Virus record (IMG/VR): IMGVR_UViG_3300042294_002635
Source: an uncultured virus (IMG/VR IMGVR_UViG_3300042294_002635)
Taxonomy: Duplodnaviria > Heunggongvirae > Uroviricota > Caudoviricetes
DNA length: 64,000 bases
Strand: one strand, 5' to 3'
Shown here: in pieces, positions 1 to 64,000 of the stretch
How positions within the stretch are numbered: the first letter of the stretch is position 1
Layout of the letters: every line of letters begins with the position of its first letter
Notes under the pieces: generated by a model
The model's input: the letters and a program-made list of their open reading frames with translations, nothing else
Told to the model about the DNA's origin: nothing
The model's database searches: none
Made by a program: the position numbers and the translations under genes

Positions 1-57
1 GTTAAGGCGCGGGCCTGCAAAGTCCGTATTTCGTCGGTTCGACTCCGACCTGGAACT
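1..57 (+). tRNA. tRNA-Cys(GCA), 5' end cut by window edge
   Basis: Anticodon arm CGGGC-CTGCAAA-GTCCG; T arm GTCGG-TTCGACT-CCGAC; 3' acceptor strand CTGGAAC. Confidence 0.85.
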
Positions 58-104
58 TTCCCCTCAAGGGGAGTCCAACGCTATCTCTCTACTCCCAGAA
101 AACA

Positions 105-551
105 ATGCAACAACTAACTTTCTCAACTGGTGCCCAAGTTGAAGCTCAGTTCGGTGCCCCCATCCTTGCCCGTCGAAAAACTTTGGTGCAAAAACGTGAG
201 ACGTCCGGTAGGGAGGTTTTCTCTTTTCCTTGGGGGGACTTGGAAGCGGTACAAGGGGTGGACTACGTACTCACACCACTCGATGGCTCCGATTCGTACC
301 CTTGCAAGATTGACATCTTTGCAGATAGCTGGGAAGAGACTGTGCCGAATTCGGGAGTGTATCGGCGCAAGGCTCTGGCCAAAATTGTCCAAGTGCCGCT
401 AGGCTTCGAGGTCACCCTTGAGACCCTTGAAGGTGACACGAAAGTGTACCACCCTGACTATATTGCGATTGGGGTTACGGACGAGGTTTACAGCAATGGA
501 AAAGAGTGGGTCGATGCCAATCTTGACATCCTCTCTCAAACTTGCATCTGA
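105..551 (+). CDS. hypothetical protein (two repeats of a 'GD.EA..G.DYV / ETLEGD...DYI' PGDYG-like motif)
   Basis: 148-aa ORF with internal duplication of motif. Confidence 0.6.
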   Translation: MQQLTFSTGAQVEAQFGAPILARRKTLVQKRETSGREVFSFPWGDLEAVQGVDYVLTPLDGSDSYPCKIDIFADSWEETVPNSGVYRRKALAKIVQVPLGFEVTLETLEGDTKVYHPDYIAIGVTDEVYSNGKEWVDANLDILSQTCI

Positions 552-614
552 CACGACGCTTAAGGCCTCCAGGGTAGCCCGTCAAAGCTACCCTTAAACT
601 AACCGATTAACAAC

Positions 615-1022
615 ATGGAAACCCCAAACCCGAGATTTCATCCCCGCCACACCGTTCGAGAATGGATGCAAGAATCCGAGTACCAGTCCTCCTATCGCAG
701 GATACACACTGATTACCCGGACCAAATCTTTTCCGGGAGCATAGCAGAAGTGGTTGATTACCTTGTGCGAGTGAAAGAAAAAGGGTTCGACAACATATAT
801 ACTTTTGTCTCGGCTAATCTCGACGAGTACGGTGAAGCACGAAGTAGTGCTGAGACGAGGTACTTTCGTGATCGTCCTGAAACAGACGAGGAATGGACTT
901 CTCGTGTTGAACGGGAGACGCAAGCTAGCGAGACCAGACGAAAAGACCGTGCCGCCCACCGTAGTGCGTTAGCCAAATTGACAGTCGAAGAAAGAGATGC
1001 CATCAAGAAGTTTGGGATTTAG
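615..1022 (+). CDS. hypothetical phage protein with C-terminal 'ALAKLT.EER' motif
   Basis: 135-aa ORF, A/C-rich leader. Confidence 0.6.
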   Translation: METPNPRFHPRHTVREWMQESEYQSSYRRIHTDYPDQIFSGSIAEVVDYLVRVKEKGFDNIYTFVSANLDEYGEARSSAETRYFRDRPETDEEWTSRVERETQASETRRKDRAAHRSALAKLTVEERDAIKKFGI

Positions 1023-1040
1023 GCTGTAATCGATCCAATA

Positions 1041-1106
1041 GGGCGGTTTCCCGGTTGCACCGGGGCGGTTCACCCCTTTTGTTTCTGCAGCGCAAAACGC
1101 TATAGT
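1041..1106 (+). promoter_or_regulatory. repeat element copy: two dyad boxes + -35/-10 promoter
   Basis: GGGCGGTTTCCCGG..GGGCGGTTCACCCC, TTGTTT, TATAGT at 1101. Confidence 0.8.
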
Positions 1107-1388
1107 AAATGATTTGAAAGGAACCTCCATGTCAAAAGACAAGCGAAACACTCTGGCCAGCACCCTTACCAACGGTACTCTTCCGATTCCAGACGCCAAG
1201 CTGCACCGACTACTTCTGACAGACGCAGAAGTTCGACGGCTTTGCGAAGCCTTGGACTTCTGTATTGGCAACACAGATTGCAGGCCCAACAGCGGTAATC
1301 ACAACATTTTGTTACAGCAGCTGAAGCGTAGCAAAGCTACTTAGCCCCTCACCCCAACCTACCCTAATCCTTTAGCCTGGCAACCCTC

Positions 1389-1658
1389 ATGAACCTCTAC
1401 AGAATCAGCCAAAACTCTAATTACGGTTACGACACTTACGACAGCGCCGTAGTGTGTGCTGAAAATGAAGAAGTAGCAAGAAGTATGAACCCCAGAAGTC
1501 TCAAGGATAAAGATCTGCCAAACTTAATAGATTGGCTTGATAACCCCTATGCGTGGATGTGGTGTGAGAATCCCGACATGGTTAAGGTAGAATTGATTGG
1601 CAGCGCTGCTCCTGGATTGCCGCAAGGCGTTATCTGCGCAAGTTTCAACGCAGGCTGA
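1389..1658 (+). CDS. conserved-looking phage hypothetical protein
   Basis: 'YDTYDSAVVCAENEEVAR...VICASFNAG' 89-aa ORF. Confidence 0.6.
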   Translation: MNLYRISQNSNYGYDTYDSAVVCAENEEVARSMNPRSLKDKDLPNLIDWLDNPYAWMWCENPDMVKVELIGSAAPGLPQGVICASFNAG

Positions 1659-2613
1659 TTTGATTGACTCTTTCACCGTGGCTCACTTGAAAACCCACCG
1701 CACTAAGTAGAATGTCACGCTACCCAAGCCCCACACCCCAACTCACTGCATTGGCGCATGGTACCGATTTCTGAGAAAACAAGGACTAGACTACTAAAAG
1801 AAAGTCAGTCTTGGTTAGACTATCATGGGACAGCTGCAGTTGAAAAGGTGGTAGCCAACTATCCGCGTGTTTGCCCTGATTTCATAAGGAAACACGCTCT
1901 GGTAATGAGAGCAATACACGACTTACCCGCCGAAATTGACAGGTTTAATAGGTTCAACTGGTGCCTTAAAACCCCTAACTGCGTGACCCCTGTTTAAATT
2001 CGAACTGCCCACGGCCCACTCAGAAGGCTCCGGCACTGGAGCTAAAGAGCTAGCCGACGAGTACCAGGCTGCGTACCGGGCGATTAACTGGGCCTGCGAG
2101 GCTCTGGCAGTCACCACCTGTGACGCTAGGGACTTTCACTCAGAGTGTGCCTGGAAGCAAGCCCAGCTTGACCGAGATGATATGTTCAGCAAGTTGACTG
2201 AGTTGCAGCATTACACCGCGTCTTGGATGTGCCGGGTTTGCTCAACCCCGACTTGCGGACCCCTCACCAGCGTCAGTATCGCTGAGTAGCCTAAACAACA
2301 CACTCGTTTCATTCTAACTCAACCCATGCCTAAGTTCGAAGTCATTCTCCCCTGTACAATGAGCGTCCACATGATTGTGGACGCCGTAGACAGAGAGGAC
2401 GCCGTAGACAAAGCGTTAAAGACACCATTTTCTGTAAAAATCACCCATGGATCGGAAAAGGTGGAAATATGGGAGTTTGAAACACACAAAATAGTTGTAC
2501 AGGGTAATGTTTTCTCCGGTGTGCAAAATGAACCGGAAGTGACTTTGGCCGAGTACGACTGAGGTGCCCTATTGCCAGGTTATACTCAAGACAACGGTTT
2601 ACCGAGCCTAAAC

Positions 2614-2657
2614 CGACGGTTTCCCCCCTTGTTTCTGCGGGGCAGAAACGGTATAGT
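2614..2657 (+). promoter_or_regulatory. repeat element copy (promoter)
   Basis: TTGTTT 2629-2634, 17-bp spacer, TATAGT 2652-2657; GTTTCTGC/GCAGAAAC inverted repeat. Confidence 0.85.
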
Positions 2658-2933
2658 TACTTCGTTGAGACCCTCTAAATCCCATGACACTTGTTTCCAA
2701 CATCCCAACTGCCACGCCGAGCCCTGACACTGAAGCTGTTCTGGCAGGTATGCGCAACATCAACTGGGGCTCACCTGCAACTATGGCTGTCGCTCAAGCT
2801 TTCCGTGCCCTGGTATACTTGGACCCCGCCAAGCCCCTCACACCGGAACGACTTCTCTCCATTGCTGAAGAACTCTACCCCCTTAGAAGCAAGCATACTA
2901 CCCCCGCAGCCGACCCCCCGGAGTGACCACCCA

Positions 2934-3170
2934 TGACCACCACCACTCTTCCTCCCATCGCTCGCGAGATCGAAGCCCAAATCCTTAAGGGCTGCGGCGC
3001 AACGGTTGAGTGATTCTTTCTTAGCGGCGACGCCTACACTCTCCTCGGATCCCCAGATGCCGCCCACGCAGCTGACCCTTTGTGTGTCAAACGGGGTGGC
3101 CAGATTGACCGAGGAAATTCACTACGATGACGAAGCGGAAGAGGCCTACGGGTACTTAGTTGCAGCTTGA
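2934..3170 (+). pseudogene. probable decayed small gene
   Basis: ATG at 2934 reads MTTTTLPPIAREIEAQILKGCGATVE then TGA; a plausible acidic C-terminus EEIHYDDEAEEAYGYLVAA* follows in another frame. Confidence 0.4.
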
Positions 3171-3202
3171 CCGAAAACTCTTAACCCACACCCAAGCAAA
3201 TC

Positions 3203-3907
3203 ATGTTTGACCCGAGCAGTCTCACTCCTCCAGCGAACTATGTCGACTACATCGAAAATAACAAACACCATAATCTGTTTCAGTCCGCAACCTTCTGGGC
3301 CCAGTGGGGTGCCGCTCAGGCCGTCGAAGCGCTGAAACTTCAGATGCCAACGGACGGCATTCGGGACAGGCCTCCGACTGAGGCAGATGGGGACCTTTAT
3401 AAGGGGCAGGTGCAGATTCTTGAGTACGGGTACTGGAGAAACACCCACTGGACGTCCGTTGCTTCAAACCACTGCGGAGCACTCAAGACTGACGGAGACA
3501 GGCCCGATTTATTGCCATGGCTTCACACACCCAGCTGGCGTCCGAAGCCAGAGCTCACGCCTAACGAGCGTGCGCTGGCCCTGTTAGACAGTAAAGATTT
3601 TGACACGGACTTCACCGCCGAGCAGATCGCTCTGCTCCGCCAGGTTGTGAAATCTGCTGACCCTAAGCCCGTTAAAACAACTCCCACCACTCCCTTGACC
3701 ATTGGTGGCCACGTAGTTAAGCCTGGAGATCGCCTGACTCTTCGCAACAACGAAGTTGTCACAGCCCACGAAATAAGCTGGGGCGACGATTTGTGGCAAG
3801 TTTCATGTCAAGACCCGAATCTAGTTAAGAGATACAGGTACCTCTCCGTTTATGCCAATGGCATTAACCCCTTTAACAGAGAGTTAGATATTCTTGCAGT
3901 CAAGTAG
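3203..3907 (+). CDS. hypothetical protein
   Basis: 234-aa ORF. Confidence 0.6.
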   Translation: MFDPSSLTPPANYVDYIENNKHHNLFQSATFWAQWGAAQAVEALKLQMPTDGIRDRPPTEADGDLYKGQVQILEYGYWRNTHWTSVASNHCGALKTDGDRPDLLPWLHTPSWRPKPELTPNERALALLDSKDFDTDFTAEQIALLRQVVKSADPKPVKTTPTTPLTIGGHVVKPGDRLTLRNNEVVTAHEISWGDDLWQVSCQDPNLVKRYRYLSVYANGINPFNRELDILAVK

Positions 3908-3917
3908 GTGACTATCA

Positions 3918-4208
3918 TTGGCTGAACCCACCACTGACACATTTAATGCCGATTGGGCCTCCCCACCCGGTGAATTGATCGAGGTGGTCCTTGAGGAATT
4001 TGGCTGGACCCGCGCCGAGCTGGCCCAGCGACTGGATTTCAGCGCCAACGGCGTTGATGACCTTTTAAATGGGCGCACAGCAATCACGGAGGCTACGGCT
4101 GAGGCTCTTGCAAACGTCCTAGGGCACACGGCGGGCTTTTGGCTGCAGCTTGAGTTAAACTATCAGAATGACCTGGTGCGCATTTCGCCGTCGAAAATCT
4201 TGCCTTAG
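3918..4208 (+). CDS. higA: HigA-family antitoxin / XRE HTH protein
   Basis: 'PPGELI...WTRAELAQRL...LLNGRTAITEATAEALANVLG..AGFWLQLELNY' matches the HigA/VapI pattern. Confidence 0.8.
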   Translation: MAEPTTDTFNADWASPPGELIEVVLEEFGWTRAELAQRLDFSANGVDDLLNGRTAITEATAEALANVLGHTAGFWLQLELNYQNDLVRISPSKILP

Positions 4209-4274
4209 GGCGGTTTCCCCGTTTGCTTCGGGGCGGTTTCCCCCGTTTGTTTTCCGAAAGGGAAACGCTATAGT
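4208..4274 (+). promoter_or_regulatory. repeat element copy: two boxes + promoter, begins in the higA stop codon
   Basis: TAG-GGCGGTTTCCCC...GGGCGGTTTCCCCC, TTGTTT...TATAGT at 4269. Confidence 0.8.
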
Positions 4275-4566
4275 TGCTCCAAGGAAAGCACCACCCAACA
4301 CATAAAACCACTGAAGCCTCGTATGAAAACAACACTGAAACAACTCGTTGACCAGGGGTTTGTCTTCGATAAAGCTCCACGTAGTGACGAAAACCGTGTT
4401 TTCCGGAACACACGGGACGGGAATCTTTATCAGGTGTTCCTTGTAACACCGCATTTGCACACTGGGGGCTACCTGGCAGCCCAGCGTATGTTTTTTGCGA
4501 ACGGAGAGCCCAAAGCGATCCCGGAGTCTCGTCTCAAGGATTACGTTGTTGTGAGGAGTAGATAGA

Positions 4567-4896
4567 ATGACGGGAGAAACACTGAAGGAAGGAGACTACG
4601 TCCTAGCCACCAAGTACGATGACGGCGACCCCCGTGATCAGTTCTGTGTGGGCTTTTACCGCAACCCCCTCACTCAGTACACCAAAGTTAGACACGACAT
4701 TGTGGACTCGGATGGTAATCTTTTTCGAGGAAACGGCTTTCGGCGTGCAGAAGTGATAACGCATGAAGAAGGGAATGCCCTTATCGCGTTGTTCCCTGAG
4801 ATAAGTGATAAGCCTGGAAAGTCCCTGTGGTGGCACCTCGATACAATCCGAGGCGTGCCCAACCCCTATAATCCTTGTGAAAACCTGAACGAGTAG
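4567..4896 (+). CDS. hypothetical phage protein
   Basis: 109-aa ORF 'GDYVLATKYDDGDP.D...VGF'. Confidence 0.6.
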   Translation: MTGETLKEGDYVLATKYDDGDPRDQFCVGFYRNPLTQYTKVRHDIVDSDGNLFRGNGFRRAEVITHEEGNALIALFPEISDKPGKSLWWHLDTIRGVPNPYNPCENLNE

Positions 4897-4898
4897 CC

Positions 4899-5303
4899 AT
4901 GACAGACACACAACCGAAGACAACCCCGGCAACATTTTGCATCTGGCTTCAAGGCTTCTTGGATGGAGCTGGCAGCGAACTTACATCCAACCAGCTTTCT
5001 GTCCTAAAAGAAAAGCTCCACGCAGTTTTTACACATTTTGACCCAGATACAGACCCCCTCACCAGCGACTCAGTATCGGAGGAACTTCGCAGAGTCTACG
5101 ACGAGTACTTGAGAGACCGGTGGAAGAAAGCCCCCCTTTTGCCCTTCGTACCCTCTCCGTGGTCTCCGCAAGCCCCGGTTCAATTCCCCAGTCCGTATAA
5201 CCCTTACAGGCACCCTGGTATCGAACCCTGGAACCCCCACAAGGTTTATACGGGGCCAGCTGTAACACAAACTTGGAGCCTGCCTCTCTTAAAGTGTTGC
5301 TGA
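4899..5303 (+). CDS. hypothetical protein, 'F..WL.GF' paralog family
   Basis: N-terminus FCIWLQGFLD, shared with 6547 and 6799 ORFs. Confidence 0.6.
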   Translation: MTDTQPKTTPATFCIWLQGFLDGAGSELTSNQLSVLKEKLHAVFTHFDPDTDPLTSDSVSEELRRVYDEYLRDRWKKAPLLPFVPSPWSPQAPVQFPSPYNPYRHPGIEPWNPHKVYTGPAVTQTWSLPLLKCC

Positions 5304-5346
5304 CGCACAGCTTCACCGAAACTTCACATCTCGCTAATACAATAAA

Positions 5347-6513
5347 ATGGGCAGCTGGAACAAAACTTGTGGTCTATCCAACCTTCACATTCATGCTGGG
5401 CAACCCGTCTATGTGTTTATCCTTGAGGAAAATGTAAATAAGGGTGACTTTTGCTATTCTAGCTGCCTTTACCTGCCCTGTCTTGTGCCGTTCACCAGCG
5501 TGTACGACGATTACGGTGGCGGAGAGAAATCATCTGGCATTGGCCTTCCCTACCTCCTCGATGGCTTACGAAAGAACCTCGTTGAGCTTGAAGTTGGTGC
5601 GAATAGCTACCACGATGTTGCCGTGAAACGCGACGAATTCGACATTGATAAGTTCTTCGAGTCCTGTCACGAAGACCGCCTTCAAGTTTCGAGCCGCAGA
5701 GGCAATAGGCCAGTGAAATTTACAATGATGCGCAAAGACGTTGTAGACGAGGTTCTGAATAGGTTCTCGTTATACAACTACCAAGATTCAAAGTCTTACA
5801 CTTATCGTGAATGTATTGGGGCTTTGGACCAAGTGGCTGAGAAAATTGACGGGGCTTTCAACGACAGGAATAACGGATATGGGCCAACCTGGGTAGTATC
5901 CACTCAATTTCCCGAGTTGCTCAAAGTTAGGTATGTACTAAGCTGTACAGGATCATTTACAGAGGAGTTACTGAATGGGCTGTTTAGTGGTAACAGGACG
6001 GCTTCATCGTTAAATGTTGATAATATTGTCTTTAGTATTGCAACATCAGGGGGCCTTAGCCAGGAAGAAAGACTGTGCAACCTGAAAGAGTTCCTCTCAG
6101 ACTGTCTAAAGGGTATTATCCTTGATACTTTCATGGACAAGACTCGAAAGCTGTGGACTCCGGGAGGACACGAAGGTAGTCAGAACATTGACTTGGATGG
6201 ACACAAGATTCTTCTCTCAATTGTCCAAGACGTTGTTCGCACCGAAGAAGACAAAACAGAAAAGGAGGAGTGGCTACCCTACAACCACAAACCCCTGCTC
6301 AACCTTGCCACTCCATGTAATCATTTTGAGGTGAGAATGAGCGACGAACTCGCACAAGAGTTTCATGAAATTCAGGAAATGTCCGGCCTGAGCGGGGCCG
6401 AGGTTTTCCGCCGCGCCATTGGCCTCTACAAAATTGCAAAGGAAGCTGTCAAAGATGGCGAACAAGTCATTCTCAGGTCCGAAGAGAGGGAGAGGTCGCT
6501 CACCTCCCTCTAA
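5347..6513 (+). CDS. hypothetical protein with C-terminal ribbon-helix-helix-like segment
   Basis: 388-aa ORF; C-terminal 'FEVRMSDELAQEFHEIQEMSGLSGAEVFRRAIGLY'. Confidence 0.6.
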   Translation: MGSWNKTCGLSNLHIHAGQPVYVFILEENVNKGDFCYSSCLYLPCLVPFTSVYDDYGGGEKSSGIGLPYLLDGLRKNLVELEVGANSYHDVAVKRDEFDIDKFFESCHEDRLQVSSRRGNRPVKFTMMRKDVVDEVLNRFSLYNYQDSKSYTYRECIGALDQVAEKIDGAFNDRNNGYGPTWVVSTQFPELLKVRYVLSCTGSFTEELLNGLFSGNRTASSLNVDNIVFSIATSGGLSQEERLCNLKEFLSDCLKGIILDTFMDKTRKLWTPGGHEGSQNIDLDGHKILLSIVQDVVRTEEDKTEKEEWLPYNHKPLLNLATPCNHFEVRMSDELAQEFHEIQEMSGLSGAEVFRRAIGLYKIAKEAVKDGEQVILRSEERERSLTSL

Positions 6514-6546
6514 CCTCCCTGCTTTATCCACACCCTTTATCTACAA

Positions 6547-6759
6547 ATGAACAAAGACGAATTTTCAACTTGGCTCAAGGGGTTCATCCTTGGTGTCACA
6601 GGTGTAGAACTGAATGAAAACCAAGTAAGTCTCATCAAAGGTAACCTGAACAAGGTGAAGTCTGATACGGCCAATACCCCCGTTACAGAGACACTCACAG
6701 GTACGACCCCGTGGCGTCCTGGCGGCACCGGCCCGAACGGTGAAATTTACCGCTGCTGA
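6547..6759 (+). CDS. hypothetical protein, 'F..WL.GF' paralog family
   Basis: FSTWLKGFI motif. Confidence 0.55.
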   Translation: MNKDEFSTWLKGFILGVTGVELNENQVSLIKGNLNKVKSDTANTPVTETLTGTTPWRPGGTGPNGEIYRC

Positions 6760-6798
6760 TTTGATCCCTTACACAACTCACCCTAACACCTAATCAAA

Positions 6799-7173
6799 GT
6801 GAAATCACGCGACTTTTGCTACTGGCTTCAAGGATTCTTCGAGCTTGCCGAACCGGTCACACTCACACCGACGCAAGTTCAAACGATCAAAAACCACTTG
6901 AGCATGGTTTTCTACCACGAGATTGACCCTTCCTTTGGTGGCCCGAAAGAACAGGCGGTCCTGAATGAGCTGCACTCCGGTCGCCACCGTTGCACTACCC
7001 CGCCTCAATTAGGGGGTAGGGAAGACGGGCAAGGTAACTCAAGCTCAGGCGGGACCCTCCTTCTCAAGTCAGGGAGTGAGTACCGCTGGGGTGTTGACAA
7101 CGGCCTTTCAGCTGTCGGAGAACTGCTGCCCAACAGAAGGCCGCCATCACCTGAGAATCAAGCTGAGTGCTGA
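6799..7173 (+). CDS. hypothetical protein, 'F..WL.GF' paralog family
   Basis: FCYWLQGFFE..LT..Q...IKNHL..VF. Confidence 0.6.
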   Translation: MKSRDFCYWLQGFFELAEPVTLTPTQVQTIKNHLSMVFYHEIDPSFGGPKEQAVLNELHSGRHRCTTPPQLGGREDGQGNSSSGGTLLLKSGSEYRWGVDNGLSAVGELLPNRRPPSPENQAEC

Positions 7174-7350
7174 TGAAAAAATAATGCGGCACGAACGCAG
7201 AGTCGGTTGGGTAAGTGGTCTCATTGGCGTTGCATTCGTGATCGGAATTGTTCACTCTATTTGGCTACTTAAACAGCTAGGCCCGTTTACGACTCCTAGC
7301 TGAAGGTATAATAAACCTTGGTTTAAAACTCCGCCACACGGCGGAACCAC

Positions 7351-7422
7351 GGCTGTATAGTTCAGCGGTAGAACAGCTCTTTCATACGGAGTGGGTCGCA
7401 GGTTCAAATCCTGCTACAGCTT
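7351..7422 (+). tRNA. tRNA-Met(CAT), elongator-like (Ile2 not excluded)
   Basis: Acceptor GGCTGTA/TACAGCT; anticodon arm GCTCT-TTCATAC-GGAGT; T arm GCAGG-TTCAAAT-CCTGC. Confidence 0.85.
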
Positions 7423-7461
7423 TTAAGGATGATTTCTAGGTAAGAGGGTAAATTTGTAAGA

Positions 7462-8268
7462 GTGCCCCCTTCCATGCAAAGTTCTTTTTCTTACGAAAGT
7501 TTTCGAAAACTCTCGCAACTTTTACCTGAGGGGTACACGCTCGACTTCGCACGTTGTGTGAGGAAAGACGGCACTGCGTACGGAACATCGGGAAAGTGCC
7601 GTAAAGGCGTAGAGCAGGTGAAGGAAGTCCTGCGCAGGGCGGTGAAGAGGTCCGACGAGGAGAAACAGGAACAAGAGTACGAAGATCGCTGGTGGGCCAA
7701 ACAGATTAACGAAAAGCTAGTTGATGAGCCCGAAAGACGAGATATTGCTATCAAGAGGTTTAACCTAAATCGTGACAAGGCCAACAACATACGAAACTTA
7801 GACGATGGGTCCACAGTTGTCGTGTCGAACCAGACTTTTGTCTCCTTAAAGAGAAGACTGAACGACTTTGACGAAGTTTCCCTAAAATTCAAGGGGAACA
7901 CGAAGGAAGTTGATTTTCTTGTAAATGGGGAGTACGACTACGGGAGTATAGAAGACCCTCGCGACAAAGTCAAAGCGGCACTCACCGTAAGACGTATGTT
8001 TGGGCTCCTCACGCAGTCTCTTAGCCCCGGTGATGTCATTCATTGTTACGCCTACGACGAGGACGGCAGAGGAGACAAACGCAAGAAAGCCTACGAGCGA
8101 ATAGGATTTGTGGACAAAGGAGACGGACAATTGGTTGGCCAGGTTCGCAAAGGTGGTGGCGTTGAGCCGCCGCACTCCTTCTCCGAGAACCTTGGAAGTT
8201 TGAAAGACTGGTACGTTGTTCTATTCGGGGAACTTCCCTCGGGGAGAACCTCCAAAGGATTACCTTAG
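7462..8268 (+). CDS. hypothetical protein with DF.RCV..DG..YGT.G.CRKG leader; possible GNAT-like C-terminus
   Basis: Leader shared with 31454 ORF; 'RKKAYERIGF' resembles GNAT motif B. Confidence 0.55.
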   Translation: MPPSMQSSFSYESFRKLSQLLPEGYTLDFARCVRKDGTAYGTSGKCRKGVEQVKEVLRRAVKRSDEEKQEQEYEDRWWAKQINEKLVDEPERRDIAIKRFNLNRDKANNIRNLDDGSTVVVSNQTFVSLKRRLNDFDEVSLKFKGNTKEVDFLVNGEYDYGSIEDPRDKVKAALTVRRMFGLLTQSLSPGDVIHCYAYDEDGRGDKRKKAYERIGFVDKGDGQLVGQVRKGGGVEPPHSFSENLGSLKDWYVVLFGELPSGRTSKGLP

Positions 8269-8732
8269 CTGAGAGTAGGCTTGCACTCATATAAAACCCA
8301 CAAACACCCCAACACTCAAAGTAAGCATGGCAAAACCTGAGTCAAAACAGGAGTCAATCCTGCTGAGGCAGCTAGGAAAGCGTAGGTGGAAGAGCCACCT
8401 CCGGTCCCTATCCCTACATAAAAAGACAGATATCTCGCACTCGACGACGTCTAGCGAGGGCTTTACGGACCCTTGAGTAGGCTATACTGCGCCGTACACC
8501 TGCCCCAGGTCACTATGGACTTTGACAACCCTCATACTCCCGAAGCCCAACTTCCTCCCGCACCGTATAGCATCATTAGTTATGAGCTTGTCCCCGGTGA
8601 CTCACGTTTAGACAGCGACCCGTACATTCTTGCAGTGGATCAGGGCGGTTCTCTTTGGCTCTGCTTTCACCTACGAGGCACCCAGGGCCGCCATGGCTTG
8701 ACCCCATCCCCCAACTGGCAACGACTAAACTA

Positions 8733-8799
8733 GGGCGGTTTACCCCCTTTCTCGAGGGCGGTTTACCCCCTTGTTTCTGCGGGGCAAAGGAGGTATAGT
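8733..8799 (+). promoter_or_regulatory. repeat element copy: two boxes + promoter driving a probably leaderless gene
   Basis: Boxes 23 bp apart, TTGTTT 8771, TATAGT 8794, ATG at 8806. Confidence 0.85.
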
Positions 8800-8805
8800 T
8801 AGTTC

Positions 8806-9102
8806 ATGGAAAACAACCTCAGCCTCAGCCCCACCCAGCTCACCGCCATCGAAGAAACTCTTTCGAGTATGACTCGTGGCTTCGAAAAACGCACCTTGGT
8901 GGACTCTTTGCTCCTGACACTGTTCCCCGAGCAAGACCCTAAGTTCCTGAGGAGCTGGGGCTCACTCAGATACACTCATCTGAAAGTGACAGCGTTTCCT
9001 GAACGCCAGCTCTGGATCCTAAAGAATATGGTTGAGGGGGTTATTTCAGGGGCTGCCCAGGACTGGTACAAGGGCTACCTTGAAGAGTACCCCGGTGCAT
9101 AA
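8806..9102 (+). CDS. hypothetical protein
   Basis: ORF directly downstream of repeat promoter. Confidence 0.6.
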   Translation: MENNLSLSPTQLTAIEETLSSMTRGFEKRTLVDSLLLTLFPEQDPKFLRSWGSLRYTHLKVTAFPERQLWILKNMVEGVISGAAQDWYKGYLEEYPGA

Positions 9103-9156
9103 CGCACTTGGCTAAAACCAAGCAGGTGTGGCCCCGTGTAGCCCACTCCTGAGCAA

Positions 9157-9229
9157 GCCGGCATAGTTCAGCGGACAGAACGCGAGCCTTCTAAGCTTGA
9201 TGTCGGGGGTTCAAATCCCTCTGCCGGTG
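9157..9229 (+). tRNA. tRNA-Arg(TCT)
   Basis: Acceptor GCCGGCA/TGCCGGT; anticodon arm CGAGC-CTTCTAA-GCTTG; T loop TTCAAAT. Confidence 0.9.
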
Positions 9230-9249
9230 TTAACCAACCTTACAAAACA

Positions 9250-9594
9250 ATGCAAGACCGCGAAACCCACCTGCGTGGAGTTGCCGCATGGAAATTCGCC
9301 TACGCTCAGCTCAGCGAGCGTCAGCGCACTCGTAAAATGGAAATCAAGGACTCTCAGAGAAGCATCGAAGATCTTCCTGTGTTCTCCGACGTCTGGCCGC
9401 AAGAACGCCAAGACGAGTGGAACCTTAAGTACGGACGTTCCTACGGCTCCTACACCAGCTACCATTCTAAGCTTCAGCTCGCCGTTAACGACGTTGCCCT
9501 TCAAGCACAGGCGATGCTTCGAATCCGCTCTGAAATGAGGGCTCAAGCGGGTCGGGACACTTCCTTAGTTCCTACCGTTGCAGTTGCTTCCTGA
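9250..9594 (+). CDS. hypothetical protein
   Basis: 114-aa ORF after tRNA. Confidence 0.55.
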   Translation: MQDRETHLRGVAAWKFAYAQLSERQRTRKMEIKDSQRSIEDLPVFSDVWPQERQDEWNLKYGRSYGSYTSYHSKLQLAVNDVALQAQAMLRIRSEMRAQAGRDTSLVPTVAVAS

Positions 9595-9703
9595 GTAGCT
9601 TCGGGGGTGAGAGGGCGGTAAACCGTTTCATTTGGGACGGTTTCCCCGCTTGTTTCTGCACCGAAGAAACGGTATGATTAATTCAGTCGAGCCACTCGAA
9701 CAA

Positions 9704-10186
9704 ATGTCCACCAGCCAGCGTCCCACCAAAGAAGAAAAAGCTCTGCTCAAAGCGGAGAAAGCTGCTCAACAGCAAAGGGATCTTGAGGCTAAGCTGGCTA
9801 CGACGACAGCTGAACTGCCTTGGACCATCCTGACCCTTATGACTAAAGCCAGGGAGCTTGGGGTGGAGCCTATTCTTGACAGAATCACCTACAGTGAGTA
9901 CGGGGAGGCCATAGAACCTGACCGATTCTCCCTTACTATCGACACTTCAGATCCGATGGGTGGAGGCGGTGTGAAATTCTCTCGGCGGGGGCCTCAGACA
10001 CAATCGGAGCTGAGTTCCCTTGAGTCCGACCTTTGGGACGCAAAGGAGTTCCTAATCGAGGTTCAACGCTTAAAGGATGAAGAGAAGCGAGTTCGAGAAC
10101 GGAAAGCCGAACTTTTGGCTTCCTTAAGCAAGGACGATCTTGAAATCCTGGGACTTGCACCCAAACCAACTACAAGTCGGTGGTGA
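9704..10186 (+). CDS. hypothetical protein
   Basis: ATG 9704 downstream of repeat promoter; C-terminal 'LLASLSKDDLEILGL'. Confidence 0.6.
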   Translation: MSTSQRPTKEEKALLKAEKAAQQQRDLEAKLATTTAELPWTILTLMTKARELGVEPILDRITYSEYGEAIEPDRFSLTIDTSDPMGGGGVKFSRRGPQTQSELSSLESDLWDAKEFLIEVQRLKDEEKRVRERKAELLASLSKDDLEILGLAPKPTTSRW

Positions 10187-10472
10187 CGCACATGAGAAAA
10201 CAAAACGTGGAATTGCACAACAAAAACGTGGCGTTGCAGAGGCAAGTTACTCTGCTACAAAATCATTGCAAAACCCTTGAGACGCTAAGGCGAATTGAGA
10301 CTCTGAACGCTACAAACTTTGAAAACTTCCTTGTTAAGAACCACTACAGGTTAGTTTTCTTGGATGGGCAAATTCACTTCCCCGTCTATCACCACCCAGG
10401 GGTAAAGGTGTGCGCCGAGGGAAGATTTGCACGTCAAATGGGGTAGTCACCCCCGGCAAATTATGCAGCCAA

Positions 10473-10546
10473 GCCTCCTTAGCTCAGCGGATTAGAGCAC
10501 ACGGTTTCGGCCCGTGGTGTCAGAGGTTCGAATCCTCTAGGGGGCG
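10473..10546 (+). tRNA. tRNA-Arg(TCG)
   Basis: Acceptor GCCTCCT/AGGGGGC; anticodon arm CACGG-TTTCGGC-CCGTG; T arm AGAGG-TTCGAAT-CCTCT. Confidence 0.9.
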
Positions 10547-10618
10547 TAACCCCATAAGGTTACCATCATACTGAGTCCGGTTTGCCCCTTGCAGGGACCA
10601 TACGGGCTTAAGCCAAAA

Positions 10619-10692
10619 GCCCTGTTAGTTCAGTGGATTAGAACATCTCTTTCCTAAAGAGAATGTCGCAGGTTCAAATCCTGCACAGGGCG
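10619..10692 (+). tRNA. tRNA-Arg(CCT)
   Basis: Acceptor GCCCTGT/ACAGGGC; anticodon arm TCTCT-TTCCTAA-AGAGA. Confidence 0.9.
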
Positions 10693-11194
10693 TTTACCCT
10701 TGTCCCCCCTAAGTAAGCCCACTATAACCTCAACCCTAAACTCCGAAAACCTTGATCCCCTGGACCCTGCTCTCGCATGTTGTGCGAATGGGCCCAAACC
10801 ATTAACTCTGGCCACTAGCTGTGTTATGTCTGGGACTCCTCCGTACCCTCACGAAGACTGGAATGCTTACTTTAACGATGTGGCTAAGACAGGGACTTTG
10901 GAAAATTTGCGTATAAGCGCCATTCACAACAACGGCGTAAGAAAGCCACTACTGAACTGATTACAAACAAATGAGAAGCTTATTAGCTCTGTACCCCCTC
11001 CTCCTACTTACCGGTGTCATTTTCATGGCCGCTGGATTTGCCATACCGGGGACAATGGGATACATTCTCGCAATGCTAGGCGGAGGAATTATTGGATTGG
11101 CGCTATTTGCTTAGGTTCGAGAGGGGGGTAGCCGCCCTAACTCGGACGGTTTCCCCGCTTTCCCTCACAGAGCAAAAGGCGGTATAGTACAAGT

Positions 11195-11587
11195 ATGGAA
11201 AACACCGCCCCTCGCCGTGGGATTCTCTGGTTGTCCAAACCGGACCAGAACTCCCCAGTTCACCCAATCTTCAGCCAAGCTGCTGAGCACTTTCACGTTA
11301 CTTTGCAGTTTGGTGTGGTGGAGAACGAGATTCCAGACGGGATCTTAGGGAGAACTTTCACAGTTCGTGCCACTGAAAATTGTTTCAACGACCGCATTCA
11401 TGCCTTACGAGTTGAACTTCCGAGCGGGATCCGGAGTGTTTGCTTGAACAAGAACCCTCACATGACAATTTCGATGCTTCCTGGAGTTCGCCCCGTTGAG
11501 TCGAATGTGATGCTTCAATCTCCACTTGCAATTCAAAGAGAGAACTTTGGTCTTTCCCTCGTTTGCGAGTTTGTACCCTTTCCCTGA
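11195..11587 (+). CDS. 2H phosphoesterase (RNA 2',3'-cyclic phosphodiesterase-like)
   Basis: Two HxT motifs (HVTL, HMTI) and 'N.PH.TIS...GV.PV.SN.ML' as in tRNA-ligase CPD-type domains. Confidence 0.7.
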   Translation: MENTAPRRGILWLSKPDQNSPVHPIFSQAAEHFHVTLQFGVVENEIPDGILGRTFTVRATENCFNDRIHALRVELPSGIRSVCLNKNPHMTISMLPGVRPVESNVMLQSPLAIQRENFGLSLVCEFVPFP

Positions 11588-12424
11588 CCCATGAACAACT
11601 TCCCTGAGAAAATTGTCTCCTTTAAGGTAGTCCCTCAGAGCGTTACAGCTTACACCACCCCGGACGACAGTAAAATAACTACTGTTGTAACCGAACATGT
11701 AGTTGCTCTCGACTCTCACGGAAAACTCTGGGTTAGACTACTAATGGGGAACTACGAAGATGAACTTCCATGGAAATGTTTAACCCCTACATCCACCTCA
11801 GCAAACTCTCATGAATGAACAACAAGAGTACTACGATGAGCTGGAGCAGTACATGAGAGACATTGCAGCCGAACTCGGAGTTTCTGTGAGTTGCGCTCAA
11901 GACGTGTGGTACTTGCGCACTCGTTCTCGACACACTCCGGCGCTGGAAGCTGAGTTAATCGCCCTCCACGCTGCGGGTAATCCTCCGAGCATGTGCGACT
12001 TCGGTGTAACTGATTCCACCCATGAAAACATTCGGAAAGTTTGTGAAAACGTCGGGAGTCTTCATGGGAACTGAAAAAGACGGGGAAGACGCGGAACTGT
12101 TCCGATTTTGGGCGCAAGAAATGTGCTCAAACCGCAGACAGGTATCCAACGCTTTAGAGTGGTGCCGAACACCATTCGAAGTTCGAAGCGCACTCTCGGC
12201 GATTCGTGCGCTGAACAAAGCTTGTCCAAAAAACAACACCTGAGGGATACTGTCATGGCGTCAAACGTGAAAGACAACACCGTTGAGGTGCGCTTGCTGA
12301 GTGAGATCCCGTATCAAATCCCCGTAGTGAGAGAGCCCGAGTGGAAGCGAAGCGTCTACAAGCAAATTCAGGCCGAGTTTCGACTCGATCGAGAAAGATG
12401 CTAAGGTAGGGCCGGGGAGAACCC

Positions 12425-12496
12425 ACCCACGTAGCACAGCGGTAGTGCAGCCGTTTCGTAAGCGGCAGGTCGCTGGTTCGAATCCAGTCGTGGGTT
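12425..12496 (+). tRNA. tRNA-Thr(CGT)
   Basis: Acceptor ACCCACG/CGTGGGT; anticodon arm GCCGT-TTCGTAA-GCGGC; T loop TTCGAAT. Confidence 0.9.
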
Positions 12497-12560
12497 TGCC
12501 CCCTTGTCCACTTCCCTAAGCCAACCTTAGTTAATACCCTTCAACTCCCGCACAAAACAC

Positions 12561-12884
12561 ATGACCGCACCTGAATTTACATCGTCCCAAACCATCGAAA
12601 GCATTGCAACCCCTGAGACGTATGAGACTGTATACTGTACGAAGTACGCCCTTTCCAAGGGAATTTTTAAGGTCACTGGAAAGGCTACGGTCGACGGGTA
12701 TTTCTCAGAAAAGCCCTATAAAGCAGCTTACCCTACCCTATTTCTTGGCCGTGGCGACTGGCACCGAAGCTGGGTCGAAGCCGCAGCGGACGCGGAGAGG
12801 CGGTTGGGTCGAAAGATTGACTCACTGAAAAGGAAAATCGTTGAGTTAAACCAGCTTAAGTTTGTGGAGGTTGACCGACCCTGA
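12561..12884 (+). CDS. hypothetical phage protein
   Basis: 'TKYALSKGI...DWHRS..EA.ADAE.R..RKI.SL' 107-aa ORF. Confidence 0.6.
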   Translation: MTAPEFTSSQTIESIATPETYETVYCTKYALSKGIFKVTGKATVDGYFSEKPYKAAYPTLFLGRGDWHRSWVEAAADAERRLGRKIDSLKRKIVELNQLKFVEVDRP

Positions 12885-12969
12885 GTCCCTTCTGTGCTGT
12901 TACGTAGGGTTACCAACCCTCAAGGGTTGCCCTTTCCACCCAGACAAGGAAGGGTAACCGGTTGCTCCG

Positions 12970-13013
12970 GGGCGGTTTCCCGGCTTGTTTCTGCGGCGCA
13001 GAAACGGTATACT
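12970..13013 (+). promoter_or_regulatory. repeat element copy (promoter)
   Basis: GGGCGGTTTCCCGGC-TTGTTT-CTGCGGCGCAGAAACGG-TATACT. Confidence 0.85.
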
Positions 13014-13391
13014 TACTTTAGTGCAAACCCTCAAGTCCTATGACCCTCCTCGAACAGTTTCTCCTTAAGCGTATTTTCAAGCGCCAGGTCCGCCAAGGCC
13101 CTGACCACGACATACGAATCCAGAACCTGTACCTTATGGTTCGTCAAGCTGCTGCGGAAGAGTTTTCTGAAGACAACTACATCACGTTGAAATCCTTTCT
13201 TGAGGAGCAATTTTCAAGCGTCTTGTGTCACAGACCAGAGGCAACCTGGGCTAAGCATGGGCGATGCTCACGAGATTTGGGCTCTTGCACAGTTAGCGCC
13301 TAATGAAGGCATCGAAGATAGCGTCGATCGAATTCTCGGTTTCTTTAAATCGAAACGACTTAACCGTAACTGAGACAACACAGCAAAACAA

Positions 13392-14108
13392 ATGGAAAAC
13401 ACCAAACTAACACCAAAGGAAGCCTTTGAAACAATCTACAGCAGGTTGAACTTTCTAGAACGTGCTTGTTTGTATGGCGAAGAAGCTGAGATTGTTCGAG
13501 ATGCACTATACTCAATGGCCAAACTTTCTGGTGGTTATTTCCCACCCGAACCCGACTCCGAACTTGGTGTGAAAATGAGTAAGGAAACTGATGATCAGAG
13601 CATAGTCGCCAGAAGTCAGGCGATTAATGCTAGATCCATAGCGCGAGTCGACCGGATTAGACGCAGCTTTGCAGAAGCCCGATTAGCACCACGTATTCTA
13701 GCAATGTGCAAGAGGCGTGGTTGGTCACTGCACTGGTCGGCTCGTGGTGCATACCTACACCTTGAGGCATCAGAACTAATTGAGGCGATTCGTGGGAAGC
13801 GTGGTGATCCGAAGTCGGAAGCCGCAGATGTTCTACTTGTCTTGATGTCAATTACAGAGGCCAATGGGATCTCCTGGTCAGACGTTGTTGCGCAAGCTAC
13901 AGCAACGTGCGCACGGCTGGAGACCTGCGACCCCTACCCTGGAGAAGAGAGACAAGAGCATGAATGCGCCACGAGTCAAACCCCTCACACTCGCTCTACC
14001 CTGTTTCGAATGCCTGCACAAATTACATTCTACACCCTCTTCACTGCTTTCCAGACTCTGCTCTTGTGTTGGGAAATTGCGGTGGCCTTAGACCTCTTTC
14101 CAAACTAA
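13392..14108 (+). CDS. MazG-like nucleotide pyrophosphohydrolase domain protein
   Basis: 'LEASELIEAIR...SEAADVLLVL' fits the all-alpha NTP-PPase EXXE...EXXD motif. Confidence 0.65.
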   Translation: MENTKLTPKEAFETIYSRLNFLERACLYGEEAEIVRDALYSMAKLSGGYFPPEPDSELGVKMSKETDDQSIVARSQAINARSIARVDRIRRSFAEARLAPRILAMCKRRGWSLHWSARGAYLHLEASELIEAIRGKRGDPKSEAADVLLVLMSITEANGISWSDVVAQATATCARLETCDPYPGEERQEHECATSQTPHTRSTLFRMPAQITFYTLFTAFQTLLLCWEIAVALDLFPN

Positions 14109-14448
14109 CAATGACTGTAACTATGAGATCCGCTTTGAAGCGGTTGATTGAACTTGAGGACCAAAATGGACCTGACCCGGCAATCGCAAATTCCTGGACT
14201 GACGCCATTGACGATGCTCGCACTGCCTTGCTAAAGACTCCGGGCCAAACGAACCCGGTAGACGAAGATGAGATAGTATACCTAGAGAGCTCCCTGTGGG
14301 CGACGGCTAAAAGCTTAGAACACTTTGGTCAATGTCACGTAGTTCCCCCTGCCCTACTTTTCCGCGCCGCAGAACTCATCTCGAAGCAGGACGCTAGAAT
14401 TGACGAGCTTGAGTATCTAGTACAAGAAAATATCGACAGAATCGCACC

Positions 14449-15201
14449 ATGAGCACCGATCATGAGCACGCGGATTACATGCTGCGGTTTCGCAGTATTA
14501 TTGGGAAGAACAGCACTGCCCTTGCTGAGACGGAAAAGGAAACTTCAGTGACACAGGCACCGGGTAAAAGCAAGCAATTGCGCCTCGTCGAGCAAGGTAT
14601 TGCGTTTTGCTTCGGCAAGTTTCAACCTAGCCCTTTTGAAGCCCGTTACATTGACCCTTGGGTTGTAGCTGACGTGTTCGGGGCAGAGGCGTTGGCCGAG
14701 TTTAGCGGGTCCGGACCTTCACCGAATCAGGGATCGAGCCTAGCCGATGTTAGACAACTGTGCGTAGACAACGAAATTGCGATGTTTGTTGACTCCTCCG
14801 ATTTTGACACTGTTGTTGTAGCAATTTCAGAGATTGTTCGCACCGCCCTTGCTCGCCGGGGAAATGTTTTCGCCCTACCCGAGACGGAGCCAGGGGTAGA
14901 CCAGTGGTATCCCGACTTCGCAGACTGGCTTGAGCGTGAGATGCCAGAAGGCACAGTTATAGGCGATCCGCTGTGGTGGGCTTCGAAGATCGCTGACCGA
15001 ATCATCTGCACCCCCGCCCTGCTCCAGCAGGTCTCCATCCCGACAGTGCCAGAGCCGAAACGGGTAGAGGGGGTGGGGGGGTTAATGGAAGAACTGGAAC
15101 TGATGGTCAATCGTGCCGCAGATGCTCGTCAGTTTGGTGATGCTCACTTCCTCTCCCGCGCCGTCACCCTGCTCCAACAACTACAAACAGAACAGCTATG
15201 A
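14449..15201 (+). CDS. mosaic hypothetical protein
   Basis: 250-aa ORF; shares short motifs with the 44193 ORF. Confidence 0.55.
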   Translation: MSTDHEHADYMLRFRSIIGKNSTALAETEKETSVTQAPGKSKQLRLVEQGIAFCFGKFQPSPFEARYIDPWVVADVFGAEALAEFSGSGPSPNQGSSLADVRQLCVDNEIAMFVDSSDFDTVVVAISEIVRTALARRGNVFALPETEPGVDQWYPDFADWLEREMPEGTVIGDPLWWASKIADRIICTPALLQQVSIPTVPEPKRVEGVGGLMEELELMVNRAADARQFGDAHFLSRAVTLLQQLQTEQL

Positions 15202-15653
15202 CAACACCGGACGATGCCACCCCAGCCTCTGGGCAGCTGCGGCGTGAGCAGATCGATGCGCTCCTGGAGGAGTTGCGCGACCCTGCCCTGGCCCGTCAAT
15301 TCCTGATGGATGCTGGCCTGATCGACGCTGATGGCCAGCTCACCCCTCCGTACCGCAGTCAGGATGAGGTGCCGGGTCGTTCTATGGAACCGGGGAGTGA
15401 GGTCCGCTGGGAGGTTGAAAACGTTGCCCTTCAGCTGTCGGAACTACCCTGCCGAAGATCGCCATCACCTGCAACCCAAAACGTGAAAAATGTTGTGGAA
15501 TGGCTACAGACTGAGTCGGGAGAAGCTTCCTACGAAGGAAGGGTTAGCATGGCAGAACGACTCGCTTGCGCTGCGATTTTAGTACAGGAGCAGGAAGCCA
15601 GGATAGCAGAGCTTGAGGCGCAAAATGTTGAACTTGGACGGGTAGGTTGGTAG
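15198..15653 (+). CDS. mosaic hypothetical protein
   Basis: 'ARQFLMDAGLIDADG' shared with the 18902 ORF; GC-rich 5' half. Confidence 0.55.
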   Translation: MTTPDDATPASGQLRREQIDALLEELRDPALARQFLMDAGLIDADGQLTPPYRSQDEVPGRSMEPGSEVRWEVENVALQLSELPCRRSPSPATQNVKNVVEWLQTESGEASYEGRVSMAERLACAAILVQEQEARIAELEAQNVELGRVGW

Positions 15654-15710
15654 CTAGCGCAAAATGACCCAGGGGTTACGGGTTTACTTTAACCGAGTGC
15701 ACCCAAAACT

Positions 15711-15731
15711 AAGGGGGTGCTAAACCCCCTT
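15711..15731 (+). terminator. hairpin, probable terminator
   Basis: AAGGGGGT-GCTAA-ACCCCCTT inverted repeat. Confidence 0.45.
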
Positions 15732-15798
15732 AAAACGAATGTTCTCCGGGCGTACCCCCGGAAATTCTTCATCCGTTTTCTACACTCAGTTCTAGTCT

Positions 15799-17475
15799 AT
15801 GAAACCATTAACCCTGGTTGAGCTAATTGCAAAAGAGTCGTTCGTCGAGCTGCGCTACAGCGACACCCTCAACAGCATTCTGCCCAGTTTCAGCCGCTTT
15901 CAGGTTTCCGTCAACGGAGTCCGCCGCAGCCTCACTGGCCCCGCCATGCTGCGCGGCGGCGGCACCACCATCCGCCTGAACCTCGCCACACCGATCCAGG
16001 CCACGGACACCGTTGCGATTACTTATGGCAGCGTAAATGGACTCGACAAAGTTGGTTTCGGCGACATTCGCTCTTTAAGCACTAATCAGAAGGCCGCTTT
16101 CTTTCGCAACCAAAAGGCCGCCAACATCACGCCACCGGTCAATCAGCCTGGTCCCGACCAAGTTCTGTCTTGGATTAGCTGTGCTCTGGAAGCAATCCAA
16201 TCAGCGGGCAGCAATAGAAAACCTGGAGTGCCTCCTACCACGGGTAGTCGTCTGATGGCAATGCTTTCCACGGCAATGTTGGACACTCGGGCAGCGTTCG
16301 GTGATCAAGTGGCATTCTACAAGATCGACCAAAACGCACCCGCTGCCGCTAGCGTAGATGCCGCTTTGATTGGTGCGGCCTACCGCATTCTTTCGTTGGA
16401 GCTTCCTGGAGAACAAGAAATACTCCAAAAGCACTACAAATCAAGTCTGGCCAATCTGACGGGAACCTCGCAGAGCATTCACTCTGGCTTAGCCCTGGGG
16501 TCCGGAATAGCTGATCAAATCCGCTCACTAAGATCCAACGACGGATCAACAAATAATACACCTTATCAACCCCCTACTAATAGCTTTCCGGGATATACCT
16601 GGATGCCAGCCTCAAGCGGACCCAATGCAGGGGCTGCTCTAGGCCCCAATTGGGGCACAGTAAAACCTTGGGGTTTAGACAGTGAAGTTACACATAGGAC
16701 CAACGGTCTGCAGGGGAGGCCAGACGTGAACTTGGACCTGTACGCCAGAGACTTAGCTGAAGTGCGTTTGTACGGCGGACTAACAAACACTGCAACCACC
16801 ACCTCGCGCCGCAATGCCGACCAGACGGACATTGCTCTTTTTTGGGCTTACGATCGGCCTGACACCTATAGGCCGTATGGTCAGTTGTTTGATATTGCGA
16901 CTGAAATAGCAACGAACCAAGCAACAACCCCAGCTAACAACGCTAGGTTATTCGCTAGCTTAAGCGTCGCCATGGCAGACGCCGTAACCGTGGCATGGAA
17001 GAAAAAATACGACAATGTTCAGCCTCGACCGTGGGACGTAATCACTGGCAGTTTTTCCGACGAAGACGGATCAGACCTCACTGTCCGAGACACAGAGTGG
17101 AAGTCGTTGCTTTCCTCCATAAACGGAGTACAATCTCCACCGTTCCCTGACTTTATATCTGGCCACTCAGTAATGGGTGGAGTATTTGCGAGTGTAATGA
17201 CACACTTTTTTGGTGACAACCTCGTATGGTCAACAACTTCGCAGGACCTGCCCGGAAAGTCTCGATCTTTTGACGGTCGCATTGCAAACGGGAGTCTAGG
17301 TGATATAAGCTCCGTGACAAGCTCTAGCCTGTGGAAAGATAACAGCTTCTTTGAAGCTGGCTTGGAAAATGCCATAGGACGTGTTTATGGTGGCGTTCAC
17401 GTTCGAGAAGCATGCGAGGATTCTTTTCTCTTGGGAGTTGCGATAGGAAATTCCACAGTGCACAAGCTTGGTTAG
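15799..17475 (+). CDS. vanadium-dependent haloperoxidase / PAP2-superfamily protein with N-terminal SwmB-like domain
   Basis: Motifs K..Y....RP (KKKYDNVQPRP), PPFP...SGH, R.YGGVH; N-terminal 'F.VSVNG...TIRLNLATPI...DTV.ITY'. Confidence 0.8.
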   Translation: MKPLTLVELIAKESFVELRYSDTLNSILPSFSRFQVSVNGVRRSLTGPAMLRGGGTTIRLNLATPIQATDTVAITYGSVNGLDKVGFGDIRSLSTNQKAAFFRNQKAANITPPVNQPGPDQVLSWISCALEAIQSAGSNRKPGVPPTTGSRLMAMLSTAMLDTRAAFGDQVAFYKIDQNAPAAASVDAALIGAAYRILSLELPGEQEILQKHYKSSLANLTGTSQSIHSGLALGSGIADQIRSLRSNDGSTNNTPYQPPTNSFPGYTWMPASSGPNAGAALGPNWGTVKPWGLDSEVTHRTNGLQGRPDVNLDLYARDLAEVRLYGGLTNTATTTSRRNADQTDIALFWAYDRPDTYRPYGQLFDIATEIATNQATTPANNARLFASLSVAMADAVTVAWKKKYDNVQPRPWDVITGSFSDEDGSDLTVRDTEWKSLLSSINGVQSPPFPDFISGHSVMGGVFASVMTHFFGDNLVWSTTSQDLPGKSRSFDGRIANGSLGDISSVTSSSLWKDNSFFEAGLENAIGRVYGGVHVREACEDSFLLGVAIGNSTVHKLG

Positions 17476-18137
17476 TAGTTGTTACACTCTAAAGGGGCGG
17501 TTAACCGTTTGCCCTGGGACGGTTTCCCGGCTTGTTTTCTGATGAGTTACACGCTATAGTTATCAAAAGAACTAGTATTCCCCCATCACACCACAAGAGC
17601 TACGCATGCCACTCAGCATTCTCCGAGACTTAGTTGCCGACGATTCCTATGCTATTAGTTTTCAATCTCTTGGTCAGTATCGCTCTGCCCTATTGAAAGA
17701 ACTTGACTCCCAGGAACAAGACACCAGGACTTGGGTTCAACCAACCCCCCTAGAAAAGTCAGCCCTTGACTACATCGTTTGGTACGAGCAAATAAGAGCA
17801 GGAATAGGATGGAACGAAGCTCAGCATAATGTTCGTATGACTCTTTCCCTCCCTCCCCTGCCTACCCCAAAACCCGGCCAATGATCCTATCTGACTTTAC
17901 GCCAACTAAAATCACCGGAAAAAGCGCACTCGACTACACGTACTTTGCCGACGTATTTGTCACTACTACCACGGGAGCACTGTGGTGGAAGAAAACAAAC
18001 GTGTCAAGACAAACCATCTCGCGTGAGTTCTTGGGATACTGGTTTTTCGTGGACACTGGTGAGTACACTCCTGGGAGCCAAGCTGAGAACCTGGAACGAT
18101 CTTTTAAGGCAAAAGCGAACCTACCCCCGGAATAGTA

Positions 18138-18776
18138 ATGTTGGAACAGAACTTTCGTAAACTGTGCACCGAGCTGCTAGTTGCCCTGGACGATGCATCT
18201 GAGGCGCTTGACCGAACGAGCGACTGCTGCTATGTCAGTTTTCCAGAGGTCTACGCTCAGTGCTCAGACCTAATCGGAAAACACGACAAGCTCCTTGAAA
18301 GAGCTCGGGCCGCACTGAATGGGTTGGTATTAGACGAAACCAACGATCTTGCCATAGGGCGTCGTGGACTAAACAACACAGAGGTCCTTAGAGACGCCAT
18401 CTCTTGGTTGGGTTGGAGACCAGAGGGGAAACCCAGCCTGCCGGGCTCTGACTTCATTTCAAACTCAGACGAGATACGACGTTGGAACGCCATTGCTCGC
18501 GCCCTGGCTACCTTAGCAGGTCCCCTTTCGTGTTACGGGAAAGTGTATGATGCTTGCCCGGACCATGAAGAAGGTACTAGTAGGGTTCTGAGCATAGCTA
18601 AAGAGATCGACAAGTGTTTCGGCGCTGTCGAGAAGATTCGGCTCGTTATGTCTACGGAAGAACAACAGCGGTACGCGGCACGGATCGCTAAAATTGATGC
18701 TCGAAACAAGGTAGCTCAACAAAACTACACGAAAACTATAGAAGACTTTAAAAGTCGAGGCCCGCTAACCAGGTAA
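18138..18776 (+). CDS. hypothetical protein
   Basis: 212-aa ORF starting 'NFRKLCTELL.AL'. Confidence 0.55.
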   Translation: MLEQNFRKLCTELLVALDDASEALDRTSDCCYVSFPEVYAQCSDLIGKHDKLLERARAALNGLVLDETNDLAIGRRGLNNTEVLRDAISWLGWRPEGKPSLPGSDFISNSDEIRRWNAIARALATLAGPLSCYGKVYDACPDHEEGTSRVLSIAKEIDKCFGAVEKIRLVMSTEEQQRYAARIAKIDARNKVAQQNYTKTIEDFKSRGPLTR

Positions 18777-18789
18777 CGCAATAAACGCC

Positions 18790-19471
18790 ATGAGTTATAA
18801 CTTTCGTGAGCTTTGCTCCAGGATGCTCGCCGCTTGCAATTCTTACTTGTTCTTTACAGACGCTGAGACAACCACTGCGTCCCAAAGGGCGGAGCGACTG
18901 AATGGGGGTCCTGAAGGAGGCTTCTCTTGCATTGAGCACCCTTGTTTCAGAAGACCCCACTAACACTCCCTCAGGCCAGGGTCCGGAGTCCCGTTTGACG
19001 TCTGAGAATCTGGCCTGGGTGGACGAGAAGCTGAAGGAGCCGGGCTGGGCCAGGCAATTTCTGATCTCTGCCGGCCTTCTAGATTCCGAAGGTCACTGGA
19101 ATCGTTCTTACTGGCCTGACGATGGCGAAGCCGGTAACACGTTAGGTTATTACATGGACCACCCTGAGTTCTACTGCGACCCGAAAGAAGAAGGTGGTGT
19201 GAAGGGTGTTTACTCCGGGGATAAGAAAACTGATCAGGAGGTATTTGAAGTGCAAAGTAACAAACCCACACGCTCAGAAATCCTGACTTGGATAGAAGAC
19301 CGATCATCTTGGGGCTCAGACGACTACCTTGGCCGAGTGGCTCATATAGTAGAAGAAGCCCTGGCACACTGGCCCCCTAAGACTAGAAGGGGGGGCGGTT
19401 TCCCCCTCCTCGTTTTGCGGAGGAAAAGCCGCTATAATAAAGGAGACAGAAGAGAGACCTCATGTCGCTAA
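18790..19471 (+). pseudogene. probably frameshifted paralog of the 18138 ORF
   Basis: MSYNFRELCSRMLAA... from 18790 joins the 18902 ORF if one base near 18901 is removed. Confidence 0.4.
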
Positions 19472-19859
19472 CACAACTTCCCATCCAAGACCTGGCTGAG
19501 ATCGGGAGGCTGATACGTCTTTTTGAAGGCGACGCTGAGTGCATCGCCGCAGAGCAACTCTACTTGATTAGCCTAACGGACAAAGACTTGCTGAGTGCTG
19601 TCCGCATCCTACGACTTCTTCTTTCAACCCCATGACACTCACAGTGATCCAAATTTTGACAACGATCTACATCTCAGGTGTTGTGGTAGTTGCACTTGTT
19701 CACCGAGTGGAACTAATTTTAGGTGATGTTTTCACATGGGGTACGTACAAGTCTCCGGTTAAACCAGCGAAGGTTGCGTTGCTTTGGCCTTTGTTCCTCC
19801 TGAACAACTTTCTGAGACGTGTTCTCAAATGAGTTCATTCCCTCTATATTTGTAAAACT

Positions 19860-20288
19860 GTGAAGCTCATGCCTACACAACAACACTACTCACAGGGTTT
19901 AGCTGAGCTTGGATTCGACCGGTCCCGACGGGAAGTTAGAAAACTTCGCGACCTCTGCGCAGCTATCTACCAAGTTTGCGGAGTTCTCAACGCGAGCGCA
20001 GAGGTACTTGACGCTTTGTCCGCCGCCAGCACCGGCGACTACGACGGAAATCCCTTGGACCTCCTTCCGTACAACTCGTTGAACCCTGTCCCTAAGACCG
20101 AAAGGTTACCTGGAGCTGAAGAATGTGACTCGAAGGGGTACTGCTGGTGGGGCAACCCCGCCATAAGGGGAAGCTCTCACCCAATGTACTCCTGCAGCTC
20201 GTGGAAATACTCGGCCAGGGTTGGGGACGGCAGCCACTGGTTACCCTACTACGCGCTTCCTGAGGTACCTGCTCGCCCCATGCTCTAA
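19860..20288 (+). CDS. hypothetical protein with 'ERLPG.E.CD..G.CWW...HWLP' module
   Basis: Module also in the 44193 ORF. Confidence 0.55.
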   Translation: MKLMPTQQHYSQGLAELGFDRSRREVRKLRDLCAAIYQVCGVLNASAEVLDALSAASTGDYDGNPLDLLPYNSLNPVPKTERLPGAEECDSKGYCWWGNPAIRGSSHPMYSCSSWKYSARVGDGSHWLPYYALPEVPARPML

Positions 20289-20469
20289 ACTGGCACGGGT
20301 CACAAATCAGACGGCAAGCAGAACGACACCACCTAAAAAGTATGCGAACTTTCTAAAAGTTTTCAGAAAAGTGGGTGGCTTGAGCGTCCCACTCCTCTTT
20401 TCACGAGCGTTCCCCCAAGCTTACGACACAAATTTTCCAGTACTTAATCTCTCAGACCACTCACAAACG

Positions 20470-20931
20470 ATGACCATTCAAACAAGACAAGCAGTTTTTG
20501 AAACCAACAGTTCAAGCACCCACTCACTCAGTATCTCTTCAAGTTCCACAGATCTCCTTGATACCTTGCCCTTAAACGAACAGGGGGAAGTGGTCCTCAA
20601 TGGGGGCCAGTTTGGCTGGGGAGTGGAAGACTACTCCGATGCGGGCACTAAGGCGAGTTACGCGGCCATTTACGTTTCCGATTGGTCCGGGGAAGAGAGT
20701 GCGGAGTTCAAGGAAGTTCTTGACAAAGTGATCAAGCAGCAAACGGGTTGCTCAAACGTCGTGTACAACTTTTCCACAGACTGGTCTAGCGATGCACGGG
20801 AAACCTCATACATCGACCACCAGTCTGTTGAAGGGGGTCAGCTAGACTACTTGTTCGAAGACCCAGAACTTTTGCGCCAGTTCATCTTCAACCCTCGCAG
20901 TGTCCTTCATACCGACAATGACAACTACTGA
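20470..20931 (+). CDS. conserved phage protein with 'R..FETNSSSTHS' motif
   Basis: ATG 20470 in frame; overlaps start of the radical SAM gene. Confidence 0.65.
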   Translation: MTIQTRQAVFETNSSSTHSLSISSSSTDLLDTLPLNEQGEVVLNGGQFGWGVEDYSDAGTKASYAAIYVSDWSGEESAEFKEVLDKVIKQQTGCSNVVYNFSTDWSSDARETSYIDHQSVEGGQLDYLFEDPELLRQFIFNPRSVLHTDNDNY

Positions 20932-21826
20932 GACAGTCCTTCACGCGTACAAAAACGGCAACTGCAACGTTACTTTGTGGTCTGGCGGCACCAAGAGTCG
21001 AGAAACTCTGGACGCAGACCCACCTTGGGCCGAACACCCGGAAAGCATCGACATAAAGATTACAAACTTTTGCGACCTGGCGTGCCCCTACTGCCATGAA
21101 AACTCCACTCTCGAAGGAAAGCACGGGGATCTTATCCGTTTGCTTAAAGCTTTGGAGCCTTTACCTCCAGGGGTAGAGCTGGCGATTGGGGGTGGGAACC
21201 CCCTATCCCACCCTGATCTCATACCTTTCCTTCGCAAAGTTAAGACCAAAGGGTTGGTGGCTAATTTAACCGTAAACGAGAGACACCTGGAACCCTACAA
21301 GTTTCTTTTGAGCTACTTGCGACGGAAAGATTTAATAAAAGGTATTGGTGTTTCAGTTACAGGTTCGAACCTGCCCCTGGTAAGACAATTCCTGAAAAAC
21401 AACCCGCACACCGTGTTTCATGTGATTGCTGGTGTGCACTCGCCCAGAGTTCTATCCGACCTAAGCACCCTCCCAAACAGCAAAACTCTTGTGCTCGGGT
21501 ACAAAACCTTTGGTCGTGGTGTCCAGTTCTACGGTAACAAAACCAAGCAGCTGCTTTCCGAGTGGTGCCGGGCCATTCCAACTTTCCTCGGAAAGACACA
21601 CTTATCGTTTGACAATCTTGCAGTGGACCAACTTAACATCAGGAGATTGCTAACGAACGAAGGTTGGTCGAAGTTTTACATGGGAGACGACGGTAGCTTC
21701 ACAATGTACATCGACGCCGTCGACGGCACATACGCAAAAACAAGCAGGAGTAGCGAGCGTACATCGTTCGACAACACCGACTTAATCTCTTACTTTCAAA
21801 GCTTGACTCCGAAAAGGTTCGGTTAA
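20918..21826 (+). CDS. radical SAM protein
   Basis: CxxxCxxC (CDLACPYC) and GGGNP motifs. Confidence 0.85.
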   Translation: MTTTETVLHAYKNGNCNVTLWSGGTKSRETLDADPPWAEHPESIDIKITNFCDLACPYCHENSTLEGKHGDLIRLLKALEPLPPGVELAIGGGNPLSHPDLIPFLRKVKTKGLVANLTVNERHLEPYKFLLSYLRRKDLIKGIGVSVTGSNLPLVRQFLKNNPHTVFHVIAGVHSPRVLSDLSTLPNSKTLVLGYKTFGRGVQFYGNKTKQLLSEWCRAIPTFLGKTHLSFDNLAVDQLNIRRLLTNEGWSKFYMGDDGSFTMYIDAVDGTYAKTSRSSERTSFDNTDLISYFQSLTPKRFG

Positions 21827-22946
21827 CCTCTCGCCCTGATGTGGTTTTCCTGGCTACAAGGGGGACCGCAAACTACGGACAGACAGGTTGTCCCTTTTAC
21901 AGACCTCAAACGACGAAACATGACTACTGCAAAAATAGTTAAGCCGCACCAATCAATTGCAACCAACACAAAACAGATGAAAAAAGCTATTTACAAGTTC
22001 TTCTTCGACTGCGGAAGAATGGGCGAGCTTGAGGGAATTTTTGTTGCCGAACCTCGGGATGTCAAAAGGTTGGTCGATAGTGGTGAAGAACTTTATTTCG
22101 GCGAAGTTCTCGGCAAGCACAGCGAAATTTCCGGAGTTGTATCCGTGGAAAACTTCACTTTCGTAACAGATAAGGAAGAAATTGTAAACTTCTTCGAGAT
22201 CCACGGGATGGCAACGGGCATTAACCCGCTTAGCTACTTCGAAGAAGAGGGTGCTGAGGATGACACCGATGATCGCGCCACGGATGGTACCATAGATTGG
22301 CCGAAGACCGCATTAGAGGAGCGCGCAAGTGAAGATTATCTCGTAGGGAACTGGTGAGGGAGATAAGTGGAACTAATCAACGCTAAACTGATTGACAAGC
22401 TAAGGTTAGTGGCCTCAAGGCGCCACCTTCTAGACCGGACGGACGAGCAAGGGACATATGACTTCGACCTGCACAACATAGACAGGGTCGACGACGCTTT
22501 TGACACAGGGTGCAGAGTCGGAGAGATTTATTTTGCGCGAGAACTTTGCACACTATTACGCATAGAGTACACAATTGAGTCCGACGACTGACTTACTGAC
22601 CCCCAATGAGCAAACCCCAAACAACCTTCAGCAACCTCTTAAGCAAACTTCAAGGGCTTAACCTCAAGCAAACGGGTTACTGGATCGACGACCTTCCGGA
22701 AGACATTTACGAAAACTTCTTCTACGGCACCGACTTCGAAGTTGTGGCTAGGGACTTAGACCTTGATAGGCACAGGTGGTACGAAATTTCCACAGAAGTG
22801 ATCAAGATTCACGGGTCTTTCCTTGGAATACGCCAAGTTACCCACTTGAAGAACGAAAACGACAGTGTCGGAGACGCTAGCTTCGTGTATCAATTCTTTG
22901 AAATGCGGGAGAAAACCGTGACTTCCTACGAAAAGGTGCCAGGCAA

Positions 22947-23291
22947 ATGCCCTTAATTTACGTCGCGGAACCTTACAACGACCGCGACCCCACTGTTGTA
23001 AAGTTTCGTATGAGTGCTGTAACCTACGAACTCGCACATCTTGCATCGAAAGGGTTAGTGGCATTCTCGCCGTTGCTTATGCACTTTGCCCTGAGTTCAG
23101 GTATTGACCTACCAACTGACTACAAGTTCTGGGAAAACCAGTGCCTAACGCTGCTGAGTAAGTCCGACGAGCTCTACGTCTTAACCTTGCCTGGTTGGTG
23201 TGAGTCCACTGGAGTTCAGTCCGAGATCTCTTTCGCACAGCTAAAGGGATTACCTTTCTCTCTCCACATTCCTGCGCTTCTAGGCGGTTAA
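22947..23291 (+). CDS. DUF1937 / nucleoside deoxyribosyltransferase-like protein
   Basis: 'IYVA.PY...FSPL..H...FW...C..LL...DEL.VL.LPGW.ES.GV..EI.FA'. Confidence 0.7.
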   Translation: MPLIYVAEPYNDRDPTVVKFRMSAVTYELAHLASKGLVAFSPLLMHFALSSGIDLPTDYKFWENQCLTLLSKSDELYVLTLPGWCESTGVQSEISFAQLKGLPFSLHIPALLGG

Positions 23292-23386
23292 CCGTTTGCT
23301 CGGGGACGGTTTCCCGGCTTGGTTTCTCGAAGAGAAAGCGTTATAGTATTTATAGACTGAATGACCCCTTAACCCCCCTAAGTAGC

Positions 23387-23995
23387 ATGACACCCCTCCC
23401 TCCCACAATCCTACAGGTTAAGTCCCTGCGAGAAAAGACCGGTGCTGGCCTGATTCTATGCAAAGAGGCACTTATTTTTTCTGACAGTGACGAAGCCGGT
23501 GCGATCACGTGGCTGCGGCAGAAAGGAGTGGCCTTAGCCGATGGTAAGGTTGGTCGGAGCGCACGAGAAGGCACCGTAGGCAGCTACATTCACACTGGCG
23601 GTAAGGTTGGAGTCCTTATCGAGGTGAACTGCGAAACGGATTTCGTGGCCAAATCTGAGCCTTTTCAGAATCTCGTGCTCAATTTGGCCATGCAAGTTGC
23701 AGCGTGCCCCTCTGTGTGCCACGTATCGATCTTTGACATTCCTGAGAAGACTCTGTTCGAAGAGACACGAATTGAGACAGGGAAAGCAGACCTTGCGAAG
23801 AAGCCCGAGGCAATTCGAAACAAGATCGTTGAGGGTCGTGTGGCGAAGAGATTCAGAGAGCTGTCTCTCATGGACCAGCCCTACATCAAAGACAACTCAA
23901 TTAGTATCGAAACATACGTGAAGAACTTCGCTGCGGTAGTTGGCGAAAACATCGTTGTGAAGCGATTCGTACGTTTTGTCCTCGGCAGCTCCTGA
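23387..23995 (+). CDS. tsf: translation elongation factor Ts (short type)
   Basis: VKSLREKTGAG..CKEAL, EG.VGSYIHTGGKVGVLIEVNCETDFVA, GENI.V.RFVRF. Confidence 0.95.
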   Translation: MTPLPPTILQVKSLREKTGAGLILCKEALIFSDSDEAGAITWLRQKGVALADGKVGRSAREGTVGSYIHTGGKVGVLIEVNCETDFVAKSEPFQNLVLNLAMQVAACPSVCHVSIFDIPEKTLFEETRIETGKADLAKKPEAIRNKIVEGRVAKRFRELSLMDQPYIKDNSISIETYVKNFAAVVGENIVVKRFVRFVLGSS

Positions 23996-24838
23996 GTCTC
24001 CTTAAACAAATGTGGTGCCCAGCCTTCTTACCATTGTGGATGCGAATGCCCCTCCCCCCGATGGGCAAAAGACTCGAAGATCTTCGAGCTGAGACCCTCG
24101 CCCTGAAGGAGGAAGAACTTTCTTTTCGAGAAGACACACTGAGGCTAAGAGCCCAGGAGCTGGCCCTTAAAGAGCTGGGGCTTGAAATTGAGTTAAACGA
24201 GTTAAACAAGCTGAAACAACCCCGAAAACAATGAACATCGAACTCGCAACACATGGAACACGAGTGGCCTACGTCCCACTCCATGCCTCAGGATGCCTAG
24301 ACCACTTTGACGTTGAGCACGGCACGGTATCCTCTCACAATGGTAAGAATGTTTTTGTAAAGTTCAACGAGGCAGTGTCCCGTTTTGGGTGGGACGGGGC
24401 TCCATCTCGGGCTTGTGACCCTGCCGACTTAGTAAAGGTTTGACCGATTAACCCTTAGCGGGGTTACCTGTCTTGTTCACGTTACAAACACTCGCTACAC
24501 TTAGTTGTCACACTCCGAAAACAACCTGAGCTTAAGCATGGACAAGCCTTTCCTCTTAATTGCCGGCGATCATTACTACCCTTCACGAGGGTCAGAAGAT
24601 TGGATAGCTCGTTTTGAAACTGTGAGCAAGGCTAGAGAGCAAATCGAGTACGTTGATTGTCCACGATTCTTCAAGTCTGGCCCCATGAAAGGCCAACTAA
24701 AAAGCAACGACATAACCTACTGTATTAAGTGCAGCAAAGACCCAGACCGGGAGTATGACTGGTATGAGATTGCTGACGTAAGGGACTGGGATTGAAAACC
24801 GCTAGTAACACACGTAAACAAACCAGTAACTGGAAAAA

Positions 24839-25981
24839 ATGACAATTACACGAAAAGAAATTGAAGACGGGATGATCCTGTTTTGCAAGTCAGGCAGCCA
24901 CGCCTATGGCCTCAACACCGAGATGTCTGACCTGGACTTTAAGGGCATCTGTGTTGCGCCACAGCGGTTTTACACCACTCTCGAAACATTTGAGCAAAAG
25001 GATAAAGGGTGGGCAGGGGAGCAACAAGACGAGGGTGAGTTCAACTCAAGATTCCCTGAGTTAGATAATTCCGACTCAGTGGTGTACGGCATTCGCAGGT
25101 ACCTGAGCTTGTTACGGTCGCAAAACCCAAACATTTTGGAGATGCTGTGGCAAACTCCCGAAAGCTACCTATACCTTGACTTTCTGGGGCAGTCGCTAAT
25201 TGATAACCGAAGGAAGCTCATTTCCAAGAGAATCTCTGGCACATTCGTTCAGTACGCAAGGTCCCAGATCAAGAAAATGGAGACTCACCGCAAGTGGCTC
25301 TTAAACCCTCCAACACGGCGACCGACGTGGGAGGACTACGGGGTTTCTTCGCCGAGCTTAACCCCCTCTCAAATCGAGTCATTCATTGAGTACTTGTACT
25401 TGCTGATTAAAGACAGAATCGAATACTACCAGCCTTCAGTCGAGCTGTACGAGTTACTCAACGACCGAGTTGATTGGAAGGGAATCCTGAAGCAGAGTGT
25501 CTTACCGGAAGAGTGCTTCGACGAGACGCAGAAAATCACGAGGGCAAGTGACGAGTACATGGCCCTTCTTCACTCAAGCCAGCAGTACCGGTCAGATTTA
25601 AAACGGTGGAGTAATTACCAAGATTGGTTGACTAATCGGAATGTGAAGCGATCCGAAGTCGAGCGAGCTTGCGGGTACGACGGCAAGAACGCCAGCCACT
25701 GTGTTCGGCTTATGAAGATGGCCATTGAGGGGATGAGAACCGGAGAGCTTCTTGTGAACAGAAAGTTGGTTGGGGACGCAGAGTTTCTTCTGGACATTAA
25801 GTACGGCAGGATTACGTATGACGAACTAAGCTCAATTGTAACTCAACTGTTTAAGGAGGCTGAGCACGTAATGAAGAACGAGTGCGTCTTACCGAGCACG
25901 GTAGATGACCAACTCATCAATACCCTCTGCGCTGAGACTGTGGAAAAATTTCAAAGTCTCGGTTGTATTGAGCACCGGTGA
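24839..25981 (+). CDS. predicted nucleotidyltransferase (Pol-beta superfamily)
   Basis: GSHAYGLNT..SDLDFKG, NPNILEML, YDGKNASHCVRL. Confidence 0.85.
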   Translation: MTITRKEIEDGMILFCKSGSHAYGLNTEMSDLDFKGICVAPQRFYTTLETFEQKDKGWAGEQQDEGEFNSRFPELDNSDSVVYGIRRYLSLLRSQNPNILEMLWQTPESYLYLDFLGQSLIDNRRKLISKRISGTFVQYARSQIKKMETHRKWLLNPPTRRPTWEDYGVSSPSLTPSQIESFIEYLYLLIKDRIEYYQPSVELYELLNDRVDWKGILKQSVLPEECFDETQKITRASDEYMALLHSSQQYRSDLKRWSNYQDWLTNRNVKRSEVERACGYDGKNASHCVRLMKMAIEGMRTGELLVNRKLVGDAEFLLDIKYGRITYDELSSIVTQLFKEAEHVMKNECVLPSTVDDQLINTLCAETVEKFQSLGCIEHR

Positions 25982-26002
25982 GAGCAAGGGTAACATTTTT
26001 CT

Positions 26003-26491
26003 GTGCGAATGCTTACTACTCACATGACAATTGAGACTGAAGCCGTCGAAAAAATTGAGTTGGTTTTCTCCCACATAAAAAACGTGCAGAGGAGCTGTTA
26101 CAAGCTTGGCCTGAAGCTAATGAAACGTGGCGACATTGAGCTGGGGCGCAACTTAATCGCAAACGGGCAGATCCATGACAATTCAAAGTTCAAGGGAATT
26201 GAGTTTGCACACCTTTTTCACTCAGACCCCTTGCTGTCCGAAGTCGTAAAACACCACCAGTCAGTAAACCCGCACCACCCTGAATACTGGGGGAGCATTC
26301 ACGACATGCCCAAAGTTTACGTCGCGGAGATGGTTTGCGATTGGTACGCAAGGTCCACCGAGTTCGGAACAGGAGTGAGAGAGTGGATTGACGACAAGGC
26401 AACCGAAAAGTTCGCCTTTACAGTTGAAGATCCCATCTACGCGACCATACAGGAAATGCTGTCGTTGCTCCTTGAGCCTTCCTTCACCTGA
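26003..26491 (+). CDS. HD-domain phosphohydrolase (DUF5662-like)
   Basis: HDNSKF, HH...NPHHPEYW, EMVCDW. Confidence 0.75.
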   Translation: MRMLTTHMTIETEAVEKIELVFSHIKNVQRSCYKLGLKLMKRGDIELGRNLIANGQIHDNSKFKGIEFAHLFHSDPLLSEVVKHHQSVNPHHPEYWGSIHDMPKVYVAEMVCDWYARSTEFGTGVREWIDDKATEKFAFTVEDPIYATIQEMLSLLLEPSFT

Positions 26492-28189
26492 GTCCTGTAG
26501 TTTCTTGGCCAGACCGGGAACGGTTAACCGTTTGATCCTGGGCGGTTTCCCGTCTTGTTTCTGCTCCGAAGAAACGGTATAGTATTTACATGAGCAGCGG
26601 TGCTCAGACACTTAGCCCCCTAACTCAGGAGACCCAATGGACTTTCAGGAATTTGTCGAATGGGCTTCCAACCAACCCCAGACCAAGGGTATTCGGTGGG
26701 GTCAACACCTTGTTAACCAGCTCATGAAGCTGAGCCCCACGGCTTATAGCCGAGTCCCAGAGGACCTAGACCCCTTCTACAGCGACACTCTTGTCCCAGG
26801 GTTCCTGGCCTTCCTAGGCGATAACTGGGGGAGTCTTACCACTCCGCTGTACCACCCTGAGATGGAGGAATGCGCTTAGTCCCCCGGTCAAACAAAGCCA
26901 GGGCAGCCCTGGAAAAGTCGATGGGCGGTGACAGCGCCGTTCGGCTGGAAAAACGCACTGGCAACAAAGTACTTGTCTCTTCCAAGAGTGGGTACTGCGT
27001 ATGGGTCGACCTCTCGGGAGACCCTAACTGGGATCTTGTCCTTTAACCCTGCCCCTATGAAGTTTATACTGAGCTTAATCCTCTGCGCCCTATGCTCGTT
27101 TTCTTCGGCACAACCTGCTTTCGCATACCACCCGGAGGGGTGGAGACCTTTCTGGTCAAAGGACGCTCAGAAAGTCACAGAGGAAAGCTGCAAGTTAATC
27201 GCTGGAGCACAAAGTGTTGGGACACAAACTTGGGAGTTTCTCTACAAGTGCCCCAACGGTGACTCCTTCTGGTCCGAGGTTCTCGTCCCCTTCAACCCCA
27301 CACTGCTTACTCCGCCCTTCTCACCAAATGGAAAAGCGTCACCAGACTCAGACTGAAGTCCCCTCGCAGACCTTGGGAGACCCCATAGCCCTGAGTAGCA
27401 CAGTTGTGGATGGCCTCTGGATCCTGATAATTGTGGCACTATCCCTCTCTGCTCTATTCAGGGTCTCCCGAAGCAGGGTCTTTCGCCAGAAGTCCCGGTT
27501 TTGACTACACTAAAAACACTCTCAGGTAACTCCCGCAAAGTCCATGGAACTCTATCGTAGTCTCACAGCTGAAGAAGAGGACTCTTTTCGTAGCTGGGCC
27601 AGGGAAAACTACGTCCCGTTTTCCGAGATAAAAGGATTCTGGCACCCTTCTGTGCAAGCAGAGTGTGTTCTCATGAATTCTGAAGCCGGTTTACTCACCC
27701 CATCTCACAGTTAAACTGTTAACACAATGTCTCACCTTGATTGTTCCGAAGATGACTACAAACTAAACCTTATGATTGAAGTGGATAACCTACTCTATAA
27801 GTTCCAAAAAGAAATACTCAGTACGAGGCAGGTTATCCCGTGGGCGAGCACCAGGGTTGGACCCTGCTACGCTGTCCCTCAGGACCAAGTTGTAGGGGTG
27901 TTTAAGGGGCTGAAGAAAGAGCTTTTAGCACTTTTAGTACGGAAGTACGACGTGAAACCGAAACTTGAGGGGCTTAATGTGTCATGACTGAAGGAGACCT
28001 AGAAAAGTTGGTAGAAAACGGAGACATTCTGAGCTACTCTTACTTAGAGGTTAAAGATTACCAGGGCTCACACTGCGGAGAATACCTACAACTCAATTTA
28101 CCGTCCGGAGCTTGCATAGGGGTAAGCTCGTGGTCAACTCCCGCCCCTGAAACGAGTGGGCTAAGAATAGGAGTTTATTAGGCGGACAG

Positions 28190-28515
28190 TCCTACCATAC
28201 GACTCTAAACTAGGGGTAGCTCTGGAAGATAGTGCCCTATACAGGGGTTCGAATCCCCTCACCTCCATTTGAGAACGTGACCGTCCCTTCTTCAACCTTC
28301 CGACTTACTGAGAAGGCAGGGTCACTGTGGGTTAAACTCCCACCTCTAGTCAAGGGGGTGCCATGGTCTCGCTAGGGTAAAGATGTCGCCTGAGTGAAAG
28401 CCGCTTGCATAAGCACAAAATAGACGCTAACAACATCGTCAAATTCGAGAGGATTGCCGTTGCCGTTTGAGCAACCGCACTCTGACTCATAACTCGGGGG
28501 GTTTCGGCCCCCTTA
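28190..28515 (+). ncRNA. ssrA: tmRNA, circularly permuted (two-piece) type; outer ends approximate
   Basis: T arm AGGGG-TTCGAAT-CCCCT and 3' strand CACCTCC-A (ends 28267) precede 5' strand GGGGGTG (28354), giving G3.U70; tag frame 28426-28470 = ANNIVKFERIAVAV*; 3' hairpin near 28496-28512. Confidence 0.9.
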
Positions 28516-29202
28516 CACCGCCAACTTTCCTGGCCAAAACAGCACCCTACACTCCAACCCACGCTGAAACACTGTGAACCTTGAACTAAAGGCCCTTAGT
28601 CCTTCAGGAAAGAAAAAGGCCAAGAAACTAATGTTGTACCCCGTAGAAATACGAAACTACGGTGTATTTAATTGGGCAGATTTCAAAAGTTCAGAAGACT
28701 TCTACCGGTTTAAGGTGGAGTGGGACACACACCAGGTCATGCGGGAGATCTTGTCTGGTTTGAACACCGAAGAGGTCACCCCGAATCCGACGAGCGACGC
28801 GGGAATTAACTGGACGAACTTGTCCGTGTCTCAAGAGAAAGTGTTTATTAACCTTGCCCGTATCATCCTGGACTTGAGGCAGAAAGCGGAAAACGCTGAA
28901 GAAGCGGCGAGAGAAGTCTCACGGCGGTTGGACAGAGTATGATAATGCTACTGAAGGGACCCGATGGGGGAAAATATATAGCCGACTGGACCCCTGATAG
29001 GGAGAGATGGCTAGTAACTGAGTTTGGCCCCCGAGTTGGTTCCGATGTGTTGCCGTCAGAGTGGTGGGACAAGGAAGCCAGAAATCACTGGGGACGATCC
29101 CAAACTTACGACACTCTTGAGGCGTTCACCGTACTAGCATCTCTCTAAGCCACCAACACGTTATCCTAACAGAACCAGGCAGAGCCCAAATCAGTAGGAA
29201 CA

Positions 29203-29898
29203 ATGAAGATTCAGTCAAAGTTCAAGGACTACTACGACTATGTGGAGTACTTGTACTCTCAAGAAGGTGGTGACCCCTCAAACACGTACGTTCGCAGAGA
29301 GCTGTCACAGTCTGGTCAATCGGACTCTTCGAATGTGTACGTAAACGTGAACCAAACCGACAACATACCTGACGTACCTTGCAGACGAAACTACTACGGG
29401 GAGATCCTTCCTTGGGTGTTTAAGTGGTGCTCAGTTTGCGGAGAGCTCTACCTTCTTGTTTCAAAAGAAAGTTCCACACCCGATTGGAAACTAATTACAG
29501 AAGACCACCCATCCTTGCGCATGCTACACAGCAGCCACCGGAGATGGTTCGAAGAAATTAGGATGGACGAAATATGGGGTGTTCCGAACAAAAGTTGTGT
29601 GGATATCTCAAGACAACTTCAGGTTCCCGTATTCGTGATAGAGCCCACTCCGAGGCTCAGCGGACTTAAAAAGTCGCCTCAAGTGGCCGTAAGTCGCGAG
29701 ATCCCAAACCTTGGAAAATTGGGCTTCGCCTCAGTAATTCCTGCTGAGCAAATGTACCAAAATATATCAATGTTTATTACCTCGCTGAGGGATAGCCCAG
29801 ACAATGTTCCACCTGTCAATGTATCGGACAAGGACCGGTTGACACAGAAGGGTTTTGACGCTAAGATATCCTTTCGAGGTAAGGTTCCCCGTGCTTAA
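29203..29898 (+). CDS. conserved phage hypothetical protein
   Basis: 'MKIQSKFKDYYD...KGFD.KISFR' 231-aa ORF. Confidence 0.65.
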   Translation: MKIQSKFKDYYDYVEYLYSQEGGDPSNTYVRRELSQSGQSDSSNVYVNVNQTDNIPDVPCRRNYYGEILPWVFKWCSVCGELYLLVSKESSTPDWKLITEDHPSLRMLHSSHRRWFEEIRMDEIWGVPNKSCVDISRQLQVPVFVIEPTPRLSGLKKSPQVAVSREIPNLGKLGFASVIPAEQMYQNISMFITSLRDSPDNVPPVNVSDKDRLTQKGFDAKISFRGKVPRA

Positions 29899-30134
29899 CA
29901 TCGAATGCTATCCTCGTTGATTTTAGACTCAACCGCCTGCCCCTGGTGCGGGTCCCCAACCTACACGTGGGGCAACGTACTTCCCGGTCAGTCTACACCA
30001 GGTCTAGGAGCCTACGACTCAAGGGAGCGGGAGCATCGCACTTGTGTAGAGTGTAAGGCCACTGTTTCTTAGTGCTACCTTGCTCCCCGCAAATAGCTCA
30101 GGTCCGTTCACTCCTCTTAAACCAACTTGGAAAA

Positions 30135-30995
30135 ATGACAACTTTTGACAAATGCCTCGGAGCCTTTATTGGCCTTGCAATTGGTGACGCGATGGGTGCG
30201 CCAGTGGAGTTTTCAGCCCCAGGGACATTCGAGCCAGTCACAGGCTACCGAGAAGGAGGACCCTTTAATCTGCCTTCAGGGTACTGGACGGACGACACAT
30301 CACAGGCTGTTTGCCTTGCCGAGTCTTTTATTCATTGCAATGGGCAGATCAATCTTGGAGACCAAATGCGTCGGTACTCCAACTGGTACGAGTACGGAAG
30401 GAACAGCTCAACAGGAGTCTGTTTTGACATCGGCAATGGAACACTCCGTGCAATTGAGACTTTTCTCGTTGAGGGGTCTTTGAGTCTCTATCCGGAGAAT
30501 TCGAAAGGAAACGGGTCTTTGATGCGTTTGTCCCCCGTTTCTATTGTTTACCACAAATCGAGTGAGGGGGACGCTGTAGCAGCTTGTGACGCGTCATCCT
30601 CAACAACCCATGGCCACTTGGCATCCGACCTATGCAAAGATCTCGGTCGTTTGCTGCACCGATACTTGAATGGTACGGGGGAGAAACCTGAAGTCTCGCC
30701 GGAGGGAATTGAAAATTCCGGGTACGCACCGAAGTCCTTAGACGCTGCTCTCTACCACTTTGGGTCAACTTCGTCCTTTAAAGAGGCCATCCTGCAGGCT
30801 GTGAACTATGGGGACGACTCAGACACGGTTGCTGCGATTACGGGGCAGCTAGCGGGTGCTTACTACGGGTATAAGGCTATACCAAAGCGGTGGATTTCAG
30901 GGTTGCACGACAGTGAAAGACTTTTGCTCATAGCAAGCACTTTGTACGACCTTTCGTTTGGGGCGGTTCCCCCCCCCCCCTTGTTTCTACTCTGA
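30135..30995 (+). CDS. ADP-ribosylglycohydrolase (DraG/ARH family)
   Basis: GLAIGDAMG.PVEF, WTDDTS, GNGSLMR, GDDSDTVAAITGQLAGA. Confidence 0.92.
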   Translation: MTTFDKCLGAFIGLAIGDAMGAPVEFSAPGTFEPVTGYREGGPFNLPSGYWTDDTSQAVCLAESFIHCNGQINLGDQMRRYSNWYEYGRNSSTGVCFDIGNGTLRAIETFLVEGSLSLYPENSKGNGSLMRLSPVSIVYHKSSEGDAVAACDASSSTTHGHLASDLCKDLGRLLHRYLNGTGEKPEVSPEGIENSGYAPKSLDAALYHFGSTSSFKEAILQAVNYGDDSDTVAAITGQLAGAYYGYKAIPKRWISGLHDSERLLLIASTLYDLSFGAVPPPPLFLL

Positions 30996-31036
30996 AATAA
31001 CGTATAATACCCTTACTTAAGCTCTCGAAACCGCAA

Positions 31037-31444
31037 ATGCATTTCTACGCGATCACACGCCGCGACCTTGACCCTGCTCAGCAAGCTATTCAGGCGGCTC
31101 ACGCACAAGTTGAGTTTGCGAGAGTACACCCTGATTCTTTAGCCCAAGACCACCCGCCTTTCGTATGGCTATCGGCTGAGAACAAGTGGGAGCTTTTGCA
31201 ACTCTCGTGTGTTCTTCGGAGTTACGGACTCTCGGTGGTAGAATTTCACGATCCGGACTACAAGGGGTTTGACCCCAGTGCCCTAGCGTGCCTGGTCGAC
31301 GAAGACCACCGCTATGTGCTCTCTGAGTTCCCTTTATGGGTTCCCCTCAGGGCTACGCCGGTTGGACACCAAGGGGAAACGGTAGCTTCACATTTTTTCT
31401 CACTAATGCGGGAAGGCCGCTTGGAGAACCACGCGGAGGGGTAA
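31037..31444 (+). CDS. peptidyl-tRNA hydrolase Pth2-like protein
   Basis: 'FYAITRRDL...QQAIQAAHA...EFHDPD...SALA'. Confidence 0.65.
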   Translation: MHFYAITRRDLDPAQQAIQAAHAQVEFARVHPDSLAQDHPPFVWLSAENKWELLQLSCVLRSYGLSVVEFHDPDYKGFDPSALACLVDEDHRYVLSEFPLWVPLRATPVGHQGETVASHFFSLMREGRLENHAEG

Positions 31445-31453
31445 AGTACCTTA

Positions 31454-32674
31454 GTGCTTGCTTCGGTTGTACGAATGTACGGAGAAATTTCCCCTGATAC
31501 CCTGGCGTTTGTGCACGACTTTACCCGTTGTGTGAAACCGGACGGTGGGGTGTACGGTACGGCAGGACAATGTCGCAAGGGGGTGGAGTCCGCAAAGGAA
31601 ACTCGCAGCATTCGACGAGAGTCTGTGCTTAAGAGTGTAGAACTTTACCAAAAGAATGGCTCTGACGATCTAAACAAGAATCTAAAGACTCTTGAGGGAA
31701 TGCTCTTGTCAAAGCCGGGGTACCGCACACATCTCACTGAGAGTGCACTTACCGCCTTGCGGTATCTTCGCCTAAAGTCCCACTTGGAGAAGAAGGCAGA
31801 GCAGACACAACAAAAGGGAGCTCTTCAGAGTCAATACGAAGAATTAGGGAGAAACTCACCGAAGTACACGCAAACACCCGGATCGAGCAAACCTTTACCG
31901 AAAGCCACGGTTGAGAAAGAGGTTGAGCTTCTTGAAAAAGAACTTGAAGCACTGAAGAAAAGAGTCCGAGCAATAGGAGAGCCTACCGACGACGTGTCAA
32001 GAGAGAAGCTTTTACACCTGCAAAAGGAAGGTATGGAGCTCGGTCGAACACTTTCGAGTGCTCGCAAGGGCACTCTGTTACCACCGATTCTCACGTCTGT
32101 GTACGAACGACAAGGTTTTCATGCTCGACCGGAAGTTGTTGCAACACGATCGGAACTAGAGTCAAGAAAGGATATAGCTAGGAACCCTGACGGAAGGCCA
32201 ATTGTAGCCTATCGCGGCGTAAGTTCAAATGAGTTTTCCTTGCAGTTCAAAGGTGGTGGTCCAGACGGAGACAAGCACTTTCCTGGTGGCGGGATTTACG
32301 GGAGTGGGAGTTACTCTGCTTCTTCACCTTCATCTGGCAAGGTTAAACATGATAAGTGGGCCCAAGAGACAGCGAAAGACTATACAGGTGACTGGAGAAA
32401 CGCCACAACCATGGTTTCAGCTTTTGCATTTCGGTCCGACGCACGACTCGTTCAGTTTGAGGGGGAGGGGAAGCAGTTTAAGCAGTGGGAAGAAGAAACA
32501 TTGAAAAAGGCAAGAGAGATAACAGGGTATGACCATCACGATGTTGGATCCGCCGCTGCATCACTCGGGATACATGCGTACAGAGTTCCTCAAACAGACG
32601 GCCAAGACTTCTGGGTTGTTCTCAACCGTGGAGCAATCATCGTAGCGAACGACCCTGAATTAACACCGGACTAA
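31454..32674 (+). CDS. leader-motif protein with putative C-terminal ADP-ribosyltransferase-like domain
   Basis: Leader DFTRCVKPDGGVYGTAGQCRKG; C-terminal 'AYRG...GGGIYGSGSYS...FWVVLNR'. Confidence 0.5.
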   Translation: MLASVVRMYGEISPDTLAFVHDFTRCVKPDGGVYGTAGQCRKGVESAKETRSIRRESVLKSVELYQKNGSDDLNKNLKTLEGMLLSKPGYRTHLTESALTALRYLRLKSHLEKKAEQTQQKGALQSQYEELGRNSPKYTQTPGSSKPLPKATVEKEVELLEKELEALKKRVRAIGEPTDDVSREKLLHLQKEGMELGRTLSSARKGTLLPPILTSVYERQGFHARPEVVATRSELESRKDIARNPDGRPIVAYRGVSSNEFSLQFKGGGPDGDKHFPGGGIYGSGSYSASSPSSGKVKHDKWAQETAKDYTGDWRNATTMVSAFAFRSDARLVQFEGEGKQFKQWEEETLKKAREITGYDHHDVGSAAASLGIHAYRVPQTDGQDFWVVLNRGAIIVANDPELTPD

Positions 32675-32827
32675 AATGAACCTTAACGACCCTACAACCA
32701 GCCGCACTCTCGCGGCACTTATACAGAACATTGCAGCGGATTCCCGTGAGCAGTTTCGACAGGATGCTGCCCAGACCCCAGACATGAAAACCTTTCTGAA
32801 AGGGTTAAACCGGTACAAAACCACTCT

Positions 32828-33016
32828 GTGAAAATCTCTCGCAGTGAGATCGCTTACGGCGAAGCAATGAAAAAGCTTTTCACAGCCCAGTGGAACATTC
32901 CTCAAGCAGCCGCTGCACTCGGAAAGCCAGCGAGAGAAGAAAGCTGGTAAGAAACGAAAGAATTATTCCGTGAATATTGCGTGGAACACATACCTATCGC
33001 CTTCAACGCCGGGTAG
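32828..33016 (+). pseudogene. small cyanophage-type gene with internal stop
   Basis: MKISRSEIAYGEAMKKLFTAQWNIPQAAAALG...SW*ETKELFREYC; TAA at 32948 is in frame. Confidence 0.45.
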
Positions 33017-33045
33017 TTTACCAACTCGAGAAAGGACTATACTGT

Positions 33046-33219
33046 GAAAGTCCTGAGACGTAAATACGTCGCCCATTATGAGTGAGTTCCTTGTCTTCAC
33101 AGACAAGGTAGGACTCGGAGCCTAACATTGCGCTCTTAAATAAAATGTGCCGTGGGAAAATGCACCTTGAAACAGGTGAGTGACCGTTTCCTATACGGAT
33201 GCCGAATTCTCTTTAGTAA
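33046..33219 (+). ncRNA. candidate structured 5' leader RNA upstream of lysozyme
   Basis: Helices AGTCCT/AGGACT, GACGTA/TACGTC, CCTTGTCT/AGACAAGG, CACCT/AGGTG, CCGTG/TACGG. Confidence 0.55.
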
Positions 33220-33858
33220 ATGCTCAACCTCACTACATTTGTGGCCGTTTCCCTCGTTGGAACTGCTGCAACCCCTTTCAGCAACACCGTTGCCGCTAGG
33301 GACATTGCCCCAGAAACAACTTTCGAATCGCGCTTCATTTGCACAGGCTGCGGTCCAATCAATTCTCTGCCGACTCTCGCTTACAAACTCACCCCTGAGC
33401 GTAGAGCTCTACTAAACACCATTCGCTTCGCCGAGGGAACCTGGAAAGAAGGCCATAATGACGGCTACCGGGTTGTATTCGGGGGTGGAATGGTATCCAC
33501 GCTAGACCGACACCCTAACCAAGTACGCTACTCGCCGCGTTATGCTAGCGCAGCAGCGGGGGCCTACCAGTTTCTGCCAAGTACTTGGTATGAGGCAGCC
33601 CGAAAGCTCAACCTGAGCGATTTCGGTCCCACTAACCAGGATCAGGCTGCCTTGTACTTAATCGAGCGACGCGACGCTTTGCACATCGCTGACTCTGGGA
33701 AGATTACCCCAACTCTACTCGCAAGACTCGCACCAGAATGGGCTTCCCTTCCAACTTACAATGGAAGCAGCTACTACGGTCAGCCGGTTAAAACCTACGA
33801 CAACCTTCGCCTCTTCTATGAGAACAACTTGGCGTTGTTGCGCCAGGAGGAAGGTTGA
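33220..33858 (+). CDS. lysozyme/muramidase (lambda R-like, GH24/GH104) with N-terminal signal-like sequence
   Basis: ALLNTIRFAEGT, GY...FGG, AAAGAYQFL..TW, QDQAALYLI, EWASLP. Confidence 0.9.
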   Translation: MLNLTTFVAVSLVGTAATPFSNTVAARDIAPETTFESRFICTGCGPINSLPTLAYKLTPERRALLNTIRFAEGTWKEGHNDGYRVVFGGGMVSTLDRHPNQVRYSPRYASAAAGAYQFLPSTWYEAARKLNLSDFGPTNQDQAALYLIERRDALHIADSGKITPTLLARLAPEWASLPTYNGSSYYGQPVKTYDNLRLFYENNLALLRQEEG

Positions 33859-34013
33859 TGGGCGGTTTCCCGAACTTTACCTTGGGCCTTTCACGAGCTA
33901 AACTTGGGTCCAGCCTGAAACGGCTTCAGCTAGGTATACCTTCGCTGGGCCAACGGGCACTGAGCCGTGGTTGCGTAATGCAACGAACACGGATGTTGAA
34001 CTCTACTTTTTTC

Positions 34014-34367
34014 ATGCGTCTTACAAGACTCGCTTCATTCTTTCTCGCCGCCGGACTTCTCTCCGGAGCACCCGCTCAAGCCAAGCAGTGCGGTCAAGCC
34101 AGCTGGTACGGTCCAGGCCTCTACGGAAATAAAACTGCCAACGGGGAGACTTTCCGACCCGGAACCATGACCGCTGCTCACCCGTACCTCCCCCTCGGGT
34201 CTTGGGTGCGAGTTGTCAATCGCGACAACGGTCTTATTGCCGACGTTCGCATTAACGACCGAGGACCCTATGTCGGTGGACGAATCATCGACCTGGGGCA
34301 CGGATCTGCTCAGCGTCTTCGAGTAACTGAGAGTGGACTCGCTAACGTTTGCATCACTCGCATTTAA
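34014..34367 (+). CDS. rlpA: RlpA-family septal ring lytic transglycosylase (DPBB)
   Basis: GQASWYGPG..G.KTANGE, TAAH..LPLG, VRINDRGPY..GRIIDL. Confidence 0.9.
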   Translation: MRLTRLASFFLAAGLLSGAPAQAKQCGQASWYGPGLYGNKTANGETFRPGTMTAAHPYLPLGSWVRVVNRDNGLIADVRINDRGPYVGGRIIDLGHGSAQRLRVTESGLANVCITRI

Positions 34368-34420
34368 CCCCGTAGGGTGGTAACTTCGGTTGTCACCCTT
34401 TCCCATAGCTGTCCTGCCTA

Positions 34421-34687
34421 ATGATTTTCTACGACTCAACCCACGCCCAACGATTTGGGACTCAATTGTGCGAAGCACGGCTTTCTCAGGGATGGTCCAA
34501 GCAGGACATTGCGTTTGCCGCACAAATACCCGTAGAACTTCTTCGAAAGATTGAGCGAGGCTCCGAGGTAGACGTGGGGTTTGTGGCAGATGTTGCAAGA
34601 GTGCTCGGGATTGTATTCACAATACTGCCTACCCGTGCAACACCGTTTTTCACCATCGAATGTAATTCTCTTGAGGTTAGTCCATGA
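34421..34687 (+). CDS. XRE-family HTH protein
   Basis: 'ARLSQGWSKQDIA.AA.I....L.KIERG'. Confidence 0.75.
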   Translation: MIFYDSTHAQRFGTQLCEARLSQGWSKQDIAFAAQIPVELLRKIERGSEVDVGFVADVARVLGIVFTILPTRATPFFTIECNSLEVSP

Positions 34688-34929
34688 AAATGCAACAGCT
34701 TAAGCCGAAAGAACCTGACGGCTTCACTCTCATAGAACTCGTAATTTGCGTCGCTATTACTGTCATACTCCTCTCTGTTTCATCGAGTTTACTATTCGGT
34801 AAAAGTCCGTACAGAATGAGTGACTGTGTTCGATCTGGGGGAAACTGGACCGAAGGCACGGAGAACGGCAGCCCTGTCGCCCTTTGTACTTATGGCCCTG
34901 GCCATGGCTCCACAAGTCCTGAGAACTAA
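34684..34929 (+). CDS. prepilin-type N-terminal cleavage/methylation protein (mini-pilin)
   Basis: G|FTLIELVI.VAI class III signal; C-terminal Cys pair. Confidence 0.75.
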   Translation: MKMQQLKPKEPDGFTLIELVICVAITVILLSVSSSLLFGKSPYRMSDCVRSGGNWTEGTENGSPVALCTYGPGHGSTSPEN

Positions 34930-35051
34930 CGCAACCACCGTAGTTGTAACTCTAAGAGGGTTAGCAAAGTTTTGCAAAGGTTCGCACCCTTACAACTACT
35001 TTCCGGGATATGTAACCCGGTTCTGTACAGAAAACACACACAAAAACAAAC

Positions 35052-35687
35052 ATGACTTTTAAACTTATTGCCGCGTTAGCAGTTGCTTCCTTCCTGTCAA
35101 CTCCGGTAGTGGCGTCCGAGGTTGGAAACTACGTCGGAGTTGGAGTGAATCTTAACCGCCAAGGAGTTGACGGTACCGAGTACACTTCGAACCGCACCGT
35201 CGCTGGAGTTTCGGTTCAGTCTCGGTTCCGTCTGAGCGAGCCATCCAATGTATCCACCTCTGTTCGCCCTTTCTTTAACTTTGCGGCTGGCCCCGACAGC
35301 CAAATTGGCTCTGCCGCTGGTGTCCTTGGCACCGTTGACTTTTCTCTTTCCGGTCGCATTGCTCCGATTGAAGAGGCGGTTGGGGTGACAGGGGCAACAG
35401 GGGCAACAGGGCCAACGGGTCCAGTCGGTGAAGCCGGAACATACGTGAGTGACACGAACCTTTACGTTGGTATAGGTGGTCAATGGGCGTTGACGAACGA
35501 CGGACAAGCCAACTACCAGACAAGTGTCGGACAAGGATCCCAGTTCCTCTTCGTTGCTGGTGTTGAGCGTTCTTTCTCACCTTCCCTCGTCGGGTTCGCT
35601 GATGTGAAATTCCCAACCCAGACGAATGGTATTTCCGGAACGGCTTACGCCCCTGTCGGCACTGTTGGGCTCGGGTTTAAGTTCTGA
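35052..35687 (+). CDS. outer-membrane beta-barrel-like protein with collagen-like insert
   Basis: Signal peptide, alternating strands, terminal Phe (GLGFKF); GVTGATGATGPTGPVGEAG insert. Confidence 0.7.
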   Translation: MTFKLIAALAVASFLSTPVVASEVGNYVGVGVNLNRQGVDGTEYTSNRTVAGVSVQSRFRLSEPSNVSTSVRPFFNFAAGPDSQIGSAAGVLGTVDFSLSGRIAPIEEAVGVTGATGATGPTGPVGEAGTYVSDTNLYVGIGGQWALTNDGQANYQTSVGQGSQFLFVAGVERSFSPSLVGFADVKFPTQTNGISGTAYAPVGTVGLGFKF

Positions 35688-35856
35688 TTACCGTTAGAAG
35701 AACGGGGGTGAACCCCCCCTCTTTACTTTAAATTACTTAGGCTGTTTCTGATAAGTGAAGCACTAGGGCGCACAAACAAATAGATGAGTTTTGAGGGGGC
35801 AGCAAAGGAACCTCCAGTAGCTTCCCTTTAATTAAACATACCGTTGGTCAAGGAGC

Positions 35857-35919
35857 CGGTTAACCGTACCGCCAAGGGCGGTTTCCCGGCTTGTTTCTAC
35901 GGAGAAGAAACGGTATACT
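35857..35919 (+). promoter_or_regulatory. repeat element copy: two boxes + promoter, ATG at predicted +1
   Basis: CCGGTTAACCG..GGGCGGTTTCCCGGC TTGTTT..TATACT, ATG 35926. Confidence 0.8.
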
Positions 35920-36329
35920 TAGTTTATGGAAAACACCCCACTGAAAGCTTTCAGAAACTACCTTGCCGGAGCAAACCCAATGACACCCCTTAGAGACAGA
36001 ATTAACGCACTGACCAAGCAAAACCTCCAACAACTAATCGAAGACTACGAGCAGTTTGAGAGAGACGGGGCGATTGGAGACTGCTACCTTCGTTCAACTG
36101 CGAAAGAATTTGCAGAGTCTCTCGGGATACAGGTATCCGGCGTGTTGTGGATGAATAGGATCGCCTTCGAGGCATATCGTGAGCTTTTCTATCGAGTACT
36201 GCAGGACTTACCGTACGAGTGCAGCGGAAGTGGGTATACGGTCTAGTTTCACCCCCCGTACGCGGCGGGAAACCGTCCTTTACCCTCGCACCCAAACAAG
36301 CTATAGTAAGCTCACACCGTAAAACAACA

Positions 36330-37271
36330 ATGCACGTGACCAAAACTAAAGAGTATCAGAAAACAGAGCCGATCGAGGTTTACTTGAATCGTGACGGTCA
36401 AAACCTGTACAAGATTTCAAAGACCTCCTTTACGTTTAGTGCCGGTGAAAGGCAGGTCCGGTTGCATGACACTCCCACGAGTTCGACGGACATTATCGTA
36501 GACGCAGACATACACAGCGGAGAAAGTTTCGCCGAACTTCTTCTGACTCTGTCGGCCATCAAAGACCTTCCTGTGCTGCGAAGTCTACAATTGAACATCC
36601 CGTACTTACCTTATAGCCGCCAAGACCGCCAGTGTGCTGAAGGGGAAGCGTTTTCGCTAAGAACTTTTGTAAAAGCTCTCGCACCCTACCTTGACGGGGT
36701 AGGCGATAGGGTGTACACATGGGACGTGCACAGCCACGTTGCAAATGAGCTCTTTCGAACCGAAATCGGCTGCGAGTTCAACAACCTACAACCCCAACTG
36801 TTTCTCCAGAAGTTCAAAGACCGGGGGGAAGAGTTTAGTGCTAAGACAATTGTGATTGCTCCGGACAAAGGTGCAGTCGAAAGAGCAACCCTCGTTCAAC
36901 AAGCACTGGGACTCCACTCTGTAGTGTACGCTACGAAAGTTCGCAACCCCGAAGACGGGCAAATCCTAAGGACGGAAGTTCCAGAAGACGTCAGTTACAA
37001 GGGCAAAAACCTTCTGATTGTGGACGACATCTGCGACGGTGGTCGCACCTTTATCGAACTCGCCAAGGTTCTGCGTCAGTTCGATCCGTCTCGAATTGAC
37101 CTCTATGTAACTCACGGAATTTTCTCCAAGGGTTTTAAAGTGTTTGGGGGCTTAATCGACAACTTTCACGTTGCTAACTTGCTCCCTTATAAAAACTTTT
37201 ACCAAGAGTTACCCTCGAGCTTGACCTACCTTCGCACCGAAAACTACCCCACCCCCCGCAACCAACCATGA
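36330..37271 (+). CDS. ribose-phosphate pyrophosphokinase-like protein (NARP1 Adps-like)
   Basis: FSAGE..V, PYLPYSRQDR, DVHS, APDKGA, IVDDICDGGRTF, YVTHGIFSKG. Confidence 0.9.
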   Translation: MHVTKTKEYQKTEPIEVYLNRDGQNLYKISKTSFTFSAGERQVRLHDTPTSSTDIIVDADIHSGESFAELLLTLSAIKDLPVLRSLQLNIPYLPYSRQDRQCAEGEAFSLRTFVKALAPYLDGVGDRVYTWDVHSHVANELFRTEIGCEFNNLQPQLFLQKFKDRGEEFSAKTIVIAPDKGAVERATLVQQALGLHSVVYATKVRNPEDGQILRTEVPEDVSYKGKNLLIVDDICDGGRTFIELAKVLRQFDPSRIDLYVTHGIFSKGFKVFGGLIDNFHVANLLPYKNFYQELPSSLTYLRTENYPTPRNQP

Positions 37272-38782
37272 AAATTTTTGCGCCCCACGCAACCGACTTT
37301 TACAAGACAGGACACCCTTCGCAAAACCCAGACGGCACCGAGGTAATCTACGCCAATATGACGGCAAGATCCGACAGGTTGGCGAACATGCCCGCTGACT
37401 TCGATCACAAGATCGTCGTGGCGAACGTCCAAGGGACAATGAAGTGGATGCTTAGGGACCTTTGGAATGAGACCTTCTTCCAGCAACCCAAGGCCAAAGT
37501 GTTAGACAAGTACGAACGGCGAATGGACTCCTCGCTCGGAGAAGGTGTTGTCGGCACGGACCACATTGCTGAGCTTCACGACCTGGGCTACATGCCGCTA
37601 CACGTAAAGGCTCTGCCTGAGGGTAGCCGGGTTAACATTGGAGTGCCGTTTCTGACGGCGCAAAACACTCACAATGAGTTTAAGTGGCTGGCCCCGTGGC
37701 TAACCAACTATGTCGAAACAGCCAAGTCGTCGGAACTTTGGAAGGCCATCAATGTGGCAACCATCGCTTACGAGTTTCGCCGTCTTCTCGACCACTACGC
37801 TGAAGTCACAGGGAGTGACCCGCAGTTTGTTGACTTTCAGGGGCACGACTTCTCCGCTCGCGGAGTCGGAGGCATTCACGATGCCGCTGCGCACCAAATC
37901 GGCCACCTTTTTTCCTTCAAGGGCACGGACACAATCCTTTCCATTGACTACTTGGAAGATTACTACGAATGCGGTTCCGAGTTTATTGGGGGGAGTGTTC
38001 CCGCCACAGAACACAGTGTAACTTGCCTCGGAGGCCGGGAAAACGAAGTCGAGACAATTCGCCGGATTATCTCGAAAGTTTACCCCTCGGGGGTTATTAG
38101 TGTAGTCAGTGACACGTGGAATTACTGGGACACTCTCACAGTTACTGCTCCCAAACTGAAAGAAGATATTCTGAGCCGTAAGCCAAACGGGCTAGGGCTG
38201 GCCAAGGTCGTCTTCCGTCCCGACAGTGGTGACCCTGAGAAAATCATCTGCGGTGACGCTGACGCTGATCCAGGTAGCCGAGAGTACAAAGGCTCGCTTG
38301 AGCTTTTATGGGAGGTCTTCGGAGGAACGGTAAACGAGAAGGGTTTCAAGGTACTGAACCCTCGAGTTGGCTTAATTTACGGCGACTCGATCACTCTTCC
38401 ACGTGCCAGGGCCATCCTAGAGCACATGAGGCAGCTTGGGTGGGCGTCCGAAAACATTGTGTTTGGTATCGGTTCTTACACCTATCAATACCATACACGG
38501 GACACTTTCGGTATCGCATACAAAACGACCTGGGGGCAAATTAACGGTGTCGCCGTTGAAACTATGAAGGACCCTATTACAGACAGCGGCACGAAAAAGT
38601 CGGCGTTGGGTCTACTGCGAGTTGAAAGGGATGGGGAGAACTTTGTCCTTCATCAACAGCAGACTCGTGAGCAAGAGCAGCAAGGTGAGCTTCGCACCGT
38701 GTTCTTAAATAGCGTGGTCTACGGGGAGGACGTAAACTCACTGCCTAACATTCGTACTCGACTTCTCTACCCTGCGGCCTAG
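37268..38782 (+). CDS. nicotinamide phosphoribosyltransferase-like protein (NARP1 Namat-like)
   Basis: TDFYK.GH, HDFSARG, SVPATEHSV, SVVSDT, VFRPDSGDP, IYGDSIT, KDPITD.G.KKSA; overlaps the upstream gene (ATGA). Confidence 0.93.
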   Translation: MKIFAPHATDFYKTGHPSQNPDGTEVIYANMTARSDRLANMPADFDHKIVVANVQGTMKWMLRDLWNETFFQQPKAKVLDKYERRMDSSLGEGVVGTDHIAELHDLGYMPLHVKALPEGSRVNIGVPFLTAQNTHNEFKWLAPWLTNYVETAKSSELWKAINVATIAYEFRRLLDHYAEVTGSDPQFVDFQGHDFSARGVGGIHDAAAHQIGHLFSFKGTDTILSIDYLEDYYECGSEFIGGSVPATEHSVTCLGGRENEVETIRRIISKVYPSGVISVVSDTWNYWDTLTVTAPKLKEDILSRKPNGLGLAKVVFRPDSGDPEKIICGDADADPGSREYKGSLELLWEVFGGTVNEKGFKVLNPRVGLIYGDSITLPRARAILEHMRQLGWASENIVFGIGSYTYQYHTRDTFGIAYKTTWGQINGVAVETMKDPITDSGTKKSALGLLRVERDGENFVLHQQQTREQEQQGELRTVFLNSVVYGEDVNSLPNIRTRLLYPAA

Positions 38783-38882
38783 GCTTGGTACAAGGGGGGT
38801 TTACACCCCCTGTTCCGGGGTATAATTCTGAAAGAACTAACGTTCCCTCGTGCGATGGGGAAACACCTAAATCACAAAGGTC

Positions 38883-39473
38883 ATGGACTACAAGACAATC
38901 GCATACAAGAAAACCATTCTGGTTTTAAATGCCACGTACGAACCCTTGAACCAGACCTCGTGGCGAAGGGCTAGAGTGCTTGTATTGAAGGACAAGGCCC
39001 ATGTCGTGTCCAGCCGCACCATTCGCCTAAAGACGTACGTTAAGGTTCCCCAAGCCAAGATGGCAGCGGCGAAGCCATCTCGCACCTTGATTCTAAAACG
39101 GGACAATCACACCTGCCAGTATTGCGAGTACTCCGGTCCGAAACTAACACTGGATCACGTTTTACCAAAGTCAAGAGGTGGTCAAGACACGTGGCAGAAC
39201 CTGGTTACCAGCTGCCTTGAGTGCAACAACTGCAAGGACAATCGCACTCCGGAAGAGTGGGCGGTTGCCCTGAAGAAGGTGTTTGCGAAGGAAACCACGA
39301 ACGTTTCTTCGCTGCCTTTCAGCTGGGATAGCTTTCAGATTGGGATGATGGAAACCCGAGTTACTCGACGTGGTACCACTCTCGCCTCAAAGCCGAAGGC
39401 ACCTTACAGCAAAATGTCCGTTACAATCAGCACGGCGGAAGTTGAAGAGTGGCGTGAGTACGTCTATGTCTGA
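38883..39473 (+). CDS. HNH endonuclease
   Basis: LVLNA.YEP, RD.HTCQYC, TLDHVLPKSRGG..TW.NLV..C..CN..K. Confidence 0.9.
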   Translation: MDYKTIAYKKTILVLNATYEPLNQTSWRRARVLVLKDKAHVVSSRTIRLKTYVKVPQAKMAAAKPSRTLILKRDNHTCQYCEYSGPKLTLDHVLPKSRGGQDTWQNLVTSCLECNNCKDNRTPEEWAVALKKVFAKETTNVSSLPFSWDSFQIGMMETRVTRRGTTLASKPKAPYSKMSVTISTAEVEEWREYVYV

Positions 39474-41647
39474 CTCTGGGCAGTGTATACGGCACACCCA
39501 TGAGGACCTAAAGGGGACATCCTGGTGCGGGAGAGCCCTTTATAGCTCTGACTGGGTATTTCAGAGTTTAGACCAGGCTGCGTGCGCTCAAATGGGCGAG
39601 AGTTGCCAAGTTCCTTGCAAAAGGTGCCTAAAGACGGCTACAGATGCACTGAAAGGGAACTACAGGTTACCAAACCAGACAAATAGCGAGACACTGCAAA
39701 CCTCACTGGACGACTCCGCCCATGGGCACAAAATACTTGGAGAATTACAGAGAATTGTAGACCTTATTGGGGAAGGGCAGGTTAGACTGGATTCTACAAC
39801 ACAAGATATCACCTATAGTAATCTTTGGGACCTTTACGACTGAGCTCACCATGTTAAATAAACGCCTACAAGAACTTTTAAGCCAGTACCCTGATGACAC
39901 AGAGGTTATTCTGGTTACTCGCAGAAAACACGGCTATTGCTTTGAGAACGAGTTCACCATTGACAACATGGAAGTGAATCATTGTAACTACACTACAAAG
40001 TGGCAGAGTAACATCGATCACTATTCCCTCGTATACAATATATGTGAGTATCGAGACGAAGTTAACGGTAAACTTGTTGACCTTAAAATTCCCATGGTAA
40101 CGAAGAGAGTCATAGTTTTAGAGGGTTAGCCCGTGCCAAATAAAAAAGTCAAATCGGCGATGAAGGGAGTAAAGTTGCTGGCTGAACTCACCCTTTACTT
40201 TGCCGTGGCGTGCGGATCAGCTTATGGTGCCTTGAGACAGGGCTGGCCCCCTGAAATTCTAGCGGTGTCAGTAATTGCCGGTGGGTGGACTTACTTATTT
40301 TTAGACTCAGATGGCTACTAGTCCGCACATTCGGTTAACCGCTTGCTTCGGGGGGGTTTCCCGGCTTGTTTCTGCCCCGAAAAAGCGGTAAAATAACCAA
40401 GTAGCCAAGACCCATACAAAAATGACACCTTTCCCTCTGTATAAATCTGGTGGTAGCTACTTTATTGACTTTCCACCCCTACCTGGAGAGGAGGAGGGAT
40501 GCAATCACGTAGAAATATACGAGTACGACCACTGTGAGTGGTGCTGGTTGAACGAGGAAGAACACTCGGGTCCTTGGGGTAGCCTCAAAGAGGCTGAGGG
40601 GTCCGCACGTGAAATTTACGCAAGCAAGTGTTTGGAGGGAGTTCGCAACGATCTAAAAGACGCTTTTGAGCCATTTAATGGTAAATGCTTAGACGCGTCT
40701 AACGTGGAAACCCTCAAGGACTCTCTACGAGACGTGATTGTAAAGTACATCCCACTACCGTCTGTGCCAGTACTAAACTGGAAAGTTTTTTGCGACGATT
40801 CAAACAACTCTCCGCAAGATATCGGCAATGGCGTGATAAACGTTACAATCGTCTGCTCAACCTCAAGAACCAGTAAACACGAGACCCCAAATGACCAGTA
40901 ACAACGGAAATCAGTCACCGTACACTCCACGAAAACCAGTTTTACCGACACCGCCAGTAGTGCGGTCAAATAAGTCTAGCCCTTACGACGCAAGCGGGAG
41001 ACCTAAAGCAGAGTAACGCCTGATCAAGTACCAATCCTGACTGCGCCATGAACTCCCGAACCGCACCAAACCCGCTCCAACTCACGAAGATGATCTTCGA
41101 CTACTGGAAGAATTGGATTTCGGTACCACAGGAAACTACCCTTTGGGCCCTCAATTGTGACACTGAAGGTCTTTTCTGGCACGACGGCCACCACGCAACT
41201 TTCTGGTACCTGCTGAATGTTTCCTGGTATGCCATGAACGGTAAGCTTTACGCTTACACCGGCTGCAAAGAACCTTTTGACGGGTTGCTTCAGGACTTTG
41301 ATCTTGACGAATACTACTCCTGACTTCACCATGAACTTTCGAACCGCATGGCTTCGCTTTTACTACTCGGTAAAAGACTCTTTCGATGTGTTGGAGTGTC
41401 CTGACGACTACGATCACAGTGAGTCAGCCTTACCGCCACATGTTGACTGCCGGTTTATCCACGTCAACTCGAGATCGGGTGGGCTGGGGAACTTTCGGTG
41501 GGTAAACTCAAACCCTTCATCAGAGGGCTGTGTCAATACCTGGGGACGAATCATCTGGGCTGGACGATGGTCCCTGTTTGTTGTACCAGGTCGAATTCCC
41601 CGGTCCACGAGAAGCAAAAGACTCGAAGAGCTTCGGGCTCCGCGTTG

Positions 41648-41737
41648 GGGTGGTTAACCGTTTGCTCTGGGGCGGTTTACCCCCCTTGCCCTAGGGCGGT
41701 TTACACCCTTGTTTCTGCTCTGCAGAAACGGTATAAT
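41648..41737 (+). promoter_or_regulatory. repeat element copy with three tandem boxes + promoter
   Basis: Boxes spaced 22 and 24 bp; TTGTTT...TATAAT at 41732. Confidence 0.8.
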
Positions 41738-41764
41738 TGGTTCGTGACCAAAGCACCCCAACCC

Positions 41765-42388
41765 ATGAAGTCTCCCCCTGAATCAGTTACAGGACAACTT
41801 TTGCTGAAGCCAGGGGACAGTGTGTTTGTTCCTGGAAAAATACTTAAAAATTCTCCCGACGGTCGAACCTGGGGAACTGAAGTTCCTTACCTTCACTTTC
41901 GGAAGAGTCCAGTAAAAGACGGTCTCTACGTTGTGTCCGACATCTGGATGCACCCAAAAGCAACGGACCCGAACGTTCCATCCTCCTACTGCTACACTCT
42001 GGTAAGAGTCCGTGATGATCGTACTTGGACAAAAGGGTGGAGAGTCAGACTCCGAACCTCCTTCACACCTGAAGACCTGTCCTCAACAAAACTGCCTTTC
42101 AACTGCGTCGACTGGGACAATCTCATTCGAGACGAAATAGTTGAGACCGCTGCGTACACCCCTGGCGAAAAGTTCGACATGGACGAGTTTAGAAAGGATC
42201 TCGGCCAAGTTCTTTACAAGCACAAGGTTACTCTGTCAGTAGACACGAAGTTCTCCGACTACTGGGACGATTACGGCACAGACCACCTTGTTGTACTCGT
42301 CAACGGAGAGATAAAAGGAGACCTCGGGACTAACTTTCCTAGAAGAAGATCCGAGCCGAGGTGGGACAACGGGGAACAAAACCGCTAA
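41765..42388 (+). CDS. hypothetical protein
   Basis: ATG downstream of repeat promoter; stop abuts the next repeat. Confidence 0.55.
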   Translation: MKSPPESVTGQLLLKPGDSVFVPGKILKNSPDGRTWGTEVPYLHFRKSPVKDGLYVVSDIWMHPKATDPNVPSSYCYTLVRVRDDRTWTKGWRVRLRTSFTPEDLSSTKLPFNCVDWDNLIRDEIVETAAYTPGEKFDMDEFRKDLGQVLYKHKVTLSVDTKFSDYWDDYGTDHLVVLVNGEIKGDLGTNFPRRRSEPRWDNGEQNR

Positions 42389-42798
42389 GAGCGGCTTCCC
42401 GCCATTGTTTCTGCTCTGCAGAAACGGTATCATTGCTTCATAGACACCCCATCGGACAAACTAATGCAAATCTGGCAAACGTATTGCAGTTCAGACGATA
42501 TCGAGGGTAGGGGCCCAATGGTTCCCAATCTCGTTTTCCTTCACCAGCCTCACGCTGAAAGGTACATTGATGAGCAACCTGGAGTTATGGGGTTACTGGG
42601 CCGGAGAGGGGGCTGGGAGATTAAACCGGTTAACGTGATTGACTACGACATCGTTCAGGCGAAAGCCAGCAAGGAGAAAATTCGCCAGGAAGCTCTCAAG
42701 AAGCTCTCTCAAGAGGAGAAAGAAGCTCTTGGACTGACTTTCACCTAAAGAGGAACGTTCACTCCCTTTCCCTCCTCGGCTGACCCCCATACTAAAAA

Positions 42799-43908
42799 AT
42801 GGAAATAAACCTGCGCCACTTTCTAATCGACTGGTTAAACTACCGTGTCGAGACCGCTTTTGAAGCACTCGCTGAACACGACATTCGTGTTGCTCGCGAC
42901 GAACGTTACCCTGCTCTCTACAACTTGAAGTACGGCAGTGTAATGGCGGACAAGGCACTGCCGATCGTTCGTGCCTGCCGTGGTGCCGTAGTCGAACTCG
43001 TTGACGATGGTACGGGCTCCCCGTACTTTCGGCTGGTTGCGTACGCCTTCGATCGCTTTTTCAACGTTGGCGAGGGGTATGCCGCTGAGATTGATTGGTC
43101 CACTGCCCGTGTAGCTGAGAAGTATGACGGGTCTCTGATCAAGTTGTTTAGCTATAAGGGGGATTGGGTAGTTTCAACCTCCGGTTCAGTCGCTGGTTCC
43201 TCGGAAGTAGGAACCACGGGTCGCTCCTTCTCCGAGTTGTTTTGGCACGTGTTTGACGAAGTTGGCTACGAGCGGGTGGACCTGGACCCTAATTTCGTGT
43301 ATATCTATGAATTGTGCCACAAAGACAACAAAATTGTTGTAGACTACGAGACTCCCCTTTTACCTCTCTTAACTGTCCGTAGCGTAATAGATGACCTGAA
43401 CGAAAAGGATCTCAAGTACTTTGAGAACCGATTCAATCTCGCTCAGACCTACGACCTGCGCTCACATGAAGCTGTAACCCAGTTTGTAAACGACTCTTCT
43501 CGTGGTACCGCTGAAGGCGTAATTATTGTCGACGGAAACGGAAACCGCCAGAAAGACAAGTCCAACGTCTACTGTCAGTTGCACAGGGTTAAAGGAAACG
43601 GAGAACCGGATTTCTCCGAGCTTTTCCTGAACGACGACTTGGAAGAGTTTCTGCTTCACTTTCCCGAGTATCGTAGGGGTTTTGACGTTCACCTGCGTTC
43701 CATCGAAGTGATGGAGAGTGCGGTGAGCGAGAACATGAGGGCTCACAACCATCTTAACCAGAAGGATTTCGCTCAAGCCGTACTTGCCGAGTCAAAAGAA
43801 CTTTCTGGAGCATGCTTTGCGATTCGATCCGGCAAAGTCGGATCCTTTGCAGAGTGGCTCGAAGGTTTAACCCCGAAAAAGCTCGACGTTTTGCTCGGAA
43901 TTTCCTGA
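42799..43908 (+). CDS. RNA ligase 1 (T4 RnlA-like)
   Basis: CRG, AFDRFFN.GE, motif I EKYDGSL, YEL..N.IVV.Y, EGVI. Confidence 0.88.
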   Translation: MEINLRHFLIDWLNYRVETAFEALAEHDIRVARDERYPALYNLKYGSVMADKALPIVRACRGAVVELVDDGTGSPYFRLVAYAFDRFFNVGEGYAAEIDWSTARVAEKYDGSLIKLFSYKGDWVVSTSGSVAGSSEVGTTGRSFSELFWHVFDEVGYERVDLDPNFVYIYELCHKDNKIVVDYETPLLPLLTVRSVIDDLNEKDLKYFENRFNLAQTYDLRSHEAVTQFVNDSSRGTAEGVIIVDGNGNRQKDKSNVYCQLHRVKGNGEPDFSELFLNDDLEEFLLHFPEYRRGFDVHLRSIEVMESAVSENMRAHNHLNQKDFAQAVLAESKELSGACFAIRSGKVGSFAEWLEGLTPKKLDVLLGIS

Positions 43909-44192
43909 CTAGTCCCTTTCTCCTTGCGCACCTACCCGAGACAAATGTACAAAGTCACATTCACAAACGCCCACCTTGAAAACCGCACCATCGAGTGCAG
44001 ATTTTACGACTTGGAATTAAGTAGTATTCCGGCAAAGGGAAGCACGTTGACACTAGAGCAAGTAACCTACCGTGTAGGTGACGCCCACTGGTTCATTAGC
44101 TATGACGACTCCCCAATGCACACAGGAAGGAACGCCGACGTGTCCGTAAAGATTGAGTTGTTTCCCGTTCCCTTCAACTAACCTGAGTCAAA

Positions 44193-45404
44193 ATGGCAAA
44201 GTCCCATAACTACGTCAATTCTAAAGGAGAGGAAATCGACTTCGCTGACTCCTTCAATGTCGGCTTAATAAATGACGCCATTGATGCAGCTACCGCTGCA
44301 CTAGATGCCGAGCCGAGTGAGAATGTGCCAATTCCAGACCATGCGAGCATGCTCGCTTTCGCATGTGGCCGTGAGCCCTGGGCAACTTGGCTGAAATCTG
44401 GCGGCTCCTTGGAATCGGCTCACCTTGAGCTGTCTGATCTGATGCTGGCTGTCCTTGCCCAATGGGGCCAATCCACCCCGCCAGCGCCGGAGGTGAGTGA
44501 TGGGCCAAGCGACGAGCAGATCGAACAGGTGGCGCAGCTAGTTTACGCGTCGATGAGGTTCGCGGTTCCCGACATCCCCGCCATCTATGGCCTAAGCGAG
44601 TGGGTAGAGCGTGGCGGCGGTCTAATGCAGGTCAAGGCGCGGAAAACTGCTCGCGCCGTCCTCGCCCGCTGGGGCAACCCCGCCACCCTGGCTGAGCCGG
44701 AGCCGGGGGAGGTGGCGGGGGTTGCGGAATGGCTTAACAAGCGTGGACAGATGGCAGACCTAGGAGTAAAGGATTGGTATTTCCGCTCTGCCACCCTGCT
44801 CCAGCAGCAGGCTGCCGAGCTGGCTGCCCTGCGGATTACGCATGAGGTGGACCAGGGGAAAGTGAAAGAGACTGTCGATGCCTTGGTAAAAGCTGAGGCC
44901 ATCTTGACAGATGTAGTTGAGGGTGAGTCCCCTGTTGATTGCGGCCCCAGCAATGCTCATAATTATTTTGCCGAACAATGTGGTCACCTTGAATCAGGTC
45001 TTGAAAAATGTGAAGAACTCCTGGAAAATATAAGGTCGGTGATCAAACGACACGAAATCGGAAAGCATAGCCCGTCAAACGGCTTAGAGCCAGTATCTGT
45101 ATCCGAGCGGCTGCCGGGAAGAGAGGATTGTGATAATGAGGGACGCTGTTGGTGGTTGATGAAACCCCTTGCGGCCAGGGCTTCACCGTCCTGGGTGTTT
45201 GGTTTATCTTCCACTAAAGATGGTCAGGGTGGAGTATTTTTCCAAACCCACTGGCTCCCTCACAATGCCATCCCCCTACCCCAGAATGTGGGAGTGCTAT
45301 CTTCAAATGGTGAATATGAAGCGGGAAGTATGTGGATGGGCCACACTCGCCCCAACAGTGACGCCAGTAGGGTTGAGCAAGCAGCTACCAGGGGAGAAGG
45401 ATGA
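44193..45404 (+). CDS. mosaic hypothetical protein
   Basis: 403-aa ORF with a GC-rich middle and modules shared with the 14449 and 19860 ORFs. Confidence 0.6.
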   Translation: MAKSHNYVNSKGEEIDFADSFNVGLINDAIDAATAALDAEPSENVPIPDHASMLAFACGREPWATWLKSGGSLESAHLELSDLMLAVLAQWGQSTPPAPEVSDGPSDEQIEQVAQLVYASMRFAVPDIPAIYGLSEWVERGGGLMQVKARKTARAVLARWGNPATLAEPEPGEVAGVAEWLNKRGQMADLGVKDWYFRSATLLQQQAAELAALRITHEVDQGKVKETVDALVKAEAILTDVVEGESPVDCGPSNAHNYFAEQCGHLESGLEKCEELLENIRSVIKRHEIGKHSPSNGLEPVSVSERLPGREDCDNEGRCWWLMKPLAARASPSWVFGLSSTKDGQGGVFFQTHWLPHNAIPLPQNVGVLSSNGEYEAGSMWMGHTRPNSDASRVEQAATRGEG

Positions 45405-46072
45405 GGGAGTCTAATTTCCACCGGAAACACCTTGTTTCTAAGGACTTTTCGGGGTCCGATATGCCTTACAGCACTTTCTTCAGGTCCAAACTCTGGGATG
45501 TTGATTTCAGCTTCGCTGACTTAACTGGTTCTGACTTTAGGCACTCCCTCATTCGCCGTTGCAACTTTAATGGTGCTATACTCAAAGGTGCTTTGTTTGA
45601 GGGGTGTAGTTTCGGGGCACTCAAATCTTCTTTTGTGGGTACCATCCTACCCCACCATGGGGGTATTCCAGTCCAGGGGGCATTTCATGCTTATACGATA
45701 GCCGACTCTGGCTTGATTAGACTTGTTGTCCCTGCAGACGCCAGACGAGGGGTTAGTCTTCAGGGGTGTAAGTGGGTGTCTCATGCAAGAGTTTGCGAAG
45801 GCTCCGGAAGGTGCTGGGGTGTCGTTCACAGAGGGGTGTACGAAAGAGCAAAGTATATTAAGGGGGAAGTTGTATCCCCTGGGTGGAATATAGTCGTCTT
45901 CCTAACCAGGGGTGAAGCACTTGACGCTTTGGAGGAAGCCGCACGATTCAGTGTGCTGAAGCCTTACCCGTTGGACTTTGAAGGAAGCTACGGAGACTGG
46001 GTAAGCAGAAAACGGTTAACCGTGCCGGGGCAGACGGTTTCCCCCCTTGCCTTCGTGGAGCAAAAGAGCTAA
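45401..46072 (+). CDS. pentapeptide-repeat protein
   Basis: DFSGS, DFSFADLTGSDF, NFNGAILKGALF repeats. Confidence 0.7.
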   Translation: MRESNFHRKHLVSKDFSGSDMPYSTFFRSKLWDVDFSFADLTGSDFRHSLIRRCNFNGAILKGALFEGCSFGALKSSFVGTILPHHGGIPVQGAFHAYTIADSGLIRLVVPADARRGVSLQGCKWVSHARVCEGSGRCWGVVHRGVYERAKYIKGEVVSPGWNIVVFLTRGEALDALEEAARFSVLKPYPLDFEGSYGDWVSRKRLTVPGQTVSPLAFVEQKS

Positions 46073-47907
46073 ACTTAGACCATGAAAAAGAAAGTTAAAA
46101 AGCGGCTCCAATCGCGCATCCGACGTGAAGTTTTCGACTTCTCGTACCCTGTGGACCTGGGTGAAGAGGTACGTAAAATTGAGAAGAATAGGAAAGCCAT
46201 TCAGGCGCTCCGGGCTTTTCACTTTGCTTACGACCCAGACAGAAGGAGCGGCGAGGAGACCTATGGCTACACGAGTCTGGAAAGCATCGAGTCAAGCCTT
46301 AAGTATATTTGTGATCGCTGGGGCTGCGCTTTTCGCTTAACTTGGCTCCTCGGAGTCCCGAGCGCGGTCGCCAACCTAAAGAGTTCACCCAAATTATCCA
46401 AATGACGTTCGCTCCAACAAAAGTTCTTGAGAAAGAAGTCGAATCCCTATTGAAATCTCTGAAAAAAGACATTCAAAACGACTACCGAGCTCACGAGGAA
46501 GACAGCATTCCGGGATTTTTGGTGACGATTGGTGCCGATTTGAACGATGACGGTTCCTTCTCTTGGGGTTTCCAAACCGGAGACAACAGCTATACTGGAG
46601 GAGCTTACGGCTTCCCCCACTGGGCAGTAGTCGGTCTCTATCGCCGAAGCAACTGCCGTGCTCTTGCGCAAGACGTCGTAGAGCAGATAACTGCGGAGTC
46701 CAACTTCAAGTAGCTCAGCCCTTTAAAACCCTAACCACACCCCTGAGTAAAATGCCCTGCCGTGACCCTTTTTATGATGTCCTCACCACGACTTCCGCTC
46801 TCTTGAGAGTGAGAGTGCCGGGAATCCTGTGCTAGCTCCAGTTCGTTATCTGCTTCCGACCGAGCAAGCAAAGGACAACTTGCGCCTGTTTCTCAACCAT
46901 GAAACTCGCTGAGGACCTAAAAAGAGTCGTCCGTACTCGGAAATCAAAGAGTACTTCTTGGATCCTTTTACGGAGAATCCCCCTGGGCAAAAGTTCTGGT
47001 TTGTGAAAGTAGTGTCTGGTGAGGTTAAAAGTGTTATGTTGTGGGTGCTGGTTGCGCTATTCCACCCTCGAGAGAACTCCGTATCAGGTCTAAAGGGGAA
47101 CTCGTAAGAACGACGCACTGTTGGGCGAACGACGAAGAACAAGCCAGGTCAATTGCTCTAAGTGACTATTATGCGCAGACTTGCACAATAACGGACTAGA
47201 CAATTACTTTGTTGAAAACAAATGAACAAGCTAAGATCAATTACTGACAAGGTATTAAGATTTGGATGGGAGGACGGTGCCCGTGGCGGAAGTCGACCCT
47301 TTCGCTTATCCGTGTGGATTGAAGACACTCTACATTGGTGGAAAACGGGGGAGTCAACGATTCACTGTGTGAACGGTCTTAAGCACCACAGGGTTTATCT
47401 TAGTGCCACGAGAGCCCCGCACACGGCACCGCTTGATGTACCTTTCACTAGACGGGGGGGAAAGGCTACCCCCCTAATAAAAGTTTGAGCAGGGTGATGG
47501 AAGACAACATTTCGAGACTACAGCAAATGACGAGAGATACGAGAGAAGAAACGGCTCGAATTCGTGAGGAAACAGCAATAATTGAAAAGGAGACCGCCCA
47601 GTACAGGGAACAAACAGCAAGGCTTAAGAAAGAAAACTCAAGACTGCGGGAGGAGATTCACCTTAAGCATGCTCAACGCCGTGAGCACAGGATAAAAATG
47701 GAAAGGGAAACGGAAGACAGGTTGCAAAGCATTGAGCTACGACTTCAGCAGTTGGAGGTTGCCCTGAAAAGCCAGTCGCAGGATGTGTGATCTTTCGAGT
47801 TGTTAGGGTCGTGCAAAGTTTTAGGGGGGCAAACCGCCCTAAACGTTCTGTTTTCCGTCTTGTTTCTGCTCTGCAGAAACGGTATAGTTAGTTTAATCAC
47901 CAAGCCT

Positions 47908-49071
47908 ATGTTCACATCTAAACCTCCTTCAAGCCTAACCCGTGGAATAATTGACACTTTTCCCGCAATAGCAGACGATACTTTTTTCACGACCCAGAAG
48001 AGGATAAAACTTGGGTTCGACCCGACCTCAAACTTTTTGCATCTGGGGCATTCTGTACTTCTTCGTAAGCTACGGACTTTTCAGGACCAGGGCCACATTC
48101 CCGTTGTCATTATTGGTGACTTCACTGCAAGAATAGGGGACCCCACGGGAAAGTCCTCGGTAAGAAAGCAACTTTCAAAAGAAGAAGTAGATTCCAACAT
48201 TGACAGCTTCATTACAGCAATATCACGCTTCGTAAACCTGGAAAAATGTGAGCTGGTTCTCAACTCTAGCCATTTAGAGTGCCTACACTTGTCAGACATT
48301 GTTAAACTTCAGTCCATAACAACTGTACAGCAAATGATTGCAAAGCAAGATTTTGCACACCGCATTGAGTTACAAACTCCGATTAGGCTACACGAGTTTA
48401 TGTACCCTTTGCTCCAAGGGTACGACAGTTTTCATGTAGAGTCGGACGTAGAGCTCGGTGGCACTGACCAGAAATTCAATGTTGGCTTGGGTAGAGAGGT
48501 TCAAAAACATTTCGACTCACCGGTCCAGCAAGTTGGTATGCTAATGCCAATTCTACCGGGCACCGACGGAGTGCAAAAAATGAGCAAAAGTCTGAACAAT
48601 GCCATTGGACTCGACGAACACCCACTTCAAATGTTCTCTAAACTTGAGAAGGTTCCGGACCAATTGGTTAACGATTACATTACACTCCTCACCGACTGCA
48701 ACCTGGATCAGTTTCCGGAAAATCCTCGAGAAAGACAGAAGCGAATGGCCGTAGAAGTCGTCTCCACCTTCCATGGAAGGGAGAAAGCTCTGAAGGCACT
48801 GAAAGACTCCGAGGCCCTTGTTTTCTCACAGACAATTGAAGTTAACGTGCCGGAAGTTTCGACTAAGGGAGTGGATTTTCCCTGCCGTCTAGCTACCATC
48901 CTAAAAACACTCAATTTGGTAGAAAGCACAAGCGAGGCTCGACGTAAAATAAAGGCAGGCTCTGTAAAAGTTGACGGGGTTGGGGTTACTGACGAAAACC
49001 TGACCATTGAGTCTGTCTCGAAGGGTGTTATTGTTCAACTGTCGAAAAAAGACTTTTTTAAGTTGGTGTGA
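47908..49071 (+). CDS. tyrS: tyrosyl-tRNA synthetase
   Basis: KLGFDPT, HLGH, IGDPTGK, YPLLQGYD, GGTDQ.FN, KMSKS, C-terminal S4-like domain. Confidence 0.96.
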   Translation: MFTSKPPSSLTRGIIDTFPAIADDTFFTTQKRIKLGFDPTSNFLHLGHSVLLRKLRTFQDQGHIPVVIIGDFTARIGDPTGKSSVRKQLSKEEVDSNIDSFITAISRFVNLEKCELVLNSSHLECLHLSDIVKLQSITTVQQMIAKQDFAHRIELQTPIRLHEFMYPLLQGYDSFHVESDVELGGTDQKFNVGLGREVQKHFDSPVQQVGMLMPILPGTDGVQKMSKSLNNAIGLDEHPLQMFSKLEKVPDQLVNDYITLLTDCNLDQFPENPRERQKRMAVEVVSTFHGREKALKALKDSEALVFSQTIEVNVPEVSTKGVDFPCRLATILKTLNLVESTSEARRKIKAGSVKVDGVGVTDENLTIESVSKGVIVQLSKKDFFKLV

Positions 49072-49663
49072 TTTCCTTTGAGTTGGTCTTGACCGTGTGT
49101 GAACTCTCCAGTATGGGCGGTTTACCCCCCTTTTCTCTGCGGGGCAGAAACGGTATACTAAATGAGTTGTGTTCCTCCAAAAACAATGGATTCCACTAAC
49201 GCGGTGACTCTTAGAGTTATAAGACCCCTTGATAACGCATCCGATTTGCTTACAACGCTTGAAAACCGTGTCTTGTACGAGAACGAGAAGCGAGGGGAAG
49301 CAGAGGTGAAAGCCGAACGTTTTGCTCGCGCACTCGTGACCGTTTTGGATGGAGTGCAAGACCACGAACTGCAGAGCATGACGGGTCTGAGTGAAGCCGA
49401 CTGCAACGAGATAGCTCGCACTCGCTCTGAGGCTGCCACTCTTGTTCCTGTAAGACTCTGAAAGGGGGCGGTTTACCCCCCTTACCTTTCCGACAGGAAA
49501 GCGGTATAGTTACTTCAGTCCACTTGAGCAACCATGTTCCCCCTGAACGACCTTTCCGCACTTCACAGCATCTTCTTCACGTTGCTTGGTTTGGTTTCGT
49601 TTATTCTTGTCCTCAATCGGCCCCAGACCCGAGCCTGACTCCCCCGTCTCATTACCAAACAAA

Positions 49664-50122
49664 ATGACTCTCACTGCACAAGCGGTCCGGCATGCCCAGG
49701 CAATCGCGTTAGACACCCCCCTCGGACTGCCCCCCTTACCTTTCATTCCTGTTACTTGGCTCTTCGCCGACCGGCTTTCCCCTGATCAGCAGGAGGCTAA
49801 CCTGCTACATGTGGCCTTGTGGGTGGTCGAACGCGATTCTCACAACTTTAACATGGATCACTGGCATGACGCCTGGGGTGGCTTAATCGGGATAACCCGT
49901 CAGGGACTCCCACAAATTCTCAGCACATGCGGAACTGTCCACTGTATAGCTGGTTTCAGCCAGGTGATGGCCGGTCAAAAGGGGTTTGAGCTTCACCCGG
50001 AGACCGCTGGACGACTTTTGCTTGGTGTAGAAGCCCAATGTCACTTTTTCGACAGCAACGAAGATGGCCTCGCCTTCCTTCAGCACGTCATTTCACGTAA
50101 TTCCCCTGGTACTAGTGCTTGA
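49664..50122 (+). CDS. hypothetical protein, CGTVHCI paralog 1
   Basis: NL.HVALW.VERD..NFNM...CGTVHCI.GFSQVM. Confidence 0.65.
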   Translation: MTLTAQAVRHAQAIALDTPLGLPPLPFIPVTWLFADRLSPDQQEANLLHVALWVVERDSHNFNMDHWHDAWGGLIGITRQGLPQILSTCGTVHCIAGFSQVMAGQKGFELHPETAGRLLLGVEAQCHFFDSNEDGLAFLQHVISRNSPGTSA

Positions 50123-50497
50123 AACAAGAATGGAAACCGAAATCCTAAACCTGCGGTCTTTGTGCCGCAAGCAACAAATTGCACTTGCAGTGTTGCGGTC
50201 AATGTGCAATTCACAGACGGGCCACCTAGTACTTGAGAATTGGGAGCCAACACTCGACGATCTCGACCGCCGTGTGGATGCAGCACTGGCTGAGGTCCCT
50301 GCTCCAGGAGACAACTTTCCCGAGAAAACCGGCTTCCTTCGCAAGGCAAAAAATGCGTTTTTTCAACCTTCTGTGCGGCATCAGTCTCCAGGACGACGGT
50401 GATTGCTACAGGGCAACAACCCACCCACGTTAAACTACGGGTGTAAACTACGACCCGTGAGACCCTGCTCACTTAAAAACAACGAACCCTAAACAAA

Positions 50498-50908
50498 ATG
50501 ACTACCTCCACCGAAACACGTCCGAGCACTCAGGCAAGTTCACTAACCATCCCTAGTCTCCCGCACATTCCAGAAAGTTGGGACATTGTGCTTTCCCCTG
50601 AACAACAAGGAGAGAACTTACGGCACGTTGCACTCTGGATTGTGGAGCGTGACTTGGATAACTTCAATATGTTTGCGTACCACCTGAATGGGGACTACAC
50701 CAATTACTGGGAGGGAATAAACACCAGTAACTGCGGTACGGTTCACTGCATCGGAGGTTTCTCACAAGTTATGTGTGGAGAACTGGGCTTCACTGTCCAC
50801 CCTCGGATTGCAGGAAACAGGCTGTTAGGAGAAGAGGCCGAAAGCCACTTCTCGGACACCACTGAAGACGGTCTTGCTTTCCTTCGGGAAGTGATCGCTC
50901 GCGGTTAG
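50498..50908 (+). CDS. hypothetical protein, CGTVHCI paralog 2
   Basis: Aligns closely with the 49664 ORF. Confidence 0.65.
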   Translation: MTTSTETRPSTQASSLTIPSLPHIPESWDIVLSPEQQGENLRHVALWIVERDLDNFNMFAYHLNGDYTNYWEGINTSNCGTVHCIGGFSQVMCGELGFTVHPRIAGNRLLGEEAESHFSDTTEDGLAFLREVIARG

Positions 50909-51709
50909 TATGCAACGAAACTACCCCTTCAGTCGAAAACACCGTCACCCGAAGGGGTCTCGGTGGGTCGAGGTGAAAGATGGGCTGAGGCTAACCCCAA
51001 ATGAGAAGCTCATTCGTAAGCTGGACAAAGAGCGGGGTTCCCCCGAAGAGGTTACGCCAGTTGAAATACAAGTCTCATTGGGGTTTGTCCTCGTGGTGCT
51101 ACTTTCGGTGCTTTATCTATTCGGTTTATTTTACCCGACCGCCCCATGAAATTCGACACAATTTACCTCCCCATCGAAGAAGCGATTCCTGCTGCCGCAG
51201 ACTGGTGAGAACTATCAACCTGAAATCGACGGGCACTCCCTTATCAAGGTTTTATCGGTCGTTTCTCCGTAGCATAAGGGCAGGGCGGTTTCCCCCCCCT
51301 GCCTTTCCGGAAGGAAAGCGGTAAACTAAACTAGTTCAAAGCACTCAGATGAATCTCGCTCAGCTCGAAAAGAGCATCCCCAACAGTTACAATCTAACAA
51401 TTTCAAAGTCCCTAAAGAGGGACCAGGGCGACTGGTGGGACCGCTGGACCTGGGCCTTAAACAGCAGCGACAAACTCTACGAATCCCCCTGGTTCGGCTT
51501 CTCAACGTTACACGAAGTTCTCGAGGATCTTTCCACTCACCTTGAGCTTTACTCCGAGCTTTTTCAGAGCGACACGGCACACAAGGAAGAAACGGAAGAG
51601 GTGCTCACAGATGGCGAGCTCGATGAGCTTGTTAGGTGTTTGTCCTATCAGGACCCCGAACCCCGAATATCTAACTAGCTTACCTTAAACCGCACCCCTA
51701 AACCTGAAA

Positions 51710-52603
51710 ATGACAGTCACACTGAAAGCCACTCATCTTGTAAACGAGGGAAGCTACCTTATTCAAAGAAGCCACACATCCGCCAGCCTTGAGGTGGATG
51801 GAATCCCTGTAACGGCAAACACTTTCGTTGTGTCGGACCCTACGACCATCCTTAGTGTTCGCGTGTTTCAACCCGCAGTTACGCATTATGAGAACGAGAC
51901 TGGTAGCACTTTGTCAGTCGAGTCGTACATGGAACAGAAAAGCGATCTCGCTTCAAAAGGCACCCCGGAAGAGGGGTACTCAAGCTGCTACATCTTTGAG
52001 AATCTCGACGACGAATTCGCCTACAAGCGTTTTCTCAAAACGTGGGAGCCGGTGTTCGGCGAGTCTCGCACGGAAAAGGATCCCGTCAAACTTGAGGTGG
52101 TGGAGGTTCGTACCAACTCCGGCGACCCAGACATTCAGTCTATGTGGAACTCTCCGCAATGCGCAACCAAGGCACACCTATACACCTTAGACCGCAATGC
52201 GATTTCTCTCCGAGACTTCAAAGCTTGTTGCGAAGCTCATGGCTTAGACTACAATATCCCGTCCCACAGCGGTATTCGATTTGCAAAGATCGACGGGAAG
52301 TACGCCGGGTTTGACGACATGGACTTTTCCAAGTCTCCCCCTTTCATTGGTACTCTCGACCAGTGCAAAGCAGAAAAGTTGTCTCTTTACAAGAGGGTGA
52401 CGAATACTATCAAACTATACATTGCGAAGTATAGGACGAAACCCGCACTGAAAAACGCTGCGGAGGTTCTATCAGATCTAGACGCCATTCGGGTCATGGT
52501 ACAGAAAGCCACACCCATGAAAGCCTCTCGCGACAATCACACTGCCGCACTCGCAGCAATCAATAAGCTGCAGACCTCAGTTCGTAGGGAGATATTGGAC
52601 TAA
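51710..52603 (+). CDS. hypothetical protein
   Basis: 297-aa ORF whose stop abuts a repeat element. Confidence 0.6.
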   Translation: MTVTLKATHLVNEGSYLIQRSHTSASLEVDGIPVTANTFVVSDPTTILSVRVFQPAVTHYENETGSTLSVESYMEQKSDLASKGTPEEGYSSCYIFENLDDEFAYKRFLKTWEPVFGESRTEKDPVKLEVVEVRTNSGDPDIQSMWNSPQCATKAHLYTLDRNAISLRDFKACCEAHGLDYNIPSHSGIRFAKIDGKYAGFDDMDFSKSPPFIGTLDQCKAEKLSLYKRVTNTIKLYIAKYRTKPALKNAAEVLSDLDAIRVMVQKATPMKASRDNHTAALAAINKLQTSVRREILD

Positions 52604-53812
52604 GGCGGTTCACCCCCTTGCCTTCCCGGCAGGAAAGCGATATAGTTACTTCAGTCCACGCACGCAACCATGACCTTCGACCCTCAAGCAGAAGCACGCT
52701 CAATGCTGCTTTGTTGGGAAAAGTACTACGTTATTCCACCTAACACTAAAACACTTCGAGATTGCGCTGAGCATGGCGCTACACACTGCGCCTACGGCTG
52801 GCCAAAGTTTCCGGACCCCAGATGGAACAGTGAGCAGATCGAAGCGTATCTTGCTGCCTACTGCTCTGCCCCGCATAGTCCGTGCTGAGGCACACCCACC
52901 GATCCCTTTCTTTGGGGCGGTTTACCCCCCTTTCTTTCTCGAAGAGAAAGCGGTATAGTTACTTCAGGCAACTCCGAAGCAACCATGGCATTCCACCCCC
53001 AAGCAGAAGCCGATCTCGAAGCACTTTGGCTGGGGCTTCCCGAAGACGCCCGCAGGAAGGTTGAGAAGATGCCCGCAGGTTTGCGAGACTCTTTTTTGCA
53101 GTTGACGCACTCCTATGCACTTTCCGCCTACGAACTTGGATCTCGGCGATCCAGGCAAGACTGCCACCGGGCTATTTTACTTGTGGCTGAGAAGGTGCAT
53201 CCCGACAGCAACTTGGAAAGTTTTCTGGAGCCTGACTACGGAATGGTGCCCCGTGCGTAGATCTACCAACGAACCAATGAATCTTAGCAAAGTTTTTTGA
53301 ATTTCCGCTACCCCCCTGAACCGAAGCAAAGCCGTGATCAACCCCAAGCCACCGATAACAGATGCGCAAAGAAACATGTTACGGCTGATTGAACGCAGCA
53401 CGGACTCAGGGGACGGATGGCTCTCAGTGTCTAGCCTCCTTTGGAAGCTGGTGGTGGATCAAAGCCACCCAGAACTAACTGAGTTGGATCAAGAAAACAC
53501 GCGGGTCCGGTTTACACCGGAAGGACTCATTGTGATGAAGTATTTGCCATGACTCTTGAGTCACCAATTCTTAATCTTGCAGAGTTTCTCGGCAAAGAAG
53601 TTATCATTCTGCTACGCAACGGTCCTACACAAGCCGGAGTTATTATACCTTCTTCGATTGAGTTGCTGCCATGGGGCTGGATGACCGGGTTGTACCCCTA
53701 CTCCATAGACTCAGCTCCAGCTCTTACTTGGACCGGCACAGGTCGGTGGGATATTATTGATGAACACGAGTACGACATTATGAAAATTGATCTAAAAACT
53801 GAATGAGAAACA

Positions 53813-54370
53813 ATGATTGAGGCTAAAGGGGCAATGAAAGTGTACACAGGAATTGGGAGTCGAGAGACACCTGGTCCGATTCTGGCACTTATGGACCGAA
53901 TTTCGGCAAGGATGGACCGTCTAGGATTCACACTGCGCTCGGGTGGTGCTGATGGCGCCGATGCGGCTTTTGAAGCAAACTCCAGGAGAAAGGAGATATT
54001 CTTGCCGTGGAACGGATTCAACGGACGGTACCACGACGGTAAATCCCACTTTGATTATCTTTTGTGCCCAGGACGAGAGCTAGCTCAAGAAAGCGTGGAG
54101 CGGTTCCATCCCGCACCCTCTCGGCTCTACGATAAGGGGCGAAAGTTAATGGCTAGGAACGCGATGCAAGTTCTAGGGAGAGACTGCAAGAGCCCAACAG
54201 ACGTGGTAATTTGCTGGACAAAAAATGGTAAGGATGTCGGTGGAACCTCACAGGCGATTCGCATCGCTAGGTTTCACAACATTCCCGTTCTCAACCTGGG
54301 AAACCTAGCCACAGAAACATACTTTACTGCTTTCACAGACGATCCTGACTCGCCTTTTGTTCTTCCTTAG
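53813..54370 (+). CDS. SLOG/DprA-like phage protein
   Basis: YTGIGSRETP, LRSGGADGAD.AFE, ARN..QVLG, GGT.QAIR.A. Confidence 0.8.
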   Translation: MIEAKGAMKVYTGIGSRETPGPILALMDRISARMDRLGFTLRSGGADGADAAFEANSRRKEIFLPWNGFNGRYHDGKSHFDYLLCPGRELAQESVERFHPAPSRLYDKGRKLMARNAMQVLGRDCKSPTDVVICWTKNGKDVGGTSQAIRIARFHNIPVLNLGNLATETYFTAFTDDPDSPFVLP

Positions 54371-54939
54371 AGCGGTTTCCCGGTTACCTTGGGGCGGTTT
54401 CCCCCCGTTTGTTTTTCAGACGGAAAACGCTATAGCAGGTTTATACGGGGCAAACCCCGCAATCCACCTTTTACCAGAAAAATGGCATTCACATCCGAAG
54501 GAACAATCGAAATCCACCTTCCCGAGTTTTGGGACTGGGTTCACGAAAACTATCTCCCTGTCCCCAGGGGGTCTGAGGTACGTTATGGGGTTCCCCGCAT
54601 CAACCGTGGGAACTCCGTCATGGAAATTGACTTTGCGGCTGCTACCGAGTGCGATCCGGCGGATTGGGCGGTGAAGCCGAAGGCGGTGACCCAGGGGGAT
54701 TCTGCTGGCGCTGCACAAACTGAAAGTCCTACCGAAGGGGGAGCTCAACATACCATTGAGCTGCGTGTATCGCAAAACTTTTATGACGTGTGACCCTTCT
54801 TGCAAAGGCTGACGGTATAAGTAAAGCCGACGTCATAAGAGGTGCTGTGTACTCTGTAATCAAGGGAGTTCTGCAGAACTAAGCCGCTTAGCACCCGAAG
54901 ACAAGCACCAAAAGTCAACCAACCAAACCACAACGCAAA

Positions 54940-56013
54940 ATGGCAAACATTGAACGCAAACTCGCCTCCGTCCGAAAAGTAACGGAGATCCGACCAATCC
55001 CAGACGCCGACGCAATTGAGTGCGCCATCGTGGGAGGTGGCTGGCCCGTTGTCGTGAAGAAGGGGGAGTTCCAAGCTGGTGATCTTGCAATCTATTTCGA
55101 GATTGACTCGTGGATTCCCCACGAACTTGCCCCGTTCTTGTCCAAAGGGAAGGAACCAAGGGAGTACAATGGAGTGAAGGGGGAGAGGTTGAAAACCGTC
55201 CGGCTCCGTGGTCAAGTCTCCCAGGGTCTTCTACTCCGCTTCACAGACATCCCCCCGAGCTTCTATGCGGTCTCCTTGGTTGAGCCCGAGGGGGGAATGC
55301 TCCGGGTTGATGAGTGCGTGTGGGAAGAAGGTGAGGATTTCACTCTAGAGTTTGGTATTCAAAAGTGGGAGGCCACGGTCCCCGCATGCCTTGCCGGACA
55401 AGTGCGTGGAAACTTCCCGAGTTTCATTACCAAAACGGACCAGCCGAGAGTTCAATCTCTATACGACAAACTGGGGGAATACAAGAATGTTATATACGAA
55501 GTTACGGAGAAACTAGAGGGTACATCCTGTACGATGTACCTTAACAACGGAGAGTTCGGAGTTTGCTCCCGTAACTTAGACCTAAAAGAGGATTATAATA
55601 ACACTTATTGGTCCGTCGCTAGAAAAGTCAATCTAGAAGAAAAACTGAAGACTGCAGGGTTTGACAATGTGGCTGTACAGGGAGAAGTTGTAGGCCCAAA
55701 AATACAGCAAAACATCTACAAGCTAAATGACTTCAAGTTCTTTGTTTTTGATGTCTACCTTACGGATATGGGGAGGTACATGACCCCCCTGGAAAGGAAA
55801 AACTTTTGCGATCAATTTGGTTTGGGCCACGTCCCTGTGTTGGGAAGCTTCTCTATAAAGGATATGGGTGTGGAAGAGATCCTCGGTATGGCAGACGGTT
55901 TCTCTCAACTTAGCAATAAGACTCTCCGGGAGGGGATTGTCTTCAAGAGTGAATGTGGTGCTTTTAGCTTCAAGAGCATCAGCAATCAGTACCTTCTTAA
56001 AAGCGGGCTTTGA
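54940..56013 (+). CDS. RNA ligase, Rnl2/DRB0094 family
   Basis: RKLAS...I.PI.DAD.IE, YFEIDS, LRGQ.SQGL, FP.FI.KTD, TEKLEGTS, QGE..GP.IQ.N, REG.V.K, FK.ISN.YL. Confidence 0.9.
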   Translation: MANIERKLASVRKVTEIRPIPDADAIECAIVGGGWPVVVKKGEFQAGDLAIYFEIDSWIPHELAPFLSKGKEPREYNGVKGERLKTVRLRGQVSQGLLLRFTDIPPSFYAVSLVEPEGGMLRVDECVWEEGEDFTLEFGIQKWEATVPACLAGQVRGNFPSFITKTDQPRVQSLYDKLGEYKNVIYEVTEKLEGTSCTMYLNNGEFGVCSRNLDLKEDYNNTYWSVARKVNLEEKLKTAGFDNVAVQGEVVGPKIQQNIYKLNDFKFFVFDVYLTDMGRYMTPLERKNFCDQFGLGHVPVLGSFSIKDMGVEEILGMADGFSQLSNKTLREGIVFKSECGAFSFKSISNQYLLKSGL

Positions 56014-56856
56014 CGGTCCCGTTTTGGCCTTGTTAGGGGTTAAATCAACCCTAAGAAGAAGGTTCCCCACTCCGCATTCATTTACATCCAACTGACTACC
56101 AATTTGACTGGGAGTGTAGCCCTTGAGATGTAAAACTAAGATACTTATGCAGTAGTCGCTGTAACTAGAGAACTTGTTCCCGTACTTATTATACACTTTA
56201 GTTCTCTGCTGGTCGTTCAAAGAAGTCAGATTTAGGCGCTCTAGGGCTTTAGCAACGCCTCTGACGTTCACTCCCAGGGCTTTTGAAATGACCTCCGCGA
56301 TACCCCAACAAGACTCGTATAGGTTTTCTATCTCAACTAAGAAATGTTTATAGGAGTGAAATCTGTTTCTAATTGCTGGACTTTTTAATAGCTGCTTCCA
56401 GGAATTTTCTTCGGCCCTTCCCTTTGCAGCCATAGACAGTTTCTTCTTAGTTTCTTCTGAGGCTTTAAAACCTTTTCTAGTCTTGCTAATCTTCTCCGCA
56501 GTTAAATGTGTCACGGGGCAATTCTCCTTGGTTCTACCCACATTCCATGGCGCCCCCTTGGCCCCGAAAGCGTTCTTTCGGCTTCTGTTTAAGTATAGTT
56601 CGTTGAACTCTATGTTTAGTCTTCGTAAAACAGTTTGTTCCCATTCGGCTGCCTTTTTAGGTTCGTCTCCAAAAGTTTTTCTCACTTCTATGATATCTGG
56701 CTCCCCGTGAACTTTTCTAAATGCTTTTACATGCCGGGAGCTAGTGAAATAGGCAACCCAAAGGTCAGCAGGGTGACATCCTTTGGCGAATCTAACTCCG
56801 TAGTAGTACTTATTGAACCGGGACCAACCCACTCTGTATGTGTAGCAATTTCTCAT
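55723..56856 (-). mobile_element. free-standing GIY-YIG (Seg-like) homing endonuclease with NUMOD3-like motif
   Basis: YTY.V......YYYGVR, YFTSS, 'KISKTRKG...SEETKKKLS'; the only long gene-like ORF on the minus strand. Confidence 0.8.
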
Positions 56857-56921
56857 TGGTTTCAGAACGACTTGTTAAGGTTTACCCTGAATGATTTCGC
56901 CTAGTTAAAACTAGACGGCTC

Positions 56922-57145
56922 TTGGTGCCTGGGGACGCTAAAGCCCCCCTGGAGCACGCACCCGTCCTGGACCTTTCCCTAGTGCTGATCGACCGGTTCG
57001 GCTCCCAGGAGGAGCTGCCAGCTTACGCCGATGGCCCGTCTCTGAACCCCAAGGTTAAGCGAGAAGGGATTGTCCTCAAATCCAATGAGTATGGCTTCAC
57101 TTTTAAGGCCATCAGTAATGAATAGTTGCTGAAAAAGAAGGAGAA
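56922..57145 (+). pseudogene. displaced duplicate 3' end of the RNA ligase gene
   Basis: HAPVL...ADGPS...REGIVLKS...FTFKAISNE*LLKK matches ligase C-terminus HVPVL...ADGFS...REGIVFKS...FSFKSISNQYLLKS. Confidence 0.8.
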
Positions 57146-57330
57146 GTGATGGCTGAAGTGAATCTAGAAGTCCCTTGGACTTCACTAATTGAATCTGAGC
57201 AGAAAGCTGCTCAAGCTATCTTAGACGACGAAAATCTAGGGAGGTTACTGAGCGAGGTTATAATATACCAAGACGCCCTCAAGCGAAAGATTGACCAAAT
57301 ACTCAAGAGTTTATCCAATCTAAAATAAAA

Positions 57331-58034
57331 ATGCTCTCTTTAATTCGCTACGCAAATTGGCACATTCGCCGCTATAGACAAGGCACTTCTACCCTAACCC
57401 TAGCACTTATATTTGCTTTTCATTGTTTGGTAGCCTGCTTCACCTTAAGTCTAGGGATCTTGGCAACTCCTGTGAACCACTTCCTGGTGTCATATGGCAT
57501 CTCACTCCTTGCCATTACATGTTACATTCATCGTCCCAACATACACAATGATTCCTAATGCGTAAGTTCTTTCGTGACTGCAATCTAGTAATTCGAAACT
57601 ACCGTGATAACACACTAACCGTAGCAATAGCGGCAGTCTTTGCTATACAATGCTTAATTTCGTCCTTGGCGATAGTTGTCGGAGTTCATGTCCCTGTAAC
57701 TTTTCTGTCCGTTACGAGTGTGGTACTTGGACTCCTCGGTGTTGCATTCACGTTGTATGTTCATCGTCCAAATTCCGATAGGCCGGATACCTGGGGGGTA
57801 GTGTTCCCTCGTGAAAGCCAAAGTGGTTGGGGCGGTTTCCCGTTTGTTCCGGGACGGTTTCCCGGCTTGTTTTTGCTCGGCAGAAACGCTATACTAACTA
57901 AGTCAGTTCACCCCGCACTAAACCTAAATGTCAGCCCCAACCCCCGTACGAATACCCTACGGGCACAACTCCCGAAGCGATTGAAGCCTTTCGCACCTTA
58001 TGGTGTCAAACACCTGAAGACGACGTCCGCCTAG
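57331..58034 (+). CDS. two tandem paralogous small membrane proteins (57331-57558 and 57558 onward)
   Basis: IR.YR..T.T...A..FA..CL...Y.HRPN in both. Confidence 0.55.
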
Positions 58035-59083
58035 GCTCCGTCTTTGAAATTTTCCTGAAGGGGTTTATTTCCGGCCGGATTTCCATATTTGAGCAACTTT
58101 CCCGCGATCTCTCCAACTTGGATGAAAGGGTTGGGGACCTGGAGCGATTCCGAAACGCAACCGCAAATTACGACTCGTTCGGCGACTACACACGATAGTA
58201 AAGCTACTATTCCGAACTCTCCTGACCTAACCTTAGTTGTAGCTGTACGTTATTCACATACGGCTCAGTACGCCCTACGGTTACACTCTCCGGTCCAAAC
58301 CGCAAATCTCAAAAATGGAACTACTTGCCATAGCCCTGTTCAGTGTAGCCATCGGTGCCATAGGCTACACCTGCGATCGACGAGACTGGAACGGGGGCTT
58401 CTGCAGGGAGTCCGGTAAACCGTGGGTTCAGTTTGACACCGCAAGCGATGGCTCCCGAGGATATAGGGACGGGTCTGATAACTACATTTGGATTTCTTAC
58501 CCCGTCGACCACTCGAAAGTTTCCTAGTGCCCTCAACCGTGCCATTTCAACTCCCCAAATGATGAATCCAGAAGACCGAATCTTGTTCGACCCTCTCACT
58601 GAAACTTTCACGTATCCTAACGGGATTCAAGAAACTCTGGCCGAGTACAAACAAAGGACACACCAGTTCGAGTACATTCGCAATCTTCAGAGTGCCCTTG
58701 GAGAACTTAAGGTTCTGTACCAAAACCCTGGCTGCATGACAGAACCTGAGTACAGCAGGGCTAAAAATAAAATCAAGGAAGAGTTTGACTTCTGGGAACT
58801 TAACCTTTTCGTTGAGTACGACGATGAGGACTTTGGTAGTTCACCTAAGTATCCGCATTAACACAATACTCTGCCTTAGCCCCCAGCCGACTAACTTTTC
58901 ACTCTACAAAATGACTCAAGTACTTTCCGCGTTTTTCTGGATGTTTATAATGTGGGTGTCCATATTTTTGGGTCTCGTACGTTACAGGGAAAATAAACTA
59001 GGGTGGGCTTCCTTTAATTTTTTTTACCACCGTATTAGCACTTTGCAACCTTATATTTTTGCGTCTGACACCCAATTAATCGT

Positions 59084-59593
59084 ATGAGTACACTTTATAG
59101 GGCCAACGGAGACCTGTTAGTGCTGGCTCGCAAGGGCCAGTTTGACATAATTGTCCACGGCGCCAATTGTTTTAATAAGATGGCTTCAGGCATCGCGGGG
59201 CAAATAAGCCGTGAGCACCCAGAAGCAGCGAGCGTTGACCTTTCCACTCGGGCAGGGGACCGAAGCAAGCTCGGTCGTTGGAGCATGGTGAAGGTGCACG
59301 GGGAAGGCAGCCATACTTTCTACATTGTCAACGCATATACTCAGTACTCGTACGGAAGGGGCAAAGACATTTTCGAGTACGACTTTTTCCGAGACTTTCT
59401 CAAAAGTTTTCAAACTTTTTTGAGGAGCGGCGCCATGGCTGCGCCACTAGACGGGAAGTTTGCGGTAGGACTCCCGTACATTGGGTGCGGTCTCGCTGGC
59501 GGTAACGAAGACACGATAGTAAAAATGCTTGAAAGTTTCTCCCTGTCCTGCCACGATATTGCGGAAGTCACTCTCGTACGGTACGTGCGATGA
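59084..59593 (+). CDS. macrodomain (ADP-ribose binding/processing) protein
   Basis: GDLL, IVHGANCF..M.SGIA.QI, NAYTQY, PYIGCGLAGG. Confidence 0.88.
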   Translation: MSTLYRANGDLLVLARKGQFDIIVHGANCFNKMASGIAGQISREHPEAASVDLSTRAGDRSKLGRWSMVKVHGEGSHTFYIVNAYTQYSYGRGKDIFEYDFFRDFLKSFQTFLRSGAMAAPLDGKFAVGLPYIGCGLAGGNEDTIVKMLESFSLSCHDIAEVTLVRYVR

Positions 59594-60210
59594 CCTCGCT
59601 GCAGTGGCTAAACATAGCCTCTTGCTCTGCTCGTCGCCTTTCCGCTCTACGGCTTCGAGGGTCGTCCACCACCGAAGCCAAGGTCGGAGAAAAGGCTACC
59701 TTGGACATGGCTCTGTCTAAGGCGAACATGGCCATTATGGCTCGCTTAAGGGCACATTTTACGTCGAACAGCCCAAGCCAGAGGTAAAGGGGACGGTTTT
59801 CCCCCTTTGCTTTTCGGGGCAAATGGGCTATACTAGCTTTAGGGAGTTCACCCTCTACAACGAACTCCTAGAAACCTTTCTCAAAGAAAATGAAAAACCT
59901 TCTCGAACCCTTGCGCAGAGTCAACTACGTGGTTGTTGGTAACAGAGCCGTGAACGCGGCACTGACTACGATTGCGTGGTCCGTTCTCCTTTTTGGCCTT
60001 GCGAGTAAGGCTGTCAAGGCTCTAAGACCCCACCTTGTCGTTGCCCTGAAGGCACTGCTTAATGCCCTGGAGGAGCCACCGTCACCGGTCCAACCCCTTG
60101 CTCTTGCAGAGTCTCCTGCGCCATCCCCGGTTGTCTCAGCACCTGCTGTCGCCAGAAAAAGGCCCACCCGTCGCGAGCCTGCACAACACAAAGGATTTCT
60201 ACGTGGCTAA

Positions 60211-60255
60211 GGGCGGTTTCCCGCCCTTGCCTTTCAGACGGAAAAACGCTATAGT
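60211..60255 (+). promoter_or_regulatory. repeat element copy with perfect dyad
   Basis: TAA-GGGCGG-TTTC-CCGCCC-TTGCCT..TATAGT; ATG at 60262. Confidence 0.85.
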
Positions 60256-60261
60256 AATATC

Positions 60262-60999
60262 ATGAATAACGTTACTTCCAATTTTGCCTTCATCGGCGAC
60301 CTACACTCTCAGAGAAAGCCCCTGCTCAAAGCACTCGATTATTGCCGAGGAGCAAATTGCACACCAATTTTCCTCGGCGACCTCTTTGACTCTCGCATGG
60401 AAACAAGCGACAGTGTCGGTGTGTACAAAGCCGTTCGGCAAGCCATGGAAGAAGGGGCGATTGTGCTTCGAAGCAACCACCAAAACAAGCTGGAGCGTTA
60501 CGCTCGCGGGAACAACGTGGTTCTTAAAGAGGGCTTTGAGCGTACTGTGCAAGACTTCTCAGACGCAGGTATCCCTATTGAGGAAGTCTCTGCCTGGCTG
60601 GAAACTTTTCCCTACGGGGTTGCCTTGCGAGATTCCCGAGGGACCGAGTACCGTTGTGCTCACGCGATGTTTCCGAAGTGGGTTCTTGTTCCGCCGTCTT
60701 ACACTGGAGTGTACCGTGTGAACGAGGTGACGAGAAAAGCCAAGGACTACATGCTGTTTGGTCCTCGCCGTCCCGGTGCGGTGTACCCTCAAGATGAGAC
60801 TCGTGTCTTTTGGTGGGAAGAGGAATGCGATCGGACCTGGGTTCGTGTCGCGGGGCACTACCACCACGTTCACACGAGCGAGAAGAGCCTGGTTCTCGAC
60901 GGTCAGATGGGTGGCAGCACTCAGAAAAGTTTCGACCCGGCGCACGCTCGCCTCTGTGTGTGGAACCTGGAAGAACAGACCCTTGTTCAGTTTGCTTAG
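60262..60999 (+). CDS. calcineurin-like metallophosphoesterase
   Basis: GDLH, GDLFD, SNH, AHA, GHYH motifs. Confidence 0.85.
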   Translation: MNNVTSNFAFIGDLHSQRKPLLKALDYCRGANCTPIFLGDLFDSRMETSDSVGVYKAVRQAMEEGAIVLRSNHQNKLERYARGNNVVLKEGFERTVQDFSDAGIPIEEVSAWLETFPYGVALRDSRGTEYRCAHAMFPKWVLVPPSYTGVYRVNEVTRKAKDYMLFGPRRPGAVYPQDETRVFWWEEECDRTWVRVAGHYHHVHTSEKSLVLDGQMGGSTQKSFDPAHARLCVWNLEEQTLVQFA

Positions 61000-61231
61000 T
61001 CTCCCAACCCTTAACTTATGAACCCCAACCCCTACGACACTGCCTTACATGGTAAGGCGTTTTCCCTTGGCGATGCAATTCAGACTCGACTATGGGACCT
61101 TTCCGTGCAATGTCATCTCCTCCTTGATCGCGGACAGTTTGACCTCGTAAGGCTCCTCCAAGCTGAGGGCGAAGCTCTCGCTCAGGCCTACGAAAACCAA
61201 GAAACCTTCCTTGTAACACACTTTAACCAAA

Positions 61232-61576
61232 ATGAAAGCTGACAGAGTAGTTCGAGGCGGCAAAGTCGCCGTGTTATATAGCCCAGGCTTTGGCGCTGGT
61301 TGGAGCACATGGAACTCCAGTGATGGTGAGGGTGACGACGGTCTCGAAAACTTTCTGTTGTTCGACCCCACCCTGGTGCACATGGTTGAAGACGACCGCC
61401 GAGACTCCATTCCAGAGTACGTTGAGTCCGTTTATCCTGACTCCCACTTTTATGGCGGCGGCGCGGGAGAACTTTCAATTTACTGGGTACCTGAAGGGGT
61501 TATGTTTAGGGTTACGGACTACGACGGGTTTGAGTCCCTTGAGTTTCGTGACGCTGAAGACTGGAAAATTGCTTAG
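61232..61576 (+). CDS. conserved phage hypothetical protein
   Basis: 'VAVLYSPGFGAGWSTWN...F.V.DYDG.ES'. Confidence 0.65.
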   Translation: MKADRVVRGGKVAVLYSPGFGAGWSTWNSSDGEGDDGLENFLLFDPTLVHMVEDDRRDSIPEYVESVYPDSHFYGGGAGELSIYWVPEGVMFRVTDYDGFESLEFRDAEDWKIA

Positions 61577-62167
61577 TTGCCTACCCTGTAACCCCACATG
61601 CTAATACGAGTTCTTGGTGTCGCTACTGGCATGTCCCTACTTCTGCTCATTCTTCTTTTGAGGGGACTTCCAGTGGTGTTCTTCCTCAAAATTGTACCGC
61701 TAGCACTCCTCCTTTGTGTTGCATGTGCGTTTATTTACGCCGGCATTTCTCCGGATTAACCTTGCCCCCTTAATTATGGAAACCGTCACGATTTCAAAAA
61801 CCGAATACGAAAGATTAGTTGAAGGGCAACTTGAACTCAACGCTCTTCATCAATTTGGGGTTGATAACTGGTGTTGGTACGATGACGCCGTTAGTTCAAT
61901 TCATGAAGAAGAAGAAAATGATGATCCCTAGACTCATCTTTTAACCACAACACCCACTCTCAAACTTCTATTATGTCACTCGCAAAAATTGGTATCGGCG
62001 TTGGTGCCGGTGCTCTCCCTATCCGAGGGTGTTTTTAACTTGAAGTGAGTGTGGTCCGGGGGTAAGGGCGGGAAGCCGCCCCTTGCTTCCCCGTAGCAAA
62101 CACGCTAGTATACCCTTACAAAACCATCGCACTGGCACCATAACCCAAAGGAAACCGCAAAGAAAAC

Positions 62168-62557
62168 ATGGGAATGTACACAGAGATTTACGTCAACGTT
62201 GACCTCAAAGCATCGACACCCGACGACGTCATTACCGTTCTCAAGGCAATGTGCGGAAAGCTCGACGAAGACTCGAAAAGAGAGGCCCTGAAGGACCTTC
62301 CAGACCGCTGGGGTTGGCTTTTCAGTGACGGCAGCTATTACACTCCACGAACACACTGCAAGTTCCTGGAACGAGACACGATCTCGAAGCAATGGGCGAT
62401 TCTAGGAAAAGGCGACATTAAGAACTACCAGGGAGAGATTCAAAAGTTCTTTGAATGGATTTCACCGTGGGTAGCCGGCGATAAGGGTGACTTTATCGGC
62501 TACTCACGGTACGAGGAAAACCAACAACCGCAACTCTACTTCTTAACAAAACAATGA
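62168..62557 (+). CDS. conserved phage hypothetical protein
   Basis: 'MGMYTE...KNY..EI.KF.EWI.P...IGY.RYEE'. Confidence 0.65.
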   Translation: MGMYTEIYVNVDLKASTPDDVITVLKAMCGKLDEDSKREALKDLPDRWGWLFSDGSYYTPRTHCKFLERDTISKQWAILGKGDIKNYQGEIQKFFEWISPWVAGDKGDFIGYSRYEENQQPQLYFLTKQ

Positions 62558-62812
62558 ACTTCGACAACTTTGGCCAGATTTGGAACGAGTCCCGTGGCCG
62601 ATTCACAAAGTCTGGACGCGACACCATTCACGAAACGAAAATTGAGGAATGGGTAGATAGGGGCGTTGACCTTGCCTTTGACCCTTCCTTCTGGGAAGGT
62701 ATGGTTCGTGGAGCTATTGAACGTCTTCAAGAAGAGATCGCAGGTACGGACAACCTGCGCTGATTGCACCGCCGTCCGACCCAAACTCCTGATCAACCAA
62801 CCTCGCAAAACC

Positions 62813-63316
62813 ATGGGACTTGACTCCTACCTTTACGCTAAGAAATACCTTGGCAACTACGACCATTCGTCCGACGAAGAAAAAGAAACGTACAACAAGA
62901 TTGTAACAGCTTTGGGTCTGACCGACTTTGCAGCCGTTAGGCGCAACAGTCTTTACACGCGAGTCGAAGTGGCTTACTGGCGTAAAGCCAACCACATTCA
63001 CAAGTTCTTTGTGGATCTATCTGAGGGAGAAGACAAATGCGAAGACATTGATGTTGGCCGAGACGACTTGGTAGAACTTCTCTCTCGGTGCAAAAAACTC
63101 CTCGAAAGTAGGGACACCCCTGCGGAAACAAACACAGTGAACCCTGCGGAGATCCTACCAACCGAAGGGGGATTCTTTTTCGGCTCGACAGACTACGGTG
63201 AGAATTACTACGCCGACCTTGAACACACAGTCAAAGTCCTGGAGAAAGTCCTCAACCACCCTGCTATCCCTGATGGAGACTGGAGTTGGACTTTCGTGTA
63301 CCGTGCCTCTTGGTGA
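62813..63316 (+). CDS. conserved phage hypothetical protein
   Basis: 'MGLDSYL...YWRKANHIH...LPT..GFFFGSTDY...Y.ASW'. Confidence 0.7.
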   Translation: MGLDSYLYAKKYLGNYDHSSDEEKETYNKIVTALGLTDFAAVRRNSLYTRVEVAYWRKANHIHKFFVDLSEGEDKCEDIDVGRDDLVELLSRCKKLLESRDTPAETNTVNPAEILPTEGGFFFGSTDYGENYYADLEHTVKVLEKVLNHPAIPDGDWSWTFVYRASW

Positions 63317-63422
63317 GTGAAGCTACCACTGTAAACCCACTAAAGTTCCCTTAGTTCATTTGGACGGGAGCAAAGTTGATACAGCTTTAATTTGTATCCA
63401 AACAAACAATCAACTTGAGAAA

Positions 63423-64000
63423 ATGACAACCTTTTTAAACGCACTCGAAAACGAGTTTAACCAAACTACCACTGCAAACGGTGCAAAGGCATACAAGTCC
63501 ACCGAGTCTAAGTGCCTGGACCTTTTTGGAAAGATTGCAGCTTGCCGTGACAACATCAGCGAAGCAACTCGCCTATTCAATCTTGCTTATGCCGTCGCCC
63601 CTGAGACCGCAACTCGAATCTTATTTTGGGCACGCGACATTCGTGGGGGCCAGGGAGAGCGAAAGATCTTTCGAGAAGTTTTTAAGGAACTCGTCCGCAA
63701 TGACACCGCTGTCGGTGAGAAACTCGTCGGGCTAATTCCACAGTACGGGCGCTGGGACGACCTTGTTGCACTCGAAGGAACTTCCGTGTGGAACGTTGCA
63801 CTCGAAGTGATTAAAGAACAGCTTAACGCCGATCTAAACACGGAAATTGGAAAGTCCGTTTCACTTCTGGCAAAGTGGCTGCCTTCCATTAACGCATCGA
63901 GCCAAGAATCCAAGCGAGTTGGCCGCCTTATCGCCAAGGAAATGGGTTGGACCGAGAGGCAGTACCGCAAGGCTCTGACTGCCCTCAGGTCACAAGTCAA
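63423..64000 (+). CDS. DUF2828 / TROVE-like protein, runs off window end
   Basis: Own translation from ATG 63423: T.NGA..Y.ST...CLDLF, FWARDIRGGQGER, YGRWDDL, LAKWLPS.NASS; absent from the ORF track because no stop falls within the window. Confidence 0.75.
   Translation, partial: MTTFLNALENEFNQTTTANGAKAYKSTESKCLDLFGKIAACRDNISEATRLFNLAYAVAPETATRILFWARDIRGGQGERKIFREVFKELVRNDTAVGEKLVGLIPQYGRWDDLVALEGTSVWNVALEVIKEQLNADLNTEIGKSVSLLAKWLPSINASSQESKRVGRLIAKEMGWTERQYRKALTALRSQV

Follow-up and report, generated by a model that had tools for sequence, protein, structure and literature searches.

Cyanophages kill a large share of aquatic cyanobacteria and, to our knowledge, the way in which they time the breakdown of the host wall is poorly understood, many of them having no recognisable holin-endolysin cassette. 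The window, by which we mean the whole 64,000-nt stretch of DNA analysed here, comes from an uncultured virus of the Caudoviricetes and brings this question to a single locus, where a lysozyme gene and an rlpA-like gene lie side by side, each behind a leader. An earlier note on this DNA had proposed that the two leaders share a cis-regulatory RNA, possibly a riboswitch. Is such an RNA present, and what would it do for these genes? A leader motif before signal-peptide lysozymes and RlpA-type enzymes offers a testable handle on the timing of wall breakdown.

Both downstream genes encode probable wall enzymes (Table 1). The lysozyme matches the phrog_90 endolysin (E 2e-33), and its residues 57-188 match the PDB chains 1AM7/3D3D, described as 'lysozyme' (E 8e-18); its N-terminal module resembles the Phage_lysozyme2 protein of locus L365. 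The RlpA-like protein begins with the signal peptide MRLTRLASFFLAAGLLSGAPAQA, with a cleavage site before K that was placed by eye.

The resemblance between the two leaders centres on a short block, TACGGATGCCGAATTCT at 33194-33210 of the lysozyme leader and CACGGATGTTGAACTCT at 33988-34004 of the rlpA leader. Each ends 9 nt 5' of its ATG (33220 and 34014), in agreement with the 8-10 nt given in the earlier note. With both strands of the 64-kb window searched, the pattern ACGGATGNNGAANTCT has exactly two perfect matches in all; with up to two mismatches it has 4, against 1.26 expected. Pairing of CCGTG with YACGG around an internal hairpin, also claimed earlier, is present in both leaders, whereas the GAGCC said to precede it is contiguous with CCGTG in the rlpA leader only. 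There the two are directly joined (GAGCCGTG), as in the consensus of the family; the lysozyme leader has GTGCCGTG at this place, and the GAGCC at 33118-33122 that had been cited is part of the separate hairpin P5. The description of the leaders as hairpin-rich did not hold up as evidence by itself, because the folding of both as single sequences is unexceptional (z = -1.79 for lysozyme, -0.59 for rlpA).

Decisive support for the shared motif is comparative and comes from a covariance model, R1. Its seed consisted of 38 leaders of other loci, none of them an rlpA leader or a short form, and included the lysozyme leaders L002 and L010 of the window's clade. The model has a full-length match in the lysozyme leader (69.4 bits, E 1e-15) and a match in the rlpA leader at 23.9 bits (E 0.0014 by a rough calibration; 128 kb searched), and it finds nothing else on either strand of the 64-kb window. 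We regard a conserved structured RNA family as almost certain at the lysozyme leader and as probable at the rlpA leader. The lysozyme gene carries the long form, and rlpA a reduced short form, of one phage-borne leader family.

Table 1. Features of the lysozyme-rlpA locus, in window coordinates.
Feature	Position	Strand	Details and basis
Candidate sigma-70/T4-early-like promoter, lysozyme leader	33015..33043	+	-35 TTTACC 33017-33022, -10 TATACT 33038-33043; by sequence
5' four-way junction ('cloverleaf')	33050..33114	+	P1 33050-55/33109-14, P2 33057-61/33066-70, P4 33089-33108
P3 of the four-way junction	33076-33082 (loop)	+	invariant 7-nt loop UUAUGAG
P5 hairpin GGAGC/GCUCU, then conserved linker UUAAAY	33117..33136	+	MFE folds
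Long-form family motif	33135..33224	+	R1 match; P6 33150-54/33194-98, P6b 33155-59/33187-91
Long-form motif, inner and 3' parts		+	P7 hairpin 33163-33178, invariant AUG 33199-33201, GAAUUCU 33204-33210, start codon 33220
Secreted lysozyme	33220..33858	+	signal-peptide-like N-terminus, ICxGC linker module, phage-lambda-type lysozyme domain
Frame opening at ATG overlapping the lysozyme stop (TGATG), in frame into rlpA	33858..34013	+	
Nucleotide-conserved box GGCGGTTTCCCGAACTTTAC	33861..33904	+	promoter-like TTTACC (33876-81)-N17-TAAACT (33899-904)
Hairpin H1 of the rlpA leader, GCCUG...CGGGC	33913..33958	+	fold; clade-specific insertion lengthens the stem
Short-form family motif	33951..34018	+	R1 match; P6 33965-69/33988-92, inner hairpin 33971-75/33980-84
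Short-form motif, 3' part		+	AUG 33993-95, GAACUCU 33998-34004, start codon 34014
RlpA-like double-psi beta-barrel (DPBB_1) protein	34014..34367	+	PF03330 E 2e-19; phrog_7930 E 6e-27

Metatranscriptome contigs cover both leaders, and the contig of one RNA run bridges both predicted transcript starts; being contigs only, they give neither ends nor strand, and stretches that they leave uncovered carry no information. A search of known-phage DNA with blastn found no match to the window region. One further record (G001) is identical to the window over the region and is uninformative for comparison.

The lysozyme copy has every feature of the family, namely P6, P6b and P7, the AUG after P6, the GAAUUCU tail and a wall enzyme downstream. 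The position of its candidate promoter is kept in relatives (for example TTGACT-N17-TATAAT in L011), and, as a weak hint, two runs of a single study have RNA-library contigs whose first bases are at 33057 and 33059. Between promoter and motif lies a cloverleaf, whose architecture was recovered by independent MFE folds in 8 of 10 sequences. Its stems show compensatory changes in the clade alignment, and the MFE fold of the distant L029 keeps the architecture even though none of its helices has the same sequence; there is no conservation in the P4 loop. We rejected a tRNA or tRNA-like gene, as ARAGORN and the Rfam tRNA model call nothing at 33050-33114. The P5 stem also stays paired while changing (GGGCA/UGCCC in L011, GAUGC/GCGUC in L014).

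How far does the motif extend beyond this phage? Viral and metagenome contigs yielded 104 distinct copies, among them those of the Synechococcus phages S-PM2 (before S-PM2p160) and S-SRM01. Every copy lies on the gene strand and ends about 10 nt 5' of the start codon for a peptidoglycan enzyme with a signal peptide. Downstream lie 60 Phage_lysozyme2-like, 32 RlpA-like and 10 lambda-lysozyme-like genes, with 2 cut off, so that all 102 assessable ORFs encode peptidoglycan enzymes. Because CCGTG/ACGG and the tail were fixed in the DNA pattern by which most copies were gathered, apparent conservation at those bases is biased. Loci of RlpA relatives fetched by protein alone carried the motif just 5' of the gene in 32 of 69 cases. 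A first, looser DNA pattern yielded mostly chance matches, and in the scan of genome contigs one true copy was found among the at least 120 stretches listed (L548, a 1.7-kb contig of an unclassified MAG).

The motif is specific as well as widespread. Within the genomes of G003 (277 kb) and G004 (279 kb), both complete relatives, R1 matches only these leader sites, and S-PM2 and S-SRM01 have one site each. No match was obtained in 148 control loci, about 0.48 Mb in all, that surround distant relatives of the window-type lysozyme. It occurs at 1-2 copies per genome in T4-like cyanophages and in unrelated freshwater jumbo phages of about 280 kb; T4-type Gp23 and RegA are found in S-PM2 and S-SRM01 and not in G003, G004 or G005. 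The motif thus spans at least two unrelated phage lineages. It was not found, under stricter filters, in 151 sampled genomes of the cyanobacteria-containing phylum, and a low-sensitivity blastn search of isolate phages with the 90-nt motif returned DSL-LC03 only. With copies in S-PM2, a model phage, as well as in jumbo phages of fresh water, the motif offers a concrete way to study how wall breakdown is timed. The leader travels with a similar signal-peptide and N-terminal module ahead of different catalytic domains, and part of the association with wall genes could stem from a single mobile cassette instead of separate recruitments.

Consistent with the earlier note, which could assign the motif to no known family by eye, Rfam 15 gave no match at either window leader (E up to 10) or at the leaders of nine related loci (E up to 1); at gathering level the window yields nothing but tRNAs and a permuted tmRNA. 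A T-box, with the AUG as 'specifier' and UGGN, was rejected: there is no Rfam T-box match and the 3' internal loop does not generally contain UGG. We found no description of the motif in the literature searched. It is a phage-borne orphan structured RNA class matching no Rfam 15 family, and adds a class that curated libraries lack.

The conserved core consists of P6 (CCGUG/YACGG), flanked 5' by G(A/U)GC and enclosing, in the long form, P6b and a P7 with a GNRA cap and, in the short form, a plain hairpin. Directly 3' of P6 stand an AUG that is invariant in 105/105 aligned copies, two variable bases and GAAUUCU, then 9-10 or so A/U-rich bases that lead to a start codon without a Shine-Dalgarno sequence. 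Since the motif AUG lies 21 or 22 nt from the start codon, it is often out of frame, and the motif is not coding in general. Short forms score 41-48 bits elsewhere, and some are the sole copy in their contigs.

Covariation among homologous leaders, to which the earlier note had looked, proved strong. Over the 104 distinct copies, in an alignment that is fitted to the model, 90.3% of cells are paired against 77.2% after shuffling, and 13 of 14 pairs show double changes. The covariation score is 0.435, against 0.195 for shuffled alignments (none of 500 as high) and 0.07-0.16 for slid controls. One P6b pair occurs as AU:61, UA:21, GC:11 and CG:7, and loci found by protein rather than by motif have P6 variants CCCAG/UUGGG, CCGGA/UCCGG, CUGGG/CCCAG, CCGAG/UCGG and UCGUG/CACGA. 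Conserved unpaired nucleotides adjoin the covarying stems, which is the aptamer side of what marks a riboswitch class. A candidate outer closing helix, UAGAG/UUCUA, considered as a possible expression platform with mutually exclusive pairings, is 86% paired, hardly covaries and is missing from the window copies. A mutual-information scan for extra pairs recovered P6 and P6b and, beyond them, no more than a possible GG/CC mini-helix in the 3' loop, where the alignment is unreliable, and no pseudoknot or covarying alternative pairing was found in the motif alignment. One candidate pseudoknot, between upstream AGAUUUUGA and tail UCGAAUUCU, was rejected by eye: it pairs in some sequences and is lost where the upstream block varies. 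RNAalifold on a MAFFT alignment of full leaders gave poor 3' structure because the sequences were misaligned, and was replaced by per-lineage folds and the covariance model.

Upstream of the motif, 88 of the 104 leaders contain AUGAG. In the window leader (U)UAUGAG is the 7-nt hairpin loop of P3; in T4-like phages it is mostly a 3-codon mini-ORF, and 65 of the 88 have AUG-AGN-NNN-UGA, with the distance to P6 fixed at 26-27 nt. The loop CUCAUAA of the tRNA-Met(CAU) arm GGGCUCAUAACCC is exactly complementary to UUAUGAG; this arm occurs once per genome in 5/5 sampled genomes of the cyanobacteria-containing phylum, ARAGORN confirming a tRNA at 3/3 checked loci. Since the nucleotide that precedes AUGAG is not constant (U 37, A 24, C 16 of 88), complementarity over all 7 nt is not a general feature. 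Across 102 leaders the region from -20 to +19 has a predicted mean unpaired probability of 0.52-0.67, compared with 0.22-0.5 within the motif. The tail shows no excess complementarity to a cyanobacterial 16S rRNA (-18.5 versus -19.3 +/- 2.1 kcal/mol for shuffles). T4-like copies carry a terminator-like hairpin with a U-run directly after the promoter.

The rlpA copy is a weaker member of the family. P6, the AUG, GAACUCU (one change from the tail) and the 9-nt spacer are all there, with a weak R1 match. Among relatives the element passes in L007, L010, L013, L016 and L166, with a compensatory change in P6 of L016 (UCGUG/CACGA), and fails in L008, L009, L011, L012, L014 and L015; L011 has lost the 3' strand and GGAUG, and L012 and L014 have two mismatches in P6. 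Further 5', H1 keeps GCCUG/CAGGC around shorter loops in relatives, and the box GGCGGTTTCCCGAACTTTAC is near-invariant in nucleotides over five lineages, with its 17-nt -35/-10 spacing maintained (TTTACT-N17-TACAAT in L010, TTTACA-N17-TATCAT in L016). This promoter is a candidate only, because RNA-library contigs from three runs of one study begin at 33886-33896, 5' of its -10.

The whole rlpA leader is also spanned by a reading frame that the earlier note had missed. It is open in 10/10 relatives, its length there (123-156 nt) is always a multiple of 3, and the other two frames mostly contain stops. Substitutions by codon position ([1,9,5], [8,8,3], [4,6,2]) show no third-position excess, compared with [1,2,16], [7,6,35] and [15,10,51] in the rlpA coding part. 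Selection seems to keep the frame open, and this phage clade probably has a second route to rlpA, by restart at the ATG overlapping the lysozyme stop: ribosomes would restart there and read in frame through the leader, and the extra N-terminus of RlpA would then be removed along with the signal peptide. As the element is weak, is lost or broken in some close relatives and lies in a frame that is seemingly kept open, the regulatory role of the rlpA copy may be vestigial.

What, then, does the motif do? Our preferred reading, to which we give a probability of roughly two in three, is that it is a cis-acting element controlling translation from a start codon that lacks a Shine-Dalgarno sequence. 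Its structure is conserved and covaries, and it stands at a fixed position and strand exclusively before wall-enzyme genes in unrelated lineages. We infer action at the level of translation because the motif ends only about 10 nt from the start codon, too near for a terminator to fit between them. The motif would dock a factor that hosts have in common (a metabolite, the ribosome or initiator tRNA, a host protein or an RNase), the docked factor would gate ribosome access to the start codon, and gating could keep these hazardous, Sec-exported wall hydrolases silent or active as the stage of infection requires. RegA was tried as the common factor and rejected, its family PF01818 being present in S-PM2 and S-SRM01 and absent from G003 (98% complete), G004 (100%) and G005. 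The earlier proposal of a cis-regulatory RNA is therefore partly supported: a shared, conserved and covarying element stands on the gene strand about 10 nt before wall enzymes, and its identity as a riboswitch is a more tentative matter.

Two other readings would do away with a regulatory RNA at one or both genes. The likeness of the leaders could be due to chance, agreement at 13 of 16 positions somewhere in two leaders of about 150 nt being not very improbable (estimated at about 0.1), or to an element acting on DNA only, such as a promoter or a recombination cassette of the PeSL kind, in which promoter and stem-loop are shuffled together in the T4-type phages treated in PMC4122927. We consider this highly improbable given the compensatory changes, strand specificity and fixed start distance in more than 100 copies, and given that R1 has no other match in the control loci (about 0.5 Mb) or elsewhere in complete phage genomes. 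The rlpA 'leader' could instead encode an N-terminal extension of RlpA from 33858, its likeness to the lysozyme leader reflecting conservation of peptide or DNA; the open frame, the lengths in multiples of 3, the start overlapping the lysozyme stop and an Arg kept through CGG, CGA and AGA codons all fit. This too is quite improbable: the region does not show the third-position excess of the adjoining rlpA coding part, the motif is clearly non-coding in the lysozyme leader (in-frame stops) and in most other copies, where 21/22-nt spacers break the frame, and RlpA homologues elsewhere begin at an ATG about 10 nt past the motif. Read-through into rlpA is in any case compatible with an RNA element, since the extension would go with the signal peptide.

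The remaining readings concern how an RNA element would work. A sub-case of the translational-control reading, rather unlikely in our view, is a small-molecule riboswitch in which the P6 junction, internal loops and tail bind a metabolite or second messenger tied to the state of the envelope or infection, binding then altering access to the start region. Conserved unpaired nucleotides beside covarying stems are an orphan-riboswitch signature, the gene class is coherent across unrelated phages, we found no phage-encoded factor common to both lineages (RegA is missing from the jumbo clade), and leaders of cell-wall hydrolases are a known context, as with the c-di-AMP-related lysM/M23 motifs in the part of PMC5737381 that treats them. 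The absence of a covarying pseudoknot or alternative pairing speaks against it. So does the lack of the motif in the sampled host-phylum genomes, as riboswitches are usually common to phage and hosts. Moreover, sole-copy short forms replace P6b/P7 with a plain hairpin, which leaves a very small conserved core, and a small junction-plus-tail site therefore fits at least as well as a large aptamer. Such a core, a hairpin base with a single-stranded tail reaching the start codon, is what would be expected of a translational operator or standby site bound by a protein or the ribosome, a possibility that we take seriously even though it is unlikely. UUAUGAG and the AUG after P6 would here be decoy or entry starts for the 30S subunit or initiator tRNA, in keeping with the invariance of that AUG, the frequency of upstream AUGAG and its mini-ORFs, and the exact complement to the tRNA-Met(CAU) loop; but that complementarity does not extend across AUGAG leaders, the tail has no excess 16S rRNA complementarity, and RegA is excluded as a common factor. 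An element for RNA processing or stability is improbable. Cleavage by RNase III or RNase E in the 3'-side internal loop would set half-life or free the start region, or the structure would be protective, and the long imperfect helix, the asymmetric 3' loop followed by an A/U-rich single strand and the terminator-like hairpin with its U-run in T4-like copies suit this; yet a general stability element would not be expected at only 1-2 peptidoglycan-enzyme genes per 200-280 kb genome.

Taking the translational-control reading further, unrelated cyanophages might carry a hitherto unrecognised sensor RNA, either a riboswitch or one that senses initiator tRNA or the ribosome, that times Sec-exported wall hydrolases. 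We put this forward as a doubtful but possible extension. A host-derived signal would then give control of lysis timing or wall remodelling at the RNA level, independently of a holin, with the UUAUGAG loop, exactly complementary to the anticodon loop of initiator tRNA, and the invariant AUG after P6 taking part in sensing. If a ligand exists, a phage-borne riboswitch class without a copy in the 151 sampled host-phylum genomes would be unusual.

Several known systems invite comparison. Translation of the T4 lysozyme (gene e) is controlled by a hairpin that sequesters the ribosome-binding site and holds an internal late promoter. What the two have in common is a phage lysozyme mRNA in which a structured leader is proposed to set the time of translation. 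Unlike in gene e, the distance from the 3' strand of P6 to the start is 21 nt, most of the start region is predicted to be unpaired, and the helix contains no late-promoter-like box; the present structure is also far more elaborate and is common to RlpA genes. Phage translational operators (T4 gene 43, the regA targets, the MS2 replicase operator) join a hairpin to an adjacent single strand, and our motif is similarly a small hairpin base with a conserved strand to the start, at few genes per genome. It differs from classical operators in having no known cognate protein, RegA being absent from the window lineage; any factor must be common to unrelated phages and is therefore probably host-derived.

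Among orphan leader motifs, lysM-TM7, lysM-Actino, lysM-Prevotella and M23 precede genes for wall-degrading enzymes, and several motifs of this type are still without a proven ligand, according to the account of them in Weinberg et al. 2017 (PMC5737381). Like these and ydaO/c-di-AMP, as characterised there, our motif is a structured 5' leader recognised by covariation and gene context. The present leaders have no Rfam 15 match to ydaO (RF00379), the lysM/M23 motifs, the T-box or the c-di-GMP classes, and our motif differs from ydaO, lysM and M23 in being found only in phage contigs, in its own core of P6 plus AUG-NN-GAAUUCU and in ending about 10 nt short of a start codon that has no Shine-Dalgarno sequence. 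The wcaG, manA and PhotoRC-II motifs are likewise cis-regulatory RNA candidates borne by cyanophages, as presented in Weinberg et al. 2010 (PMC2864571); by that description they have other structures and other genes (sugar metabolism, photosystem), and they are Rfam families, none of which matches here. In one locus (L056) a wcaG RNA lies 2 kb from a copy of the motif. Finally, PeSLs combine a sigma-70-like early promoter (TTGACA/TTTACW-N17-TAYWAT) with a stem-loop and accompany modular gene shuffling in T4-type phages, in the sections of PMC4122927 that define them. The present leader resembles them in preceding, together with its signal-peptide module, different catalytic domains. Whereas PeSLs, as defined there, are generic and stand many per genome before unrelated genes, our motif is specific to peptidoglycan enzymes, occurs once or twice per genome and has covarying helices besides a terminator hairpin.

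The leaders of the lysozyme and rlpA genes end alike, as the earlier note had observed. The 17-mers that it quoted sit at 33194-33210 and 33988-34004, each with an ATG 9 nt further on; the 64 kb hold exactly two perfect matches to the degenerate 16-mer, and both leaders have a hairpin inside CCGTG/YACGG. Both had also been described as hairpin-rich, and here the structure proved to be conserved among relatives, although single-sequence folding energies are unremarkable (z = -1.79 / -0.59). Because of this, and because the 13/16 match between the two leaders, taken alone, could be due to chance, the case depends on comparison with relatives.

The same gene pair occurs in eleven related viral loci (L006-L016) and four metagenome loci (L166-L169). 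The relatives' lysozyme leaders, ~170 nt long and downstream of sigma-70-like promoters, keep a single architecture despite changes in helix sequence. The 5' part is a four-way junction (P1-P4) in which the P3 loop is an invariant 7-nt UUAUGAG; hairpin P5 and the linker UUAAAY..UGUG follow, and then a 3' domain of P6, P6b and P7, GGAUG-YY-GAAUUCU and the start codon. In the window clade P2 is GACG/CGUC (variant GACU/AGUC), P6 is CCGU/ACGG (variant CCGA/UCGG) and P6b is GGGAAA/UUUCC (variants GGGAU/AUCC and GGGGAA/UUCCC). Independent MFE folds recovered the junction and P5 in 8/10 sequences, among them the distant locus L029, where all helices differ in sequence and the UUAUGAG loop is retained. 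Judged by sequence comparison, the lysozyme leader has an RNA structure that is conserved.

An HMM of the lysozyme leaders unexpectedly matched the region directly 5' of distant RlpA homologues in other viral contigs. When viral contigs were scanned with a pattern, at least 120 stretches matched, with at least 82 unique cores; L372, L427 and L438, without flanks and without a start codon, were left out. The covariance model R1 was seeded with 38 long-form leaders (P6+P6b+P7; <88% identity) and has 14 base pairs. Its only matches in the window are the two leaders, the one before rlpA being a sequence outside the seed. Outside the close clade, the motif stands 5' of rlpA in 32 of 69 RlpA-relative loci that were found through their proteins, 31 of them strongly and one at E 0.09. 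R1 found no motif around more distant relatives of the window-type lysozyme (72 viral loci, 76 from metagenomes); these loci double as a negative control of ~0.48 Mb. In the complete relatives G003 and G004, R1 sites are restricted to these leaders, and the Synechococcus phage isolates S-PM2 and S-SRM01 have a single site apiece, before S-PM2p160 (annotated 'lipoprotein precursor') and gp278, respectively.

Covariation was measured on 105 matches, 104 of them distinct, in an alignment that is model-fitted and holds related sequences from a collection biased by the search pattern. Paired cells reach 90.3% vs 77.2% when shuffled, both sides change in 13/14 pairs, and the covariation score is 0.435 vs 0.195 for shuffles (0/500 reach it) and 0.07-0.16 for slid partners. 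In P6b, 97% of cells are paired, and a single position can show as many as four pair types; P7 is usually capped by a GNRA loop, and covariation is seen in its two apical pairs. P6 was fixed by the search pattern in most of these sequences; protein-found loci supply the variants CCCAG/UUGGG, CCGGA/UCCGG, CCAGA/UCUGG, CUGGG/CCCAG, CCGAG/UCGG and UCGUG/CACGA. An outer helix may be formed by UAGAG/UUCUA, which is 86% paired, shows hardly any covariation and is missing from the window copies. The shared leader proposed in the earlier note is confirmed, and it is of wider occurrence than the sequence alone could reveal.

Features of the window and the evidence for each
Feature	Coordinates	Strand	Evidence
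tRNA genes: CAU (called Met) x1, Arg x3 (TCT, TCG, CCT), Thr (CGT) x1, one partial at window edge	1-57, 7351-7422, 9157-9229, 10473-10546, 10619-10692, 12425-12496	+	
Permuted tmRNA, phage-encoded	28178-28561	+	Rfam tmRNA_permuted, 68 bits at 28212-28470; ARAGORN tag peptide ANNIVKFERIAVAV
ADP-ribosylglycohydrolase gene	30072-30995	+	PF03747, E 7e-60
Large ORF	31454-32674		C-terminal part resembles 'minor head protein' PHROG (phrog_16619)
R1 match, lysozyme leader	33135-33224		69.4 bits
Secreted lysozyme, 212 aa	33220-33858	+	phrog_90, E 2e-33
R1 match, rlpA leader	33951-34018		23.9 bits, E 0.0014 (calibration rough)
RlpA-like DPBB_1 protein, signal-peptide-like N-terminus	34014-34367	+	PF03330, E 2e-19
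Perfect GC-rich hairpin directly 3' of rlpA stop	34373-34400	+	
Small HTH_3 regulator	34421-34687	+	
81-aa pilin-like protein	34684-34929	+	prepilin-type N-terminal methylation motif, PF07963

The window is of phage origin; it holds five tRNA genes and a permuted tmRNA, and its closest records, in IMG/VR, are contigs of 190-280 kb. The large ORF is next after the ADP-ribosylglycohydrolase gene, and the HTH_3 gene is overlapped by that of the pilin-like protein. The hairpin after rlpA looks like a terminator of the lysozyme-rlpA unit; a weak match to a togavirus frameshift element at the same position is spurious (19 bits vs a gathering score of 40).

Among 17 representative downstream proteins, 12 are Phage_lysozyme2 (PF18013/phrog_512) and five DPBB_1/RlpA-like (phrog_7930). 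The 104 distinct copies precede 60 Phage_lysozyme2-like, 32 RlpA-like and 10 lambda-lysozyme-like ORFs (the window clade), with two cut at contig ends. By eye, all downstream proteins have hydrophobic, signal-peptide-like N-termini. Residues 57-188 of the window lysozyme match PDB lysozyme chains 1AM7/3D3D (E 8e-18). This enzyme and a Phage_lysozyme2 protein share an ICxGC N-terminal module (signal peptide and linker; window 33220-33390 vs L365:971-1200, 39% over 36 aa, E 7e-6) and have unlike catalytic domains, so leader and export module appear to act as a cassette before varied wall-active domains, which indicates probable domain swapping behind it. Fully independent recruitment of the leader is then less compelling. 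Phage_lysozyme2 proteins with this module belong to T4-like cyanophages; the window enzyme is lambda-type.

In the window clade the rlpA leader is the short form, P6 around a single hairpin; elsewhere, some Phage_lysozyme2 genes have a short form as their sole copy (41-48 bits). Among the close relatives, the rlpA leaders of L007, L010, L013, L016 and L166 pass R1. P6 has a compensatory change in L016, two broken pairs in L012/L014 and no 3' strand in L011. An open frame leads from the ATG that overlaps the lysozyme stop (TGATG, 33856-33860) into rlpA in 10/10 relatives, its length (123-156 nt) always a multiple of three. Its substitutions lack the third-position concentration seen in rlpA proper. 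The simplest reconciliation would be that ribosomes can reinitiate at 33858 and continue across the leader into rlpA, so that the frame must remain open, while the leader peptide would be unconstrained because it would be cleaved off together with the signal peptide. A nucleotide-invariant box 3' of the lysozyme stop holds promoter-like TTTACC-N17-TAAACT, a candidate promoter of the rlpA leader; RNA-library contigs from one study begin at 33886-33896.

Because the motif lies ~10 nt from the start codon, terminator-based control is excluded, leaving control of translation or stability. The start codon lacks a Shine-Dalgarno sequence. Since its surroundings are predicted to be comparatively open, folding suggests a default-on state that would be closed by a bound factor or by stabilised outer pairing. 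The recognised core is probably the P6 junction with its flanks, 5' GNGC and 3' AUG-NN-GAAUUCU, because short forms dispense with the inner helices. We favour a cis-acting translational operator or sensor on which a putative host-derived factor would act, gating translation of the wall enzyme. Possible sub-cases are a protein operator, a small-molecule riboswitch, as the earlier note had contemplated, and a ribosome/initiator-tRNA standby mechanism. A role in RNase processing is less likely, given that the motif is restricted to one or two genes per genome.

An AUG stands directly 3' of P6 in 105/105 aligned copies, 21 or 22 nt before the real start; with this spacing it is often out of frame, which excludes it as a general start codon. 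An upstream AUGAG is present in 88/104 leaders. In 65 it opens a three-codon mini-ORF (AUG-AGN-NNN-UGA) 26-27 nt 5' of P6; in the window clade, L029 and some T4-like leaders, UUAUGAG is instead a 7-nt hairpin loop. UUAUGAG is exactly complementary to CUCAUAA, the loop sequence in a tRNA-Met(CAU) whose arm, GGGCUCAUAACCC, we take to mark the initiator. This arm occurs once per genome in 5/5 sampled genomes of the phylum containing cyanobacteria, and the tRNA was confirmed at 3/3 loci checked. Because the base 5' of AUGAG varies, the complementarity is a lead rather than a result. The window's own CAU tRNA, inspected by eye, is probably not an initiator, since its anticodon stem lacks three GC pairs. 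In many T4-like leaders (L280, L424, L398 and others) a sigma-70-like promoter, TTGACA-N17-TATAAT, whose spacer contains a CTAAATA late-promoter-like box, precedes the AUGAG block by ~30-60 nt; immediately after this promoter, an intrinsic-terminator-like GC stem and U-run could be an attenuator or 5' stabiliser.

T4-type Gp23 and RegA are present in S-PM2 and S-SRM01 and both missing from the window-type jumbo phages G003, G004 and G005; unrelated phages thus share the motif, and its universal partner cannot be RegA. In T4-like cyanophage contigs L040, L044, L056, L064 and L082, a phage tRNA array adjoins the motif-bearing rlpA, ~300-2500 nt downstream of it; further RNAs nearby are a wcaG RNA ~2 kb downstream in L056 and, upstream in L029, a tmRNA of cyanobacterial type. 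When 185,579 species' genomes were scanned with the pattern, one of the 120 matches listed was a true copy, which lies on a 1.7-kb contig from an unclassified MAG, and R1 with stricter filters had no match in 151 sampled genomes of the phylum containing cyanobacteria.

A covariance-model scan against Rfam 15 gave nothing at the window leaders, taken to E 10, or at 9 related loci, taken to E 1; a full-text literature search did not find the motif described. Passages in two motif surveys name other cyanophage motifs (wcaG, manA and PhotoRC-II; Weinberg 2010, PMC2864571) and orphan lysM/M23 leaders (Weinberg 2017, PMC5737381), and not this one. Beside them, the two window leaders are copies of a family of covarying leader RNAs in cyanophages that is uncatalogued and tied to exported peptidoglycan enzymes.
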